From: Ignavibacteria bacterium
Lineage (GTDB): Bacteria; Bacteroidota; Ignavibacteria; Tepidaquicellales; OLB5
Assembly (NCBI GenBank): GCA_017303675.1
Contig: JAFLBX010000002.1
Location: forward strand, 1,300,411-1,364,410
DNA: 64,000 nt
Reading direction: 5' to 3'
In this document: piece by piece, positions 1 to 64,000 of the stretch
How positions within the stretch are numbered: the stretch's first letter is position 1
Layout: each line of letters opens with the position of its first letter
Notes under the pieces: model-generated
Databases searched by the model: none
Seen by the model: only the letters and a program-made list of their open reading frames with translations
Told to the model about the DNA's origin: nothing
Program-made: the position numbers and the translations under genes

Positions 1-138
1 GTCTTAGAAATAGCTCTTAAAGCTATTGCTGTTATTTTATATCCGTTTATACTCTATATATTCAGATTCTATGAACCCATTGAAATTAAATCGTTTAAAG
101 GCTTTATCAATAAATATCTGTTCCGAGTAAAATTCTAA
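1..138 (+). CDS. 3' fragment of a membrane protein, probably a polysaccharide flippase (runs off the window edge)
   Basis: Frame 1 is open from base 1 to TAA at 136-138: VLEIALKAIAVILYPFILYIFRFYEPIEIK...; hydrophobic helix then basic tail; directly upstream of a methyltransferase and a GT4. Confidence 0.4.
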   Translation, partial: VLEIALKAIAVILYPFILYIFRFYEPIEIKSFKGFINKYLFRVKF

Positions 139-153
139 CTACAATTTTTTAAC

Positions 154-873
154 ATGGGATACAAAGGATTACCGAAAGATGTGACCCGGGTAATAGCTCC
201 TCCGTTGTGGGATTCATACCACTACGTAAGTGTACTCACCCGTAAGGCTTATGAAAACACAATACCCCGGTTGCTTAAACAGGGAGAAAAATACAGGATT
301 CTGGATTATGGCTGCGGTGCAAAGCCATATCAATATTTATTTGAAGGTCATATTTCTGAATATATTGGTGTAGATGTAGGCAATAATCCAAAAGCTGATT
401 TTTCAATTGTACCTGGTGAAAAGCTTAAGTTTGATGATAAAAGCTTTGATTTCGTGCTCTCATCACAGGTTTTAGAACACGTTCAGGATGTTGAGCAATA
501 TATGGGTGAATGTTTACGTGTACTTAAACCCGGCGGAATTCTGCTGCTTTCAACGCACGGTACCTGGCAATTCCACGCATCACCATTTGATTATAACCGC
601 TGGACCTGTATGGGGCTGCAGTATTTAATTGAGCGCAGCGGTTTTGAGGTCTTAGAATATAAGCCTATTTTGGGACAGCTTGCAGTAACATCACAATTAA
701 GGCTCAGCTTTTTTGATTCATTTGCAAATATGATTGGAACTGCCGGCAGAATAATTCTTGCGCCTGTAGCTTTCTTTTATCAGATCAAAATGATGATCGA
801 AGATGCAGTAACGCCGGCAAGAGTAAAAAAACGTGATTCTGCAATTTTTCTTTTTATTGCGAAGAAAAAATAA
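154..873 (+). CDS. Class I SAM-dependent methyltransferase (Methyltransf_11-like), polysaccharide locus
   Basis: ILDYGCG motif I, FDFVLSSQVLEHV, LKPGG. Confidence 0.85.
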   Translation: MGYKGLPKDVTRVIAPPLWDSYHYVSVLTRKAYENTIPRLLKQGEKYRILDYGCGAKPYQYLFEGHISEYIGVDVGNNPKADFSIVPGEKLKFDDKSFDFVLSSQVLEHVQDVEQYMGECLRVLKPGGILLLSTHGTWQFHASPFDYNRWTCMGLQYLIERSGFEVLEYKPILGQLAVTSQLRLSFFDSFANMIGTAGRIILAPVAFFYQIKMMIEDAVTPARVKKRDSAIFLFIAKKK

Positions 874-881
874 AGCCCTGA

Positions 882-1982
882 ATGAAGGATAAAAAGAAAA
901 TATTATTCATAAAAAACCTTTACCAGAATCCAAAATTTATTACCAACGACCTGGAAATACTTTCCGAAAACTACAATGTTAAGCTTCTGAATTTTAAAAG
1001 CAGGCGTAATGCGCTAATTATATTTTCACTGTTTCACCAGTTTTTTTACCTTCTTTTTAATATTTGGAAATTCGATCTTGTCTATATCTGGTTCGCGGAT
1101 TATCTATCATTCTACCCTGTATTATTTGCAAAATTGACCGGTAAAAAGTCCATAATCTGTGCCGGAGGTTATGAGGCTACTTATATTCCTGAGATCAATA
1201 TGGGTGTTTTTACAAATGCTTCCGTCTCAAAATCAGTTAGAGCGTTCTGCGTACGTTTCAGCCTTAAAAACTGCACTTATATCCTGCCTGTTGATGAAAC
1301 ACTTATAGAACATATCAATAATTATATATATTCAGATATTCCGGGGAAATCTCCGGTAAAAGATGGAATCAAAAATTTCATTCCCGGCATAAAAACTGAA
1401 TTCCTTACAATGTACCTTGGGTATGATTCAGAATTTTTCAAAAAATCAGCGAATCTTAGCAAAGAAAGATCAGTTGTAAGCGCAGGTTTGATTGTGAATG
1501 ATGATGAATTCAGACGAAAGGGGTTTGATCTGCTAATAAAAGCAGCCAAAGAATTGCCTGATATAAATTTCGTCTTGATAGGTTTCAATAATGAACAATT
1601 AGACAAATACACAGGATCAGTTTCTCCAAACGTTAAGCTGCTTGGGATTGTACCTTACGAAAAGCTTGTTGAAGAATACTCAAAAGCTAAAGTGTATGCT
1701 CAGTTTTCTATGTTTGAAGGGATGCCCAGCACAATATGCGAAGCTATGCTCTGTGAATGCATTCCTATTGGTTCAAATGTAAATGGTATACCTAAAATTA
1801 TAGATAATTATGGACTGACAATTAACAAAAGGGATACTGAAGATGTTAAAACGGCAATTGTTAACTCAATGAACATGCCGGACGAATTTGGTATTAATGC
1901 AAGAGAACATATCAAAAATTTATTTCCTTTAAAAAAACGTGAAATGGAAATTTTAAATCTTATAAAAAATTTAATTAATTAA
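882..1982 (+). CDS. Glycosyltransferase family 4 (GT-B)
   Basis: RKGFDLLIKAA, EGMPSTICEAMLCECIPI (EX7E motif). Confidence 0.85.
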   Translation: MKDKKKILFIKNLYQNPKFITNDLEILSENYNVKLLNFKSRRNALIIFSLFHQFFYLLFNIWKFDLVYIWFADYLSFYPVLFAKLTGKKSIICAGGYEATYIPEINMGVFTNASVSKSVRAFCVRFSLKNCTYILPVDETLIEHINNYIYSDIPGKSPVKDGIKNFIPGIKTEFLTMYLGYDSEFFKKSANLSKERSVVSAGLIVNDDEFRRKGFDLLIKAAKELPDINFVLIGFNNEQLDKYTGSVSPNVKLLGIVPYEKLVEEYSKAKVYAQFSMFEGMPSTICEAMLCECIPIGSNVNGIPKIIDNYGLTINKRDTEDVKTAIVNSMNMPDEFGINAREHIKNLFPLKKREMEILNLIKNLIN

Positions 1983-2031
1983 TAATTTTAGGAAAGGTTA
2001 CATTCAAATTAGCATTCATCAGATTTATAAA

Positions 2032-3498
2032 CTATCTTTTTATTAATTCATTTACCTTTTCTACCAGCCATTCTTTAGAGTTTGTTACGGTTTTTTCAAT
2101 TTCCAGCTTAAGGAATTCCGCTTCACTGTAATTTTTATCAGCTTTAATTTTTATCAGCTTTAAAAAAAGTATAGAAAAATTAGTATATGAGGTTCGGTGT
2201 ATATCCGCATATGTTTTATCATTCTGCACCATTTTCCTGTAGCTTTCTGCAAATGAAATTCCAGCTTCAAAATCATCCAGCTCATAAAACATTTTCATTG
2301 TCATAGCCTTAATTTCATGCTTGGTAAGGTAATGATCATTTTTTACCGATTGCAGCTCTTTTAACGCAGCATCAAACCTTCCGGTATTATACATTACCAG
2401 TGCTTTTGTCCACGCTTCCAATGATTCACGCTGTTCAGGAAGAATTTTCTGTATGTAACCTGTCATAAATTCAGTTATCCAGTCGTTTTTCTGCAGGTTG
2501 CTTGATGTTAATACTATATTACGGTATGTCTGCAAATTCATAAAATCCCCTTTTTTCTGAACATACAAACCTCTTTCAAGCATTTCTTTATGTACTTCGT
2601 GCAGTTCTGTTTTAAAGTACCTTTTCCCTTCAACAAATTTCCTTGTACAGATATTCTGCAGGCTGATAAAAATTGTGAACTGATTTTCCCATGTAAGGTA
2701 TTTCATGTTTTCCAGCGCTATTTTTTTATATTCAAAATAATAGTTATCATCATCAAAATTCTTAAACCCAAGGTATCTTTTATGGAAAAGATCAAATACC
2801 GGGTAAAGCTCAGGATCATTTTCCATCAGCATTTTCCCTGCGGATTCCAGGTTAATCCTCTCAAGCAATTGCAGCACTAGATTGCTTTTACCGCTGTACA
2901 TAGTTGTAATTCCAACAAGGATATTAAAGGCAATATCAAGCAGGTTTACCAACGAATCATAAACCAGATAACGCTGAACGCTTTGCATCGATTCCTGCTG
3001 CTTGTTAATTAAGTTACTGTAATCCAGAAAATAATTTATTTTTTCAAGCTCAAGCCTGTACCTGTTTCTGAAATACTCGCTGTCAACTGAGCCTTCTGTA
3101 ACATTTAATTTTTCTTCCAGCGCTGCAGAGCCTGTTTCAAATAATTTTTCAATACGTTTCTCTCTTATAACTCGAAGGTAATGCAGTTCGCACTCAGTTT
3201 CAGATGCTTTAAATGCCCTGAACCTCAGGTATTCTTCGGTAAGCTTTATCAAAGCAGAACCTGCTTTGCGCATCAGCGCATCGCTGTAGGGTTTATCTTT
3301 ATATATTTTTTTAAAAAGCTTTTCTTTGGCTATAGCTTCATTTTCAAATTGTGGATAGTATTTTTTCAGTTCGTCAAAAACCCTCACAATATACGCACCT
3401 TCTTTGTTAAAAAAGCTTGAGTCAATAAATTTCCTGAAATCCTTTATCTCTTCAGGTGAAAAAGCCTGTAATATTCTGATTAATTTGGAATTATGCAT
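2032..3498 (-). CDS. Conserved-looking alpha-helical hypothetical protein (488 aa), TPR-like C-terminus
   Basis: Long ORF, no signal peptide, helical composition, YNTGRFDAALKEL TPR-like segment. Confidence 0.7.
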   Translation of the reverse strand: MHNSKLIRILQAFSPEEIKDFRKFIDSSFFNKEGAYIVRVFDELKKYYPQFENEAIAKEKLFKKIYKDKPYSDALMRKAGSALIKLTEEYLRFRAFKASETECELHYLRVIREKRIEKLFETGSAALEEKLNVTEGSVDSEYFRNRYRLELEKINYFLDYSNLINKQQESMQSVQRYLVYDSLVNLLDIAFNILVGITTMYSGKSNLVLQLLERINLESAGKMLMENDPELYPVFDLFHKRYLGFKNFDDDNYYFEYKKIALENMKYLTWENQFTIFISLQNICTRKFVEGKRYFKTELHEVHKEMLERGLYVQKKGDFMNLQTYRNIVLTSSNLQKNDWITEFMTGYIQKILPEQRESLEAWTKALVMYNTGRFDAALKELQSVKNDHYLTKHEIKAMTMKMFYELDDFEAGISFAESYRKMVQNDKTYADIHRTSYTNFSILFLKLIKIKADKNYSEAEFLKLEIEKTVTNSKEWLVEKVNELIKR

Positions 3499-3762
3499 AT
3501 AATTCTAATAATTATTTCCTCACAAAATACATAATATTTTCAAATAAATTCATACTATATTCGATAGTAAATCTTTACAATAATGAAAAATTTTAAAAAT
3601 TTCCCTCACAAAACTTTGAATTTTTCTTTCAATTACTATTAATTAAAAAATATATTTACAAAACAATCAAAAAAAGATATAAGTCATCATGAAGTGTGAT
3701 AAAAGTCTTGAATAAAAATAAGAAAAATCATAAATTTAACTATTACCTAAAGGAGGTAAACA

Positions 3763-4743
3763 ATGAAAAAATTATTTAAAATTCTGGGCATTTTGCTCAT
3801 AGTTATAATTGTATTTGCGGCAGGCGGATACATTTATCTTCAGGCAGCGTTTCCCAAGGTGAGTGCGGCACCTGATTTAAAAATTGAGCCTACACCTGAA
3901 AGGCTTGAACGCGGCAAGTATCTTGCCAACAGCTATGCTTTCTGTATCGATTGCCACAGCACACGTGATATCAATAAATTCAGTATGCCGGTAGTGCCCG
4001 GGACTGAAGGTAAAGGCGGCGATGATTACGGTGAAGGAGCAGGATTCGTTCCGGCTTCAAACATAACAAGTGATAAAGAAACAGGTTTAGGAAACTGGAC
4101 AGATGGTGAAATATTCCGTGCTATTACTTCCGGTGTAAATAAAGACGGTAAATTTCTTGCTCCAATGATGCCATATGCGCTGTTCAGCAAAATGGATAAA
4201 GAAGACCTTTATTCGATAATAGCTTACATCAAGACACTGCCGGCTATAAAAAATAAAGTTCCTGAAAAAGATTTGAAATTTCCGGTTAACCTGATATTCA
4301 GAACTATTCCTGCTGATGTTACGGAATACGGCAAGCGTCCAGACGGGCTGGACAAAATAAAGCAGGGAGAGTATCTTGGCTACGGATGTAAATTTTGCCA
4401 CTCGCCCAGCGAAAAAGGAGAGATCTTGCCCGGTATGGAATTCGCCGGGGGAATGGAATTCCCTATGCCTGATGGTACAATAATCCGTTCATCCAACTTA
4501 ACACCGGATAAACAAACCGGGATCGGGAATATGACTAAAGAAATTTTTATGGCTAAATTCAAATCATGCATTGATGTGACCGGGCTTGATCCAAAATCAC
4601 GCGGATACAATTCTCCCATGGCATGGAATTTCATAGCGAAGACTTCCACTGATAGTGACCTTGAAGCTATATATGAATATCTGATGGCTCAAAAACCGGT
4701 GAACAATAAAATTGAAAAAATTACGACTCAGGGACTGAAATAA
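3763..4743 (+). CDS. Membrane-anchored diheme c-type cytochrome
   Basis: N-terminal TM helix; two CXXCH motifs (CIDCH, CKFCH); SNITSD/SNLTPD repeats; distal Met in MPY and MAW; AAGGAGG RBS. Confidence 0.85.
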   Translation: MKKLFKILGILLIVIIVFAAGGYIYLQAAFPKVSAAPDLKIEPTPERLERGKYLANSYAFCIDCHSTRDINKFSMPVVPGTEGKGGDDYGEGAGFVPASNITSDKETGLGNWTDGEIFRAITSGVNKDGKFLAPMMPYALFSKMDKEDLYSIIAYIKTLPAIKNKVPEKDLKFPVNLIFRTIPADVTEYGKRPDGLDKIKQGEYLGYGCKFCHSPSEKGEILPGMEFAGGMEFPMPDGTIIRSSNLTPDKQTGIGNMTKEIFMAKFKSCIDVTGLDPKSRGYNSPMAWNFIAKTSTDSDLEAIYEYLMAQKPVNNKIEKITTQGLK

Positions 4744-4766
4744 TCAGATTAAATCATTAATAAATC

Positions 4767-4787
4767 AGGGGCTTTTGCCCCTTTTTT
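4767..4787 (+). terminator. Rho-independent terminator after cytochrome c gene
   Basis: AGGGGC-TTTT-GCCCCT followed by T run. Confidence 0.8.
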
Positions 4788-4905
4788 ATTATAGGTGTCT
4801 AAATTTACTAATTATTTCAACTAATATTCAGTTTTAATAATACATAGTATTTTTAAAATTCTAACATTAAATTACAAAATTAACTACTAATTATAACTAT
4901 TTAAT

Positions 4906-7362
4906 ATGAATTCAATCATAAAAATTCTGATTCTTATCCTCTCCTTTAATTTTTTACATTTATACTCTCAGGAAATTATTATTCAGAATAATCCTTATGA
5001 AAAAGTAGATGAGTATACAAGTAAGAAAAAATCTTTTAACCGTGAAAAATGGTTTTACGAACAACGTATGTATCCTTTTAATCAGCTGCCTGATGATGCA
5101 TATGGCAAAGCATTTGAACAAAAACAAGAATTACGCCGTACACAAGGATTCGCCTTTGATAATTCTGTTACATGGACAAATATCGGCCCAACATCCGGGT
5201 TTTACTTTGCATATTCAAATATTTCAGGAAGAGTAACAACTGTGAAATATGACCCTGTAAACCCTTCAATAATTTATATCGGAGCAGCATTCGGAGGTGT
5301 ATGGAAATCTACAAATGGCGGTAATAATTTTTCTCCGATTAGTGATAATGAAATTTCAATGTCCTCTGGCTCAATTTGCATAGATCCTTCCAACACTAAT
5401 ATTCTTTATTACGGAACCGGTGAAGCAACCTACAGCGGTGCATCTTATTACGGAAGAGGTATCTTAAAATCAACAAATGGCGGTTCAACCTGGACAAATT
5501 ACACTAATGGTTTGCCAAGCTTAACATATTGTTCAAGAATTGTAGTACGCCCCGGATTTTCCAATCAGCTTTTAGCTGCAATGGGTACATCGGGATTATA
5601 CCGCTCAACAGATGGAGGCGTAAACTGGACTTTATCTGTATCCGGCAGGTGTGATGATGTTGTATTTTCACCCGACGGAAACAGTGCTTATATCGTAGGC
5701 GGAATCACGGGTTACAGAATTTCTACTGATGGTGGTGTAACATTTACTGCCAATACATCAGTCCCCATGGGTACAAGAAATCACATGGCTATTTGCAGAA
5801 ATACCCCTTCCGTTCTTTATATCGCTACATATGCAGGAAGTACTATAAGTACATATAAATCTACTAACTCAGGTATTAATTATACTCAGGTTTCAGTAGG
5901 CCATAATTTTGATGGCGGACAAGCCTGGTATGATTTTTATATGCAGGTAAATCCTTTTGATCCAAATTTCGCATATGTCGGCTCTATCGATATTTGGAGG
6001 ACTACCAACGGCGGAACAAATTTTGAAAATATTACCAATGGTTATTCAGGCGGGTCTGTACATGTTGATCAGCATAACATGGATTTTAATCCTCTGAATT
6101 CCAACGAACTTATAGCTGTTAACGATGGCGGAGTATGGAAATCGACTGACAGAGGTACTACATGGATTAATTTAAACGCAGGGCTGACTTTAACACAATT
6201 TTACAGAATAGCTGCTGATCCTAATAATGTTAATCATGTTATGGGAGGTACGCAGGATAACGGAACACAAAGGACTTTAGGAACGGTGAACTGGACTGCA
6301 GCATTTGGTGGCGATGGTGGCGAAGTATGTTTCCATTCACAAAGCTCTCAATTCATACTCGGTGAAACACAAAATAACGGTCTTCAGCGGTCACAAAACG
6401 GCGGTAACGGATGGCAAAACGCTACAAGCGGATTAACCGGTTCAGGCGCATGGGTTGGTCCTATTATTGCACACCCTACTACATCTGGAATTTTTTACAC
6501 TGCACGACAGCAGGTATTTCAAAGTACTAACTGGGGTGCCAGCTGGACGGCTATTTCAAGCGGAACAAGCGGTACTATCAGAGAAATGGCTATCAGTAAA
6601 TCCAATCCCAATATTATGTATGCTACGGTGAACGGTGTAGTATTTAAATCAACTAATGGCGGAATAAACTTTGTTAATTCATCCACAGGCCTTCCAACAA
6701 GAACAATTACAAGTATTAATATTCACCCTGATTCTTCACAGGTTGCAATAGTAACATTTTCAGGTTTTGGTGCCGGTAAAATTTACAAAACAACTGATGG
6801 CGGAGCAGTTTGGAATAACATCAGCGGAAATTTACCAGATTCTCCGGTAAACGACGCCTTGATATACTATCCAGGAACCTCAACAAGCATTTACTATGCT
6901 GCGATGGATATAGGTGTATTTTTTACTGATACCTGGGGTGCAACATGGACAGAACTTGCCGATGGTTTGCCAAATACAGTTGCTATGCATCTTGACTATC
7001 ACCAGGCAACAAATACACTTCGTATCGGAACTCACGGAAGGGGAGTTTGGGAAACTCATAACCCGGTAGGAATAATAAACTATAATAACCAGGTACCGGC
7101 AGGATACTCATTACAGCAAAACTATCCGAATCCATTTAATCCTGTTACAAATATTAAATATGATATTCTCTCTGAAGGCTTTGTTAATCTGGCTGTATAT
7201 GATATTTTAGGTAGAGAATTGAAGAAAATAATCAGCGAAAATCAAAGACCCGGCACATATACCGTACAGTTCGATGGTTCTGAGCTTTCAAGCGGAGTTT
7301 ATTTTTATAAATTATCTGCAAATGGTTTCACAGAAACCAAAAAGATGATGATCACAAAATAG
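4906..7362 (+). CDS. T9SS-secreted BNR/VPS10-like beta-propeller protein (glycosyl hydrolase-like) with type A CTD
   Basis: Signal peptide; many S/T-x-D/N-G-G-x-x-W BNR repeats; HVDQH; C-terminal QNYPNPFNP...YFYKL...KKM. Confidence 0.85.
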   Translation: MNSIIKILILILSFNFLHLYSQEIIIQNNPYEKVDEYTSKKKSFNREKWFYEQRMYPFNQLPDDAYGKAFEQKQELRRTQGFAFDNSVTWTNIGPTSGFYFAYSNISGRVTTVKYDPVNPSIIYIGAAFGGVWKSTNGGNNFSPISDNEISMSSGSICIDPSNTNILYYGTGEATYSGASYYGRGILKSTNGGSTWTNYTNGLPSLTYCSRIVVRPGFSNQLLAAMGTSGLYRSTDGGVNWTLSVSGRCDDVVFSPDGNSAYIVGGITGYRISTDGGVTFTANTSVPMGTRNHMAICRNTPSVLYIATYAGSTISTYKSTNSGINYTQVSVGHNFDGGQAWYDFYMQVNPFDPNFAYVGSIDIWRTTNGGTNFENITNGYSGGSVHVDQHNMDFNPLNSNELIAVNDGGVWKSTDRGTTWINLNAGLTLTQFYRIAADPNNVNHVMGGTQDNGTQRTLGTVNWTAAFGGDGGEVCFHSQSSQFILGETQNNGLQRSQNGGNGWQNATSGLTGSGAWVGPIIAHPTTSGIFYTARQQVFQSTNWGASWTAISSGTSGTIREMAISKSNPNIMYATVNGVVFKSTNGGINFVNSSTGLPTRTITSINIHPDSSQVAIVTFSGFGAGKIYKTTDGGAVWNNISGNLPDSPVNDALIYYPGTSTSIYYAAMDIGVFFTDTWGATWTELADGLPNTVAMHLDYHQATNTLRIGTHGRGVWETHNPVGIINYNNQVPAGYSLQQNYPNPFNPVTNIKYDILSEGFVNLAVYDILGRELKKIISENQRPGTYTVQFDGSELSSGVYFYKLSANGFTETKKMMITK

Positions 7363-7376
7363 TTATTTCAAATCAT

Positions 7377-7405
7377 AAAAAAAGGGGGGCAAGGCCCCCT
7401 TTTTT
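7377..7405. terminator. Bidirectional terminator between convergent genes
   Basis: A7-(G)GGGGGC-AAG-GCCCCC-T6. Confidence 0.8.
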
Positions 7406-7416
7406 ATTGCCTTAAG

Positions 7417-7767
7417 TCAATATTCTATCGTAATATCTGCAGCGTGAAAATAATCTCCGTGAAGATGTCCCATAAGAGTTAATGTTTTAGCTTTATCAAA
7501 TCCGGCAGGAAGTTCTTTTTCAATAGTGACTTTTTTAATAATACCTGCTCTATCTTTAACATAAAATGATGCTCCGCCGCCGGGATTGGGAGTTATCCCT
7601 TTTTCAACAAGCAGCTCAACTTTAATATTTTTATTGGCTGTACTGTTAATATCAAAATTACCGAATGATTCAGTTCCATCCTTTGCGGTATTATATACAC
7701 TATATAGAAGATAACCGATAAATAATACCACTACTGCGCCTATTATAATTTTTATATTTTTATTCAT
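7417..7767 (-). CDS. CcmE-like OB-fold membrane-anchored protein lacking the heme-binding C/HxxxY motif
   Basis: N-terminal TM; SFYVKDxxGxxKKV...PxxF...LxGxxxGxxFHxxxI pattern as in Bacteroidota CcmE; ends at ITIEY-stop. Confidence 0.55.
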   Translation of the reverse strand: MNKNIKIIIGAVVVLFIGYLLYSVYNTAKDGTESFGNFDINSTANKNIKVELLVEKGITPNPGGGASFYVKDRAGIIKKVTIEKELPAGFDKAKTLTLMGHLHGDYFHAADITIEY

Positions 7768-7787
7768 TTTTGCTTTCTCCGGTGTAT

Positions 7788-9680
7788 TTATTTATTTTTA
7801 ACATTATCATCCAGAAACTTTATTATTTTAGGATATAGATCCAGCCTGTTTTTTTGCTTAGCTATCCCATGGCCTTCATCTTCATATATATGCAGTTCAG
7901 AGTATCCCCCGTTTTGCAGGATTGCTTCATGCATCTGTTCCGCTTCAGTTACAGGCACCCTGGGATCATTCCTTCCGTGAATTATCATTAACGGTGCTTT
8001 TATGTTTTTTACCTTTCCCAAAGGAGATATGCTTTCGAGAAATTCACTGTCTTTTTCAAGGCTGCCGTATTCACTTTCCCTGTTATTTCTGCGGTAATCA
8101 CTTGTATTTTTAAGGAACGTCACAAAATTCGAAATGCCGACTATATCAATTCCGGCAGCAAAATAATGCGGGTACAAAGTTAAGCAGGCTAAAACCATAT
8201 AACCTCCATAACTGCCGCCTGTAACTGCAATTTTTCCGGGATCAATATCCCCTCTGTTATTTAAGTATTCCACCAGCGATGCGATATCTCTAACTGAATT
8301 CTCCCGGTTCCTTACATTATCCAAAGCGGCAAATTTCTTACCGTAACCAGTGCTGCCTCTAACATTTGGTTCAATTACAACATATCCAGCATTAACATAA
8401 TACTGGAAAACCGCTGAAAAGCCATAATTAGCCTGTCCCTCGGGTCCGCCATGAATAGAAATTATACATGGTAATTTTTTATTTTCTGAATTTAAAGGTT
8501 TATAAATAAATGCAGATATTTCAAGTCCATCAAATGATTTGTAAGTGATAAGTTCCGGTTCCACAAAAGTTTTAGGATCAATTCCCGCAAGCGAAGGATA
8601 AGTTATCTGGGCAACTTTGCCGGTATTTAATTCCCATTCATACAGTATGCTGGTATTTGCTGCAGAATTTATCCCGAGAATTAATTTAGTGTTATCACCT
8701 GAAAAATTCATAGCTGTAATGCTGGAGCTTTTTAATTCCGATGGTATCGTTACTTCCCTTTTTGTTTCAATATTATACAAGCTTATCCTGTCATATCCCC
8801 TGTCATTTATCATTATAAGCATCAATTTTCTGTCAGGCGAAAAATACAACCTGGATACATCACAGCTCTTATACTCCTTTAAGAATTCATATTCCTGATA
8901 GCTGATCTTTTCTGTTTTCAGGTCATATGTTCCAATTCTGAAAAAGTCACTTTTATCGTTAGAAATAAAGTAAAGAATGCCGCCCGTATGATCGAACGAA
9001 GCAGCGTAAAATTCAGCCGGATCTTTAAAATTATCATGAACTGATATCAGTTTTTCTTTGCCAGATGCAATATCCAGAAGAAACAGGTCATTATCATAAG
9101 TTGAATATGACCGGGAAAACACAAGTTTGTTGCCATCTGATGAAAGAACTGATGGGTAGTTTGAATGATCACTTGACCATATCATTTTCGATGAACCTGA
9201 TTCCAATTGGTAAGTATAAATATCATAAAAATAAGGGGAACGTTTATTTGAAAAATAAGTAAAAAAACTGCCATCATCAGACCATCTTCCGAAACCGTTT
9301 AATACTTTCGGAGCTCCATCGGTAATCATCTTAATATCTGTACCTGCACCATTGGATAAAAAGAACTGGTCATATTCTGAACCGCCTTCATCTTTTTCAA
9401 TCAGGATCAGGTCCTTTACGGGATTTGGCGAGTAACCGGTAATTCTGTCTTTAAAAAAAGTTACCTGGTTTGGCCATGCGCCCGGTGAAGTTACGAACCA
9501 TAGCTGGTTAGTACCTGTAATATTCATATTAAAATAGATCCGGCTTCCGTCAAATGAATATTTCGGGGATACTGCTCCGCGAATACTGAGATACTGGTCA
9601 ATGGTATATTGCTGGGAACTTAAAGGAAAAGAAAACAGGAAACAGAATACAGAAATCAGAATGTAACAGGTAATTTTCAA
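7788..9680 (-). CDS. S9 family peptidase (prolyl oligopeptidase/acylaminoacyl peptidase) with beta-propeller
   Basis: Signal peptide; IHGGP, GGSYGG nucleophile, NDPRVP Asp, EGHG His. Confidence 0.9.
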   Translation of the reverse strand: MKITCYILISVFCFLFSFPLSSQQYTIDQYLSIRGAVSPKYSFDGSRIYFNMNITGTNQLWFVTSPGAWPNQVTFFKDRITGYSPNPVKDLILIEKDEGGSEYDQFFLSNGAGTDIKMITDGAPKVLNGFGRWSDDGSFFTYFSNKRSPYFYDIYTYQLESGSSKMIWSSDHSNYPSVLSSDGNKLVFSRSYSTYDNDLFLLDIASGKEKLISVHDNFKDPAEFYAASFDHTGGILYFISNDKSDFFRIGTYDLKTEKISYQEYEFLKEYKSCDVSRLYFSPDRKLMLIMINDRGYDRISLYNIETKREVTIPSELKSSSITAMNFSGDNTKLILGINSAANTSILYEWELNTGKVAQITYPSLAGIDPKTFVEPELITYKSFDGLEISAFIYKPLNSENKKLPCIISIHGGPEGQANYGFSAVFQYYVNAGYVVIEPNVRGSTGYGKKFAALDNVRNRENSVRDIASLVEYLNNRGDIDPGKIAVTGGSYGGYMVLACLTLYPHYFAAGIDIVGISNFVTFLKNTSDYRRNNRESEYGSLEKDSEFLESISPLGKVKNIKAPLMIIHGRNDPRVPVTEAEQMHEAILQNGGYSELHIYEDEGHGIAKQKNRLDLYPKIIKFLDDNVKNK

Positions 9681-9709
9681 ATCATATTAATTTAAATTCA
9701 TAAATAATT

Positions 9710-10048
9710 TTATCCCGGCGGCCAGTTTAAGACCCTTCCTCCAAGCAAATGTGCGTGAATATGAAATACAGTTTGACCTGCAATTTCATTGCAGTTAAAT
9801 ACCAGCCGGTAACCTTCCAGATCATTACTTTTTGCAATTGCGGCTGCAGCTTCGATCAGCTTTCCGGATAAAGCGGAATTATTTACATTGATCTCATAAG
9901 GTGAGCTGATATGTTCTTTTGGTATGATAAGGATATGAACAGGGGCTTGCGGATTGATATCATTGAATGCAATCACATCCTCATTTTCATATATAATTGA
10001 TGCAGGAATTTCCTTCCTGATGATTTTGCAAAACAGACAATTTTCCAT
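9710..10048 (-). CDS. hinT: Histidine triad nucleotide-binding protein
   Basis: CLFCKI N-terminus, PQAPVHILIIPK, HIHAHLLGG triad. Confidence 0.9.
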   Translation of the reverse strand: MENCLFCKIIRKEIPASIIYENEDVIAFNDINPQAPVHILIIPKEHISSPYEINVNNSALSGKLIEAAAAIAKSNDLEGYRLVFNCNEIAGQTVFHIHAHLLGGRVLNWPPG

Positions 10049-10081
10049 ATTTATTCAGCAGGTATGATATTAATTTAAAAC

Positions 10082-12379
10082 TCAGGGTCCTTGTGGAGGG
10101 GTTTCCTGAGTCCCTGGATCAGTCGGAGCAGGATTTTCTTCATTTTTATTAGAAGGATCCTGTTCGTTAGTCTTTTCCTTATTGCCCTCTTCAAGCTCTT
10201 TTAATAGCTGCATCGGGTCGATATTATTGTTGTTTTCTGTCCCGTCTGATTTTTTTTCAGGTTCACTGGTATTATTAAGCTCACCCGGCGGCTGGTTTAC
10301 AGGATCTTTCACTTCCTGCTGCTGCGTATTTGAGCCTGTTGTATCTGTTTTATTTACATTATTGAATGTTTCATACTCTTCAACTTTCTGCATTACCATA
10401 GCAGCAGCTTCAGAATTTGGTTTATCTTTAACCAGCATTGAATAAAAATAATATGCACTGTCATTACTGTTCAGAACATTTTCGCAAATCCAGCCTGCTC
10501 CTAAGTATGCTCGTTCAATATGAACGGATGCAGGAAATGTATTTATCAATGCTTTAAAATCATCAAGCGCGGCACGGAATTCCTTATTTACAAATTTTGA
10601 TTCTGCAGCAGAATAAATTGAATCACCGGCATCATTACCTGTTTGATCGACCACAGAAAGATTTAATAGCTTTCTGCTAGAATTAGCAACAGCTGAAAGC
10701 GGGTAATTACTGATAATACTGTTCAATATTTCATCACTTTTAGCATATTGCTCCTGTTTTCTGTATAGCGCTGAAAGAGCAAATAAAACTTTAGCGCTGA
10801 AATCATAATCTTTTGATTCATCAAAAGCTTCCTTCAGGTAGAATTCGCAGGAATCTGCCCTGTTCAAATCATAAAGAAACAATTCCGCAAGCTCAAATTT
10901 TGCTGCAGAAATTTCTTTTTCCCTGACAGCAGAAGTATCTACGATCGTAAAAATTGAATCCCCGGTTGATAAAATACTGTCTGCTATATTGAACCCGGGT
11001 ACACCGCCTGATTTTCCGTTATCACCTTCTTTGTTAGGCAGCTTATTAGGGTCATTGTTTTTATCAAAATCTTTAGTTGTCTTCTTTTTAAACTCATTAT
11101 TGTATTCAGTATTTATCTTTTCACCGGCTATAACAGATCTCAGTTCAAAATATCTTTTATAAATATTGGCTTTATTTAAAGCTTCTTTATAAAAAGTACC
11201 TGTATTGCTTTGTTCGGTTGAAAAGCGGTAATACATAAATGCGTTGAAGTAATCATTTTTTGTTTCATAATAATTGCCAAGCTTATAGCTGGCATCAGCT
11301 GAAGGAATCGTTGCCGGGAAATTTTTAATAACATAATAATACTGTGTAATGGATAACTTCCCGTCTTTCTTTTCATCATAGTAAACACCTTTAAGGAAAT
11401 TCACCTGCCCGAGGTTAGCGGGGATATCTTTGTATTTTATTTCCAGGTCTTCAATTATATCTGATGCTCCGCTGAAATTTCCGGAAGCGATCATATTTTT
11501 AGCTGTATTAAAGCGGGCAAGATATTCAAGATCATAAGAAGCATTATAATCCAATACTTTGTCAAACTCTTTTGCAGCAAGCTTTTGATCTGTTCTTGAA
11601 ATAACAGATGCAACAAGGAACTGCATCTGCGCTTTGAACTCACTGTCATCTGAAAGCTCTATAGCTTTCTTGAAATTCTTTATAGAATTTTCATAATCCT
11701 TCTTATTCAGCTGGTATTCAGCCAACGACTGGTAACTTTCAGAAACTACGTGTTTATCTTTTGAGGTCTTTATCAGCGCATCCAGTCTTTCAAGAGCAGG
11801 TTTTTCATTCTCAAGCCTAATTTGTGTTTTTGCCAGGTAAAGCAGCGCTTCATCAAGATAGCGGCTTGATTTAAGCCTCGAGATGAATTCACTGAATTTT
11901 CGTTCAGCTTTTAAATAATCACCAAGGAAAAAGTATGATTTACCGATAAGCAGAACAGAACGGTCCATATACTCACTGCTTTTGTGATACTGAATTACCT
12001 TTGATGCTTTTTCGATTGCTATATTGAATTTATCAATTGACTCCTGTGATAACCTGGGCTTGGCAAAAATTGAATCCTGCCGTTCATTATAGTTTGCCAG
12101 TATTCGGGTTGCATAATCATCGTATGCATCGTTAAAGTTCTCGTTGGCATTAAAAAATGTATTAAAGTAAGTGCTGAAGTTCTCTATCCTGTTGCCGATA
12201 AACATAAATCCGGTAAAATCCTGGAATTCAGGGGTAAGAGTTATATCATAATTAGGCTCAGGGTCATCAATATTTTTATTGGGTTCTTCTTTGTATGTTT
12301 TATAATTGAAAGTTGAACAGGCTGAAATAGCCAAAAGAAGTAAAAAAACGGGTATTTTAAGAAAATTGGGGTTTTTCAT
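10082..12379 (-). CDS. sprE: TPR lipoprotein, SprE/PorW-like T9SS component
   Basis: Lipobox AISAC; YFNTFFNA and IEKASKVIQYH...LLIGKSYF segments resembling SprE; many TPRs; acidic Pro-rich tail. Confidence 0.6.
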   Translation of the reverse strand: MKNPNFLKIPVFLLLLAISACSTFNYKTYKEEPNKNIDDPEPNYDITLTPEFQDFTGFMFIGNRIENFSTYFNTFFNANENFNDAYDDYATRILANYNERQDSIFAKPRLSQESIDKFNIAIEKASKVIQYHKSSEYMDRSVLLIGKSYFFLGDYLKAERKFSEFISRLKSSRYLDEALLYLAKTQIRLENEKPALERLDALIKTSKDKHVVSESYQSLAEYQLNKKDYENSIKNFKKAIELSDDSEFKAQMQFLVASVISRTDQKLAAKEFDKVLDYNASYDLEYLARFNTAKNMIASGNFSGASDIIEDLEIKYKDIPANLGQVNFLKGVYYDEKKDGKLSITQYYYVIKNFPATIPSADASYKLGNYYETKNDYFNAFMYYRFSTEQSNTGTFYKEALNKANIYKRYFELRSVIAGEKINTEYNNEFKKKTTKDFDKNNDPNKLPNKEGDNGKSGGVPGFNIADSILSTGDSIFTIVDTSAVREKEISAAKFELAELFLYDLNRADSCEFYLKEAFDESKDYDFSAKVLFALSALYRKQEQYAKSDEILNSIISNYPLSAVANSSRKLLNLSVVDQTGNDAGDSIYSAAESKFVNKEFRAALDDFKALINTFPASVHIERAYLGAGWICENVLNSNDSAYYFYSMLVKDKPNSEAAAMVMQKVEEYETFNNVNKTDTTGSNTQQQEVKDPVNQPPGELNNTSEPEKKSDGTENNNNIDPMQLLKELEEGNKEKTNEQDPSNKNEENPAPTDPGTQETPPQGP

Positions 12380-12590
12380 CAGCTAAAATTAAGCTTTTAT
12401 AATAGAAATTACAATGATTATTTGAATTTAAAACGTTATTTGGCTTAAATAAATTTCATAATATCATAAAATACTTGAAATTATTCTTTAATAAAATCAG
12501 TTACCTTAGTATAGATATTTAATGGTTGATTTTGCATATAATTAATAATATAATTCAGGATATTTCCAAAAAAATAACAAAAAATCACAA

Positions 12591-14567
12591 ATGAAAAGCA
12601 AATCTATTTTATTGTTTTTAATTGTTTTTTCGTTTTGTATCAATGCCTATGGGCAAATTGATCCGAACGTTCCCTTTTCAGATAAAAAATTCAAAACGAA
12701 TGTAATAATGCCTAAGGTATATCCTCTTGAGCCGTATGGCATTGATCTTATCACCATACCTGTTGGTGCATTTGATAACTACCAGGTATCTTCAAGTAAT
12801 GGTTTTGCTGAAACAGACATTGCCGTAAATCCAAGAGATCCGTTAAACTTTGTTGCTACTGATAACAGAGTAACAGGTTTTGCAGGAACCCCGCTTATTT
12901 ATTATACAACAGATGGTGGCGTAAGCTGGCTCAGTACTTCTATTTCTTCAAATCAGGGTGACCCTGTATTTGCAGCTGATAGTTTAGGCAACTTTTACTG
13001 CGCATTGCTTTCCAGCGGTATCAGACTTTTAAAATCTACCAACAAAGGTGTTAGCTGGACAAATTTAGGTAACATTGTAAATAATGCGAATGCAGATAAA
13101 GAATGGATTGCTGCAGACCAAACTGGCGGTCCGTACCAAAACCATGTTTACATGGCTTATGTGAATTTTTCAACCGGCGCAAGCGTAGATTTCCACCGTT
13201 CAACAAACAACGGCACTACATGGAGCTTTGTAGGCAACATGGGAACTGGTACACCTAACCCCGGACCCGATGTAGCAGTAGGACCGGGCGGAAGAGTTTA
13301 CCTCGCATGGTATAATGGCGGTACTGTTGTTAAAGTATCAACAGATGGCGGCGCAACATTTGCAGCTAATGTTCAGGCATCAACCCACTCAACCCCGGGT
13401 ACAATAGGACCAGGCGGAAGATATGTTTTAAAAACAAATATCCGCGTAAATGGAATGCCGCATATTGCTGTAGATATGTCATCAACTTCAAGAAGAGGTT
13501 ACATATATAATGTTTATGCTACCAATCCTCCCGGACCCGATGCTGCAGATATATTCTGCACTCGCTCAACCGATGGAGGAGCAACTTGGAGCAATGCAAG
13601 CCCGGTAAGAGTAAATGATGATACAGGCTTTATGGATCAGTGGATGCCCGATGTGAGTGTTGACCTACAGGGCAGAGTTTGGGTTATGTGGTGGGATTCA
13701 AGAAATGATGACCCTACAAATAATCTCACAGAAACATGGGGCGCAGTTTCTACAGATGGCGGCTTAACATTCACCAATTTCAAGATCGGCAGCGCTTTTA
13801 ATCCTGCGGTTATAAAAGTTAACCAGGGAGATCATTATTACTTAGGTGATTACCAGGGTATTGCAGGTAGGAATATTACTTTCCCGTTCTATACCGGACA
13901 GAACAATACATTACAGGATTTCACTGCTTACTTGCCTGATTTTGGTATTTCATTCAATAAATCAATCGATAGCATCAATGCCGGTTCAACTTCTGTTGTA
14001 AGAATGAGAAACCCGGTTATGGGTCCTTACTCAGGAACCGTTACATATACTACCAGCATTTCACCATCTCCATCACCCGGAACATTAACACCTACATTTT
14101 CACCGGGTAATGTAAGGAATTTTACCGGTGCTGCTGATTCAGTTCTTATCAACACAACATCAACTGCTAATGTACCGCTGGGACTTTATACAGTAACAGT
14201 TACCGGTACAGAATCCGGCGGACCCAGAACACACAACAGAACTTACCAGATAAGAGTAGGTAACTTTGTAGGTATACAGCAGAATGGCTCAGAAGTTCCG
14301 CAGGTTTATTCATTGCAGCAGAACTATCCGAATCCGTTCAACCCTGTAACAAATATAAAATTCAGCCTGCCAAAAGGCTCATTTGTTACACTTAAAGTGT
14401 ATGATTTGCTCGGCAAAGAAGTTGCTTCGCTTGTGAACAACCTCAATCTTGCAGCCGGAAATTATACTTATGATTTCAATGCTGTTAATATCCCGAGCGG
14501 AATTTACTTCTATAAATTATCAGCAGGTGAATTTTCAGATGTGAAGAAAATGACACTGATAAAGTAA
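12591..14567 (+). CDS. T9SS-secreted BNR/sialidase-like protein with type A CTD
   Basis: Signal peptide; STDGG repeats; DKEW, RVNDD, GDY motifs; QNYPNPFNP CTD. Confidence 0.85.
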   Translation: MKSKSILLFLIVFSFCINAYGQIDPNVPFSDKKFKTNVIMPKVYPLEPYGIDLITIPVGAFDNYQVSSSNGFAETDIAVNPRDPLNFVATDNRVTGFAGTPLIYYTTDGGVSWLSTSISSNQGDPVFAADSLGNFYCALLSSGIRLLKSTNKGVSWTNLGNIVNNANADKEWIAADQTGGPYQNHVYMAYVNFSTGASVDFHRSTNNGTTWSFVGNMGTGTPNPGPDVAVGPGGRVYLAWYNGGTVVKVSTDGGATFAANVQASTHSTPGTIGPGGRYVLKTNIRVNGMPHIAVDMSSTSRRGYIYNVYATNPPGPDAADIFCTRSTDGGATWSNASPVRVNDDTGFMDQWMPDVSVDLQGRVWVMWWDSRNDDPTNNLTETWGAVSTDGGLTFTNFKIGSAFNPAVIKVNQGDHYYLGDYQGIAGRNITFPFYTGQNNTLQDFTAYLPDFGISFNKSIDSINAGSTSVVRMRNPVMGPYSGTVTYTTSISPSPSPGTLTPTFSPGNVRNFTGAADSVLINTTSTANVPLGLYTVTVTGTESGGPRTHNRTYQIRVGNFVGIQQNGSEVPQVYSLQQNYPNPFNPVTNIKFSLPKGSFVTLKVYDLLGKEVASLVNNLNLAAGNYTYDFNAVNIPSGIYFYKLSAGEFSDVKKMTLIK

Positions 14568-14587
14568 TACTTATATTTTTAGCTTTT

Positions 14588-14616
14588 AAAGGGCGCTCAA
14601 ATGAGCGCCTTTTTTT
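14588..14616 (+). terminator. Rho-independent terminator
   Basis: GGCGCTCA-AA-TGAGCGCC followed by T7. Confidence 0.85.
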
Positions 14617-14639
14617 GTACAGTCCCGCTGGGACGTCTC
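14617..14639. repeat. Intergenic copy of the GTAGAGACG-type palindrome
   Basis: gtcccgctgggacgtctc (14622-14639) is identical to 49183-49200. Confidence 0.75.
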
Positions 14640-14771
14640 AGTTTAACGACTCCTGAAAGGCTTCGGCTACAACGGCAAAAAGAATGCTTTGCAACGAGAA
14701 CTGCAATCTTCCCTTTTTCACTGAACAATTATAATTATATTTGAAGAACCACACATATAAAATATACTGAT

Positions 14772-17390
14772 ATGAAATCAATACTTACTGTTTTCGTTAT
14801 CTTTTTATCCCTGCTAAATTCAATTGATATAAATTCACAGGATTTTAATCTCTTCAACCCCTCAAACGAATTATATTTATTTTCTGCATATGATGAAGGC
14901 TCAAATGCTTTCCGTTACAATCCCGCAGTATTGGGACTGGGACACCGGCTGAATTTTACCATTAATGCTTTAAATCACCAGGCATCATTCAACGGATTGA
15001 ATGAGCTTGATATTTCCATTAACGCTGGTTTTCTTGGGCTTGCATTCCGCAGATATACAGACAACAAAGATTTCACAACAAATTATGATTCTGATCTTTT
15101 TGGTAATCTGATTGAATATTCAGGTTTTGGCAGATTAAGCAGATATACTATCAGTACTTATTCAATGGGATTTGGATTTGGGAATAAATCATTATCAGCA
15201 GGTATTTTGCTTGAATTTCTTCACAGAAGCGGATTCGTTTCACCTGCAAATGTAAATTCAGGTTTCCCATCTTTTCGCGGGGGATTGGGAATTCTTTACA
15301 GGCCTAATCCACATTTATCATTTTCCTTTGTATATAATAGTGATGACGCGATGACAATAATGCATCACACTACAGATAAATTTACACTTGGCACAGCTAT
15401 AAGGCCTTTAAAAAACGATCGTTTGACATTAATGACTGATTTTTCTGCATTCAGGTATGGATCAAACTTTACTAAATACAACAAACTTAAAGCCGGGGCA
15501 GAACTAAAGATAGCCGATGGTTTATATCTGAATGTAAATTACACACGCAACCGGGAAGAAATTCGAAATGAATTTATTGGAGGCGGAATAAGAGTTGACT
15601 TCCCAAACGGCAGCTTCAGGTATAATCATATTTTTAATAATAGCAGAGAAAAATTAATTTATTATGATAACCTTTTTCCTGAATACAGTGTTTATAATAA
15701 TTCCGTAGGAAATAATTTCTCTTTCATAGGCTCACAATTCTCGTTATCATACAACATTGAACGCAGGAAAAGTTTAATACCTGAGAAGAAAAAAATAGTT
15801 GAAATAACACTCTCCGGTTCACTGCAGGATTACAACACAGAAGATGTTTTCTTCGGGCTTCTTGGCAAAGGTAAACGCAGTATCCACGAGGTAATTGGTG
15901 ATATTGATTATGCTGCCGCCGATCCCAGCGTAAAAGGGATGATACTTAAAATGTACCCCCTGGCATCAGGCAGGTTTGAAATAAACGCGGCAATAGAAGA
16001 GCTGACTGCATCTATGTCACGTTTCCGCTCAAAGAATAAGACAATCACTGTATATTTTCCTCAGGATGTTGGCCCCGGTGGCTATTATATTTCAACTTTT
16101 GCCGATGATATAGTTATGCCCGCCGAAGCTATCTTCTTTTACGGGCTCAGTATTAATGTCTTCAACTATAACAGCTTCCTTGAAAAATACGGAATAGACC
16201 TTCAGACATTTCATGCAGGAAAGTACAAGCTCACCTTCCAGGGCTTGCTGGATTCAACAACAGAAGAAGGCAAAGAAGTAATTAACCGTGTACTGGATAT
16301 TGTTTACGAAAAAATGCTTTCCAGAATTGTTACAGGCCGAAACCTGACACTTGATGATTACATGATTGAAAAGCTCTCACAGCCATTGACCGGCAGCGAA
16401 GCATACAGGCTGGGGCTTGTTGATAAGCTTGGGTGGTATGAAGATGCGAAAGAAATTGCAGCGGATAATTCACGAACCAATAATGTGGTGAGATCTTTTA
16501 ACAGGAGTGAATGGGATAACAGCTGGGGTGAACCGCCGCAAATAGCCGTTATCGGAGTGTACGCCAGCATTACAACAGGTGAAAGCGAGCCTCCCCCGCC
16601 GGTTTCACTGCCAATTCCGTTCGTAGGCGGAGGAAGATCGACCGGCAGTGAAACAGTAGTTAAGCAGCTTGAAGATGCCTTTGCAAATCCGAAAGTTAAG
16701 GCTATTGTGTTAAGGGTTGATTCAGGCGGCGGTTCAGCTTTGGGTTCCGCTGAAATTAATGCAGCAATTATAAGACTGAAGAAAAAATATAAGAAACCGT
16801 TCATAGTTTCCATGGGCGGCGCAGCGGCTTCCGGTGGATATTACGTATCAGCCAGCGCTGATAAAATTTTCTCTGATGAGCTCACTATTACAGGAAGTAT
16901 TGGAGTGTTTACTGCACGACCAAATCTCGACAGCCTTTTAAAAGGACAAAATATAAAAGTTGAGAATTTTAAGCGCGGCGAAAATTCAGATATAGGTTCT
17001 TTTTATAAAGAGCTTGATGAAAAAGAGATCGAAATAATTCAGGGTATTATTGACTATTATTATGACCGTTTCACCGAAGCAGTTGCTGAAGGCAGAAAAA
17101 TGACGCGTGAAGAAGCGGAAGAAGTTGCCCAGGGAAGGGTTTGGCTTGGTACTGATGCGTTCAACAAAAAGCTTGTGGATGAAATCGGCGGTCTGTATGA
17201 AGCTGTTAAATATGCAAAGAATAAATCAGGTATTTCAGGTAAGTATAAGATCGTTTATTATTCCGTTCCCGGAGGGAATAAAATCAATGAAATCATGACA
17301 TCTTCTGTTATTGGATATTTCCAGTCACATTTAATAGATATGCTGGGAATTGATGAATCTAACAGCGATGGGCTTGAAATAAAGTATTAA
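14772..17390 (+). CDS. sppA: Signal peptide peptidase SppA (S49, two domains) with a long N-terminal putative beta-barrel
   Basis: LRVDSGGGS, SMGGAAASGGYY (Ser), GKYK (Lys), TGSIGV, QGRVWLG; N-terminal ~330 aa with YNPAVLG and alternating strand pattern. Confidence 0.85.
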   Translation: MKSILTVFVIFLSLLNSIDINSQDFNLFNPSNELYLFSAYDEGSNAFRYNPAVLGLGHRLNFTINALNHQASFNGLNELDISINAGFLGLAFRRYTDNKDFTTNYDSDLFGNLIEYSGFGRLSRYTISTYSMGFGFGNKSLSAGILLEFLHRSGFVSPANVNSGFPSFRGGLGILYRPNPHLSFSFVYNSDDAMTIMHHTTDKFTLGTAIRPLKNDRLTLMTDFSAFRYGSNFTKYNKLKAGAELKIADGLYLNVNYTRNREEIRNEFIGGGIRVDFPNGSFRYNHIFNNSREKLIYYDNLFPEYSVYNNSVGNNFSFIGSQFSLSYNIERRKSLIPEKKKIVEITLSGSLQDYNTEDVFFGLLGKGKRSIHEVIGDIDYAAADPSVKGMILKMYPLASGRFEINAAIEELTASMSRFRSKNKTITVYFPQDVGPGGYYISTFADDIVMPAEAIFFYGLSINVFNYNSFLEKYGIDLQTFHAGKYKLTFQGLLDSTTEEGKEVINRVLDIVYEKMLSRIVTGRNLTLDDYMIEKLSQPLTGSEAYRLGLVDKLGWYEDAKEIAADNSRTNNVVRSFNRSEWDNSWGEPPQIAVIGVYASITTGESEPPPPVSLPIPFVGGGRSTGSETVVKQLEDAFANPKVKAIVLRVDSGGGSALGSAEINAAIIRLKKKYKKPFIVSMGGAAASGGYYVSASADKIFSDELTITGSIGVFTARPNLDSLLKGQNIKVENFKRGENSDIGSFYKELDEKEIEIIQGIIDYYYDRFTEAVAEGRKMTREEAEEVAQGRVWLGTDAFNKKLVDEIGGLYEAVKYAKNKSGISGKYKIVYYSVPGGNKINEIMTSSVIGYFQSHLIDMLGIDESNSDGLEIKY

Positions 17391-17401
17391 TTGAAAGTAA
17401 T

Positions 17402-17649
17402 TTTTGCGGGGAGAATTTACGAAGCAAATTCGAAGCGGCGATCTAAATTGTGGAAGTAATGCAATTTACATAAATTGAAAGTTTATGGTCTGGATTCTTC
17501 ATCGCTTCGCTCCTCAGAATGACAAACCTTTGCGAGGAAAAACTGCGTAGCAGTTTTGACGCGGCAATCTTATTTGTGGTAATGTGGGGATAGACGTATG
17601 AGGAAAGTTTATAGTCTGGATTCTTCGTCGCTTCGCTCCTCAGAATGAC
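17402..17649. repeat. Two tandem bipartite palindromic units (left arm TTTGCGRGGA-hairpin-GRCGYGGCAATCT, right arm GATTCTTCRTCGCTTCGCTCCTCAGAATGAC)
   Basis: 17477-17523 and 17603-17649 match at 45/47 positions; left arms at 17406-17444 and 17532-17570. Confidence 0.85.
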
Positions 17650-17721
17650 TAAACTTTTCCCACGGAACTTTCACGCCATTATAGGGGTATAAATCAATAA
17701 TAATTAATTTGTCATGTAAAT

Positions 17722-19023
17722 ATGAAAAACCTGGTATTTTTTGCCTCATTATTATTGATTACCGCAGTAATATATGCACAATCTCCCTACCGTAATATAA
17801 AAATTACAGATGAAAATTCACCAAGCGAAGTTACTATATCTTTTAATCCGGTAAATCCAATGAACCTGGTAGCGGCAGCTAATATTGAATCTTACTTCTA
17901 CAGCTTTGATGGCGGTCTCACATGGCAAATAAGAAAGCTTGAATCTACATTCGGTGTTTATGGTGACCCGTGCATAATTGCTGATGTGCGCGGCAATTTT
18001 TATTATTTCCATCTTTCCAATTCATATTCAGAAGGCGGTAAGTGGCTCGATAGAATTATTTGCCAGAAATCAGAAGACGGCGGCATATCATGGTCTAACG
18101 GAACATATATGGGAGCAAATCCGCCCCACCTGCAGGATAAAGAATGGGGAGCGGTTGACCAGACCTTTTCACCTTTCAGAAATAACATTTACTGCGCATG
18201 GACACAATGCGGGCAGCATAAATACAGCGAAGAAGGCACTGCATTAAATCCGCTTGACAGCGCCTCAAATATTATTTTCAGCTATTCAACTGATGGCGGT
18301 GAAACATGGGCAGAAAGAAAAAGGATAAACGAGCTATCAGGGGCAGAATGCTCCGATGCGGGAGCCACTACACTTGGTGTTGTGCCGTGTGTTGGACTCA
18401 ATGGTGAAGTTTATCTTACCTGGTGCTCGCCTTACGGACTAATGCTTGACCGTTCTACAGACGGAGGTATAACTTTCTGGGAAAAAGATGTTAAGGTAGC
18501 TGATCTTCCCGGTACTTTCAGGTTTAAGGTGCCCGGTGTTTACCGTACCTTCGGCTTTCCTTCAATGGTTTGTGATATGAGCAACGGCAGCAACCGCGGA
18601 ACTTTATATATTAGCTGGAGCGATCAGAAAAACGGGTATGAAAATACAGATGTATGGATAAGCAGCTCAACCAATGAAGGCATAACATGGGCTCCCCCGG
18701 TAAAAGTAAATGATGATACAGAGGCAAAACACCAGTTTTTTAACTGGATGACAATTGACCAGGTAACGGGCATTATTTATATTGTGTTTTATGACAGAAG
18801 GAATTACGATGATGATATGACTGATGTTTACCTGGCATCATCAAGTGATGGCGGAAAGACTTTTTTGAACGAAAGGATAAGTGATTCACCTTTCTACCCT
18901 CTGGCTGAAACATTTATGGGTGATTATACAAATGTAATTGCAGTAAACGGAATGGTAAGACCCATCTGGACACGGCTTGACAGCAACAAGCTAAGTATAT
19001 ATACAGCAATAATTGATAAATAG
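17722..19023 (+). CDS. Secreted BNR/sialidase-like protein, no T9SS CTD
   Basis: Signal peptide; GDP, QDKEW, STDGG, KVNDD, YDRR, FMGDY; ends at IYTAIIDK. Confidence 0.8.
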   Translation: MKNLVFFASLLLITAVIYAQSPYRNIKITDENSPSEVTISFNPVNPMNLVAAANIESYFYSFDGGLTWQIRKLESTFGVYGDPCIIADVRGNFYYFHLSNSYSEGGKWLDRIICQKSEDGGISWSNGTYMGANPPHLQDKEWGAVDQTFSPFRNNIYCAWTQCGQHKYSEEGTALNPLDSASNIIFSYSTDGGETWAERKRINELSGAECSDAGATTLGVVPCVGLNGEVYLTWCSPYGLMLDRSTDGGITFWEKDVKVADLPGTFRFKVPGVYRTFGFPSMVCDMSNGSNRGTLYISWSDQKNGYENTDVWISSSTNEGITWAPPVKVNDDTEAKHQFFNWMTIDQVTGIIYIVFYDRRNYDDDMTDVYLASSSDGGKTFLNERISDSPFYPLAETFMGDYTNVIAVNGMVRPIWTRLDSNKLSIYTAIIDK

Positions 19024-19074
19024 GTTGCAATTTTTTACAGGCATTCGTTCGTTTTTTCATATTACGTGATATCA

Positions 19075-19117
19075 TTTTGCGGGGAGAAATTGCGGAGCAA
19101 TTTCGACGTGGCAATCT
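19075..19117. repeat. Solo left arm of the bipartite palindromic element
   Basis: TTTTGCGGGGA-GAAATTGC-GGA-GCAATTTC-GACGTGGCAATCT. Confidence 0.75.
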
Positions 19118-19256
19118 TATCATTGCTGCAGCTTTACTATCACCTATAAATACAGGTTTTTTTGAGTTTTAAATTTCCATATAAATTCGTTTTCATTATC
19201 CCTTTAAAATCATAACTAAATTGAGTATTTTACGATATAATCATTAAATATCACAA

Positions 19257-20840
19257 ATGAAAACTACTATTGCTGTAATTTTATTATTCATTACCTCATC
19301 CATATACTCTCAGTCATCCTATACCAATATCCAGATAAGCGGAAACGGAGGCCCTAATGAACCTTCGATATGCGTAAATCCGAAAAATACCAATCAAATT
19401 GTAGCAGGCGCAAATACAGATAAAGTTTACCGCTCTTCAGATGGCGGGTTAACATGGACAAGCAGCATACTATCAGGTACATATACTGTGTGGGGAGACC
19501 CCTGCATTATTACCGATACACTTGGAAATTTTTATTACTTCCACTTGGTTAACGGCGCAAGCTTTATTGACAGAATGGGTGTAAATAAATCAACTAATGC
19601 TGGTGCAACATGGAATGCCGGTACATACTGGCAGTTCAATGGAAAGCAGCAGGATAAAGAATGGGCTATCACAGACTGGACCCACGGCCCGCGCGGAAAC
19701 TGGATGTATGTTGCGTGGACTGAGTTCGATGATTACGGAGTATCAAATCCTGCGGATAGTTCAAGAATATTGTTTGCCCGTTCAACTGATCAGGGGGCAA
19801 CTTTCACCGGTATTAAAAGGCTTAGCCGCTACGGCGGCAACTGTGTTGATGAAGATTATACCACGGAAGGTTCAGTTCCGGCAGTGGGACCTAACGGTGA
19901 AGTATATGTTGCATGGTCCGGTCCCCTAGGCGTTAACAACTTTAAAATATTTTTTGATAGATCAACCGATGGTGGTTCAACATGGCTTGAAAACGATATA
20001 GTTGCAGGCACTCAGCGCGGCGGCTGGGATTATGTTGTAGCCGGAATTTACAGATCAAACGGCCTCCCGATAACTTTATGCGATATCAGCAACTCGCCTT
20101 ACCGCGGAACAATTTATGTTAATTATACAGATAGCGCAGGTCCCGCTGACCACGATGTTATGCTTATCAAATCAACAGATGGCGGCAATACATGGAGCTC
20201 ACCGATAAGAATAAACGATGACCCGGCCGGAAAAGAACAGTTCTTCACATGGATGACAATTGACCAGGTTACAGGTCATTTATATTGTGTGTTTTATGAC
20301 AGGAGAAACTATTCAAACACACAAACAGATGTTTATATGGCACGCTCAACAAACGGCGGTGTTACATGGGTGAACGAAAGATTAAGCTCTTCACCTTTCA
20401 CACCGGCATCCAATATTTTCTTCGGTGATTATACCAACATATCAGCGCATAACGGAGTTGTAAGGCCTATATGGATCAGGCTGGTATCAGGTACTTTAAG
20501 CGTTTGGACAGCAATCATTAACTTCCCGGTTGGAGTTGAACCCATTTCCACTGAAATTCCTTCAGCATTCGCATTGAAGCAGAATTATCCCAATCCTTTC
20601 AACCCTGTTACGAGAATTGATTTTGACGTTCCCGCAACCGGCGGAAATGATTCACGTGATATTACAATAAAAATTTATGATGTGAACGGAAAAGAAGCTG
20701 CTGTTATTGTGAATGGCAAGCTTTCACCGGGTTCATATAAATATGAATGGGATGCTTCATCTTATCCCAGTGGTGTATATTTTTACCAGCTTTCATCAGG
20801 CAGTTACACAGAAACCAAAAAAATGATTCTAACCAAATAA
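19257..20840 (+). CDS. T9SS-secreted BNR/sialidase-like protein with type A CTD
   Basis: Same motif set as neighbours plus QNYPNPFNP CTD. Confidence 0.85.
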   Translation: MKTTIAVILLFITSSIYSQSSYTNIQISGNGGPNEPSICVNPKNTNQIVAGANTDKVYRSSDGGLTWTSSILSGTYTVWGDPCIITDTLGNFYYFHLVNGASFIDRMGVNKSTNAGATWNAGTYWQFNGKQQDKEWAITDWTHGPRGNWMYVAWTEFDDYGVSNPADSSRILFARSTDQGATFTGIKRLSRYGGNCVDEDYTTEGSVPAVGPNGEVYVAWSGPLGVNNFKIFFDRSTDGGSTWLENDIVAGTQRGGWDYVVAGIYRSNGLPITLCDISNSPYRGTIYVNYTDSAGPADHDVMLIKSTDGGNTWSSPIRINDDPAGKEQFFTWMTIDQVTGHLYCVFYDRRNYSNTQTDVYMARSTNGGVTWVNERLSSSPFTPASNIFFGDYTNISAHNGVVRPIWIRLVSGTLSVWTAIINFPVGVEPISTEIPSAFALKQNYPNPFNPVTRIDFDVPATGGNDSRDITIKIYDVNGKEAAVIVNGKLSPGSYKYEWDASSYPSGVYFYQLSSGSYTETKKMILTK

Positions 20841-20846
20841 AACCAA

Positions 20847-22124
20847 ATGATAAAAGAATTAATTTTGATCTTTTTGATCGTGCCCTCAGTTGTTTTAGCG
20901 CAGTTTAAGAATATTAAAGTTAATTCAATAAGCAACAGTCCCAACGAGGTTTCAATAGCAATAAATCCAAGGCACCCCAATAACATTATTGCGGGTGCCA
21001 ACCTGAACAATTATTATTATTCATTTGACCGCGGCAGTACATGGGTAAACAAGGAAATTGCCGATGGCAAGAACGGTGTTTGGGGTGACCCGGTACTTAT
21101 ATTTGATGTAAACGGTTCGGCTTATTTTTTTCATCTTTCCAGGCCTTCAAACTCCCAGTGGATAGACAGGATTGTATGCCAGCGCTCTACAGATGGCGGG
21201 ATGACATATGAAAATCCCGGGACATATATGGGGCTTAATCCCCCGAAAAAGCAGGATAAACCATGGGCATGCGTTGATTTTACTGACAGTAAATGGAAAA
21301 ATAATATTTACGTAACATGGACACAGTTCGATGCATATGACAGCCATAACCCGGAAGATAAATCAAATATTCATTTTTCCTTCAGCTCTGATGCAGGCTC
21401 TACATGGAGCGAAGCATTAAGAATAAATAAAATTTCAGGTGATTGTGTAGATTCATCTAATACCACAGAAGGTGCCGTTCCGTGCATCGGACCAAATGGT
21501 GAAATATTTGTAAGCTGGTCTGCGCATGATAAGCTTTATTTTGACCGCTCAACCGATGGCGGTGCAACGTGGCTTGAGGATGATATAATTGCGGGCAGCC
21601 AGTACGGCGGATGGGTATATGATATTGAAGGAATTTTCAGATGCAACGGTTTGCCAATTACCCAGTGTGATATCAGCAGTTCGCCTTATAAAGGCACCAT
21701 TTATATTAACTATTCTGACAGGCGAAACGGCGAAAACGACGTGGATGTTTTTTTGGTTAGATCAACTGACGGCGGAAATACATGGAGTGATGCCCTCAGA
21801 ATAAATGATGACCCAGTTGGGAACGGCAAACAGCAGTTCATGAGCTGGATGAATGTTGACCCCTTAACCGGGGCCGTAAATATAATATATTATGACAGGC
21901 GTGACCATGATGACTGGAATACTGATGTATATCTTGCACGCTCAACAGATGGCGGTGTGACATTTGAGAATAAAAAGATATCTGAAGAACCGTTCGTACC
22001 CGTAAAATCAGTTTTCTTTGGAGATTATATAGGGGTAAGCTCTTATAACAATTACACAGCCTGTATCTGGCAAAGGCTGGATAAAGGAAAACTCAGCATA
22101 ATATATGCTGGGAATCAATTTTAA
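20847..22124 (+). CDS. Secreted BNR/sialidase-like protein, no T9SS CTD
   Basis: Signal peptide; GDP, QDKPW, RINDD, YDRR, FFGDY; ends at IIYAGNQF. Confidence 0.8.
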   Translation: MIKELILIFLIVPSVVLAQFKNIKVNSISNSPNEVSIAINPRHPNNIIAGANLNNYYYSFDRGSTWVNKEIADGKNGVWGDPVLIFDVNGSAYFFHLSRPSNSQWIDRIVCQRSTDGGMTYENPGTYMGLNPPKKQDKPWACVDFTDSKWKNNIYVTWTQFDAYDSHNPEDKSNIHFSFSSDAGSTWSEALRINKISGDCVDSSNTTEGAVPCIGPNGEIFVSWSAHDKLYFDRSTDGGATWLEDDIIAGSQYGGWVYDIEGIFRCNGLPITQCDISSSPYKGTIYINYSDRRNGENDVDVFLVRSTDGGNTWSDALRINDDPVGNGKQQFMSWMNVDPLTGAVNIIYYDRRDHDDWNTDVYLARSTDGGVTFENKKISEEPFVPVKSVFFGDYIGVSSYNNYTACIWQRLDKGKLSIIYAGNQF

Positions 22125-22153
22125 CTATTAGTATTTACATTTAACACTTAATA

Positions 22154-23905
22154 ATGGCAGAAGAATTATTCGGCGAAAACGCAGGCTACACTGTAACGGC
22201 AAGGAAATGGCGTCCAAGGGAATTTGACGATGTTACTTCCCAGGAATTTATTACAAAAACTTTAAGGAATGCGATAAAGAATAACCGTATTTCACACGCA
22301 TATTTGTTTTCGGGTCCGCGCGGTGTAGGTAAAACTACTGTTGCCAGACTTCTTGCCAAATCATTAAATTGCCTGAACCGTAAACCTAACGGTGAGCCAT
22401 GTAATGAATGTGATAGCTGCAGAGAGATAATCAATGATAACCGGAACCACCCTGATGTGTTTGAAATTGACGGCGCATCTAACAGGAACATAGAAGATGT
22501 AAGGGAACTGAAGGAAAAAGTTAAATACGGTCCTGTTCGTTCCAGGTACAAGATCTTCATTATTGATGAAGTTCATATGTTAACCGGAGCTTCGTTCAAT
22601 GCGCTGCTTAAGACACTTGAAGAACCGCCGCCGTATGTTGTGTTCATATTCGCAACTACATCCCCCGAAAAAGTGCCGCTCACTATTTTAGGCAGATGCC
22701 AGAAATTTGATTTCAAGCGTCTGACCATTGAAGAAATATCTTCCCGGCTGAAATACATAGCCGAAAATGAAAAGATAAAGGTTGATAACGAATCATTGTT
22801 CTTTATTGCAAAAAAAGGCGATGGTTCAATGCGCGATGCCCAGGGCCTCTTTGATATGTCAGCAGCTTACTGCGATAATGATATTACATTCGAAAAGCTG
22901 AAGGCATTTTTCAACCTGGCTCAAAGTGATGTGTATTTCGGTATATCCGATCTTGTAAAGCAGAAAGATGCAAAAGGCCTGCTGAACTATTTTGACAGCC
23001 TGATGGATAAAGGTTATGATATGCAGATATTTCTTGATGGGCTTACAGAACATTACCGCAATCTTCTGATTGCATGCTCTACCGGAAGCGCTGAGCTTAT
23101 CATTGAGTCAGAACCTGTTAAGATAAAATATTCAGAAAATATCAGCAAATTCACTCAGCTTGAAATTATTAACTCACTTAAGCTTATACTTCAGACTGAA
23201 TATACATTCAAGTATTCTTCCAATCAGCGTACGCTGATTGAAGCGCTGCTTGTTGAACTGATAAAATTTACCGATACCCGTGAAATTTCACAGATACTCG
23301 AAGAGCTGAACCGTTTAAAATCCGGCGGGAGTACTTCTAATTTCAGCACCGGCAGTGCAGGTGAAAAGAAAAACGCTTCAGCACCTGAAAACAGAATACA
23401 GTATACATCTAAAAATGAAGCCCGTGTTAATGTAACTTACGATACAACACCACGTAAACCCGCAGAACCCAGCACACAGACTGTCAGCAGCACAGTAACA
23501 GAATCATCAGTACATACAATAAACCTGGCTGATGCTGCAAGCGACTTGAATACTCACTGGTTAAGCATTAAAGATCAGATTAAAACCGAGCGTAAATGGG
23601 TTTACAGCATCATTAAAGATACCACATTTGAGCAGGATGAAAAAATGAACCTGCTTATCAGGGTTGATGATACCAGCTACGAGCTGGTTGATGGCTACAA
23701 AGATTACCTCGCAGGAAAAATATCAAAATATTTCGGTGAATCATTAAGTATCGGCCTGGTAAAAAGCTCTGAGTTCATTTCCAGCTCATCAGGTGCAGGT
23801 TATATCAGCGAAGAATCCGCTGAAACAGGTAATGAACCAGATAATTTTGATAAGATCAGAAGTATATTACTAAAAGATTTTAACGCTAAAGAAATAAGTA
23901 AATGA
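22154..23905 (+). CDS. dnaX: DNA polymerase III subunit gamma/tau
   Basis: ARKWRP, GPRGVGKT Walker A, Cys4 zinc module, IIDEVHML, LLKTLEEPP. Confidence 0.95.
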   Translation: MAEELFGENAGYTVTARKWRPREFDDVTSQEFITKTLRNAIKNNRISHAYLFSGPRGVGKTTVARLLAKSLNCLNRKPNGEPCNECDSCREIINDNRNHPDVFEIDGASNRNIEDVRELKEKVKYGPVRSRYKIFIIDEVHMLTGASFNALLKTLEEPPPYVVFIFATTSPEKVPLTILGRCQKFDFKRLTIEEISSRLKYIAENEKIKVDNESLFFIAKKGDGSMRDAQGLFDMSAAYCDNDITFEKLKAFFNLAQSDVYFGISDLVKQKDAKGLLNYFDSLMDKGYDMQIFLDGLTEHYRNLLIACSTGSAELIIESEPVKIKYSENISKFTQLEIINSLKLILQTEYTFKYSSNQRTLIEALLVELIKFTDTREISQILEELNRLKSGGSTSNFSTGSAGEKKNASAPENRIQYTSKNEARVNVTYDTTPRKPAEPSTQTVSSTVTESSVHTINLADAASDLNTHWLSIKDQIKTERKWVYSIIKDTTFEQDEKMNLLIRVDDTSYELVDGYKDYLAGKISKYFGESLSIGLVKSSEFISSSSGAGYISEESAETGNEPDNFDKIRSILLKDFNAKEISK

Positions 23906-24795
23906 GCAAAGGCTGCAAAACACTTCCATTAAAGAAAAATTTCCTCGCAATTGAAAAAGAGTATTCAAACTATAAAAATTCAAAGGTTGTAATACTTTCT
24001 GCACCATATGAAAAAACCACGTCATACGGTAAAGGGACTGCAAAGGGTCCCGGCGCTATTTTAGAAGCTTCGCATTATGTTGAATTTTTTGATGAAGAGA
24101 CCGAAAAGCAGGTATGCTTTGATATCGGGATTGCCGCAATAGAACCAATGAAATTCGGAAAGCTAACAGGCAAAAAAGCCCTGGATCTTATCTACCGGAA
24201 TGTTGATGAGAATATCAGGAACGGAAAGTTTGTTATAACACTTGGCGGAGAGCACTCAATTAGCACTGCGCCAATAAAGGCGCATTATGATAATTACAGT
24301 GATCTTTCCATCCTGCATTTAGATGCGCATTCAGACCTGCGCGAAGAGTATGAGGGGTCTAAATATTCTCATGCATCATTTGCAGCCAGAGTTTCTGAGT
24401 TTACTACAGATATAACACAGGTAGGGATCCGTGCGCAGTGCAAAGAGGAGTTCGATTTTATTAAAGCAAAAGGTATAAATACCTTTTATGCCTTTCAAAT
24501 GCGCGACCGGGGTTTTGATGAAAAGCTTATCAATGATATAACCGGCACATTAAAGAAGAATGTTTATATTACTTTTGATGTGGATTATTTTGATCCATCA
24601 ATCATGCCTTCAACAGGTACACCCGAGCCGAATGGCTTTTATTGGGATGAAACAATGAGGCTGCTGAAGAAGGTTTGCGCTGAAAGAAACCTGGTTGGAT
24701 TTGATGTTGTTGAGCTTGCGCCGCAGAAAGATTATACTTTCCCTGACTTCTTAACAGCAAAGCTGATTTATAAGATATTGAATTATAAGTTTTAG
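23902..24795 (+). CDS. speB: Agmatinase (ureohydrolase family)
   Basis: LGGEHS, LDAHSD, TFDVDYFDPS, PSTGTPEP; ATGA overlap with dnaX stop. Confidence 0.85.
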   Translation: MSKGCKTLPLKKNFLAIEKEYSNYKNSKVVILSAPYEKTTSYGKGTAKGPGAILEASHYVEFFDEETEKQVCFDIGIAAIEPMKFGKLTGKKALDLIYRNVDENIRNGKFVITLGGEHSISTAPIKAHYDNYSDLSILHLDAHSDLREEYEGSKYSHASFAARVSEFTTDITQVGIRAQCKEEFDFIKAKGINTFYAFQMRDRGFDEKLINDITGTLKKNVYITFDVDYFDPSIMPSTGTPEPNGFYWDETMRLLKKVCAERNLVGFDVVELAPQKDYTFPDFLTAKLIYKILNYKF

Positions 24796-24817
24796 AAAGT
24801 TCTTTCTTGAGCTAAAT

Positions 24818-24850
24818 GCAGAGACGGCGCGGTAGGTCGTCTTTTTTTTT
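24818..24850 (+). terminator. GTAGAGACG-type palindrome acting as probable speB terminator
   Basis: GCAG-AGACGGC-GCGGTAG-GTCGTCT followed by a long T run. Confidence 0.55.
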
Positions 24851-24856
24851 GAAAAA

Positions 24857-24978
24857 TTTTGCGAGGAGAATTTGTACTGCAAATTCGGTGTGGTAATCTT
24901 TTTATAGTAAAGATAGGTTAATTTGTATTGGTAAATTGTCGTCTAGATTCTTCGCTCGCTTCGCTCACTCAGAATGAC
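24857..24978. repeat. Third bipartite palindromic unit
   Basis: Left arm 24861-24899, right arm GTCTAGATTCTTCGCTCGCTTCGCTCACTCAGAATGAC at 24941-24978. Confidence 0.8.
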
Positions 24979-25028
24979 AGAGATATTCCCGATTCAATCG
25001 GGATTGGTTTGAGTCGCTATTTTGGCAT

Positions 25029-25133
25029 AAAAAAAGGCAGGCACAAGTGCCTGCCTGAAAACTAGCCATCCCAATTATTCTAAAAATTCTTTGGGCTGCT
25101 AAACGAAGCTTTTGCGTAGTTTAGCGGAGAGGG
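25029..25133. repeat. Direct repeat copy 1 (tRNA 3' end + hairpin + terminator)
   Basis: About 6 mismatches over ~103 bp versus 25509-25611. Confidence 0.9.
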
Positions 25134-25193
25134 TTGACTGCGCTAAAGCTTCGTCAACCGGGGAGTTAATGAATTTCTTTATTTGAAATTTTA

Positions 25194-25472
25194 TCAGATT
25201 AAATCATTAGCATTGGGTTTCAATACAGGTTTCTGTAAAATCCTTTTAAACAATACGGCTTTTCCTGAACCTGTCTTGAAATATCTTTCTAGGTTTCTCG
25301 CCTGACTTTCAGTTTTTACTCCAATAAACGCCTCAAACTCGAAAGGTTTATAATGTTTCGTTGATTGAGCTAATCCTTCATTATGTTCCAGCAATCTTCT
25401 CTTTAAATTGTTGGTTGAACCAATATATCGAAAATTTGAATTTATACTCTTCAATATGTATACGTACCACAT
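25194..25472 (-). CDS. Small standalone GIY-YIG nuclease
   Basis: YVYIL...YIGST, RRLLEHN (Arg), LERYFK (Glu); 92 aa. Confidence 0.85.
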   Translation of the reverse strand: MWYVYILKSINSNFRYIGSTNNLKRRLLEHNEGLAQSTKHYKPFEFEAFIGVKTESQARNLERYFKTGSGKAVLFKRILQKPVLKPNANDLI

Positions 25473-25508
25473 AATTATTGGATTAATATTTTTTATATGT
25501 TTTAAAAT

Positions 25509-25611
25509 AAAAAGGCAGGCACAAGTGCCTGCCTAAAAACTAGCCATACCAATTATTCAAAAAATTGTTTGGCCTGCTAAACGAAGCTTTAGCGTAGTTT
25601 AGCGGAGAGGG
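25509..25611. repeat. Direct repeat copy 2, overlapping the tRNA-Ser 3' end
   Basis: AAAAAGGCAGGCACAAGTGCCTGCCT...GCTAAACGAAGCTTTAGCGTAGTTTAGCGGAGAGGG. Confidence 0.9.
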
Positions 25612-25692
25612 AGGGATTCGAACCCTCGATAGAGGTTAACCCCCTATGACGGTTTAGCAAACCGTTGGTTTGAGCCACTCACCCACCTCTCC
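25603..25692 (-). tRNA. tRNA-Ser(GCT), CCA not encoded
   Basis: GGAGAGG/CCTCTCC acceptor, ACGGT-TTGCTAA-ACCGT anticodon arm, long variable arm, GGTTCGAATCC. Confidence 0.95.
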
Positions 25693-25762
25693 GGCGTGAA
25701 AATCAGCTCAATAGAAAGCAAATTTACAAATTTTATTGATTTTAATAAAGGGTAAGATTTTT

Positions 25763-27022
25763 CTACTTTTTGAAATCTACATACATATGTTCAAAATTCA
25801 GCACCATTTCGCTGAATTCCCCCATATAATCCTGCCCGAGATTGCCGTAAAAGGATTTATCATGATCCTTTATACGTTCTGAAACAAGTTTTACATCATC
25901 CAGTTTGAGCCTTGAAGTACCGATCCGGAAAATAAGGTCATTCAATACAAATCCTTTAACTTTAATTGTACCGCCGGCACCGCCAAATTCAATTTCTTCA
26001 GGTTCATACTTTTTATCTATGACACTTTTATTAAGCCTGTAATATGAAGAATATAAAAGAGTGGTTTTTGCACCTGTATCAAACGTAAATGCAAGTGAAT
26101 CGTTATTATTAATAACTTCTATCACCGGGATAAATCCATCTATCAGTAAATTAGAATTTATTGCCGGGTTTCTTTTAGCAGGGATAAAAATCTCACTTTT
26201 TCTTATATGCAGCTCTTTCATTTCCTGGATCACCGGTAACCCGATTATACCGTTAATTACATACAAACCCCCGGCAAAAGAAAGCGACTCATCAGGCATA
26301 ACAAGGAATAATACATTGCTTATCTTTATATTACCAATTTCAAGCAATTCTGCATAAGCTAACCTTGATGTAATCTTCTTTCCGGTAACAGAACCAACTT
26401 CGAACCCCCCGCCGATCATAACCATTTTCAGTTTTTTAGCGTAACTTTCACTAACTACTGAAAAATTAGCACCTGTATCAAAAATAAAATCTTCGGTATG
26501 ACCGTTACACTTTACGGGAATATTTATTAATCCCGCGAGATCTTTTTTAATGTTAATTTTTGAGTCACCTGAAATTTCAGCAATCTGCGCGCCAAGATCC
26601 CCCGCTGCTTTCCAGATAATCAAAGAATTTTTTATATCATCCATTTCGGATGAATCTATCAATGATGAATAATTCTGAATGATATATTCTGAACAAAATG
26701 CTGCGTCTTTATAATCATATAGATGCACAGAATTTTTCATTCTTGTTTCATATAGCAGCATTTTTAAGGAATCATGGATTTCAGCAGCATGTAAAGTAAG
26801 AAGATCGTTTATCAGTAAATTAGACTCCGCATTTTTGCTCTGCAGGTTAAATACAAGTGAGTTTATAAACTTATTTTGCCATTCACTAAGCTCAGTTTTT
26901 TCAGAATATTTTACAAGACGGAAAAAATCTTTATTTTCGTTCAGAATAAGCAGATCATTAAAGCCTGTTTGAGAGCAGATATTTGTTGCAACGAGGGTCA
27001 TAACGAGGAACAGAGTTTTCAT
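25763..27022 (-). CDS. Secreted double-domain retropepsin-like aspartyl protease
   Basis: Signal peptide; two DTG motifs (FIFDTGAN, FTFDTGAK); GIIG and GNLG flap-type motifs. Confidence 0.8.
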   Translation of the reverse strand: MKTLFLVMTLVATNICSQTGFNDLLILNENKDFFRLVKYSEKTELSEWQNKFINSLVFNLQSKNAESNLLINDLLTLHAAEIHDSLKMLLYETRMKNSVHLYDYKDAAFCSEYIIQNYSSLIDSSEMDDIKNSLIIWKAAGDLGAQIAEISGDSKINIKKDLAGLINIPVKCNGHTEDFIFDTGANFSVVSESYAKKLKMVMIGGGFEVGSVTGKKITSRLAYAELLEIGNIKISNVLFLVMPDESLSFAGGLYVINGIIGLPVIQEMKELHIRKSEIFIPAKRNPAINSNLLIDGFIPVIEVINNNDSLAFTFDTGAKTTLLYSSYYRLNKSVIDKKYEPEEIEFGGAGGTIKVKGFVLNDLIFRIGTSRLKLDDVKLVSERIKDHDKSFYGNLGQDYMGEFSEMVLNFEHMYVDFKK

Positions 27023-27103
27023 ATTATTGAATATTTTTACAAAGTTACCTTAAGCAATAAAAAATGTATTGTAAAAATACGACATAGGGTATCCGGATCT
27101 ATT

Positions 27104-27913
27104 TTAATCCAAAAGATTTTGATGTTTAATCCTTTTTTGCCTGCTTTCAAAAGCGCTAGGAAGCATACCGGTAAGTTCTTTGAATTCACGGTAATAATGG
27201 GACTGGTCGTAATATCCCATTTCAACCAGGGCATCGTAGTGCCTGAAATTATTCTTCACAAGCTTATTGGCAAGAGTATGAAACCTCACAATTTTACAAA
27301 ATTCTTTCGGTGATAGTCCTGTGGATGCAGTAAAATTCCGCTGGAACTGCCTGGAACTGATTTTCAGCGAAGCATAAATTGATTCCATCTTTACATTACC
27401 ATCAGATTTAAGGATTACATCGATTTTGCTTAGCAGCTCATTCTGTTTTTCAGATGCTTCAGTATTAAAACCGCGGATAAAATCATAGAAAGCTGCAATT
27501 TTTTTAATGATATTACCTGCTTTGAAATAATTTTCAAATAGTCTTTTGTAAGATCTTTTTTCAATTATTTCAGATAATTGCACAATTTTATCCAATGAAG
27601 TTTCCGGGTTTACTCCAAGCAGTCTGTGAAGTATTGCCGGTTTAAACCTGAAGCCGCATGTTAATTGTTTGGTGAAATGCTGGACCTGGATTGGTATAGT
27701 ATTGGGTCCTGTAAGGAAAACTTGCTTTTGTTTAGAGCTTCCTTCGGTGAAAATAATAGATGCTGTGTAATCAGGAAGTATCCTGAAATTTCTGCCGATT
27801 TCAGAGAATGCCGGTGAATTGAACAGCCATATTTTATTGATCAGTCCAGAGAGTTCAAATGGAGGTTTAATCTCTTCGTATTTATAAAAGGATTCTTTTG
27901 CCGGCTTATGCAT
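27104..27913 (-). CDS. AraC-family transcriptional regulator
   Basis: ILPD N-terminal domain; SSRQFQRNF...GLSPK and GYYDQSHYYREFK HTH motifs. Confidence 0.85.
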   Translation of the reverse strand: MHKPAKESFYKYEEIKPPFELSGLINKIWLFNSPAFSEIGRNFRILPDYTASIIFTEGSSKQKQVFLTGPNTIPIQVQHFTKQLTCGFRFKPAILHRLLGVNPETSLDKIVQLSEIIEKRSYKRLFENYFKAGNIIKKIAAFYDFIRGFNTEASEKQNELLSKIDVILKSDGNVKMESIYASLKISSRQFQRNFTASTGLSPKEFCKIVRFHTLANKLVKNNFRHYDALVEMGYYDQSHYYREFKELTGMLPSAFESRQKRIKHQNLLD

Positions 27914-27965
27914 AAGCCAAATTTAGCAATAAGGGTTAAAACTTAAAATGTAAAGGTCTTTACTT

Positions 27966-28163
27966 TTAATAATCCATATACCTGAATCTTTTTTCAAGCA
28001 ATGCAGGATCGGTTTCACTAGTCCTATCAAGAGCTTCATCAAAATTATGTATCATATTTTCCATAATAAAATCACGCTTTTGTGTTTTGTCGTGATTGTT
28101 AAGCTCTTCTTCCAGCTGATTCAACCGGAGTTCAAGTTCTTCAAGAAATGATAATTTATCCAT
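27966..28163 (-). CDS. Small coiled-coil hypothetical protein
   Basis: 65-aa ATG ORF filling the gap between same-strand genes; LEELELRLNQLEEEL. Confidence 0.45.
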   Translation of the reverse strand: MDKLSFLEELELRLNQLEEELNNHDKTQKRDFIMENMIHNFDEALDRTSETDPALLEKRFRYMDY

Positions 28164-28269
28164 TTTATTATTAATTAAAAAAATTTCCGGGTAATAATAC
28201 CAAACTTTTCATCATAAAGGTAATGTTAAATAATCTATACTGCTTTGTTAGTGTTTTGGGGACAATTAC

Positions 28270-29805
28270 TCAGGAGTACTTAAACCTGGTTTGATAATTA
28301 CTTCCCCGGAAATTAATTTTATATTTAGTGCCGTTTGAAGGTATAAGCTCAATTCTGCCTTCTAGCTGGCTTACAAGCATTTCAATCAAATGCATTCCGA
28401 AGCTCACAACATGACCGTTCATAATATTCAGAGGGATACCAACCCCATCATCATAATATTCAAGTTCATATTCATTTTCACCGAATTCTTTTAAGGTGAT
28501 CTTTATGTTTCCATTTCTTCCCTGCGGGAAACCATGTTTTAAAGAGTTCGTAATAATTTCGTTCACCAGCAAACCGAACGGAACTGCAGTTTCAATTGTG
28601 AACATAATATTATCTGCATTAATGAGAAAGCTTACAGCATCTTTATGGTCAGCATAGCTGACCAGGAGCTGGCTTGACAGGCTTTTTAAATATTCTTCCA
28701 TATCAATTTTTGAAAGCTCAGCTGACCTGTATAAATGCTGATGTATAAGTGCCATAGAGCGAACCCTGTTCTGGCTAATTGTAAGCTGATTCTTGAGCTT
28801 TAAATCATCTACCGATGCAGACTGAAGGTTAAGCAGGCTTATTACGATCTGAAGGTTATTTTTCACCCGGTGGTGAATTTCCTTCAGCATAATTTCCTTG
28901 TCTTTAAGGCTTTGCTCAAGCTTTTTATCCTTAATAATTTCTTCTGTTATATCATCTTTAATAGCAATAAAATTAGTTATCCTGTCATTTTCATCTATTA
29001 CCGGTGTTATTTTTATTCTTTCCCAGTATTCTTCACCTGATTTTTTTCTGTTCTTAAGGTCACCTTCCCATACTTTTCCTGTTAAAATTGTAGTCCAGAG
29101 ATCTTTGTAAATTTCATCAGGTGTTTCAGCTGATCTTAATACATTTGGATTGTGATTGATAGCTTCTTTTTTTGAATAACCTGTAAGATCTTCAAATTTT
29201 TTATTCACATATTCAATTTTTCCGTTGATATCAGTAATGACTATAGTATTTGAAGACTGTTCTACCGCTGCTGAAAGCCGGGAAACATTTTTTTCTGATT
29301 CTATTCTCGCAGTAACATCCCTCGAAATAATTACGATATTTTCACCGGCAGAACCTTCATACCTGGTACCTGCTGATTCAAGGTATGAATAACTACCATC
29401 TGCCTTTAAAAACCTGTATGAACTTATAATTGCTTTTCCGGGAGTTCTTAATCCTTTGTTAAAATCTGAATAAACACGTCTGAGATCATCTTTATGAACA
29501 AACCTGAAAGCATTCTGCCCGATAAGCTCATTTTTTGAATAACCGAGCATTTTTTCTATAGAATCACTTTCATACAAAATAACTCCGGATGGTGAAAGTA
29601 CGGTGATAATATCAGATGATAGATTTATAAGGGCCTTAAGAACATCATCAGTAATTGGGTTATAAATTTCATGCAAACCGGAATCCTGTTCATCATCAAA
29701 GAAATCAGGTTCAAGGTCTTTTGCACCTGTAAGAGCTGAAGAATCTTTAAAAAACAGAATTTTGTTAAGAGTTTGCTGCATTTTCTTTTTGTTTTGATCT
29801 TTCAT
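28270..29805 (-). CDS. Cytoplasmic PAS-PAS histidine kinase (HisKA_2 type); start may be ATG 29781
   Basis: Two PAS/PAC domains; KEIHHRVKNNLQ H-box; NEIITNSLKHGF, DDGVG. Confidence 0.9.
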   Translation of the reverse strand: MKDQNKKKMQQTLNKILFFKDSSALTGAKDLEPDFFDDEQDSGLHEIYNPITDDVLKALINLSSDIITVLSPSGVILYESDSIEKMLGYSKNELIGQNAFRFVHKDDLRRVYSDFNKGLRTPGKAIISSYRFLKADGSYSYLESAGTRYEGSAGENIVIISRDVTARIESEKNVSRLSAAVEQSSNTIVITDINGKIEYVNKKFEDLTGYSKKEAINHNPNVLRSAETPDEIYKDLWTTILTGKVWEGDLKNRKKSGEEYWERIKITPVIDENDRITNFIAIKDDITEEIIKDKKLEQSLKDKEIMLKEIHHRVKNNLQIVISLLNLQSASVDDLKLKNQLTISQNRVRSMALIHQHLYRSAELSKIDMEEYLKSLSSQLLVSYADHKDAVSFLINADNIMFTIETAVPFGLLVNEIITNSLKHGFPQGRNGNIKITLKEFGENEYELEYYDDGVGIPLNIMNGHVVSFGMHLIEMLVSQLEGRIELIPSNGTKYKINFRGSNYQTRFKYS

Positions 29806-30154
29806 TTAACACATCGTAAACTTTTTCAAATTCCATAGCCTTGTCAAAAAAATGCATGGCACCAAGCCTTTCGCATTTATCACGGTAATACTGATAATTC
29901 AAATTAGAAAGAACAATCACATATGGTTTGTTTTCCAGTCCTGAAATATCTTCCAGAACTTTTATACCATGCCCCATCTTCAAAGAGATATCCAGGATAA
30001 CATAATCAGGATGAAGCTCTTTGATCATTTTAACGGCGGTATAACCATCACTGGCACGTCCTTCAATCTTGATATTTTCTATCGGCTCGAGCAGCTTCGT
30101 TAGTTTTTGAACCACAAGATCAGAATCTTCGACAATCAGCATATTGTAAGGCAT
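29765..30154 (-). CDS. Single-domain response regulator (REC)
   Basis: LIVEDS, ILDISL, FDKA. Confidence 0.85.
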   Translation of the reverse strand: MPYNMLIVEDSDLVVQKLTKLLEPIENIKIEGRASDGYTAVKMIKELHPDYVILDISLKMGHGIKVLEDISGLENKPYVIVLSNLNYQYYRDKCERLGAMHFFDKAMEFEKVYDVLNERSKQKENAANS

Positions 30155-30279
30155 TTAAAATTAATTTTCATTTTCCTTACAACAAATATAAATTAAACTG
30201 ATTACGTTTTGTAAGAGCAGAAAAAATGATTAAAATGTAGTTAAATATGCTACAAATTCAAACTATAAGTATGTATATA

Positions 30280-30924
30280 TCAATCAATTAAATTATTATG
30301 CATTGCATACTGAGTAAGCTCTACGTTAGAACTCATACTTAATTTTTCAAGTATTCTTGCCCTGTATGTATTGACAGTATGTACACTAATTGAAAGTTCT
30401 CCCGCAATATCAATAGCTTTTTTGCCGGAAGCAATTTTAATAAATACATCATATTCACGGTCAGAAAGCTGTTCATGAGGCATTTTATCCATATCATCCG
30501 ATAAAATATCAGCGAGTTTTTCAGCAAGGGCTTTACTTACATATTTTCGGCCAGTCAGAACTGTCCTGATAGCTTTTACAAGTTCATCCGGGGCACTTTC
30601 TTTGGTTAAATAACCGGCAGCTCCTGCTTTAAGTGCCCTTATTGCGAACCTGTCTTCAGGATGCATGCTTAATATAAGTATCCTGTATTTTTTCTTCATC
30701 GCTTTAAGATCTTTAAGTACATCCAGTCCGCTTTTTCCTGGCATTGAAATATCCATTATAGCAACATCTGGCTCAAGTTCCCTTATTATATTCAGGGCAT
30801 CATTTGCGTTAGAAGCCTCCCCAACAATTTTCATATCAATTTCATCCTGGATGGTTTTTTTTATTCCTTCTCTCAGGAATGAATGGTCATCGGCAATTAT
30901 AATTCTGATAATATTTTCACTCAT
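30280..30924 (-). CDS. NarL/LuxR-family response regulator
   Basis: IADDH, MDISMPGKSG, LSDRE...TVNTYRARILEKL HTH. Confidence 0.92.
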   Translation of the reverse strand: MSENIIRIIIADDHSFLREGIKKTIQDEIDMKIVGEASNANDALNIIRELEPDVAIMDISMPGKSGLDVLKDLKAMKKKYRILILSMHPEDRFAIRALKAGAAGYLTKESAPDELVKAIRTVLTGRKYVSKALAEKLADILSDDMDKMPHEQLSDREYDVFIKIASGKKAIDIAGELSISVHTVNTYRARILEKLSMSSNVELTQYAMHNNLID

Positions 30925-33900
30925 TTTTATTCAGCGGTATTAAAATTTTTAAAATTGTACCTTCACCTTTTTTACCTTCAATAGAAAGCTTTCCGTTTAC
31001 AGAATATGCCCTTTCCTTTATTCCAACAAGTCCCAAAGATTTAGCATTATCAATTTCTTCTTTTGTTATTCCTTTTCCGTTATCTTCAATGGAAACACTT
31101 AATACATCACCGGCAATTGAAATGCTGATCTTTGAACGGGTCGCATGAGAGTGTCTGGCTACATTTGTGAGCGATTCCTGAATAATCCTGAAAATCGTAT
31201 TTTCCAGAAGCCTGTCAAAATTGAAATCAGCTGAAGGCAATGAAACTATACAATCAATCCCTGTTCGCTTCGTAAATTCTTCTGCCTGCCATTCTATTGC
31301 TTCTTTTAGTCCCAGCTTATCCAGTACATCAGGTCTGAGCTCACGCGCAATCCTTCTAATTGAAGCTATTGTCTGATCGGTTATTTCACTCATGGATTTC
31401 AGCCCTTTTGAAAGCTCATCCCATTCATCTTTGCCGGTAAGCCTTATCTTGTCAATTTTCCTTGAAAGAAATGCTATATCCATTTTAAGTGCAGTAAGCT
31501 CCTGTCCAAGCTGATCATGAATTTCCCGTGATATCATTGTTCGTTCTTCTTCCCTGATAGTCTGCAAATGGGCAGCCAATGCATGCAGCTTTTGATTGGT
31601 GACCCTTATTTTTTCTTCTGAACGGATCTTTTCAGTAATATCGGTTGCAATAAAAGTAATACTTTCTATAATGTTATCTCTTAACTGCGGCACAGCCTGT
31701 ACTGAATAATAATTACCACCATCATTTTCCGAGCTCTTAACAGTGAAGCTCTCGGCTAATCCGGAAGTAAATATCTTTTTAATAATTTCTTTGATGCGGG
31801 GAATTTCATCCGTATGGATAAGAGCATAACCATCAGTACCAATAATTTCATCCCTGTCAACTCTGGTACTTAAAGATCGGTTAATACTGGTTACTTTTAC
31901 ATTTTTATCAACTGTAAAGATCAGACTTGGAGAATTTTCGAATAATGAGCGCCACTTTTCTTCGCTTTCTTTAAGTTCATTTTCCATCTTTCGTCTGTAA
32001 GTAATATCGATCATACTTCCTACCATCCTGCAGGGAATTCCGTTATTATCCTTAATTATATAGCTTCGGTCAAAAACATATGCATAAGTACCGTCTTTTT
32101 TCCGGAAGCTGTATTCATCGAACCAGAATTCATGCCCGGAATTAATAGCATTGTTAACACCTGTTAATATCCTCTCTTTATCATCATCATGGATCCTGGA
32201 AGTCCATGATACAGAGGTCTTTTCAATTTCGGAATCCTTATATCCGAAAAGATCTTTAAATCCTTCGTTCCACCATAGTTCATCTGTGCGCAGGTCCCAG
32301 TCCCATAATGCATCATTTGTTGCCCTTGTAATAAGCGAAAACCGTTCATTCATTTCAAGGATCTCGCGCTGAGCTCGCTTCTGCTCGGTAAGATCCCTGA
32401 AAAATACCTGCGCACCTTTTACTCCGTTATGACTATATGGTATTGCAAGAACCATGACTTCAATTTCCGAACCATCAACCTTCCTGAATTTTTCCTCTAA
32501 TTCGGGAGCGGTTTTTCCTGCATCAATATCTTCAAGTCTTTTTTTAACTATTTTTTTAAATTCCGGTTGAATTATATCAAAGATATCTTTGCCAACTATT
32601 TCTTTATGTGATGAAGCTCCCAGCATCCTGAAGCCTTCAGGATTAATGTATGTAATTTTTCCTTCAAGATGTGTATAAATTCCTACTGGAGCCTTTTCTA
32701 CTATATTTTTATACCTGTCTTCAATAATTTTCTGCTGGTTTTCAAGCTCTATATATTCCAACGCAAATGATATATCTTCTGCAAGCTCTAGAAGCAGCTC
32801 TGTTTCTGTCGAACCGAAAAACTGTTTTTTTTCTGAATAAATATTATAAACTGCAACAACCTTATTTTTTATTTCAATGGGGAAGACTGCAAAAGCTCTG
32901 AAGCCCATTTTGATAGTTTCATCTTTCCATTTCCTCAGCAGAGCGTCATTTTCCACATCATTACTTACATAATAAATATTATCCCTGAAAGCTCTAACTA
33001 TCGGACCCGCTGTGTTTTCATTTTCATTTACCGATATGCTTATCTTCTCCAGGTAATCAAGATGCTCGCCGTATTTATATGCAGGAATAACATCTCCTGT
33101 TTTTTCATCTACTATACCTATCCAGGCCATTTTAAAATGACCGTATTCTACTGCAAGGCGGCAGGCATCGGTGAGGATCTGTTCTTTATCGCTGGCTCTT
33201 ACAATAAGCTGATTCATATTTGTTAATAAAGAATAAACCCTGTTGTGGTACTTAATTCTTTCTCCGGATTCGAACCTTTCAGTAATATCAAGTGATGTGC
33301 CGAACATCCCCTGGAACTTACCTTCCGGGGTTTTGTTTACTATACAATTGGTTAACAGATGTTTTTCTTTTCCTTTAGAATCAGTTATCCTGCTTTCATA
33401 CTGCAATACCTCTCTGCCGCTTAGCGCTGAATCAATCATTGCCTTTTTATCTTCATCAATCTGTTCACTGGTCGCGAAATCTGTAAACTTTTTCCCGATC
33501 ATTTCTTCAGGATCGAGACCATAAATTGTTTTGGAAGCATTATTCACAAAGGTTATTACATTTTCAGAATCTGTAGCCCAAATAAGTTCATGCGAAGTTT
33601 CAACCAGTGTTCTGTATTTGCTTTCACTGCTGATCAGCTTCTTTTCAATTTCTTTCCTGATAGAAAGATCATGTACAATCTGGATAAACTGAATGCTGTC
33701 TGCTTTTACTACTGCTTTAATGCTGACTTCTACCGGGAACAGCGAACCATCCTTTTTCCTGTGATTAACTTCATATGAGCTTCCGAATCCTTTAAGGGCA
33801 TTATCCATCTGCATTTTTATGAAATTCTCATCATTATATTCATGCAAAGAAACCAGCTGCATCTTAATAAACTCTGCCTGAGTAAAACCGTAAAGAGCGG

Positions 33901-34243
33901 AAGCTTTTGAGTTAGCTTCAATTATCATGTAATTCTTATCAATAAGAAAAATGGGGTCGTTAGCATTATCATAAATATTTTTCCATTTTTCTTCCGATTC
34001 CTTGATCTCATCTTCCAGTTTTTCGCGTATTTTTTCACGCCTGTTGATCATAAAATAAAGGATCAATGAAGTACTTACGATAAAGAAAAGCCCTTTATAC
34101 AGCTCAAACATCGGGCCATGATCAGAGCCTTCAGTAAAATATTCTACAGCTTTTCCTGAAATTGTAATCCATAAAATACCGATTATCAGATATGTAATAG
34201 TGATAAAAAGCGCAGAGGAACGTATTTTTGTTTTATGAATCAA
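30917..34243 (-). CDS. Membrane sensor kinase: 2 TM, 5 PAS, 1 GAF, HisKA_3, HATPase (TTG start)
   Basis: REIHDQLGQ H-box; QESLTNVARHS; DNGKG; GLVGIKER. Confidence 0.9.
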   Translation of the reverse strand: MIHKTKIRSSALFITITYLIIGILWITISGKAVEYFTEGSDHGPMFELYKGLFFIVSTSLILYFMINRREKIREKLEDEIKESEEKWKNIYDNANDPIFLIDKNYMIIEANSKASALYGFTQAEFIKMQLVSLHEYNDENFIKMQMDNALKGFGSSYEVNHRKKDGSLFPVEVSIKAVVKADSIQFIQIVHDLSIRKEIEKKLISSESKYRTLVETSHELIWATDSENVITFVNNASKTIYGLDPEEMIGKKFTDFATSEQIDEDKKAMIDSALSGREVLQYESRITDSKGKEKHLLTNCIVNKTPEGKFQGMFGTSLDITERFESGERIKYHNRVYSLLTNMNQLIVRASDKEQILTDACRLAVEYGHFKMAWIGIVDEKTGDVIPAYKYGEHLDYLEKISISVNENENTAGPIVRAFRDNIYYVSNDVENDALLRKWKDETIKMGFRAFAVFPIEIKNKVVAVYNIYSEKKQFFGSTETELLLELAEDISFALEYIELENQQKIIEDRYKNIVEKAPVGIYTHLEGKITYINPEGFRMLGASSHKEIVGKDIFDIIQPEFKKIVKKRLEDIDAGKTAPELEEKFRKVDGSEIEVMVLAIPYSHNGVKGAQVFFRDLTEQKRAQREILEMNERFSLITRATNDALWDWDLRTDELWWNEGFKDLFGYKDSEIEKTSVSWTSRIHDDDKERILTGVNNAINSGHEFWFDEYSFRKKDGTYAYVFDRSYIIKDNNGIPCRMVGSMIDITYRRKMENELKESEEKWRSLFENSPSLIFTVDKNVKVTSINRSLSTRVDRDEIIGTDGYALIHTDEIPRIKEIIKKIFTSGLAESFTVKSSENDGGNYYSVQAVPQLRDNIIESITFIATDITEKIRSEEKIRVTNQKLHALAAHLQTIREEERTMISREIHDQLGQELTALKMDIAFLSRKIDKIRLTGKDEWDELSKGLKSMSEITDQTIASIRRIARELRPDVLDKLGLKEAIEWQAEEFTKRTGIDCIVSLPSADFNFDRLLENTIFRIIQESLTNVARHSHATRSKISISIAGDVLSVSIEDNGKGITKEEIDNAKSLGLVGIKERAYSVNGKLSIEGKKGEGTILKILIPLNKNE

Positions 34244-34520
34244 AAGGTAATATTAAATTTCAGCTAATAAAATAATTCCAAAATAAATTTCAGAACTAAT
34301 GCTGTTAATTCTTCATTATGTTACCGGACAATTTGTAATAAATTTTTAATAAATTTGCAGGGTTGCAGATTTGTACAAAAAAATTGAAAATTATAGTCCT
34401 GCAAAATCGCATTTGTAATATAAATAATAATTTAATTATATAATATGCTATACAGGAAAACCGTTAGATAACTGATAATCCATTAAGATAAAGAAGAAAA
34501 TTAAAATATCCGGATAATAA

Positions 34521-35810
34521 TCAATTATTCATAATTTGTTCTATTTCTTCTGCCTCAACAGGAATACCGGCCATCAGGTCAACATTTCCATTTTCTGTTA
34601 TAAGAATATCGTTTTCAATTCTTATGCCAAGCTTTTCATCCCTGATATAAATACCGGGTTCGCAGGTCAACACCATTCCCGGTTTTAAAGGTTCTGTAAA
34701 AATACCTACATCATGAACGCCAAGCCCAAGAAAATGAGATACATCATGGGGATAATACTTTTTAAATTCAGAAGATTTAGCCTTAATATTCTTTACATCA
34801 ACAGGTTTTACCAGTTTAAGATCAACAAGCTCTTTTGCTATTAATTCCCTTGTTATCATAATTATCTCTTTAACAGTTAAACCTGGTTTCATTTCTGCTA
34901 TGGTGCCTTTCATAGCTCTTAAAACTGCATTATAAACATCTTTTTGACGTTTTGCAAATTTACCGTTAACAGGAACTGATCTTGTCATATCAGCATTATA
35001 GTTTGCCCAGCCGGCAGCAACATCAAGAAGTATTATATCACCGTCATTGCATGGATCATCATTTTTAATATAATGTAAAAAGCAGGCATTTTCACCTGAA
35101 GCAATAATAGGTTCGTAGTCAGCAAAAGATGCACCCTGTTTTATGAATTCATGTGCAAGCTCTGCCTGCACTTCATACTCCATTACCCCGGGTTTAATGA
35201 ATTTCAAAAGTCGTCTGAAGCCATCACCGGTTATATCACATGCCTTGCGGATTAGTTCAATTTCAGTATTTGATTTAACTGCACGTAACCCGTAAATCAG
35301 CGGTGATATGCGGTGATAATTATGCAGAGGATAGTATTTTTTACAGAAGCCAATAAATCTGGCATCTCTTGATTCAACAATATTTTTTGACCTGTCATGG
35401 TCATTAGTATTAAGATAAATATCTGAAACAGAGCACATTGTATCATGCAATGCATCTTCGAATCGGGAAAGCTCATAAACAGTTTTAATTCCCGATATCT
35501 CCGAAGCATCAGCAGGAGAAAGCTTTTTCCCTTCCCAAACTTCAAGATCCGGGTTATGATCACGAATAAATAATACTTCCCTAAGCTCCGGGTTTTTATT
35601 CCCCGGATTCAGTAACAATATAGTTTCTTCCTGCTGAATTCCTGTCAGGTAAAAAAGATCGCTGTTTTGAATAAATTTCATTGTCCCGTCTGCATTTGAG
35701 GGCATATTATCGTTCGAATTAAAAATTGCAGCAGAATCCGGTAACATTAACGATGCAAGACGTTTTCTGTTTTCAGTAAAGAAAGAGCTGTTTATGTTTA
35801 TTTTTTTCAT
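34521..35810 (-). CDS. pepP: Xaa-Pro aminopeptidase (M24B)
   Basis: LLDVAA, ADMTRS, HFLGLGVHD, CEPGIY, RIENDI metal ligands. Confidence 0.88.
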   Translation of the reverse strand: MKKININSSFFTENRKRLASLMLPDSAAIFNSNDNMPSNADGTMKFIQNSDLFYLTGIQQEETILLLNPGNKNPELREVLFIRDHNPDLEVWEGKKLSPADASEISGIKTVYELSRFEDALHDTMCSVSDIYLNTNDHDRSKNIVESRDARFIGFCKKYYPLHNYHRISPLIYGLRAVKSNTEIELIRKACDITGDGFRRLLKFIKPGVMEYEVQAELAHEFIKQGASFADYEPIIASGENACFLHYIKNDDPCNDGDIILLDVAAGWANYNADMTRSVPVNGKFAKRQKDVYNAVLRAMKGTIAEMKPGLTVKEIIMITRELIAKELVDLKLVKPVDVKNIKAKSSEFKKYYPHDVSHFLGLGVHDVGIFTEPLKPGMVLTCEPGIYIRDEKLGIRIENDILITENGNVDLMAGIPVEAEEIEQIMNN

Positions 35811-35866
35811 TTATCTCAGGCAATAATGCCGGTTAATTTTGTTAAAAATTTTTCTAATGAAAATGA

Positions 35867-38800
35867 TCATATATTTCGGTCTTTATAATCTGCGCTTTTA
35901 AAATGTATCCTGAACTCAGTGCAGCCTGCTGTAACAATTTCTATTATTCCGTCAAGCTGTTTTACCAGGGTATTTACAAGCTTTAAACCGAATGAAGCTG
36001 AATTTTCAATATCAGGTTTTTGCTTCATACCTATTCCGTCATCTCTTATCAACAACCAGTATTCTTTGTTATACTCATCGTATGCAGCATTTATATAAAC
36101 ATTTCCTTTGCGGCCGTCAGGGAAAGCGTGTTTAAGCGAATTTGAAACTATCTCATTTATTATTAAGCCGGCAGGAATAGCATTATCAATTGACATGATC
36201 ATTCGGCTTACATCAGTTTTTATCTTCACCCTGTCTTCAAGAATACCGTATGAGTGCTGTAAATGAGTAGTAACAGTTTCAATATATTCTTTAAAATCAA
36301 TGTGAGCAAGGTCCTTAGTCTGGTACAACTTCTGGTGAATTAAGGACATAGATTGAACCCTGTTCTGGCTTTCTCTGAAAAGCTGTTTTATTTTATCATC
36401 TTTCACATACCCCGCCTGCAGCTTAAGCAAGCTGGTAACTATTTGCAGGTTATTTTTTACCCTGTGATGAATTTCCTTTAAAAGGATATCCTTTTCTACA
36501 AGTGAGCGTTTCAAAGCTTCTTCAGATTTTTTCTTTTCAGAAACATCCCGCTGAACACCCCATATACTTGTCAAAAGCCCGTTTTCAATTACTCCGGATA
36601 TATTTATAACAAAATATTTTTCCCTGCCCTCGGGATCGAATTCTGTTACTTCATCTTCTATAACGCTGTAATCATTCATAACGAATTTCATTATTCTGGA
36701 TGATTCATCAGGATTCTGGAATTTTAAGCTTGAAGTACTTTTCCCGATAATTTTTTCCGGATCGTCTTCATCATACATTTTGGAAAAAACACTGTTGCAT
36801 TCTGCTATATATACATGTTTCCGAATAAGCTCTACCTGTTCATCAACTGCCAGATCTACCGAAACCGGCTTTTTGAATTCAAGCCTGAAAATCCCTTCAG
36901 AGCTGTGTTCAACAAAATTGCGGTATTTAATTTCTGAAAGCCTGATCTTTTCCTGGTTCTTTTTGCTTTCAGTAATATCTGTAGCAATACCAAGCACTGC
37001 TTTTTTTCCGTTAAACTCAATAATTCTGGCACTGTAATTAAGCCATTTTTCCTCTTTGTTTTTTGCAATGATCTTCATTTCATAATTATCCGGAACATAT
37101 TCTCCTTTAAGCCTCTTTTCACCCCGTTCTCTTGCTGTTGATTTAAATTCTTCATGAACCAGGTCCCAGAAGTTTTTCTTCAGTATTTCTTCTGTCTTAT
37201 ATCCGGTTATTACTTCAGAATACGGGTTTGCATAAACAAATTTTTCATCCTGGAATATCACAACCTGGGCAGGCATTGATTCTGCAACAGCGCGGAATTT
37301 TTCTTCACTAAGCTTTATTAACTCATCAGATATCCTTCTGTCTGTCATATCCCTTTGAATACCAAGATATCCTGTAAAATAATTACTGCTGTTGTAAAGA
37401 CAGTAATAGTCGCCTTCTATAAACACTTTAGAACCATCGGGTTTTTTGAAGTATTCTTTAACATGAGAGTGTCCCTCATCAAGAAATAACTTCCATCTTT
37501 TTCGCGCAGCCTCTGTATCGGTTCCATAATAAGTGGATGTATTCAGCTTAAGCACCTCTTCAAGCCGTATCCCGAACTGTTCTGCAAGCGGTTGATTTGC
37601 GCGGATTATCCTTACATTTTTAATAATGTGTTCAAGCTCTGCTTCAGTGCTTTTTTTTCTGTTCCATTTAACTGGGGGGTCAATTTTTGCAATAAATATG
37701 CCGTCAAGTGACTGCTGGAAAAAAGCATCCAGATATTGTTTTGATTCAGTTAGAACTTCCTCTGATTCTTTTTGTTTATTTATATTAAGATAAACCTGGT
37801 TTACGGCTTCTATTGAACCATCTGCTGATCTGTCGGCATAGTGATAACTATCAAGCCAGATGATCTGACCGTTTTTATTCATGATCCTGTAAACAAGGTT
37901 CTTTAGTCCCCTGCTTCCATCTTTTATCCAACCGGTATATTCTTTCATTACACGCTCACGGTCATCTGCGTGGATCATTTTTTTATATTCCTGGTCAGTT
38001 AAGGCATTAAACTCTTCCAGTGTATAACCTGATTGTTTTATGAATTCGTCATTAACAAATTCATATTTATTTGACTTTATGAGAAGTCTCGTAAATGAAA
38101 GGGGTGAATTCTGTATCAGGTTTCGGTATTTAAGCTCACTTTCATACAGCGCTTTTTCAATATCAGTACCTTCAGAAACATCATTGAATACAGCAAGCAC
38201 CTCATTTTCAGAATACTTTATAAACCGAGTTTCATATTTAATTTTTAAGTCACCGGATCTAACAATGTGCTCTATTGAATGATCTTTTCCTGTCAATAAA
38301 GTATCTTCAATTAAGTGTGAAAATTTGTTACCGGTTTTGCCATGAAACACTTTTTTAATATCACTATTCAAAAAATGGCTGACCGGAAATTTTTCTTCAA
38401 AAGATTTTTGATTAATAGCTGTAATAATACCTTCGGAATCAATTATAAGTGCAGTTGAACCAATGGAATTAAACAGTACTTCGTTATACTGTTTAGTAAC
38501 TGCCAGCTGGTTTTCTGTTTCCCTGAGTTTTTTTTCAGCATCAAATCTGAATAATGCCATCCTAAGACAGGAATTTAGGTCACGGTCATTTAGTGGTTTA
38601 AGAAGAAATCCGTATGGGTTAGTGGATTTTGATCTTTCTATTGTTTCATCATCAAAATGAGCAGTAAGATATACTACGGGAAGTTTTTTTCTGATATTTA
38701 ACAGCCGGGCGGTCTCAATACCGTCAAGCTCACCTTTTAGTGTAATATCCATTAATATAATATCAGGGTCTGCTGAATCGATTACTTTTAAAACTTCTTC

Positions 38801-38911
38801 ACCACGGTCTTTAATGCCCACAATTTCATAGTTCAGCTTTTCCAGTGTACGCTTAATATCAAGCGCTGTAATAGCTTCATCTTCAACAATAAATACTTTT
38901 GCGATCGGCAT
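35867..38911 (-). CDS. Hybrid kinase: REC, 5 PAS, HisKA_2, HATPase (likely start MPIAK at 38911)
   Basis: FIVEDE, LMDITL, KEIHHRVKNNLQ, RDDGIG. Confidence 0.9.
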   Translation of the reverse strand: MPIAKVFIVEDEAITALDIKRTLEKLNYEIVGIKDRGEEVLKVIDSADPDIILMDITLKGELDGIETARLLNIRKKLPVVYLTAHFDDETIERSKSTNPYGFLLKPLNDRDLNSCLRMALFRFDAEKKLRETENQLAVTKQYNEVLFNSIGSTALIIDSEGIITAINQKSFEEKFPVSHFLNSDIKKVFHGKTGNKFSHLIEDTLLTGKDHSIEHIVRSGDLKIKYETRFIKYSENEVLAVFNDVSEGTDIEKALYESELKYRNLIQNSPLSFTRLLIKSNKYEFVNDEFIKQSGYTLEEFNALTDQEYKKMIHADDRERVMKEYTGWIKDGSRGLKNLVYRIMNKNGQIIWLDSYHYADRSADGSIEAVNQVYLNINKQKESEEVLTESKQYLDAFFQQSLDGIFIAKIDPPVKWNRKKSTEAELEHIIKNVRIIRANQPLAEQFGIRLEEVLKLNTSTYYGTDTEAARKRWKLFLDEGHSHVKEYFKKPDGSKVFIEGDYYCLYNSSNYFTGYLGIQRDMTDRRISDELIKLSEEKFRAVAESMPAQVVIFQDEKFVYANPYSEVITGYKTEEILKKNFWDLVHEEFKSTARERGEKRLKGEYVPDNYEMKIIAKNKEEKWLNYSARIIEFNGKKAVLGIATDITESKKNQEKIRLSEIKYRNFVEHSSEGIFRLEFKKPVSVDLAVDEQVELIRKHVYIAECNSVFSKMYDEDDPEKIIGKSTSSLKFQNPDESSRIMKFVMNDYSVIEDEVTEFDPEGREKYFVINISGVIENGLLTSIWGVQRDVSEKKKSEEALKRSLVEKDILLKEIHHRVKNNLQIVTSLLKLQAGYVKDDKIKQLFRESQNRVQSMSLIHQKLYQTKDLAHIDFKEYIETVTTHLQHSYGILEDRVKIKTDVSRMIMSIDNAIPAGLIINEIVSNSLKHAFPDGRKGNVYINAAYDEYNKEYWLLIRDDGIGMKQKPDIENSASFGLKLVNTLVKQLDGIIEIVTAGCTEFRIHFKSADYKDRNI

Positions 38912-39048
38912 AACCTTAATTGAATTGTGGTATGATAAACAGTGATGACCAGTACACTGTTGAAACAAAATTAACTACAATTTTGAATAAAAAAACCCAT
39001 TAATTTTGTATTTTTAATATATTTACGGTATAAACTGTAAAAAACAAT

Positions 39049-39078
39049 AAAAAAACCCGCCAAAATTGACGGGTTTTT
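39049..39078 (-). terminator. Terminator after tRNA-Thr
   Basis: AAAAACCCG...CGGGTTTTT hairpin. Confidence 0.7.
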
Positions 39079-39079
39079 A

Positions 39080-39155
39080 TGGAGCTGGCGAAGGGACTTG
39101 AACCCCCGACCTGCGCATTACAAGTGCGCTGCTCTACCAGCTGAGCTACGCCAGC
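39080..39155 (-). tRNA. tRNA-Thr(TGT), CCA encoded
   Basis: GCTGGCG acceptor, GCGCA-CTTGTAA-TGCGC, GGTTCAAGTCC, ends CCA. Confidence 0.95.
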
Positions 39156-39212
39156 AATTAAAACAGAATACAAACATAAAAATTTAATCAAAAATCTTCA
39201 ATACTTAAAAAA

Positions 39213-39821
39213 TTACATACTTTTCTCTAGTTCCAGGTATTTTTTTAGGCTCAAAAGTGCTTTAGCACGGTGTGAAATCCGGCTTTTTACTTCATTTGAT
39301 AACTCTCCAAAAGTATTTGAATACCCGGAAGGGATAAACAATGGATCATATCCAAATCCATTATTTCCTTTTATTGAAAAATCAATTCTTCCCTCACATA
39401 CTCCGTCAAAAAATCGTGAATTTTCTCCATCATATAAACACAGCACACACCTGAAACGGGCTGTCCTTCTGTCTTCCGGAGAATTACCAAGCTCAGCAAG
39501 CAGTTTTTCATTGTTACTGTTATCATTGGCGTTGATTCCGCTGTAACGGGCAGAATATATGCCGGGTTTACCGTCAAGAAGATCAACTTCAAGACCGGAG
39601 TCATCTGCAAGAACCGGGATCTTTACAATTTCATAAACAGCTTTAGCTTTAAGGAGTGCATTATCTTCAAAGGAATCACCTGTTTCTTCAATATCATGGA
39701 TCTCATGGGAATCAAGCATTGAAAATACTTCTATGCCGAATCCTGTAAGGTATGACCTGATCTCCGAGATCTTTCCTTTATTTTTTGAAGCAATAAATAT
39801 CTTCTTCATAAATTGTTTCAT
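39213..39821 (-). CDS. rdgB: dITP/XTP pyrophosphatase (HAM1)
   Basis: ASKNKGK, ADDSGL, PGIYSARY, GFGYDPLF, SHR. Confidence 0.93.
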   Translation of the reverse strand: MKQFMKKIFIASKNKGKISEIRSYLTGFGIEVFSMLDSHEIHDIEETGDSFEDNALLKAKAVYEIVKIPVLADDSGLEVDLLDGKPGIYSARYSGINANDNSNNEKLLAELGNSPEDRRTARFRCVLCLYDGENSRFFDGVCEGRIDFSIKGNNGFGYDPLFIPSGYSNTFGELSNEVKSRISHRAKALLSLKKYLELEKSM

Positions 39822-41626
39822 ACAAATGATTCCTTATACTGAAGCTGGTACAGTTTTGAATATATGCCGCCCAGTTCCAGTAATTGCTGGTGCGTACCGG
39901 TTTCTCTTATTTCACCTTTATGCATTACAATAATTTTATCACATTTCTGAATAGTTGAAAGCCTGTGCGCAATAATAATAGAAGTCCTTCCTTCCATAAG
40001 CTTATCTATGGCTCGCTGGATAAGAATTTCAGAATGGGTATCAACGCTTGATGTAGCTTCATCAAGAATAAGTATCCTGGGATCATAAGCCAGTGCTCGT
40101 GCGAAGGTAATAAGCTGCCTTTCACCCTGCGAAAGAGTAACTCCCCGTTCTTTCACATTCTGCCCGTAACCCAGGGGTAGTTTGTTAATGAAGTTATCTA
40201 TCCCAATAGCTGCTGCAGCAGTTTTTATCTTTTCTTCAGGAATTTTGTTATTATTTAAGCTTATATTATTCGATATTGAATCTGAAAAGAGAAAAATATC
40301 CTGTACAACCAGCCCGATATTTTTACGAAGTTCCTCCTGCCTTAAATCTTTTATATTGATACCATCAACAGTAATTTCACCTTTTTGTGAATCGTAAAAA
40401 CGGCATATCAGATTCATTATTGATGATTTTCCTGCACCTGTAGCTCCAACAAAGGCAACTTTTTCTCCCCTGTTAATTGTAAATGATATATCTTTCAGAA
40501 CATAATCTTCCTTAACATAAGCAAACCATACTTTTTTAAATTCAATAATACCTTTGTACTCTGCAAGCTCAAGCGGGTGCTTAGGGTCACTGATAACCGC
40601 TTTGCGGTCAAGAAGCCTGAAAATCCTTTCACTGCTTGCCATTGCGGTCTGCATTATATTATATTTTTCCGAAAGATCCCTTATTGGCCTGAAGAACATT
40701 TCTGAATACTGAATAAAAGATATCAATATACCAATGGTCAAAGCTCCCTGAATAGCTTCACCTCCGCCATACCATATAATTAATGCACCTGATAGAGCGC
40801 CAATAAGCTCAACCACCGGGAAAAAAACCGAATAATAGAAAACAGACTTTTTATTAGCCCTTGTATGATCATAGTTTATTTTCTTAAAATCATCCAGTGT
40901 CTTTTTTTCTTTGTTAAATATCTTAACTACAAGAATGCCGCTGATGTGTTCCTGTAAAAAAGAGTTCATTTTGGCAAGATAAAATCTGACATCACGGAAA
41001 GCAGTCCGCACTTTACGGCGGAAAATAACCGTGGCATAAATTAAAGGAATAACAACCGAAAGAGCAATAAGTGTCAATTGCCAGCTTAAGCTGAACATAA
41101 AGAAAAGAATACCGCCTATAATAAAAATATCAGCAAAAACCATTACGATACCGCTTGAGAACATTTCGTTCAGAACCTCAATATCATTGGTAAGTCGAGT
41201 AACCAGCCTGCCAACCGGATTCTTATCAAAAAAGGACATAGAAAATTTCTGAATATGTTCAAACAGCTCCATTCTCAGATCATAAATGGTTTTTTGCCCT
41301 ATCCATTGCGTTAAATAGGTCATGGTATATTGAAGTATCCCCTGGAAGATCAATGTACCCAGCAGTATTAACACTATATTTCTTAAGCCGGCTGAGTTTT
41401 TGTTTACAATATATTCATCCACGGCAATTTTTGTCAGGTAAGGCCTGATAGTACTTAACAATGCTACTCCTACAGTTAATACAATTGCCAGGATAACCCA
41501 TTTTGTATAAGGCTTAAGATACCTGATAAGCCTTTTCATAAGCCGGGCATCATATGCCTTGCCTAAAACTTCTTCCTGTTCGTTTTCGTCAGGTTCAGCA
41601 GTATTTTTATTTTGTTCTTCAGCCAA
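39818..41626 (-). CDS. ABC exporter, fused TMD-NBD (heterodimer subunit, degenerate signature)
   Basis: GATGAGKS, LSQGE, ILILDE, IAHR; TTG start. Confidence 0.9.
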   Translation of the reverse strand: MAEEQNKNTAEPDENEQEEVLGKAYDARLMKRLIRYLKPYTKWVILAIVLTVGVALLSTIRPYLTKIAVDEYIVNKNSAGLRNIVLILLGTLIFQGILQYTMTYLTQWIGQKTIYDLRMELFEHIQKFSMSFFDKNPVGRLVTRLTNDIEVLNEMFSSGIVMVFADIFIIGGILFFMFSLSWQLTLIALSVVIPLIYATVIFRRKVRTAFRDVRFYLAKMNSFLQEHISGILVVKIFNKEKKTLDDFKKINYDHTRANKKSVFYYSVFFPVVELIGALSGALIIWYGGGEAIQGALTIGILISFIQYSEMFFRPIRDLSEKYNIMQTAMASSERIFRLLDRKAVISDPKHPLELAEYKGIIEFKKVWFAYVKEDYVLKDISFTINRGEKVAFVGATGAGKSSIMNLICRFYDSQKGEITVDGINIKDLRQEELRKNIGLVVQDIFLFSDSISNNISLNNNKIPEEKIKTAAAAIGIDNFINKLPLGYGQNVKERGVTLSQGERQLITFARALAYDPRILILDEATSSVDTHSEILIQRAIDKLMEGRTSIIIAHRLSTIQKCDKIIVMHKGEIRETGTHQQLLELGGIYSKLYQLQYKESFV

Positions 41627-41631
41627 TTAAT

Positions 41632-43386
41632 TTATTCTAGATCCTTTAATTCATCTTCAAGAAGCTGTTTCATATAAATATCAGCATAAATTCCGTCTTT
41701 TTTCACAAGGACATCATGTGTTCCTTCTTCGGCAATTGTACCTTCTTTTAGTACTATTATCCGGTCTGAATTTTTCAATGTTGATATCCTGTGGCTTATC
41801 AGTATAGTTGTCCTGTTCTTCATAACATTCTTCAAGCCATTTAGTATTTCTTCTTCAGTATAAGTATCAACTGCTGAAAAAGCATCATCAAGAATAAGTA
41901 TTTCAGGATCCGCAGCAATTGCCCTGGCAATTGATGTTCTTTGTTTCTGACCGCCTGAAAGATTGATCCCTCTTTCACCAAGAATTGTATCAAATCTTTT
42001 AGGAAAGTTATCGACATCTTTATATATCTGTGAAATTTTGGCAGCATTTATAACTGAATCTTTATCAAAATTATTTTCAGCGTAAGCAATATTGTTTTCA
42101 ATGGTATCACTGAAAAGGAAGGTTTCCTGTGGTACATAACCAATTGCTCCGCGCAGGTCTCCAAGCATATAGCTCTTTACATTTTTTCCGTCAACCAAAA
42201 TTTCACCTTCTTCTACATCAAAGAGCCTGGATATCAAATTAACAAATGTTGTTTTACCTGAACCTGTATGTCCAATTATTCCGATGGTTTCACCGGCATT
42301 AAGCTTTACATTAATATTTTTAAGCACATACGGATAATTTTCATGATACCTGAAACTAACATTTTTAAATTCTATTGCTCCGTTGATTTTATTCTCGCTC
42401 CCATTAAATGCATCTGCTGATGGATCATCAATAAAAGGCTTACTATTGAATACTTCCACCAGCCTCTTCATTGATGCTTCCGCCCTTTGTGTGAGATTAA
42501 TTATCCAGCCTAATGATATAATAGGCCATGTTAATAGTCCGAGATATATAATAAAAGCAGTCAATTGACCGATAGTTAAAGTACCTTCAATGATCTTATT
42601 TCCGCCAATATAAAGCACTATAATGACAGAAAATCCGGTAAGCAAAAACATAATAGGATAAGAAAATGACTGAACTTTTGCCAGCTCAAGATTTTTTTTC
42701 ATGTAACTTAACGACATATTCCTGAAACCTTCGGTTTCACTTTCTTCCCTTACATATGCTTTAACTACTTTAATACCTGATAGATTTTCCTGCGCTTTGG
42801 TTGTAAGATCAGAGAATTGTTCCTGAACGCGCTCAAATTTGTAATTTATACTTTTTCCTATCCTGTAAACTACATATGAAATTAATGGAATTGGTAATAC
42901 TGCAATAAGAGTAAGCTCGGTATTGAAAGATAGCATAAGAGTTATTGCCATTGTAAAGTTAATCAGTGTTTCTGCAGTATACATTATTCCCGGACCCAGA
43001 AAATTTCTGACTGCAGAAATATCATTGGTTGCAAGTGCCATTATATCTCCCGTTGGGTGAAAGTGGAAATATTGCTGGTCCTGAATAAGTATATGTCCGA
43101 AGAAATCATTTCTGAGGTCGTTCTCTATTTCACGGGATACAACAATTATCATCTGGCGGGTTAAATACAGGAAAATTCCGCTTATAACCGCAAAGCCCAC
43201 TGTCATTAAAGCATAATTAAGAAGTGAAGTACCTTCAGTATGATTTTTTATCTGGTCAATAGCTTTGGAAATTACAAAAGGAATAAGATTGGTAAAAATT
43301 GCGCTTAAGGTAATTACAATAAAGCCTATTGCAAGCTTTGCTCTGTATCTTTTTAGATATGGAAAAAGGCGTCTGAGATGTATCAT
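41632..43386 (-). CDS. ABC exporter, fused TMD-NBD (heterodimer subunit, degenerate Walker B)
   Basis: GHTGSGKT, LSGGQ, ILILDD, ISHR; pattern matches TM287/288- and BmrCD-type heterodimers. Confidence 0.9.
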   Translation of the reverse strand: MIHLRRLFPYLKRYRAKLAIGFIVITLSAIFTNLIPFVISKAIDQIKNHTEGTSLLNYALMTVGFAVISGIFLYLTRQMIIVVSREIENDLRNDFFGHILIQDQQYFHFHPTGDIMALATNDISAVRNFLGPGIMYTAETLINFTMAITLMLSFNTELTLIAVLPIPLISYVVYRIGKSINYKFERVQEQFSDLTTKAQENLSGIKVVKAYVREESETEGFRNMSLSYMKKNLELAKVQSFSYPIMFLLTGFSVIIVLYIGGNKIIEGTLTIGQLTAFIIYLGLLTWPIISLGWIINLTQRAEASMKRLVEVFNSKPFIDDPSADAFNGSENKINGAIEFKNVSFRYHENYPYVLKNINVKLNAGETIGIIGHTGSGKTTFVNLISRLFDVEEGEILVDGKNVKSYMLGDLRGAIGYVPQETFLFSDTIENNIAYAENNFDKDSVINAAKISQIYKDVDNFPKRFDTILGERGINLSGGQKQRTSIARAIAADPEILILDDAFSAVDTYTEEEILNGLKNVMKNRTTILISHRISTLKNSDRIIVLKEGTIAEEGTHDVLVKKDGIYADIYMKQLLEDELKDLE

Positions 43387-43450
43387 TTATGCAAATTTAG
43401 CTTAATTGAAGAATTGTTGCTATACCAAAAATTAAATAAGATGAACACAT

Positions 43451-43482
43451 AAAAAAAGTCCTGCAGAAAAATCCTGCAGGAC
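43451..43482 (-). terminator. Terminator after the aryl-sulfate sulfotransferase gene
   Basis: GTCCTGCAG-N7-CTGCAGGAC then T7 on the minus strand. Confidence 0.75.
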
Positions 43483-43546
43483 GATCAATTAACCGGAATA
43501 TATTTTTCCTATAATATCCCTTTTGAAACAATTTTACAAATATATA

Positions 43547-45364
43547 TTACTTAATTAATACCATTTTTTTAATAATTGAATTATTTTCTGTCAGCATTCT
43601 GTAAAAATAAATTCCGCTTGATAAGCCTGAAGCATTAAATTCAGCTTTATAACTGCCTGCTTTTAACCTGTCATTAATTATAGTAGAAACAATTTGTCCC
43701 AGAGAGTTACATACATCAATTTTTACCCCTGTTAATTCCGGTACATCAAATTCTATTGTTGTAGACGGGTTAAATGGATTTGGATAATTCTGCCTTAAAG
43801 AAAATTGAGAAGGAATCTTATTGGATTCCGGCTCATACCCGGTAATATTATTATCGTAATTATATTTAAATACCCTGTATGAAAAGACACCTGCCGGAAG
43901 GTTCATAACAAGAGCTCTGGTTCCATCCGGTTTAACTTCAGTAACAGTAGGATTAACTGATCCCCAGCTTATTAAAGTATTACCGTTTTCAAGTCTTTGG
44001 GCAAAGCCCATTGCATTTCCGTAAATCGCAGGAGAATTTTTATACTCCCATACTTTTGTTGCAATGCGGTTAGTTTCATCCAGGATATACTCAACAGCCC
44101 TGGATTCAGATGGAGTATGATAATTACCGTTATCAAACATTATTATATTCCCGTTCAGAAGCCTCCTTATACCATGCTGATGAGAAAATCTCCCCGGATC
44201 ATTGGGGAAGCTGAACTGATTCTGCTTTCCTCCAAGTCTCCAGATAATATTGCCGGTTAACCTGTTTATTTTTGTGATTTCATCTAGATGTCGCGATGAA
44301 AGCAAAATATTTCCGTCATTGTCTGCTTCTAATGCATTGCCATGTATATAATCAATTTCAACTGCCAGAAAATCTTCATGAGTTGCATCTGTTATGGGAA
44401 TATGGTCCCAGCTTCTCCACTGAAATACAACATTTTTATTAACATCAATTTCCTGAATTATTAAACCTGTAACCTGTGCTGCAGGATTCCCGCCCTGGAC
44501 GATCTGGCTCATATCCACGATCTGTTTATCATAACTCATTAATAATGCATTCCGGTTCGGAAGTACCCGCAATTCATGTATATCTGTCAGGTAACCATTA
44601 CCGGTATAAAAGCTATCAACACGCACATAGTTAGTATCAAGCTCATAATACTTTCCCCCGTTCCTGCTGAAATATGTAAAATTACCATTAGGCTGACGGT
44701 TGAAATCAAATACCTGTGCGCTCATTTGCCTGGAGAAAACAGCGGAAGCATCGTTATTAAGTATTAACAGATGAGGAGTATTTGGTATTTGAACATTGAA
44801 TACTATATTCGACATCAAAATTTTACCGGGTGAAGGATTATCGGAAAAAATTACATTAATTTGAGGTATATCTTGAGAACCTGTAAATGAAGGTATATTG
44901 TTTTCTAGTTTTGAAATTAATTCCGCACTTAATTCATTTTCCAAACCTGTGAAATGAGATTGAATGAGAGGTCTTTCAGTTACGTAAAACGAATATTCAA
45001 ATGGTTCAATACTTTTCCCGCTTTTATCTTTAATAACAGATGAAAATTTTACTGCTATCTTTTCCCCATCAGCAAACCCGGTTAAGGTTTTAAAGATATA
45101 TGTACTTTTATCTGCTGATACCACACATGTATAACTATAGTTGTAATTTATACTGCCTGTAATTGTTACTGCGCCGGGTTTTAAAATTGAGCCTGCGTTT
45201 AACAGTGCATTCGGACGAATTGCTATTGCAGTATTTTTATTCACATATTTTGCATTTGGAACCGGGTCAAAATAGCTTAAATAGCTTTTACCGGCAGTAC
45301 CTGAAGCAAAAGTAAAAAAATTAAAGAGAATAATTGCAGTAAAAACTAAAAACGGTTTGGGCAT
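43547..45364 (-). CDS. Aryl-sulfate sulfotransferase-like protein with N-terminal Ig-like domain and T9SS CTD
   Basis: DYIHGNAL, WRLGG, SHQHG, FDNG, ENGNTLISWG; QNYPNPFNP CTD. Confidence 0.8.
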   Translation of the reverse strand: MPKPFLVFTAIILFNFFTFASGTAGKSYLSYFDPVPNAKYVNKNTAIAIRPNALLNAGSILKPGAVTITGSINYNYSYTCVVSADKSTYIFKTLTGFADGEKIAVKFSSVIKDKSGKSIEPFEYSFYVTERPLIQSHFTGLENELSAELISKLENNIPSFTGSQDIPQINVIFSDNPSPGKILMSNIVFNVQIPNTPHLLILNNDASAVFSRQMSAQVFDFNRQPNGNFTYFSRNGGKYYELDTNYVRVDSFYTGNGYLTDIHELRVLPNRNALLMSYDKQIVDMSQIVQGGNPAAQVTGLIIQEIDVNKNVVFQWRSWDHIPITDATHEDFLAVEIDYIHGNALEADNDGNILLSSRHLDEITKINRLTGNIIWRLGGKQNQFSFPNDPGRFSHQHGIRRLLNGNIIMFDNGNYHTPSESRAVEYILDETNRIATKVWEYKNSPAIYGNAMGFAQRLENGNTLISWGSVNPTVTEVKPDGTRALVMNLPAGVFSYRVFKYNYDNNITGYEPESNKIPSQFSLRQNYPNPFNPSTTIEFDVPELTGVKIDVCNSLGQIVSTIINDRLKAGSYKAEFNASGLSSGIYFYRMLTENNSIIKKMVLIK

Positions 45365-45596
45365 AGTTAACTTTTAAATGTATATTTACAAATGTAAAAG
45401 ATTGAATAGCTTAATACAATAATTAAATTCCCGGGAAAGTTAATAAATAGGGTTAGTTAAAAATAACAACTATGCCGGGGATACAGTTAATTTGAGTTAA
45501 CCGTACCCCTAAAATAGTCAATACTTTTTACCTTTTTAAAAATCTTAATTCACAATTGTAGGATAATTCTTACAAAAAAAATTTGAAACCAGTAAA

Positions 45597-46919
45597 TTAT
45601 TTTACCAAAGCCATTTTTTTGGTTTCTGAATACTTTTCAGTTTCAAGTTTATAAAAATATACACCGCTTGGATAATCTGAAGCATTCCATTCGGCTTCAT
45701 ATGTGCCGTAGTTTAAATTCTGATTTACCAATATATTTACTACCCTGCCTAAAGCATCAAATACAGATAATTTTACGTTACCTTTAACCGGAATACTGAA
45801 CTTTATTTTTGTAACGGGATTGAATGGATTTGGATAATTTTGAGAAAGCGAATAATTTTCCGGTATACTATTGCCCGTTTGTGTAATACCTGAGAAGTAA
45901 TAATTGCAGCGGGTAATGCCCCCGTTTGATCTTACGCCAAAACAAATTCCGCTGTTCCTTACATTTGTAAAATGCCTGTAGTTACCAGCAGGTGCTGTAT
46001 ATTCAATTGCCCAAGAAGAACCATACATCCCTCTGTATATACTTGTTGTGTTTCTGGTATACCAGCAATAACCATAAAAATCAACCGGTGCCGGGAACAT
46101 TACGAAGCCGGAAAAATTTCCTGTACCTAACGATGCTTGCGAAGACCAGTTAGCGCCATAATTTGAACTTCTTATAAGGTTAGTGCCGCCGGCCAAACCT
46201 TCGCCACCGCCAAAAAAAATCATTGCTAACGCATATGTATTAACTTCCGGAGCTGTTGATTGGGATATCCAGGTTGAGCCAAAATTAGTTGAATAATATA
46301 TTCTTGTATTATTTGTTCCAAACCAAATTGAACTATCAAGACCTGTATTAAAGGAATAAGGTGCCTGTGTGCCTATGAAAATTGAATTATTCCATCCTGC
46401 TTCAGTACCTGCCTGCGGCAGGTAGCAGCCGGCAGAATCCCAGTTTATACCGCCATTTGAAGTTTTAAAAAGTGACCACCTTCCCCCAGCTGGATCTCCC
46501 TGTGCAAATCCGTGCAGCGGCTGATTTCTTTTAAAAACTATACCGTTTATAAAACCACCGGGCTGGGAAAGTACCTGTACCCAGTTTGCACCGGCATTTG
46601 ATGTGCGCCAGATCCATGTATCACTGCCAACATAACCCGCCGTTATAGCTGTTGACGCATCTATTCCCCAGATGCTTACTAATGAAACAGTATTTGGGAT
46701 TCCCCCGCCGCTTACATTCAGCCAGTTCGATCCCCCATTAGTAGTTCTAAGGACGGTTCCGCTGTAACCGCAGACCCATATGTTCATTTCTGTTATCGGT
46801 GATACCGATGTCAGCTGAACTGTAACACCTGAAGTCTGCTCAACCCAATACTGGGAATAAGCTGAACACGTTAAAACCGAAAAGAAAAAAAATATGTAAA
46901 TTAATTTTTTCACATTCAT
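45597..46919 (-). CDS. T9SS cargo, YCF48/BNR-like propeller (paralog B1)
   Basis: RTTNGGSNW repeats; GDPAGGRWS; type A CTD. Confidence 0.8.
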   Translation of the reverse strand: MNVKKLIYIFFFFSVLTCSAYSQYWVEQTSGVTVQLTSVSPITEMNIWVCGYSGTVLRTTNGGSNWLNVSGGGIPNTVSLVSIWGIDASTAITAGYVGSDTWIWRTSNAGANWVQVLSQPGGFINGIVFKRNQPLHGFAQGDPAGGRWSLFKTSNGGINWDSAGCYLPQAGTEAGWNNSIFIGTQAPYSFNTGLDSSIWFGTNNTRIYYSTNFGSTWISQSTAPEVNTYALAMIFFGGGEGLAGGTNLIRSSNYGANWSSQASLGTGNFSGFVMFPAPVDFYGYCWYTRNTTSIYRGMYGSSWAIEYTAPAGNYRHFTNVRNSGICFGVRSNGGITRCNYYFSGITQTGNSIPENYSLSQNYPNPFNPVTKIKFSIPVKGNVKLSVFDALGRVVNILVNQNLNYGTYEAEWNASDYPSGVYFYKLETEKYSETKKMALVK

Positions 46920-46923
46920 TATT

Positions 46924-47790
46924 TTATTTTATTAGAACCATTTTCTTTGTTTCAGAATAATCTTCAGTTTCCAGCTTATAATAATAAACCCCGCTCGGGT
47001 ATGCTGAAGCATCCCAGTCAACTTTATATGATCCTGGCTGCAAATCACGATTGAGCAAAATTTCAACTTCCTTGCCAATCACATCGAAAACCGTTAATTT
47101 CACAAAACCGAAATCAGCAATACGAAAATCGATATAAGTTAACGGATTGAACGGGTTTGGATAGTTTTGGGAAAGTGAATAATTTTCGGGTACTTCTGAA
47201 GATATTTGATTTAAGCCCACTAATGATGTATCGCCATAAACTACGCCATCAATAATACATCCCCGCAGGTGTTCAACATAAAATATATTTCCGCTTTGCG
47301 TGTAAAGCTCCATGATACCGAAATTTCTGGCAAAAATTATACCGTTATTTCCCAATCTGAAATTCTTTGTTCTTCTAAATGTTCCAAAAAGTTCCCTTAA
47401 ATTAGTATCGCTGCAGACTTTATAATTTGCACCGCAGTCATATTTTATTGTATCATTCAGCGCTGCCGAAAGTGAATCTCCCATTCTATCGAAAGGTGAC
47501 CATTGGCATCCGTTGCTGCTAGAATAGTAATATCGGTTAGCTGTTAAAGAATCAATACGCTGATAATATCCGCCATATGAATAATAAATATGTCCATTGT
47601 AAATATTCGTACTTGTTACCTGTCTGCTGAATCTTCCTGACTGCCCGAACTGAGTACTGTAAAAAGAATAAACCCACTTATTTCCGGGCTTAAGGGGGAA
47701 ATATGATACAGCATCATTAATTTGTGAAATAATATAAACGCTATTTATATTAGCAAAAAATATTAATATTAATATTTTGTTAATTTTCAT
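46924..47790 (-). CDS. T9SS cargo of unknown function (paralog A1)
   Basis: YFPLKPGNKW, RIDS, GCIIDGVVYGDT; CTD. Confidence 0.8.
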   Translation of the reverse strand: MKINKILILIFFANINSVYIISQINDAVSYFPLKPGNKWVYSFYSTQFGQSGRFSRQVTSTNIYNGHIYYSYGGYYQRIDSLTANRYYYSSSNGCQWSPFDRMGDSLSAALNDTIKYDCGANYKVCSDTNLRELFGTFRRTKNFRLGNNGIIFARNFGIMELYTQSGNIFYVEHLRGCIIDGVVYGDTSLVGLNQISSEVPENYSLSQNYPNPFNPLTYIDFRIADFGFVKLTVFDVIGKEVEILLNRDLQPGSYKVDWDASAYPSGVYYYKLETEDYSETKKMVLIK

Positions 47791-47842
47791 TTATGATACT
47801 CCAATCTAATATATCAGTGAAATATTATTTTAAAGTGATACC

Positions 47843-49132
47843 TCATTTCACTAAAACCATTTTTCTTGTTTCTGTAAAGAAGCTTTGTTGAGAAGTCACT
47901 TCCTGAAGTTTATAATAATACACACCGCTTGGATAGGCTGATGCGTCCCAGTTAGCGATATACGTGCCGGGCTGAAGCTGTTTATTAATTATAACATCTA
48001 TTTCTCTGCCAATTGCGTCATAAATTGATAATTTTACCAAACCGTAATCTGTTATACTAAATTCGAAATTCGTAACCGGATTGAACGGATTTGGATAATT
48101 TTGGGATAAAGAAAATTTTTCAGGTACTTCGCCGCTGGTTTGGTTTACACCTTCCACGAATACATTGAACTTTGTAATACCTCCGTTCGACCTTACCCCA
48201 TACCCCACAATCGGCCAGCCGGAATTCCTTTCAACCCCGATATGATTATATGAGCCCGCAGGCGCTGTATAATAAACAAACCATTGTCCCGTGCCGAATC
48301 CATAATAAATTGAGCTGCTTGCATTCCTTACATACATTACATTTCCTGACCACATAGGAAAACCCGTCATTCCAACGATCAAACCCGATCCAAGAGAACC
48401 TATTCCTGTCCAGTTTACCCCGTAATTCGTGCTTTTAAAAATATTATTACCTCCAAAATATCCTGTTGTGTTTCCGTTCGGATCAAACCACAATGCTGTG
48501 ACATCCGTTTCAGGAGAAGAATTTTGTACCGTCCAGTTTGCTCCGTTATTTGAAGAATAATATATCCTTGTGTTGTTAGTTCCAAACCAAATTCTGGTTT
48601 GCGCGTAAGTCATACAATTTGAGTAACCCGCTTCCGTGCCTGCTTGGGGTAACCCTAAACCTGCTGAATCCCAAACAGCACCGTTATTACTTGTTTTCCA
48701 TATTGACCACCTTCCCCCAACAGGATCACCCATCATAAAACCCGTACTGTCATTTTTTATGCTTACAGCATTTATAAACCCATTAGCCTGGCTGAATACC
48801 TGCTGCCAGTTCGCACCTGAATTTGTTGTACGCCATACCCAGGTGTTGGTAGCATTGTATCCTGCTGCTAATACAAGCGAAGGCGTTACGGCAAAAATGT
48901 GATTCAAGGTAATATTCACGGGAATACCGCTTCCTGTAACATTAAGCCAATTGACGCCGCCATTTGATGTCCTAAGTACTGTACCGTTATCACCGCATAT
49001 CCAGGCATTGTTAAGATCAAAAACTGATACACAATTCAGACTTACCGTTACACCTGAATTCTGTTCAAACATTTGCGCAAAAGTAAGTTGTGAAGATATG
49101 ATCAAGATGATCAAAAGTAAAATTTTCTTCAT
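47843..49132 (-). CDS. T9SS cargo, YCF48/BNR-like propeller (paralog B2)
   Basis: Shares GDPxGGRWS, LPQAGTEAG, IWFGTNNTRIYYS with B1; CTD. Confidence 0.8.
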   Translation of the reverse strand: MKKILLLIILIISSQLTFAQMFEQNSGVTVSLNCVSVFDLNNAWICGDNGTVLRTSNGGVNWLNVTGSGIPVNITLNHIFAVTPSLVLAAGYNATNTWVWRTTNSGANWQQVFSQANGFINAVSIKNDSTGFMMGDPVGGRWSIWKTSNNGAVWDSAGLGLPQAGTEAGYSNCMTYAQTRIWFGTNNTRIYYSSNNGANWTVQNSSPETDVTALWFDPNGNTTGYFGGNNIFKSTNYGVNWTGIGSLGSGLIVGMTGFPMWSGNVMYVRNASSSIYYGFGTGQWFVYYTAPAGSYNHIGVERNSGWPIVGYGVRSNGGITKFNVFVEGVNQTSGEVPEKFSLSQNYPNPFNPVTNFEFSITDYGLVKLSIYDAIGREIDVIINKQLQPGTYIANWDASAYPSGVYYYKLQEVTSQQSFFTETRKMVLVK

Positions 49133-49143
49133 TATTTATTCTT

Positions 49144-50100
49144 TTATTTAATTAATACCATTTTTTTAGTTTCTGTAAAGACGTCCCGCTGGGACGTCTC
49201 GACCTTTAGCTTATAATAATACACGCCGCTCGGATATGCTGAAGCATCCCAATCGGCTTCATATGTGCCTGGCTGTAACTGCTGATTTACAAGGATTGCT
49301 GCTTCTTTACCGAGGGCATCGTAAATTGATAAAAGTGTTAACACACCCCGCCCTTCGGGCACCCCTCTCAAGAGGGGAACACTGAATTTTATTTTCGTAA
49401 CCGGATTAAACGGGTTTGGATAATTTTGAGATAATGAAAATTTTTCAGGAGTTTCTGTACTAAGCACACTTATACCAACAGGAAACGATGTATCACCATA
49501 CAAAACACCATCAATTATAGATCCCTGCAAAGTATAAGTGCAGCTAGAGCCTGCATAACAACCCATTACAGAACTTACTAAACCAATATATTTAGCGTAC
49601 CTTCTGAATTTAAAATATGTTGGTACATTCTGACCTACATATTTGGTTCTGTAATTATTTCCGAACATATTTATAATATTAGTATCCTGGCAGGATGTAA
49701 AATAACATGAATTACTAGTGAATATATTTGGCAGCATTTTTAAAGAATCAAGTAACATCTCATTTGGATTCCATGTACAGGAACCAGCAGCGGTATTGAA
49801 ATAAATATTTCCATTAGAACTATCGATCCGGATTCCATTATTTAGTTGAACTAAAAATGGTGAATAAGAATAGAACGAGCAACTACAAGGTGTGCCGTTT
49901 AAATCCAGGTTAAAATATTTATGTCCGTTATTTATAATAAATCCTGATACGCTCATTTTAATTTTACCGGAGCCGCTGGAGCCGGAATAATTATATATCC
50001 ACACATTACCTGTCTTAAGAGGCAGATATTTAACAATACTGGTATCTTGTGCAATAATTACAGAAAAATTAAAAAATAGTATTAAGAGTATTGTTTTCAT
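49144..50100 (-). CDS. T9SS cargo of unknown function (paralog A2), two palindrome-derived inserts in its CTD
   Basis: YLPLKTGNVW, RIDS, GSIIDGVLYGDT; CTD. Confidence 0.8.
   Translation of the reverse strand: MKTILLILFFNFSVIIAQDTSIVKYLPLKTGNVWIYNYSGSSGSGKIKMSVSGFIINNGHKYFNLDLNGTPCSCSFYSYSPFLVQLNNGIRIDSSNGNIYFNTAAGSCTWNPNEMLLDSLKMLPNIFTSNSCYFTSCQDTNIINMFGNNYRTKYVGQNVPTYFKFRRYAKYIGLVSSVMGCYAGSSCTYTLQGSIIDGVLYGDTSFPVGISVLSTETPEKFSLSQNYPNPFNPVTKIKFSVPLLRGVPEGRGVLTLLSIYDALGKEAAILVNQQLQPGTYEADWDASAYPSGVYYYKLKVETSQRDVFTETKKMVLIK
49175..49203. repeat. In-frame GTAGAGACG-type palindrome (encodes VETSQRDVF)
   Basis: AGACGTCCC-GCT-GGGACGTCT perfect 9-bp stem. Confidence 0.85.
49341..49378. repeat. In-frame double-hairpin element (encodes PLLRGVPEGRGV)
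   Basis: GCCC-TTC-GGGC and CCCCTC-TCAA-GAGGGG; GC-rich island in AT-rich gene. Confidence 0.8.
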
Positions 50101-50108
50101 ATTTACTC

Positions 50109-51098
50109 CTATTTTATTAAAACCATTTTTTTAGAGTCTGTAAAGACGTCCCGCTGGGTTTTCTCGACCTTTAACTTATAATAATAAACACCACTGGGAT
50201 ATGATGATGCGTCCCATTCTGCTTCGTAAATGCCGGGCTGTAACTGCTGATTTACAAGGATTGCTAACTCTTTACCGAGGGCATCATATACAATCAGTCT
50301 TGTAGAGATGGCCCCGTGGGTCGTTTCATTTTGCGGTATACTGAATTTAATTTTTGTAACCGGGTTGAATGGGTTTGGATAGTTTTGGGATAAGGAAAAT
50401 TTTTCAGGAATTTCTGTGCTAACGGGAATTACACCAACAGGAAAAGTTGTATCGCCGTATAATTGGCCGTTAATTATACACCCCTTAAGAACTTCTTCAG
50501 TATATGTCATCATTCCCTGGCTTCGTGAATAGACCTTACCTATTCCTCTTGCATAAACATGATATCCATAAGCTTCAAAATAATTTGTCCAGCCGAAGCT
50601 TTCAGATATGTAGGTTTGATTTAAAAAATTGTACGTACCGCGTGTGTGTGTGTACCATGAGCCCCCGGTAGAGCCGATGCAATACGTAAAAGCAGAATCA
50701 TTAACAGGTGTATTCAGACTGTCATTCAAACACTCAGAAGTATCATTACCCGATATATAAAGTGAATAGAAATTTCCTGTTAATGAATCTATTCTTAAAA
50801 AACTGTATCCTGATGTGTATTGATTGGTATAAATAATATAAGAATCGATTTTCATTTTATAATACAGGTGATTTCTGATTACCTGGGTACCCGTTATTAA
50901 TGCTGATATATATCCTGATCCTGGAGTGTAGTTACGATACAGGTTCCATGACCAGCGGTTTCCAACATTTAATGGATAATAGTTAAAGATACTGCTGTCA
51001 ATTACAGCCTTAATGCTGCTTTCCTGATGCGCATAAATTTCCGGAGATTTGCCATGTAGGGTAAATCCGAGTAAAATGATGACAAGGTATTTCATCAC
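50109..51098 (-). CDS. T9SS cargo of unknown function (paralog A3), two palindrome-derived inserts in its CTD
   Basis: YYPLNVGNRW, RIDS, GCIINGQLYGDT; CTD. Confidence 0.8.
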   Translation of the reverse strand: MMKYLVIILLGFTLHGKSPEIYAHQESSIKAVIDSSIFNYYPLNVGNRWSWNLYRNYTPGSGYISALITGTQVIRNHLYYKMKIDSYIIYTNQYTSGYSFLRIDSLTGNFYSLYISGNDTSECLNDSLNTPVNDSAFTYCIGSTGGSWYTHTRGTYNFLNQTYISESFGWTNYFEAYGYHVYARGIGKVYSRSQGMMTYTEEVLKGCIINGQLYGDTTFPVGVIPVSTEIPEKFSLSQNYPNPFNPVTKIKFSIPQNETTHGAISTRLIVYDALGKELAILVNQQLQPGIYEAEWDASSYPSGVYYYKLKVEKTQRDVFTDSKKMVLIK

Positions 51099-51207
51099 AC
51101 CTCCTTATTTAGAGTGGTTAAGTAAATATAATCATTAATTTAAAAAATTATCACTCTATATTAGGTCACTGCGGGAACTATTGACTTACAAAACTTATTA
51201 TATTATT

Positions 51208-51234
51208 TTAGCACTCACAGTTAGCGAGTGCTAA
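51208..51234 (+). promoter_or_regulatory. CIRCE element (HrcA operator) upstream of groES
   Basis: Exact TTAGCACTC-N9-GAGTGCTAA; TTGACT at 51181 as candidate -35. Confidence 0.95.
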
Positions 51235-51290
51235 CTAATACCTGACAAACATATTTACATAATAATCAATAATTTAGGAGGATTCTAAAA

Positions 51291-51578
51291 ATGAATTTAA
51301 AGCCACTTGGAGACAGGGTTATTGTAAAACCTAAAGCTCCCGAAGAAGTTACAAAAGGCGGTATTATTTTACCTGATACAGCCCAGGAAAAACCTATGGA
51401 AGGTGAAGTTGTTGCAATTGGAAACGGCAAATCAGATGATAACGGAAAAAGAATTGCTATGGATCTGAAAGTCGGTGATAAAGTATTATACGGCAAATAC
51501 AGCGGCACAGAAGTTAAAATAAACGATGAAGAATATTTAATAATGCGCGAAAGCGATGTTTACGCTGTTATAGGTTAA
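51291..51578 (+). CDS. groES: Co-chaperonin GroES
   Basis: [32 protein letters not shown]. Confidence 0.98.
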
Positions 51579-51589
51579 TTAACAAAAAA

Positions 51590-51666
51590 GCAATGTCACC
51601 CTGAGCGGAGTCGAAGGGTCATTGCAGAAGACCCTGAAAACTTCTGAAAGTCAGGCAAGTTCAGGG
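51590..51666. repeat. Two hairpins in the groES-groEL spacer, first is a GTCACCCTGAGCGGAGTCGAAGGG-type repeat
   Basis: GCAATG..ACCCT-N12-AGGGT-CATTGC; CCCTGAA-N21-TTCAGGG. Confidence 0.6.
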
Positions 51667-51695
51667 AAACAAAAACTTGAAAATAAGGAGACTAA

Positions 51696-53351
<1,656 letters not shown>

Positions 53352-53377
53352 TTCAATTTAGAAATGATTTACGAATT

Positions 53378-53404
53378 AAACCCCGGCACTTGCCGGGGTT
53401 TTTT
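53378..53404 (+). terminator. groEL terminator
   Basis: CCCCGGCA-CT-TGCCGGGG followed by T6. Confidence 0.9.
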
Positions 53405-53443
53405 ATTATAAGACTTCAAAAGTCTTATGATAAATCTTATTCA

Positions 53444-53498
53444 TGTAGGTCGAATCGCTGATTCGACTAAAATACGCGAAACAGCGTTTCGCGTTACA
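53444..53498. repeat. Inverted doublet of GTAR-type palindromes (REPIN-like)
   Basis: TGTAG-GTCGAATC-GCT-GATTCGAC ... CGCGAAAC-AGC-GTTTCGCG-TTACA. Confidence 0.75.
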
Positions 53499-53518
53499 AA
53501 TACAATCCTATAATCATG

Positions 53519-54988
53519 TTAATCATGGTTCCGTTTTCTTGGCACATACTCACCGTTTGATTCAATTGCTCTTGCATACTCGCTGTTCCAGCTTTTATAA
53601 AAGATGTCACGCGCTCTCTGCGTAAACTTTTCGCTTTCCACAACCAATCCAACATTTCGTGATTCATAAAAATAATCATGGCTCATGTTGCTTGTGCCTA
53701 TCCATGTGTAACTATCTGCTGTAATGAATTTACAATGCTCTACCCTTGCATACGGAATAAATCCGCCTGAATAGTCAGGTATAGAAGTATATCTCACTTC
53801 AAAATTTGGATATTTGATAAGCTCTTTAAAATGCTCAACAGCGGTTTTGCTTAAATTCCAGTCTGATACCAGCAGCTTTACCTTCACACCCCTTTTAGTT
53901 GCATTAATCAGAGCGGTATCAACTTCTTCCCAGTAGCCATCTTTTGTTACGGGATTATATGAGAGGAATTGTAAAGTAATTTCATTGGCAGCATAATTTA
54001 TCATAAATATGATCTCTTCAAGATCTTTATCTCCGTTAATATGGTAAAACTCTTTTGGACTTATTGTTGGTTTTACGTGTATTGAATCTCCATAAATACT
54101 TTTTAATATCCTGCAATATGGTTTATTTATAGTATAAATTGGCAGATCCCAGCTTTTGCCGTCATTTATTTCTGAATACTTCCAATCCTCGTTAAATATA
54201 TCTGAATATATTTTGATAAGATCCCTGTCTCCTGAAATTCTTATACCAAGCTCATGAATATGTTTTAATGCCCGCCAGTCAAAATTTTGCGAGCCAATGA
54301 AAACTTCACTGTCATCAACGATAAAGAATTTCGCATGCTGTATTCCCCCGGCAAGCGATTTAAAATCTATTACATGTTTAGTTATGTTTTGTGATTGTTG
54401 TTCCAGCCATGTTACATCATCAGGATATGTCCTGAACATTTCACCATCAACTATTATACGGACTATTACTCCCCTATTAGCAGCAGCAACAATTGCATTC
54501 AGCACTGTATCAAGCGGCTCGCCTTTTTCATTTGAGATATAGAATTGCTCTATATCAAGGGTTTTTTGGGCGGAGTTTATCATTTCCAGCCATACTTCCT
54601 GGGTGTTGCGGATATCGGGATTATCAAGTGTAGTCTCAACGGGAATGCTTTCAACAAGCTCAATATTATTTTCCTGAGAATATAATACTGAGCAAATTAA
54701 TACTATTGAAAGTACAACTTTTGCGAGTGAAGTATTGAGCCTGCGAAATACGAAGCGAAGCAATCCTATTAATAAAGCGTTATATGGATAAGATTGCTTC
54801 CCCAACGGGGTAAACGTCGCTTTGCTCCTCGCAAATAAGTTTATTTTTGCGAGGAATAAATCGAGCTTGCGAGATTTATTCCGAAGCAATCTCATTTGAA
54901 TAAAATTGTTATTTAATATCATGGGTTCTATCATGCTAAAGATTCCCGCCTTCGCGCCTGCCTGCAGCAGGCAGGGGAATAAAGTCAT
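53519..54988 (-). CDS. Phospholipase D superfamily protein (PLD3/4-like), secreted; true start uncertain
   Basis: Two HKD motifs (HAKFFIVD, HCKFITAD); LVESIP, IGSQNFDWR; first ~90 codons are repeat-derived. Confidence 0.85.
   Translation of the reverse strand: MTLFPCLLQAGAKAGIFSMIEPMILNNNFIQMRLLRNKSRKLDLFLAKINLFARSKATFTPLGKQSYPYNALLIGLLRFVFRRLNTSLAKVVLSIVLICSVLYSQENNIELVESIPVETTLDNPDIRNTQEVWLEMINSAQKTLDIEQFYISNEKGEPLDTVLNAIVAAANRGVIVRIIVDGEMFRTYPDDVTWLEQQSQNITKHVIDFKSLAGGIQHAKFFIVDDSEVFIGSQNFDWRALKHIHELGIRISGDRDLIKIYSDIFNEDWKYSEINDGKSWDLPIYTINKPYCRILKSIYGDSIHVKPTISPKEFYHINGDKDLEEIIFMINYAANEITLQFLSYNPVTKDGYWEEVDTALINATKRGVKVKLLVSDWNLSKTAVEHFKELIKYPNFEVRYTSIPDYSGGFIPYARVEHCKFITADSYTWIGTSNMSHDYFYESRNVGLVVESEKFTQRARDIFYKSWNSEYARAIESNGEYVPRKRNHD
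54719..54892. repeat. Three arms of the TTTGCGAG...GAAGCAATC repeat family inside the PLD 5' region
   Basis: Arms at 54719-54766, 54791-54835 (inverted), 54845-54892. Confidence 0.8.
54941..54980. repeat. Nested palindromes: CCTGCCTGC-A-GCAGGCAGG inserted in GATTCCCGCCTTCGCG/GGAAT
   Basis: Removing 54957-54975 restores ATTCCCGC-CTTC-GCGGGAAT. Confidence 0.8.
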
Positions 54989-55713
54989 TACTTCCTTGGA
55001 TTTGTAGGTCTTACCTCGATCTCGTGCAGAGTCGCATTTTCAGGCAGCGATGCTGCCAAAAGAATGGTTTCGGCTATATCTTCAGCCTGGAGTACTGATT
55101 CTTTCCTTGAAGAAAGCGAAGTTTGTGAGTCAGCCCTGAAAAATTCCGTGGCAACGCTTCCCGGGCAAACTGCGCATACGCGGATATTATACTGCCTTAC
55201 TTCAAGCATCAATGCGCGGCTTAAGCCCATTACTGCATGTTTGGATGCGCAGTAAATTGAGCCTGTTGCAAATCCCTGCTTGCCTGCGACTGATGCAATA
55301 TTTATAATTGTGCCGGATTGTTCTTTTATCATGTGAGGCAAAAAGCCTTTGGTGATAAGATATAATGAACGTACATTTGTATTGAATACAGAGTCAAAAT
55401 CTTCAAGTTTGGAATCAACCAGATTATCAAAGATACCGAATCCTGCATTATTAACAAGTATGTCTATTCTGCCATGATTGCCAATAGTTTCCTCAATTAC
55501 TTTATTTATTGTTTCCTCTTTGGAAATATCACCCGCAATAACGGAAATATTATCTTTGTAACTTTTATTTTCAGCGATTAACAGCTCGAGGTCAGACTTA
55601 TTCCTGGAAGTTAGCACAACCTTTGCGCCTTCTTTTAAAAACAGCTCCGCTGTTGCTTTGCCAATTCCTTTACCTGCGCCGGTAATTACTGCTATTTTGT
55701 TCTGTAGTTTCAT
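54988..55713 (-). CDS. Short-chain dehydrogenase/reductase (likely start MKLQNK at 55713)
   Basis: TGAGKGIG, NNAG, YCASK. Confidence 0.9.
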   Translation of the reverse strand: MKLQNKIAVITGAGKGIGKATAELFLKEGAKVVLTSRNKSDLELLIAENKSYKDNISVIAGDISKEETINKVIEETIGNHGRIDILVNNAGFGIFDNLVDSKLEDFDSVFNTNVRSLYLITKGFLPHMIKEQSGTIINIASVAGKQGFATGSIYCASKHAVMGLSRALMLEVRQYNIRVCAVCPGSVATEFFRADSQTSLSSRKESVLQAEDIAETILLAASLPENATLHEIEVRPTNPRK

Positions 55714-55992
55714 GACGTAATTTAATTTACAAATACTTTCGACTAAAGGAAGTGAACAGAAAACTAAAATTTCTTTCAAAATGAAAAAATACAGCTCTTT
55801 GTTTTATTATGGTTAGCTCCGCTCTTCAGAGCGGAGGAACAAAATAATCCGAAAAAAATGCGGCTTTAGCCGCCATTCCACAATCAACAATCCAAAATAA
55901 TCATCAATTAATTGCGGTTAAAGCCGCTTTGGTAAAAGATCTCTTAAATCCACGAGCTAAAGCTCGTGGCAAATCAATTACAATTAAATATT

Positions 55993-56700
55993 TTACAGAT
56001 CCCCTTTGATCGGTTTGATAATAACATCCTCTATCACAACCTTTTTTGGCTGGCTTGCAACAGCGTAAGTTATATCAGCAACTTCACGCGGAGTCATCAT
56101 CCTGTTGGCGGATTTCTGTCTGACAGCGGGACTCCACATAGGTGTATCAGTAGCTCCAGGCATAATGTTGGATATCTTTATATTGAATTTCCTGACCTCA
56201 GCTCTTAAGCCGTTGAACATTGCAAGCATTCCGGCTTTTGAAGCCGCATAAGCAGAGCTGTTGGTAAATACGGTATGCGCAGCAACACTGAGAATATTGA
56301 TAATATGCCCGCGTTTTTTCTTCATCATTATCGGCAGCACTGTACGTGCCATCAAATATCCGCCGCGAAGGTTGGTTTCAATGATATCGTCAAATTCCGG
56401 TGGTTTTGTATCTATAAAGGATTTAAATGCAGTAATTGATGCATTATTGATAAGAATATCAATAGTGCCGCACTTTTCAAGTATCTTTTTCTTTGTGCTT
56501 ATAATGCTGCGCTCTGAGCGGACATCGCATACAAAAGCGTAAGCTTCGTGTCCCGCAAAACGTATCTCGTTCACAAGGCTGACAAGCCTTGATTTCCTTC
56601 TTGCAGTTGCAACAATAATATAACCTGATTTTGCAAATACCTTGGCAAGCTCAAAACCTATACCGGTTGAAGCGCCGGTGATCCATACTACCCGGTTCAT
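55993..56700 (-). CDS. Short-chain dehydrogenase/reductase
   Basis: TGASTGIG, NNAS, YAASK. Confidence 0.9.
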   Translation of the reverse strand: MNRVVWITGASTGIGFELAKVFAKSGYIIVATARRKSRLVSLVNEIRFAGHEAYAFVCDVRSERSIISTKKKILEKCGTIDILINNASITAFKSFIDTKPPEFDDIIETNLRGGYLMARTVLPIMMKKKRGHIINILSVAAHTVFTNSSAYAASKAGMLAMFNGLRAEVRKFNIKISNIMPGATDTPMWSPAVRQKSANRMMTPREVADITYAVASQPKKVVIEDVIIKPIKGDL

Positions 56701-56734
56701 AAATTATAATTTAGTTCAACATATTGCTTGTACT

Positions 56735-58315
56735 CTAATACTCACCCCAGACACCGCGGAGAGTATTGGAAATCTCGCCAATAGAACAATAACTTTCAAC
56801 ACATTTCAGGATATACGGCAGCATGTTATCATTGCCTTCGGCTGCTTTTTTCAACCCATCCAGGTCGCGTTTTACTTCATCGTTGTTTCTTTCTGCTTTT
56901 ACTTTTTTCAGCTTTTCTACTTGTAGCTTTCCGATAGCTTCATCAATATGCATCAGGTTAAGCTTTTCAGGGTGATCTTCATCAACAAATTTATTCACGC
57001 CAACAATTACGCGCTCACCTGATTCAATTTCCTTCTCAAATTCATATGCGCTGTTCGCAATTTCATCCTGCTGGAAATTAAGTTCAATGCATTTAACTGC
57101 CCCGCCTATTTCATCAATTTTATTCAGGTAGTCCCATGCCCCTTTTTCTATCAGGTCGGTAAGATACTCAATGTAATATGAACCTGCAAACGGGTCAACT
57201 GTATCGGCTATTCCGCTTTCATATGCTATTACCTGCTGAGTGCGTAATGCGGTTGTAACGGAATCCTCAGTTGGCAATGCAAGAGCTTCATCTTTTGAAT
57301 TTGTGTGAAGTGACTGGCAGCCACCGAAGACTGCCGCCATTGCCTCAATGGTAGTGCGGATAACGTTATTTTCAACCTGCTGCGCCGTCAGGGATGATCC
57401 TGCAGTCTGGCAATGGAAACGCAGCATCATGCTCTTTTCGCTTTTTGCATTAAAGCGCTCTTTCATTATTTTTGAATAAATCCTTCTGGCAGCGCGGTAT
57501 TTTGCTACTTCTTCAAGAAGGTTTATCTGCCCGTTAAAGAAAAATGAAAGCCTTGAAGCGAATTTATCTACATCAAGTCCTGCTTTAACTGCTGCTTCGA
57601 TATATGCAATTGCATCCGCAAGCGTAAATGCAACTTCCTGCACGGCATTGCTGCCGGCTTCGCGGATGTGATAACCGCTGATTGATATTGTATTCCAGCT
57701 TGGTAAGTTCTCATTGCACCATGCAAAAATATCTGTGATTAGCCTCATGGAGTGTTTAGGAGGATAAATATATGTACCCCTTGCAATGTATTCTTTCAGA
57801 ACATCATTCTGGATAGTTCCGCTTATCTTTTTAAGGTCAGCTCCCTGTTTTTTGGCAATTGCAACATACATACAAAGCAGCACCGCTGCGGTTGCGTTGA
57901 TCGTCATTGAAGTGCTGATCTTTTCAAGTGTGATACCGTCAAATAGGATCTCCATATCCTTAAGTGTATCTATAGCAACGCCAACTTTTCCTATTTCTCC
58001 TTCGGCAATAGGTTCATCACTATCATAGCCTATTTGTGTAGGAAGGTCAAATGCTATGCTTAAGCCTGTTGTTCCCTGTTCCAAAAGGAATTTATACCGT
58101 TTGTTCGATTCTTCAGCAGAGCCGAAGCCGGCGTATTGCCTCATAGTCCAGAACTTGCTGCGGTACATTTGTTCATGCACACCGCGTGTAAACGGATATT
58201 TTCCCGGGTCGCCAAGCTTAGTTTTGTATTCTTCGGTATTTTGTGAAATAAATGCAGGGATATCTATAGCTGAATCTGTTAAGAATTTTTCTTTTCTGTT
58301 TTTGAATTCTTTCAT
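56735..58315 (-). CDS. Methylmalonyl-CoA mutase family, substrate-binding (N-terminal) subunit of a split enzyme
   Basis: [49 protein letters not shown]; no DxHxxG B12 domain. Confidence 0.92.
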
Positions 58316-58517
58316 GTTACTTACCTTCTTTTGTCTTATGGGTATAGTTCATAAATTTTCATAACAAAAATAGCTAAAATAGCTCATAAATAATATGATT
58401 AAGATTAGGTTTTAACTTAACTTATGAAATTTGTTAATTAAACCTATTGGATTAAAAGCAAAAAATCTATATCTTTGCCTTAATAAATCCATATCAAAAA
58501 CCTAAATTTTTAAAGCT

Positions 58518-59081
58518 ATGAATAAAAAATTTCTCGGAGCAGCGGCACTTGTTGTAATTTTCGCTTTCGGTTTTCTATATCTTAACCAGTCTTATTTAAT
58601 AGCTAATGATAAAGACGGTAAAGATTGCAGCAAAGAATGCACATCAAGCGCAGGCGATAAATCAGGCTGTGATAAAACAGCGGCTATTGAATCATCAGGC
58701 GATAAAACAGGCTGCGATAAATCAAAATGCGGCGATAACAGCAATATTAAAGCAGGCGGCGAGTTTTCAAGCTACCAGTTCGTTACAGATAAAGTAACCT
58801 GCGAAGATTCAAAAGCAGATCTGCAGAAGAATTTATTAAGTATTGCAGGCGTTAAGGAAGTATCATTCGGCTCAACTTGCAATGTTTCAAAAATGACAAA
58901 CGTAACAATAATGTATGCAGCAGGTGAAACCAATGAAGAAACTCTGGCTGCTTCATTAAAAGAAAAGAATATGGATTGCTCAGGTAAAACCGGCTGCAAT
59001 AAAGAAGGAAAAAATTCCGGCGATAACAGCAAAGAATGCCCAAGCAAAAACAAAAAATCAAGCGATTCAAAACAGCTTTAA
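58518..59081 (+). CDS. Cys-rich exported/membrane-anchored protein with an HMA-like domain
   Basis: N-terminal hydrophobic helix; GDKxGCDK repeats; VTCEDS...IAGVKEV ferredoxin-like pattern. Confidence 0.6.
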   Translation: MNKKFLGAAALVVIFAFGFLYLNQSYLIANDKDGKDCSKECTSSAGDKSGCDKTAAIESSGDKTGCDKSKCGDNSNIKAGGEFSSYQFVTDKVTCEDSKADLQKNLLSIAGVKEVSFGSTCNVSKMTNVTIMYAAGETNEETLAASLKEKNMDCSGKTGCNKEGKNSGDNSKECPSKNKKSSDSKQL

Positions 59082-59103
59082 TTTATTATTAAAGAAAGTT
59101 TTT

Positions 59104-59135
59104 AAAAAGGAGATTGGCAACAATCTCCTTTTTTT
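59104..59135 (+). terminator. Terminator
   Basis: GGAGATTG-GCAA-CAATCTCC followed by T7. Confidence 0.85.
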
Positions 59136-59144
59136 ATGCGCTTT

Positions 59145-59211
59145 TGTAAGTCGAATCCCCGATTCGACTACAATTTAATTACTTAGACTCGAATCGGCGT
59201 TTCGAGTTACA
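59145..59211. repeat. Second inverted doublet of GTAR-type palindromes
   Basis: TGTAA-GTCGAATC-CCC-GATTCGAC-TACA ... ACTCGAATC-GGC-GTTTCGAGT-TACA. Confidence 0.75.
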
Positions 59212-59282
59212 TTAGAGGCTCACACTTTTCTCTTTTAACCCTATCATTATTTAGCTAAATTTGAATACTAAACAACTACATT

Positions 59283-60704
59283 ATGCCTGAAAAAATATTA
59301 ATTGGCAGTGAATTCATTACAACCGCCAAAATAAAACCGGTAATAAATCCATATACAAATAAAACAATTGGCGAAGTTTACATTGCAGGTGATACAGAAT
59401 TTAACACTTCTGCGGAATATCTGACAACAGTATCAAAAGAATTTGCAGCACTGCCGGCATATAAAAGGCAGGAATTGCTCTATAACATATCAGCAGGAAT
59501 TAAAGCCAGGAAAAACGAGCTTGCAAAGCTTATTACAGATGAAACCGGCAAGCCCATAAAATTTTCACTGATCGAAGTTGACCGTGCAATTTTAACTTTC
59601 AGGCTTGGAGCCGAAGAATGTTTACGTATTTACGGCGAAGTACTGCCTTTAGATTTACTTCCGGGTTCTGAAAATAAAACAGGCATTGTACGCAGATTCC
59701 CGGTTGGATTGATACTCGGTATAACTCCATGGAACTTCCCTTTGAATCTGGCTGCGCATAAAATATCACCGGCGCTTGCTTCAGGTAATGTGATCATCAT
59801 AAAGCCTTCATCAAGCTCAATTCTCACAGCAATTGCGCTTGGCAGAATTATTTTTGATGTTTGCAAAAAGCTTGGTATAAGTTCAATTCCTTTGAACATT
59901 TTGCCTGTTTCAGGCAGCGATATGGATAACCATATTAGTGACGGCAGAATTAAGCTTATAAGCTTTACAGGCTCAGGTGATGTGGGCTGGGGAATCAAAA
60001 AGAAAACAGACCGGCAGAAAGTTTCGCTGGAGCTCGGCGGAAATGCCGGAGTAATTGTAAATAATGATGCTGATATCGATTCCGCTGCTGCGAAAATTAC
60101 AATTGGCGGATTTTCACAGGCCGGTCAAAGCTGTATTTCTGTTCAGCGGGTTTATGTACACAAAGATATTTATGATACTTTCAAAGGTAAAATTGTTGAA
60201 TCAGCAAAAAATATTAAATATGGTGACCCGTACGATGAAAACACTATAACTGGACCGATGATAACTGAAGATGAAGCTATCCGGGCAGAAAATTGGGTTA
60301 ATGAAGCAAAGAATGCAGGGGCAACTATCCTTTGCGGCGGCAAACGCAGCAGAGCTGTGCTTGAACCTACAGTGATTGAAAACGCGCCCGATACAGCCAA
60401 TGTTAAATGCGCAGAAGTATTTGCCCCCGTAATAACTATTGAAGCTGTAAACAGCATCGAAGAGGCTGTTGAAAAAGTGAACGATTCGCGTTTCGGGCTT
60501 CAGGCAGGACTCTTTACAAATGACATGAATGCAATTATGTATGCTTACAATAACATTCACACAGGCGGAGTGATAATTAACGAAGCTTCGGCATACAGAA
60601 TGGATGCAATGCCATACGGCGGCGTTAAGGATTCAGGCAACACACGCGAAGGCGTGCGCTATGCGATACATGAAATGACTGAAGAGAAAATACTTGTGCT
60701 GTAA
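59283..60704 (+). CDS. Aldehyde dehydrogenase family protein
   Basis: ITPWNFP, KPS, FTGS, LELGGN, AGQSC, EVFAP. Confidence 0.92.
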   Translation: MPEKILIGSEFITTAKIKPVINPYTNKTIGEVYIAGDTEFNTSAEYLTTVSKEFAALPAYKRQELLYNISAGIKARKNELAKLITDETGKPIKFSLIEVDRAILTFRLGAEECLRIYGEVLPLDLLPGSENKTGIVRRFPVGLILGITPWNFPLNLAAHKISPALASGNVIIIKPSSSSILTAIALGRIIFDVCKKLGISSIPLNILPVSGSDMDNHISDGRIKLISFTGSGDVGWGIKKKTDRQKVSLELGGNAGVIVNNDADIDSAAAKITIGGFSQAGQSCISVQRVYVHKDIYDTFKGKIVESAKNIKYGDPYDENTITGPMITEDEAIRAENWVNEAKNAGATILCGGKRSRAVLEPTVIENAPDTANVKCAEVFAPVITIEAVNSIEEAVEKVNDSRFGLQAGLFTNDMNAIMYAYNNIHTGGVIINEASAYRMDAMPYGGVKDSGNTREGVRYAIHEMTEEKILVL

Positions 60705-60713
60705 TTATAAAAA

Positions 60714-60788
60714 TTTGCGAGGAACGAAGTGACGAAGCAATCTTATCAATGATTTAATAAAATGAGATTGCTTCGCTACGCTCGCAAA
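60714..60788. repeat. Compact inverted repeat of the TTTGCGAGG...GAAGCAATCT family between convergent genes
   Basis: TTTGCGAGGAACGAAGTGACGAAGCAATCT-N21-AGATTGCTTCGCTACGCTCGCAAA. Confidence 0.8.
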
Positions 60789-60847
60789 TTAATAACTAAC
60801 CAAATGAAATCCATATCAAGGGCTGAAGACTTCACAGATTTAAAAAA

Positions 60848-61768
60848 TCAACCGAACAATCTTTGTATCAGCCTGTTCTCTACTCCGCAGAATTCGCAGT
60901 CAATGGGCTTTGCGGGGAACTCAGGTACCTTATTTTCAGCGCCGCATGACATACATTTAAATTGCTGCTGAACCTTTGTATTCTTGTGGCAGCTTTCGCA
61001 ATGTACTTTATATGAGCCTTCCGGGATATAAATTTCAGCTTTGCAGTGTTCGCACTCTCCTGTTCTGCCCGATGGCCTTTCGATATCCACGTACTGCATA
61101 CTGAAGCCGGACATTTTCAGAAATTTTTCCTGGTCAGCTTCCGTAAGGTACGGCAGCCATACCTGCACGAACATTGACATCTTCATTTTCATGTGCACTT
61201 GTTGTGGGATAAGATCGTGCATTATAGCATACTTCGGGTTTTCATAAAATACTCTCATCCCGTCTTTTGTCATTCCTATAAAAAATTCTGCCAGCCTGAA
61301 AAATCCTGTGCTTTCAACTTTATTCCCGGTGCCGTCATTATAATATGTCAATGCCTGCTGAAGCTGCTGCTGCTTAATTCCGTACTCCTGCCATTTTGGG
61401 TCAAAACCGTATTCAGTGCTTGATTCCGCGCACACTTCAAGGTAATCTCTGTATTTATATCCGTCATCAATCGATGGCGGAAGGTAAGCAGGGAAAGTAC
61501 GGTAATAATAATCCCAAAAATCTTTTTGCAGGCTGAAATATTGTTCCTTATCTCCGCGCTGCAGGGCAGCCTGAATTTTATTCATAAGCGCAATTTTTGT
61601 TGCCTGATAGTTAAGGGTTTTAACTGTTGATTCGTTCCACTTATCAAGTCCAAGAGTATAGTCAATATCTGTGAATGAGCCGCAGTAATCACACATAATG
61701 TAAGGTGACCTGTATTCATTCACTTTAGGCGCGCCGCAGTTTACACATGTAAATTTCTTTATTTTCAT
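60848..61768 (-). CDS. Hypothetical multi-zinc-ribbon protein
   Basis: Six CxxC motifs: two N-terminal, four C-terminal. Confidence 0.75.
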   Translation of the reverse strand: MKIKKFTCVNCGAPKVNEYRSPYIMCDYCGSFTDIDYTLGLDKWNESTVKTLNYQATKIALMNKIQAALQRGDKEQYFSLQKDFWDYYYRTFPAYLPPSIDDGYKYRDYLEVCAESSTEYGFDPKWQEYGIKQQQLQQALTYYNDGTGNKVESTGFFRLAEFFIGMTKDGMRVFYENPKYAIMHDLIPQQVHMKMKMSMFVQVWLPYLTEADQEKFLKMSGFSMQYVDIERPSGRTGECEHCKAEIYIPEGSYKVHCESCHKNTKVQQQFKCMSCGAENKVPEFPAKPIDCEFCGVENRLIQRLFG

Positions 61769-61898
61769 AAAATTCCTTAATTATTTAGCATTTTAAAAGT
61801 TATGTTTAAACAATTTAAACACAATTTCCAAGATAAACAAAGAAAACATATGTTAAATGTTTGTAAATTATGACTAATATCATTGTTTAAAGTTGTAA

Positions 61899-63356
<1,458 letters not shown>

Positions 63357-63384
63357 GCCAATCAGCAATTAACAATTTACAATC

Positions 63385-63406
63385 AGGGCGCTTAGGCGCC
63401 CTTTTT
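63385..63406 (+). terminator. gdhA terminator
   Basis: AGGGCGC-TTAG-GCGCCCT followed by T run. Confidence 0.8.
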
Positions 63407-63414
63407 AATTGCTT

Positions 63415-63837
63415 TTATGTGTTCTCAAACCCAAATCTTACTGCCGCTTCAAGTATATCAATGTTTATATCCTTGAGTGTTTTGAACTTAATGCAATAAC
63501 CGGTTACGCTTGCCTTGCCAAGTTTTTTCCCGAATGTTTTGGCTAAGTATGACTTATCTTTTATTCCCATAACGTAAACAGATATCCCCGCAGTATTTGC
63601 ACTCAATCCAATTTGATAGAACTCCCTGGTAGTTCCATCAGCATATTTTATGTTTTGCGAGCCATATCCAATATTTGGATTAGAAACTACTTTTCCATTA
63701 CTGTCTTTGCCATCCAGGAACCATAATTTACATTTTGGTTTCAACTTCAGAATTTTTTTGTGCAATTCCTGCATATCGCTTTGTTTTGATTCAGGTTGGC
63801 TTGAAATATACTCTTTTATCTGTTCTTTTATATTCAT
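63415..63837 (-). CDS. DUF1801/YdhG-like protein (likely start MNIKEQ at 63837)
   Basis: NPNIGYG, ANTAGISVY, LGKASVTGYCIKFK. Confidence 0.7.
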   Translation of the reverse strand: MNIKEQIKEYISSQPESKQSDMQELHKKILKLKPKCKLWFLDGKDSNGKVVSNPNIGYGSQNIKYADGTTREFYQIGLSANTAGISVYVMGIKDKSYLAKTFGKKLGKASVTGYCIKFKTLKDINIDILEAAVRFGFENT

Positions 63838-63841
63838 ATTA

Positions 63842-64000
63842 TTATTTTTTAAGTTCCTCAGCAAGACCTATCAGCAGCCCGTCCGCTGCGCGGATATAAC
63901 AAAGCCTGTATGAATTTTCATACTGAACGACCTCCCCCTCAAGTTTAGCGCCATGTTTGGTTAATTTTGTTACCATTTCATCAATATCTTCCACTGCGAA
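63842..64000 (-). CDS. 3' fragment of a VOC/glyoxalase family protein (runs off window edge; absent from ORF track)
   Basis: Translation FAVEDIDEMVTKLTKHGAKLEGEVVQYENSYRLCYIRAADGLLIGLAEELKK-stop. Confidence 0.75.
   Translation of the reverse strand, partial: FAVEDIDEMVTKLTKHGAKLEGEVVQYENSYRLCYIRAADGLLIGLAEELKK

Follow-up and report, generated by a model that had tools for sequence, protein, structure and literature searches.

Two tandem paralogous genes, A2 and A3, lie on the minus strand of the window (the whole stretch of DNA that was analysed, 64,000 nt), and the C-terminal sorting domain (CTD, also called tag below) of each carries structured repeats within its coding sequence. The features located in the window were the following:

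49144-50100, minus strand: gene A2, an open reading frame of 318 aa, predicted T9SS cargo, with a type A CTD at about 49147-49419
50109-51098, minus strand: gene A3, an open reading frame of 329 aa, tandem paralogue of A2 with the same sorting-domain type
49341-49380, minus strand: copy of repeat E1 (40 nt), in frame as (V)PLLRGVPEGRGV, joining CTD strands 1 and 2 of A2
49362-49377, minus strand: hairpin 1 of E1; on the coding strand a CCCCTC pyrimidine arm, a TTGA loop and a GAGGGG purine arm
49350-49360, minus strand: variable hairpin of E1 (hp2), GCCC-GAA-GGGC
49341-49349, minus strand: third arm of E1, GGGGTGTGT, mirroring the purine arm GAGAGGGG but with T in place of A
49175-49203, plus strand: intact copy of repeat E2 in the last hairpin loop of the A2 CTD, antisense to the gene, read as VETSQRDVF
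50140-50165, plus strand: decayed E2 in the last hairpin loop of A3, 3 mismatches, read as VEKTQRDVF
50302-50327, plus strand: decayed E2 in loop 1 of A3, with its GTAG end on the non-coding strand, read as (N)ETTHGAIS(T)
24820-24844, plus strand: distant E2-like intergenic hairpin of 9 pairs with a T-run behind it, 23 nt past a stop codon

Type A sorting domains were assigned by the cut-offs of the PF18962 (Por_Secre_tail) and TIGR04183 profiles at the C-terminus. Both A2 and A3 were assigned in this way, with PF18962 scores of 27.5 bits (A2) and 28.9 bits (A3; cut-off 27) and a TIGR04183 score of 26.8 for A2 (cut-off 23). The scores lie barely above the cut-offs, probably because of the inserts, and since inserts lower the scores in this manner, insert-bearing tags are easily missed in annotation. 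The T9SS machinery was searched for with the PorU model, and a PorU sortase gene was found in the genome (NF033707, 917 bits, cut-off 420). About 300 T9SS sorting domains are present in the genome in total, and about 80% of them have a four-residue loop after the motif NPFNPxTxIxFxxP. A spacing of 24 aa from PNPF to [FY]D is shown by 221 of the 278 domains that could be scored and by 241 of 297 in a second count, which bears out the usual gap of about four residues that had been noted from the sequence alone.

Between strands 1 and 2 the CTD of A2 contains 8 extra residues and that of A3 contains 6. The loops read ...FSVP-LLRGVPEGRGVL-TLLSIYD in A2 and ...FSIP-QNETTHGAIS-TRLIVYD in A3, and in an alignment of the two tags both inserts begin after the same Pro codon, so that the neighbouring paralogues do carry different repeats at the same codon position, as the sequence-only reading had proposed. 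An AlphaFold2 model of the A2 tag has six strands (mean pLDDT 78.8, pTM 0.71), in which the insert forms the loop at residues 27-37, flanked by strands 19-26 and 38-46. When the model was submitted to Foldseek, the T9SS substrate tag 8glk_D was returned as the third match (E = 0.012, TM 0.37/0.49), with no match at E <= 0.001.

The A2 insert follows the general E1 layout of ATTCCCCTCT-TGA-GAGAGGGGTG, a variable GC hairpin and then CGGGGTGTGT. On the plus strand its two GC-rich hairpins lie where they had originally been placed (GCCC-TTC-GGGC at 49350-49360 and CCCCTC-TCAA-GAGGGG at 49362-49377). Folded as single-stranded DNA, the insert gave -9.2 and -9.6 kcal/mol (z = -3.65 and -3.19), values at which a chance origin of the hairpins was ruled out (z about -3.2 to -3.7); folded as RNA, it gave -21.7 kcal/mol, against a mean of -6.7 kcal/mol in random coding windows. 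Relative to the common form TCC-GAA-GGA, a T-A pair of the A2 hp2 has been changed to C-G on both sides, with Ser becoming Pro, and the covariation of 13 hp2 copies scored 0.198 as compared with 0.108 after shuffling (reached by 1 of 500 shuffles). The blocks CCCCTCT, AGAGGGG and GGGGTGT stand in the class II triplex order (pyrimidine, purine, G/T mirror). In related elements the purine arm and the third arm vary together (AAGGAGGGG with GGGGTGGT and GGGGAGGGG with GGGGTGGGG), and among 187 pyrimidine/purine hairpins found genome-wide the mirror arm lies downstream in 64 and upstream in 7. A search of Rfam with positions 49100-50450 gave no match at E <= 1.

A regular-expression search of the genome for E1 returned 41 matches, 15 of them in sorting domains and 25 genuine ones outside; the family as a whole is put at about 25 copies outside the tags and at least 15 within them. 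The lengths of the 15 tag copies (40, 46 or 67 nt) all leave a remainder of 1 on division by three; outside the tags the remainder is 2 in 15 copies, 0 in seven and 1 in four. Domain-like flanks were present at none of 25 non-tag copies, and a derivation of the intergenic copies from dead sorting domains was thereby ruled out. All 15 tag copies are in the sense orientation, are read in a single frame and share the 5' junction ATT CCC at Ile13-Pro14, a uniformity that fits a single origin and fits targeted insertion too.

Synonymous positions of E1 were compared across 22 tags from 10 species. The major base was found at 146 of 151 four-fold degenerate sites within the E1 arms (96.7%) and at 71 of 127 such sites in the flanking codons (55.9%; Fisher p = 2e-17). 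These invariant sites may reflect either a structure under selection or copies homogenised by conversion with other copies; such near-invariance is unexpected of a passive passenger. No recent donor of the A2 E1 tract was found within the genome, the best match having 79-80% identity. In a loop-masked tree of the tags, the 16 E1 carriers need 8 changes as compared with 15.7 when labels are shuffled, and the carriers appear to be partly clustered, in a tree of 54 aligned residues that is too weak for the counting of events.

The DNA of the A3 insert reads GTAG-AGATGGCCC-CGT-GGGTCGTTTC and forms a 9-bp stem. Of the palindrome described earlier from the letters, the coordinates and the three G-T pairs on the plus strand hold, whereas the hairpin taken by itself is not above chance (plus strand, z = -0.63; no hairpin at all in the mRNA strand) and the G-T pattern is not significant either, the chance that three transitions are all wobble-compatible on one strand being about 1 in 4. 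Chance was rejected for this insert because of its membership of the E2 family, and not because of the hairpin or the G-T pairs: only 2 mismatches separate it from the E2 consensus GTAGAGACGNCCCNNNGGGNCGTCTC, with 0.00 chance matches expected. The copy is decaying, with 4 substitutions. Within the window the consensus has 4 matches at 3 sites (0 expected).

E2 is a GTAG-tagged palindrome of 25-32 nt with a 9-bp stem and a 3-nt loop, and longer variants contain an inner hairpin. A strict census of the genome gave 35 copies: 28 between genes, 6 in sorting domains and 1 in a gene for a RAYT-like protein. A seventh sorting-domain copy was located at a contig end. The tag GTAGA is exact in about 18 of the 35 copies, the others having GTAAA, GTACA, GTATA or GCAGA. 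Many copies lie 11-30 nt past a stop codon, and a T-run comes after several of the copies. E1 and E2 are both mainly intergenic families, and the search of the inserts against intergenic DNA that had been suggested thus yielded many homologues for each of them. The intergenic relative that had been pointed out at 24818-24842 is present, but it is a distant one: the hairpin, at 24820-24844, is terminator-like and departs from the E2 consensus at more than 3 positions. Far closer intergenic copies lie elsewhere in the genome.

The RAYT-like gene (C2:1022051-1022581) scored 23.5 bits with Y1_Tnp (cut-off 23) and 59.8 bits (E = 2.6e-16) with the NCBIfam model of the REP-associated tyrosine transposase, below the equivalog cut-off of 80. 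Four E2 units lie within 250 nt upstream of it, one lies inside and none downstream. Within the genus, 18 of 19 genomes have the E2 core, with copy numbers running from 0 to 33; among 12 genomes from other genera of the order, none has it.

Several unrelated repeats occupy the strand 1-2 loop in this genome, namely E1, E2 in sense, E2 in antisense (A3), a classical triplex motif (PLSFGEGLGV) and a TCCCCCC hairpin. Among loop inserts of at least 3 aa, 24 of 47 fold within the lowest 5% of random coding windows, as compared with 10 of 235 normal loops, and about half of the long loops are without dyad symmetry; inserts at this loop therefore do not generally lack dyad symmetry, and for E1 and E2 homologues were found between genes. 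A third family proposed in the tag at 20553-20837 (PATGGNDSRD) was rejected, its folding not being significant (p = 0.11).

Repeats of the same kind were also found in frame outside the tags. One triplex-type repeat occupies aa 543-556 of a restriction-modification protein of 1022 aa, within its Eco57I methylase domain, another follows directly after the DUF1730 domain of QueG (queG), and in-frame copies are also present in a gene for a 990-aa protein and in the RAYT-like gene. Tags account for 2.25% of the coding DNA (72.8 kb of 3.23 Mb), and by minimal counts there were about 5 independent acquisitions in tags as against about 4 elsewhere; tolerance alone may be insufficient as the cause of the extreme enrichment in tags. 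At least 40 other GC-hairpin families of the genome are confined to intergenic DNA, so that entry into tags is specific to certain families. In a genome of another genus (L026) a triplex-type insert occupies the same tag loop; no second copy of it was found in that genome at up to 2 mismatches, and the link to intergenic copies could therefore not be extended to it.

The age of the inserts was assessed from sister strains and species. An intact insert at the A3 position is present in two sister species, as GAGACGACCCGCCGGGTCGTCTCTACAAGA in L013 and as GAGACGACCCACCGGGTCGTCTCTACAAGA in L020, an intact A3-type copy is also present in gene B1' of a sister strain, and at least 9 species of the genus have tags with an E1 insert. 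Because the A3-type insert is common to two other species and E1 tags are so widespread, the difference between A2 and A3 is not recent. Of the repeated, independent insertions originally suggested, the entry of unrelated families into the loop thus stands, whereas the contrast between A2 and A3 is an old one and does not represent recent local insertions.

Gene P0001 of a sister strain has 94% identity to A2, rising to 98.9% over the initial 620 nt of the cargo DNA. In the loop and in about 150 nt of surrounding DNA the match is to A3' and not to A2, so that the E1 loop has been swapped for an A3-type tract, and this conversion tract is centred on the loop. In the same comparison the whole tag of B1' was found replaced, and in A3' the last loop is replaced and carries a different insert, EVSPSTGSGRGF. 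The sole strain-level change that was caught is a gene-conversion tract of about 150 nt and not a transposition, and between close strains the loop contents are turned over by conversion tracts or by replacement of whole tags. The E1 allele of A2 was unchanged in three metagenome runs. No near-identical empty counterpart of any insert-bearing tag was found in the genome (best flanks 82% and 88% identity), and four metagenome runs gave no empty-site allele, the assemblies breaking at tags and the signal being swamped by paralogues. There is thus no clean pair of a filled and an empty site, and insertion is deduced from homology with the intergenic copies. Neither a target-site duplication nor a common flanking motif was found at the E1 and E2 copies; the bases conserved next to them (A ahead of TTCCCC, T ahead of GTAG) are part of the elements, and the search for a conserved target motif around the insertion point therefore came back empty.

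We consider it likely that the loop inserts of A2 and A3 are in-frame copies of two dispersed structured repeats that were fixed long ago and were later moved between tags by recombination. The spread of E2 would be the work of a candidate enzyme, the RAYT-like tyrosine transposase, next to whose gene E2 units lie. Rare insertions into coding DNA would survive solely where the added residues are harmless. The tag would be tolerant since it is a transient signal that is removed by PorU, and the strand 1-2 loop and the tip of the last hairpin would face away from the core. Once present in one tag, a repeat could be amplified by gene conversion across the roughly 300 paralogous tags, and such conversion would explain why about a third to half of the E1 copies sit in tags.

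On this account the tags provide a natural map of insertion tolerance in a T9SS signal: the connection between strands 1 and 2 takes 6-17 extra residues in many species, and the tip of the last hairpin likewise takes extra residues. Such a map should be useful for studies of recognition by the secretion machinery and for tag engineering. 'Extragenic' repeats have here turned coding in a manner that makes the selection filter visible, with coding copies all in frame and intergenic copies of any length, and a route of amplification, gene conversion in a large family of paralogous domains, can be seen as well.

A more far-reaching version, in which the repeats are kept because their unusual structures, triplex-prone or cruciform, turn the two tag loops into hotspots of breakage and recombination, drive exchange of tags and tag segments among the roughly 300 cargo genes and could replace one another at an occupied loop, appears improbable to us. 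Much the same standing is given to targeted insertion, according to which the repeats or their mobilising enzymes prefer this spot of the tag through a short sequence or a DNA structure; in a variant, a resident palindrome draws in another palindrome and is then replaced by the newcomer. Targeting would account for the presence of unrelated families in the same two tag loops and for a per-bp enrichment of more than 100-fold in tags. It would also suit two unlinked arrays in which the closest relative of an E1 tag carries E2 at that place instead of being empty (flank identities of 87% and 78% for A2/A3, and of 67% and 87% for C1_165813/C1_169615). The ends of E1 (ATTCC... and ...GTG) correspond, moreover, to the codons most often found natively at positions 13-14 and 19 (Pro14 in 63% and Val19 in 80% of normal tags), so that micro-homology could guide integration. 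These points are set against the lack of a target-site duplication or of a common flanking motif beyond the bases of the elements, the in-frame copies in at least 4 unrelated genes, and the single observed exchange of E1 for E2, which is a conversion tract from a neighbouring paralogue. The net gain in length at the loops is 18-24 nt and the elements are 25-40 nt long, so the inserts are not simple cut-and-paste products, which also argues against targeting. Between the targeting preference and the selection elsewhere that had been offered as alternatives, the in-frame copies in unrelated genes and the frame classes point to a selection filter with recombination between tags, and strict targeting is not favoured.

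Somewhat less probable again is a role of the nucleic-acid structure itself, for which the repeat would be retained in order to promote recombination between tags or to cause pauses in replication, transcription or translation close to the 3' terminus of the cargo gene. The near-invariant synonymous sites of the E1 arms raise the question of such a role, for example in promoting recombination, and the compensatory double change in the A2 hairpin, the modest covariation of hp2 and the centring of the sister-strain conversion tract on the loop are in line with it, as is the association of triplex motifs of like build with local rearrangement of the E. coli genome (PMC4666352). The conservation is, however, equally explicable by repeated conversion or recent spread, the E2 copy of A3 is decaying and has no mRNA hairpin, and dyad symmetry is missing in about half of the long loops. 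That the inserted peptides are themselves useful, for instance as a site that the secretion machinery recognises or cleaves, with the DNA symmetry being incidental, is very improbable. The recurrence of PL[LS]RGV..GRGV across many tags and species would fit such a use, but E1 DNA is found about 25 times between genes, where it is untranslated, dissimilar peptides (LLRGVPEGRGVL, QNETTHGAIS, PLSFGEGLGV) occupy one loop, about 80% of the tags have no insert, and a close strain has exchanged the inserts in a gene that is otherwise 98.9% identical.

The preferred reading, dispersed repeats admitted by a selection filter and passed on between tags, has parallels in several known systems, although a literature search gave no report of repeats inside T9SS tags and a broader one nothing relevant. 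Rickettsia palindromic elements (RPE) of 100-150 bp lie in frame in many unrelated functional genes, and the peptides encoded by them are found in surface loops. These 'protein-coding palindromes' were reportedly described by Ogata et al. in 2000 and 2002. E1 and E2 resemble them as dispersed repeats that lie in frame in intact genes and encode peptides in surface loops, and the tag-loop repeats may be regarded, by analogy, as a variant of them. Unlike RPE, the present elements have a length of only 25-67 nt, nearly all coding copies are held by one domain family (the T9SS tag) at two fixed loops, and copies are passed among paralogues by gene conversion.

In Porphyromonas gingivalis, C-terminal regions are exchanged among T9SS cargo genes, as in the genes of the gingipains and the haemagglutinin. 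There, too, tag-coding DNA is common to paralogous cargo genes and recombines among them; the recombining tags described here differ in that they hold small repeat insertions and that a conversion tract around one loop can be as little as about 150 nt long.

GTAG-tagged REP elements with RAYT transposases (REPtrons, REPINs) were treated by Di Nocera et al. (2013, PMC3733652), who also mention the Rickettsia RPE. REPs are found within genes as well, and two Xanthomonas species have differing REPs at roughly the same place in recB (PMC3733652). E2 is likewise a short imperfect palindrome, rich in GC, within the 20-40 bp usual for REPs and ending in a GTAG-like sequence, present in many, mostly extragenic copies near gene 3' ends, just downstream of genes; it forms inverted doublets by a Y1-transposase-like gene, and its copy number varies widely between species. 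It differs in that about a quarter of its copies are intragenic, nearly all of these in one domain family, that GTAG is exact in about half of the copies, and that the associated gene scores under the RAYT equivalog cut-off and itself holds an E2 copy. The intrastrand triplex motifs BoxC, PIT and TM-ECO (Holder et al. 2015, PMC4666352) are multi-copy, intergenic and linked to local rearrangement, and were searched for with loops of 1-6 nt between the blocks. E1 shares with them the class II order and the multi-copy, intergenic occurrence; its spacer before the third arm is instead a variable hairpin of 9-30 nt, its triplex is a putative one, and, unlike those motifs, it lies in frame in coding DNA.

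The inserts in the C-terminal sorting domains (tags) of the tandem T9SS cargo genes A2 and A3 belong to two families of dispersed repeats, E1 and E2. The host genome (3.65 Mb, 38% GC) encodes the PorU sortase and about 300 ORFs terminating in a T9SS type A tag. The sources of matching runs suggest an Ignavibacteria bacterium of activated sludge. Unprefixed coordinates are window positions; C1 and C2 prefix genome positions, and the window spans C2:1300411–1364410.

49144–50100, minus strand: A2, with a T9SS type A sorting domain at the C-terminal end
50109–51098, minus strand: A3, in tandem with A2, with a T9SS type A sorting domain at the C-terminal end

PNPF and the [FY]D motif of strand 2 lay 24 residues apart in 221 of 278 scorable tags, and a repeat count gave 241 of 297, so that the usual connection after the proline comprises four residues. 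The connection comprises twelve residues in A2 (LLRGVPEGRGVL) and ten in A3 (QNETTHGAIS), both inserts beginning behind the identical proline codon position. An AlphaFold2 model of the A2 tag, with a mean pLDDT of 78.8, predicts the insert as a loop (residues 27–37) between strands 19–26 and 38–46, and a second insert as the last hairpin's tip (residues 87–91). Repeats in this loop had been noticed in a sequence-only reading, and the observation is real: spacing, hairpins and the A3 palindrome were found as described. The GC hairpins of A2 lie at 49350–49360 and 49362–49377 (folding z −3.2 to −3.7 versus shuffles). The A3 palindrome (50302–50327) has the reported sequence but is insignificant alone (z −0.63), and no hairpin was formed by the insert on the mRNA strand in the folding test.

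The A2 insert is a copy of E1, which starts with a pyrimidine arm, a loop and a purine arm (ATTCCCCTCT-TGA-GAGAGGGGTG), followed by a GC hairpin whose sequence varies (hp2) and then by CGGGGTGTGT; the third arm mirrors the purine arm, with A replaced by T. A genome search gave 15 copies within tags and about 25 elsewhere, none of the latter with tag-like flanks. In related elements the third arm tracks the purine arm (AAGGAGGGG paired with GGGGTGGT; purine arm GGGGAGGGG with third arm GGGGTGGGG), and among 187 pyrimidine/purine hairpins of the whole genome a mirror arm was located within 45 nt downstream in 64 and upstream in 7. A pyrimidine block, a purine block and a mirrored third block, in this order, define class II intrastrand-triplex motifs (PMC4666352). 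E1 has this block order in its sequence, although it carries a hairpin where the published search criterion expects a loop of 1–6 nt. Across the phylum, the exact E1 pattern is patchy, being present in 4 of 201 sampled genomes. E1-like elements with a single constant inner hairpin (CCCGGGTGAGCGCAGCGAACGGGC) were observed in one other genome (G214:C1:1406660–1416469 and 3190026–3222224) and in G053, from another family of the phylum; they are regularly spaced in clusters, at intervals of 366 nt or about 630 nt, and may fall inside tandem genes. Inner hairpins of E1 (e.g., C1:164130, C1:910351) often close on a GAA loop, some with GCGAAGC, an unusually stable DNA mini-hairpin; such hairpins would fit a single-stranded-DNA role.

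Four-fold degenerate sites matched the major base at 146 of 151 positions in the E1 arms (22 E1-bearing tags, 10 species), versus 71 of 127 in the flanking tag codons (p=2e-17). Either selection on DNA or RNA structure is at work here, or copies are held alike through conversion. Relative to the common form, hp2 of A2 shows a compensatory pair (T-A to C-G) at the cost of a Ser-to-Pro exchange; covariation of hp2 across 13 copies is modest. In contrast to E1, the E2 copy of A3 is decaying.

The A3 insert is a decayed copy of E2, a REP-like palindrome with the consensus (T)GTAGAGACGNCCC-NNN-GGGNCGTCT(C), from which it differs by two mismatches (0.00 matches expected by chance). In a strict census, 28 of 35 E2 copies were intergenic, many of these 11–30 nt past a stop codon and frequently followed by a T-run; 6 were in tags and 1 inside a RAYT-like tyrosine transposase gene (C2:1022051), directly upstream of which lie four more units. 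Of 19 genomes of the genus, 18 contained the core (0 to 33 copies per genome), as did none of 12 genomes belonging to the order's other genera. In its behaviour E2 thus resembles a GTAG-type REP family (PMC3733652). The proposed intergenic relative of the A3 palindrome, a hairpin at 24820–24844, is distantly related and terminator-like. In A3 the non-coding strand bears the GTAG end; four other tags of the genome carry E2 the other way round in this loop, and E2 also occurs in the last hairpin loop of both A2 and A3. A recurrent last-loop insert, (E)VSPSTGSGRGF, was observed at the sister-species locus L020, on scaffold L029 of a sister strain (A3′ and B1′, counterparts of A3 and B1) and at C2:221678; in the relatives and the sister strain it occupies the site of E2 here.

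Ten of the 12 Y1/RAYT-resembling genes examined are each flanked by their own GC-rich palindrome family (e.g., CCACGACC..GGTCGTGG and GTCGTTGGTG..CACCAACGAC), so that the genome holds many REPtron-like units.

Palindrome-flanked Y1/RAYT-like genes, all outside the window
C1:483378, C2:430890, C1:587270, C2:1530258, C1:97005
C1:437684, C2:1235686, C1:2037326, C1:773466, C2:1022051

Two homologous RAYT-like genes hold their own flanking palindrome in frame (C2:1022342–1022364 and C1:773730–773752) at an equivalent site, with the HxH motif on one side and the catalytic Tyr region on the other. This copy might serve as the element's own 3′ end, built into the gene, or as a site of self-regulation.

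Of the 47 tags that are longer here by 3 residues or more, 24 folded within the lowest 5% of same-length random coding windows, versus 10 of 235 normal loops. The symmetric inserts belong to E1 and E2, to a classical short-loop triplex motif or to a TCCCCCC hairpin. Symmetry is absent from about half of the long loops, which might represent plain indels or elements that have decayed completely. Perfect GC-rich hairpins (stem ≥7) form at least 44 families with at least 4 copies genome-wide (1.2 per kb in intergenic versus 0.07 per kb in coding DNA). Most are strictly intergenic, and tags were never among the locations of at least 40 other GC-hairpin families of the genome.

Measured from ATTCC to GTGTGT, E1 lengths outside tags (26 hits) left a remainder modulo 3 of 2 in 15, 0 in 7 and 1 in 4; all 15 copies in tags (40, 46 or 67 nt) fell into a single class. 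Tag copies are uniformly sense and in one frame, Ile13-Pro14 being encoded by ATT CCC. In-frame repeats of the same kinds were found at four non-tag sites, the RAYT-like gene and the following three.

In-frame triplex-type repeats in non-tag genes
C2:1008988–1012056: Eco57I methylase domain of a 1022-aa restriction-modification protein; PLLAKEGWREATGW, immediately before the NPPY motif
C1:2047560–2048582: QueG, directly past the DUF1730 domain; SPNPLLGKEGA, antisense orientation
C1:1012383–1015355: 990-aa protein; PPLTKGGQRGV

Insertion is therefore not limited to tags. A strong excess in tags stands nonetheless: tags make up 2.25% of coding DNA, yet on a minimal count they gained repeats independently about 5 times, against about 4 times elsewhere. 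This excess is ascribed to tolerance and recombination: the tag would be a transient signal that is cleaved off, its two loops would point outward, and the roughly 300 recombining copies would be able to amplify any tolerated allele. A preference for insertion sites in the tag, through micro-homology or structure, might also contribute.

The A3-type insert is intact at the same site in sister-species loci L013 and L020, and tags with E1 are present in at least 9 species; in another species, the closest A2 orthologue, at 64% identity, ends in a tag of a different subtype that lacks inserts. In the sister strain, to which protein P0001 led, the first 620 nt of the A2 cargo DNA show 98.9% identity; the loop, together with about 150 nt of surrounding sequence, resembles A3 and has an E2 relic in place of E1. 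The last-loop insert of A3′ differs, and the entire tag of B1′ is replaced, identity falling from 95–100% to 35–60% where the tag begins; the loop that is normal in B1 holds an intact antisense E2 in B1′. Within this genome, neither a close donor of the A2 E1 tract nor a near-identical filled-versus-empty tag pair was found. These swaps, together with the two negative searches, argue for recombination among tags, not fresh insertion, as the present-day change. The loop is thus an independent landing site, as had been proposed, for repeat families over evolutionary time, but not for recent local events, since the A3-type insert is shared with sister species and the strain changes are recombination.

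Among known systems, the Rickettsia protein-coding palindromes and intragenic REPs come nearest. Repeats concentrated in a single secretion-signal domain and spread through tag-to-tag conversion are new; a literature search gave no published account of such repeats in secretion tags. The sister-strain array (L029 and L030, compared with window 43547–51098) reads A3′-A2′-B-B-605aa and lacks gene A1 (window 46924–47790), so that gene content and tag content both vary between strains about 99% identical in cargo DNA.

Follow-up and report, generated by a model that had tools for sequence, protein, structure and literature searches.

Repeat DNA forms most of the N-terminal leader of a PLD gene in an Ignavibacteria bacterium, with translation probably starting upstream of the repeats

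Most of the N-terminal leader of a PLD gene in an Ignavibacteria bacterium is repeat DNA. The gene lies on the minus strand of the analysed stretch of 64,000 nucleotides (the window), downstream of an SDR gene, and three arms of an interspersed repeat, named A, C and B in reading order, stand between the SDR stop codon and the hydrophobic core of the signal peptide. Is such a gene still intact, and where does its translation start? We consider it probable that the gene is intact and that translation begins upstream of all the arms, likeliest at ATG 54934, and reads through A, C and B; ATG 54922 or ATG 54895 are possible alternative starts. The repeat arrangement is old, tolerated and common to many relatives, and it is probably tolerated through removal of the leader after export. 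The anatomy of the locus, its conservation, the preservation of the frame and the purifying selection on the enzyme are seen directly in the sequences; the site of initiation, the translation of the repeats, export and cleavage we infer.

The features of the locus are collected in Table 1. The PLD frame is open from the SDR stop codon to its own stop at 53519. The 270 bases between the SDR stop and the signal-peptide h- and c-region (VVLSIVLICSVLYSQ) are taken up by the palindrome, the single-copy segment and arms A, C and B, and arm B runs right up to the first base of the h-region. An earlier note, made from the letters of this DNA, had described a hydrophobic core that borders directly on a repeat arm and lacks a start codon. 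The coordinates bear this out: VVLSIVLICSVLYSQ holds no ATG, GTG or TTG, and no in-frame ATG follows until far into the mature domain. They also agree with its description of a frame that stays open through three arms and a nested palindrome to the TAATG overlap (54986-54990). The candidate starts listed there, TTG 54763 (in arm B), ATG 54895 and ATG 54988, are all in the PLD frame, but ATG 54934, ATG 54922, the ATA of arm B and the genome-wide spread of the repeat family were missed. This ATA opens arm B (54769); in the repeat consensus and in the closest relatives the codon is ATG. The openness of the PLD frame goes beyond chance, since the other two frames of the same 72 leader codons hold 8 and 3 stops. 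A seven-codon loop of the C/B type is present in every doublet at the PLD locus. The leader region is predicted to fold much more stably than shuffled versions (z = -5.3), and in the predicted fold arm C pairs with the 3' end of arm A and the 5' end of arm B. A search of Rfam gave no RNA family in the leader region and only two tRNAs in the whole window. No promoter- or terminator-like site was found between SDR and PLD by a simple sigma-70 scan of the minus strand, in a phylum whose promoters may differ, and SDR and PLD are thus probably co-transcribed.

Table 1. Features of the PLD locus in reading order (positions in the window)
Feature	Position	Strand	Remarks
SDR stop codon TAA	54990-54988	minus	shares bases with the in-frame ATG 54988-54986
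REP-type palindrome, ATTCC[...]CGCGAAGGCGGGAAT	54980-54942		read as 'PAKAGI'
Nested 19-nt palindrome, CCTGCCTGCTGCAGGCAGG	54975-54957		within the REP-type palindrome
Proposed start ATG (54934-54932) and single-copy leader segment, MIEPMILNNNFIQ	54934-54896	minus	39 nt
Second in-frame ATG	54922	minus	in the single-copy DNA from palindrome to arm A
Repeat arm A, direct	54895-54845	minus	51 nt; ATGAGATTGCTTCGG-stem-TCGCAAGCTC-stem-CCTCGCAAAA; read as MRLLRNKSRKLDLFLAK
Repeat arm C, inverted relative to the gene	about 54836-54792	plus	nested insert of ~15 nt; minus-strand reading FARSKATFTPLGKQS
Loop of the C/B doublet	54791-54770	minus	22 nt; YPYNALL
Repeat arm B, direct	54769-54719	minus	51 nt; stem decayed; read as IGLLRFVFRRLNTSLAK
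Signal-peptide h- and c-region, VVLSIVLICSVLYSQ	54718-54674	minus	
Mature PLD3/PLD4-like enzyme and stop codon	54673-53519	minus	two HKD motifs

The arms belong to a repeat family that is found genome-wide, with the consensus ATGAGATTGCTTCG...CTCGCAAA, in full ATGAGATTGCTTCG(TC)GCTTCGCTC(CTC)GCAAA. Its usual form is an inverted doublet with a loop of 15-30 nt. This genome holds 28 control doublet orientations, which are the same doublets on both strands with the PLD locus left out, and one tandem array of the family. In genome G000 the direct-arm pattern gave 98 loose matches, 56 after a prefix filter, some of them due to chance. The common short form (27-33 nt) is not palindromic alone and needs an inverted partner for pairing. 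At the PLD locus the copies take a 51-nt long form with an internal hairpin. For the 10-bp stem of this hairpin, 13 copies from 11 species were compared: 84% of the cells pair, compensatory changes occur in 8 of the 10 pairs, and the observed score was reached by none of 500 shuffles. The 10-nt loop of the stem, TCGCAAGCTC, is conserved. The family shares with REP/REPIN elements its dispersed copies, often in inverted doublets, and, in the long form, a hairpin-forming imperfect palindrome. A link to RAYT was looked for at the nine Y1_Tnp genes of the genome, whose flanks carry other hairpin families and none of these arms. Read in the PLD frame, the element encodes M-R/G-L-L-R-x-x-S-R-K-L-D-x-x-L-A-K, a basic peptide whose basic residues come from the conserved arm and loop, and in copy A the PLD frame is the sole stop-free frame. 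Every repeat copy has the TTG of GATTGC, which could serve as a start and to that extent counts against an upstream one. A genome-wide search for other long open reading frames through the repeat family found none; C1:1204424 and C1:1166181 were rejected as repeat-crossing frames, one being the start of an ordinary gene that lies downstream of a repeat, the other a match by chance.

Copies of the PLD gene were recovered from 30 of 41 related genomes, and further ones were taken from metagenome contigs and the protein database. A repeat-derived leader is present in 30 of the best 120 protein-database clusters. Nine species of the same genus have the junction between ...LAK and the h-region in common, so the repeat-leader arrangement must be old. 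When the genus and the family were searched, no repeat-bearing species came to light outside the first 40 relatives. Plain signal peptides of 19-30 residues occur in more distant or scattered orthologs (L004, L005, L011, L012, L014-L016 and L018-L020). As is expected of a protein-coding repeat, the element lies in frame and free of stops in an intact gene of which there are repeat-free versions (L004, L005, L011, L012 and L014-L016).

Two groups of repeat-bearing leaders were distinguished. Group 1 (L003, L007, L010, L022, L065 and the window) has the palindrome, a start of ATG-ATA-GAA (MIE.KIL), 13 codons, a direct arm and the h-region. Group 2 (L002, L013, L023, L009, L008, L006 and L064) has a start of the MKFNN, MRFSRH or MIFSKH type, with its ATG placed at the SDR stop (in L009 one codon later), then one to three inverted-plus-direct doublets, and then the h-region. 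Did the repeats enter the gene only once? On the PLD tree the repeat state is scattered, and at least three changes are needed even if only well-supported branches are counted; L004 and L005 fall inside the group of L001-L003, and leader type is at odds with mature-domain similarity. A single gain in one clade was rejected on account of these tree changes and this disagreement, and loss, replacement and recombination appear to fit better than one clean gain. In the window allele, a group 1 head is extended by 126 nt (arm C, loop and arm B). L054 differs from this allele by the loss of exactly 126 nt and has its junction in the conserved loops of arms A and B; the junction shares only 10 nt, too short for assembler collapse, though metagenomic contigs may hold errors. 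In the alignment, five orthologs have the outer hairpin of the REP-type palindrome without the 19-nt insert. L006 carries tandem 111-nt units. In L063 a deletion joins half a palindrome to half an arm and thereby puts an ATGA start in frame. L055, from another clade, has a signal peptide of normal length whose n-region, MQLRAKRSNL, is a short repeat arm read in a different frame, and its only possible start lies two codons upstream of that arm. Judged from these alleles, repeat units are gained and lost through recombination, always in frame.

How well is the frame preserved? In 11 orthologous leaders of 30-115 codons the PLD frame holds no stop, against 46 and 24 in the other two frames, a count drawn from related lineages with several similar loops and so not from independent trials. 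The leader lengths (30, 31, 38, 41, 48, 54, 72, 79 and 115 codons; seven classes when 30/31 and close variants are counted once) are all multiples of three, which means that several independent indels kept the frame. Among the control doublets elsewhere in the genome, only 6 of 28 orientations (about 21%) can be read through in the same frame without a stop. With dS above 1 between species, stops would have arisen in neutral AT-rich spacers. On the sequences compared here, this evidence argues that the repeats are translated.

Then where does translation start? ATG 54934 (MIEPMIL...) is single-copy, stands upstream of all three arms and is homologous to the MIE.KIL starts of L003, L007, L010 and L022. 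When the start segment together with arm A was used as a query, full-length matches were obtained at the PLD locus only. L011, the repeat-free sister of L010, has a plain signal peptide, MMNKAKIYITIVSLMLSSTALFSQ (MMNKAKIYITIV...), that starts at the ATG homologous to 54934, the sole possible start there. The earlier note had supposed that repeat insertion replaced the native start, and had suggested an alignment of orthologs for locating the ancestral one. In such an alignment the supposed replacement does not hold: the conserved ATG is still in place upstream of the arms, and group 2 keeps its MKF/MRF-type ATG at the SDR stop, followed by repeats and h-region. The repeat ATG has been lost or deleted in seven lineages (ATA in the window, then CCG, AAG, ACG, TGG, GTx and one deletion), all of which keep an upstream in-frame ATG. 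In L052 the upstream ATG is gone through a changed SDR C-terminus, and the repeat ATG is kept as the only ATG. The cost of opening the RNA was calculated as 5.0 kcal/mol at ATG 54934 and 13.5 kcal/mol at TTG 54763, which the predicted fold buries in the 13-bp C/B stem; four control starts cost 3.6-7.1 kcal/mol. A GTG right after LAK was also considered as a general start and rejected, for it is found in only 3-4 lineages and the window has GTT GTA there.

One alternative, which we regard as unlikely, puts the start within the last arm: TTG 54763 or, as a weak start, ATA 54769 would yield a 30-residue signal peptide, MLRFVFRRLNTSLAKVVLSIVLICSVLYSQ, the upstream frame being inherited or incidental. 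Such a peptide would have textbook length and a basic n-region. Most relatives have an ATG two codons upstream of TTG 54763, at the edge of an AT-rich loop, and L052 has no other ATG. Di Nocera et al. (2013, PMC3733652) also caution that REPs which annotation places at N-termini often lie outside the gene. However, a start in the last arm leaves unexplained why 11 of 11 leaders have no stops and only frame-keeping indels, when about a fifth of the control doublets are open, and why an upstream ATG persists whenever the repeat ATG is lost. TTG is moreover a weaker start codon than ATG, and the one in the window would first have to be freed from its stem. The rescue of the gene by repeat-derived codons, once proposed for this locus, thus stands only as far as TTG 54763 is a possible secondary start, and this codon is sequestered. 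The internal ATG or TTG may be used too, alone in some lineages or besides the upstream start.

A second alternative places the start further upstream, at ATG 54988 in the SDR stop (TAATG), where it would be coupled to SDR termination and would give a 105-residue leader through the palindrome. The frame is indeed open from 54988 in the window and in L054, and an ATGA overlap with the SDR stop lies in the PLD frame in five orthologs of the other group. But the closest comparison speaks against it, because L053, a metagenomic relative of 96% identity, has no ATG at the overlap and has an in-frame TGA in the nested palindrome, between the overlap and its MIEPKIL start. Four other palindrome-bearing orthologs lack a start there as well (no start is found upstream of the palindrome in L003, L010, L022 and L065), so coupling is not a conserved feature of the relatives. 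L004, which lacks repeats, has the ATGA too, and its frame runs for just four codons from there; this marks the overlap as a by-product of the SDR C-terminus, RK*. The in-frame overlap at 54988 is probably fortuitous, and the rescue by SDR coupling that had been suggested for the gene is improbable in the window.

The enzyme behind the leader begins near ENNIELVESIP (54673). It has two Pfam PLDc_2 matches (9e-36) and a PLDc_3 match, and as a whole domain it matches PDB 7e0m (1e-70) and PLD3 (2e-33). With two PLDc domains and two HKD motifs (HxKxxxxD), HAKFFIVD and HCKFITAD, both intact in the window, it belongs to the PLD superfamily, in the PLD3/PLD4/poxvirus K4-like branch. The dN/dS of the mature enzyme is 0.05-0.13; it is 0.05-0.08 against closer species, with dS above 1, and 0.10 against L053. 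Against six close sequences the window copy has no residue change of its own, and it is free of frameshifts and stops. By these measures the mature enzyme is under strong purifying selection, and since both HKD motifs are intact as well, the gene is not the recent pseudogene that the earlier note had allowed for. The leader is less easily read: between the window and L053 its dN/dS is about 0.55 from only 12 changes, with no clear third-position bias, and the constraint seen in this pair bears equally on the nucleic acid and on its coding.

The change from ATG to ATA in arm B (54769), a G-to-A substitution, is derived (L053 reads TCA ATG GGA where the window reads TTA ATA GGA), and it must be recent because the closest relatives, including P0001, P0003 and P0006, have ATG. 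It would be harmless if translation begins upstream. That it instead removed a working start and left a very recent pseudogene or an unexpressed copy can hardly be maintained in view of the selection on the enzyme, the six other lineages that lack the same ATG and keep intact genes, and the upstream in-frame ATGs that remain.

A Sec signal peptide has a positive n-region, a hydrophobic stretch (h-region) 10-15 residues long and, at -3 and -1 before the signal peptidase I cut, residues that are small or neutral. Read from ATG 54934, the leader has 87 residues: an n-region of 72 residues with a net charge of +11, about three quarters of it repeat DNA, and then the h- and c-region. The only strong hydrophobic window is at residues 73-85 (Kyte-Doolittle 2.83), and the n-region is far beyond the usual range. 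The h-region VVLSIVLICSVL precedes a predicted signal-peptidase I site, YSQ|E, with the cut after Q (codon 54676-54674), and the motif YSQ, FAQ or YAQ before the cleavage site is conserved among orthologs. All leaders are net positive (+1 to +14) and have a single hydrophobic window at the end, which fits an N-in signal. An example of a predicted leader peptide is FARSKATFTPLGK. At 87 to 130 residues the predicted signal peptides greatly exceed the usual length, a point against an upstream start. A lipoprotein signal was considered and rejected, since the Cys of LICS varies and an unsuitable residue stands at -1.

Why would repeats gather in this place? One explanation is that the n-region of a signal peptide is a safe harbour, having weak constraint on sequence and length, remaining in the cytoplasm and being removed after export. 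Interspersed repeats, usually as inverted doublets, would have landed inside the n-region or been duplicated there by recombination, as in-frame insertions. Only insertions that keep the frame, contain no stop and encode a non-acidic peptide would have survived; the basic MRLLR..SRKL..LAK frame fits the positive-inside rule. In the window, ribosomes would start at 54934 and traverse arms A, C and B, producing a precursor with an 87-residue signal peptide. The basic n-region encoded by the repeats would stay in the cytoplasm and the h-region would engage the Sec machinery, after which signal peptidase I would cleave behind YSQ and the repeat peptide would be discarded. We propose that this disposal and the low sequence demands on the n-region are the reason why the site accumulates repeats, and also why selection seemingly acts only on the open frame and the positive charge.

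A bolder view is that the repeat hairpins are not just tolerated cargo but a built-in regulator, which switches between leader isoforms or tunes PLD export. Ribosomes started upstream would melt the C/B stem and make the long-leader form, and under low upstream initiation the stem would hide the internal ATG or TTG; temperature or SDR translation would be possible inputs, and recombination among the arms would reset the switch among strains. We hold this to be quite doubtful.

How does this locus compare with known cases? Among the nearest are the RPEs of Rickettsia, described as 'protein-coding palindromes' that are in frame and free of stops in functional genes (Ogata et al. 2000, as presented in PMC3733652 and PMC3184786). 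The likeness lies in a small interspersed palindromic repeat that is inserted in frame into tolerant protein parts of functional genes. The PLD repeats differ in that they belong to another family, in the phylum Ignavibacteria, and lie in a cleavable signal-peptide n-region, so that the repeat peptide is probably discarded after export; their arms are stacked in both orientations, up to 115 codons, and the units turn over by recombination among species. Intragenic REPs and inverted dimers, many of them NH2-terminal and in clusters encoding 43-82 residues, were reported by Di Nocera, De Gregorio and Rocco (2013, PMC3733652), who regard most N-terminal cases as probable misannotation. What sets the PLD gene apart from these is the preservation of the frame, the loss of the internal ATG and a repeat-free sister that uses the same upstream ATG; in addition, no RAYT link was found for its repeat family. 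Repeats are also known to extend the 5' ends of genes, as BOX/RUP do in pneumococcus and BRE in Bordetella (Delihas 2011, PMC3184786; Delihas 2007, PMC2759123). There too an open frame brought by a repeat is joined, in phase, to the beginning of a host gene, but those are mostly single annotated cases without comparative support, whereas the PLD fusion persists across species with saturated synonymous sites and lies in an export signal.

The ESPR of autotransporters is a conserved motif of about 25 residues with a proposed function. Like the PLD leader it is an unusually long N-terminal extension before a normal h-region and cleavage site. The PLD extension, however, is derived from repeats and variable in sequence and length, and selection on its peptide is not evident beyond the open frame and the positive charge. 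Compared with the known cases, the features that set the locus apart are the position in a cleavable signal-peptide n-region, the stacking of arms in two orientations, the turnover of units and a frame whose maintenance is seen by comparison.

In the PLD locus nature has tested how much foreign sequence can be carried by a bacterial signal peptide: the number of repeat arms in this n-region varies among related species, from 0 to 5 (17 to about 100 extra residues), and the enzyme behind it remains under strong purifying selection. Gene callers place the PLD start inconsistently, at the upstream ATG, the repeat ATG or the TTG, and so start calls beside repeats in such genomes ought to be checked against relatives. 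Provided that the leaders are translated, cleavable sorting signals would be safe harbours for selfish repeats, which could enter coding DNA there and leave the mature protein unharmed, and the idea of the 'protein-coding palindrome' from Rickettsia would extend to a new phylum and a new protein compartment.

Direct evidence that repeat units are gained or lost in frame through recombination between arms comes from L054, the PLD locus of a relative (protein P0022). Its leader, the PLD-frame stretch ahead of the hydrophobic segment, is nearly identical to the window leader, with three point differences, but it is without exactly 126 nt present in the latter. Arms A and B are joined within their conserved 10-nt loops, and the resulting hybrid arm reads MRLLRNKSRKL|NTSLAK.

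A short inverted repeat arm also forms the n-region in another clade of PLD orthologs. In L055 (P0026) the signal peptide, MQLRAKRSNLFVLFILILF..., is of normal length and the reading frame through the arm is a different one (ATG CAA TTGCGAGCGAAGCGAAGCAATCTT); P0061, P0063, P0066, P0027 and P0043 have the same type of n-region. In the L055 clade the SDR stop is followed by 2 nt and then the ATG, after which there is no start codon. In L052 (P0036) the SDR C-terminus is NPSD* rather than NPRK*, and the ATGA start overlapping the SDR stop is thereby destroyed. Among the leaders found, this is the only one with no ATG other than that of the repeat itself, and the frame upstream of that ATG is still open.

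Further repeats were observed in the genome of the window (G000). One tandem array has units of about 106 nt, each containing one short-form arm (TTTGCGAGGAGCGAAGCGACGAAGCAATCTCAT), and is broken by an assembly gap of Ns. The nine Y1-transposase (RAYT/IS200-like) genes are flanked by other small hairpin families (GGGCTAAAGCCC, CCCCGCCATTTATGGCGGGG, CCCCACCCTTTAAGGTGGGG), and the GATTGCTTCG...CTCGCAAA arms were not found in these flanks. At least four other short hairpins, including GCCACGAGCTTTAGCTCGTGG, GGCGGCTAAAGCCGC and CCTCCGCTCTGAAGAGCGGAG, are densely packed in the spacer between the two SDR genes of the window.

Coordinates of the loci and repeat features
Feature	Location	Remark
L054 leader	L054 1201-1400	
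L055 n-region	L055 1190-1290	
L052 leader and SDR end	L052 784-880	
Tandem array	G000 C2:632800-633420	outside window
Y1-transposase genes (examples)	G000 C1:483378-483725; C2:430890-431231	
Inter-SDR spacer	window 55780-55992	
Terminator-like hairpin	window 55873-55860	one of those in the inter-SDR spacer
Remodelled PLD 3' end	G015:C188:410-478	related genome

Four species (L003, L009, L013, there just past the PLD stop, and G015) have a PLD gene with a remodelled 3' end: a new stop codon comes first, then a PAKAGI-type hairpin reading EIPAFAGMT, and last a second copy of the final ~25 codons (SWNSEYA.PIES.GEY..R.R..*); the window gene has no such remodelling.

P0003, P0006 and P0022 carry the window-type leader, yet their mature enzymes are only ~80% identical, whereas L002 and L003 have other leaders with mature enzymes 87-89% identical. 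This discordance between leader type and mature domain suggests that recombination has occurred within the PLD locus.
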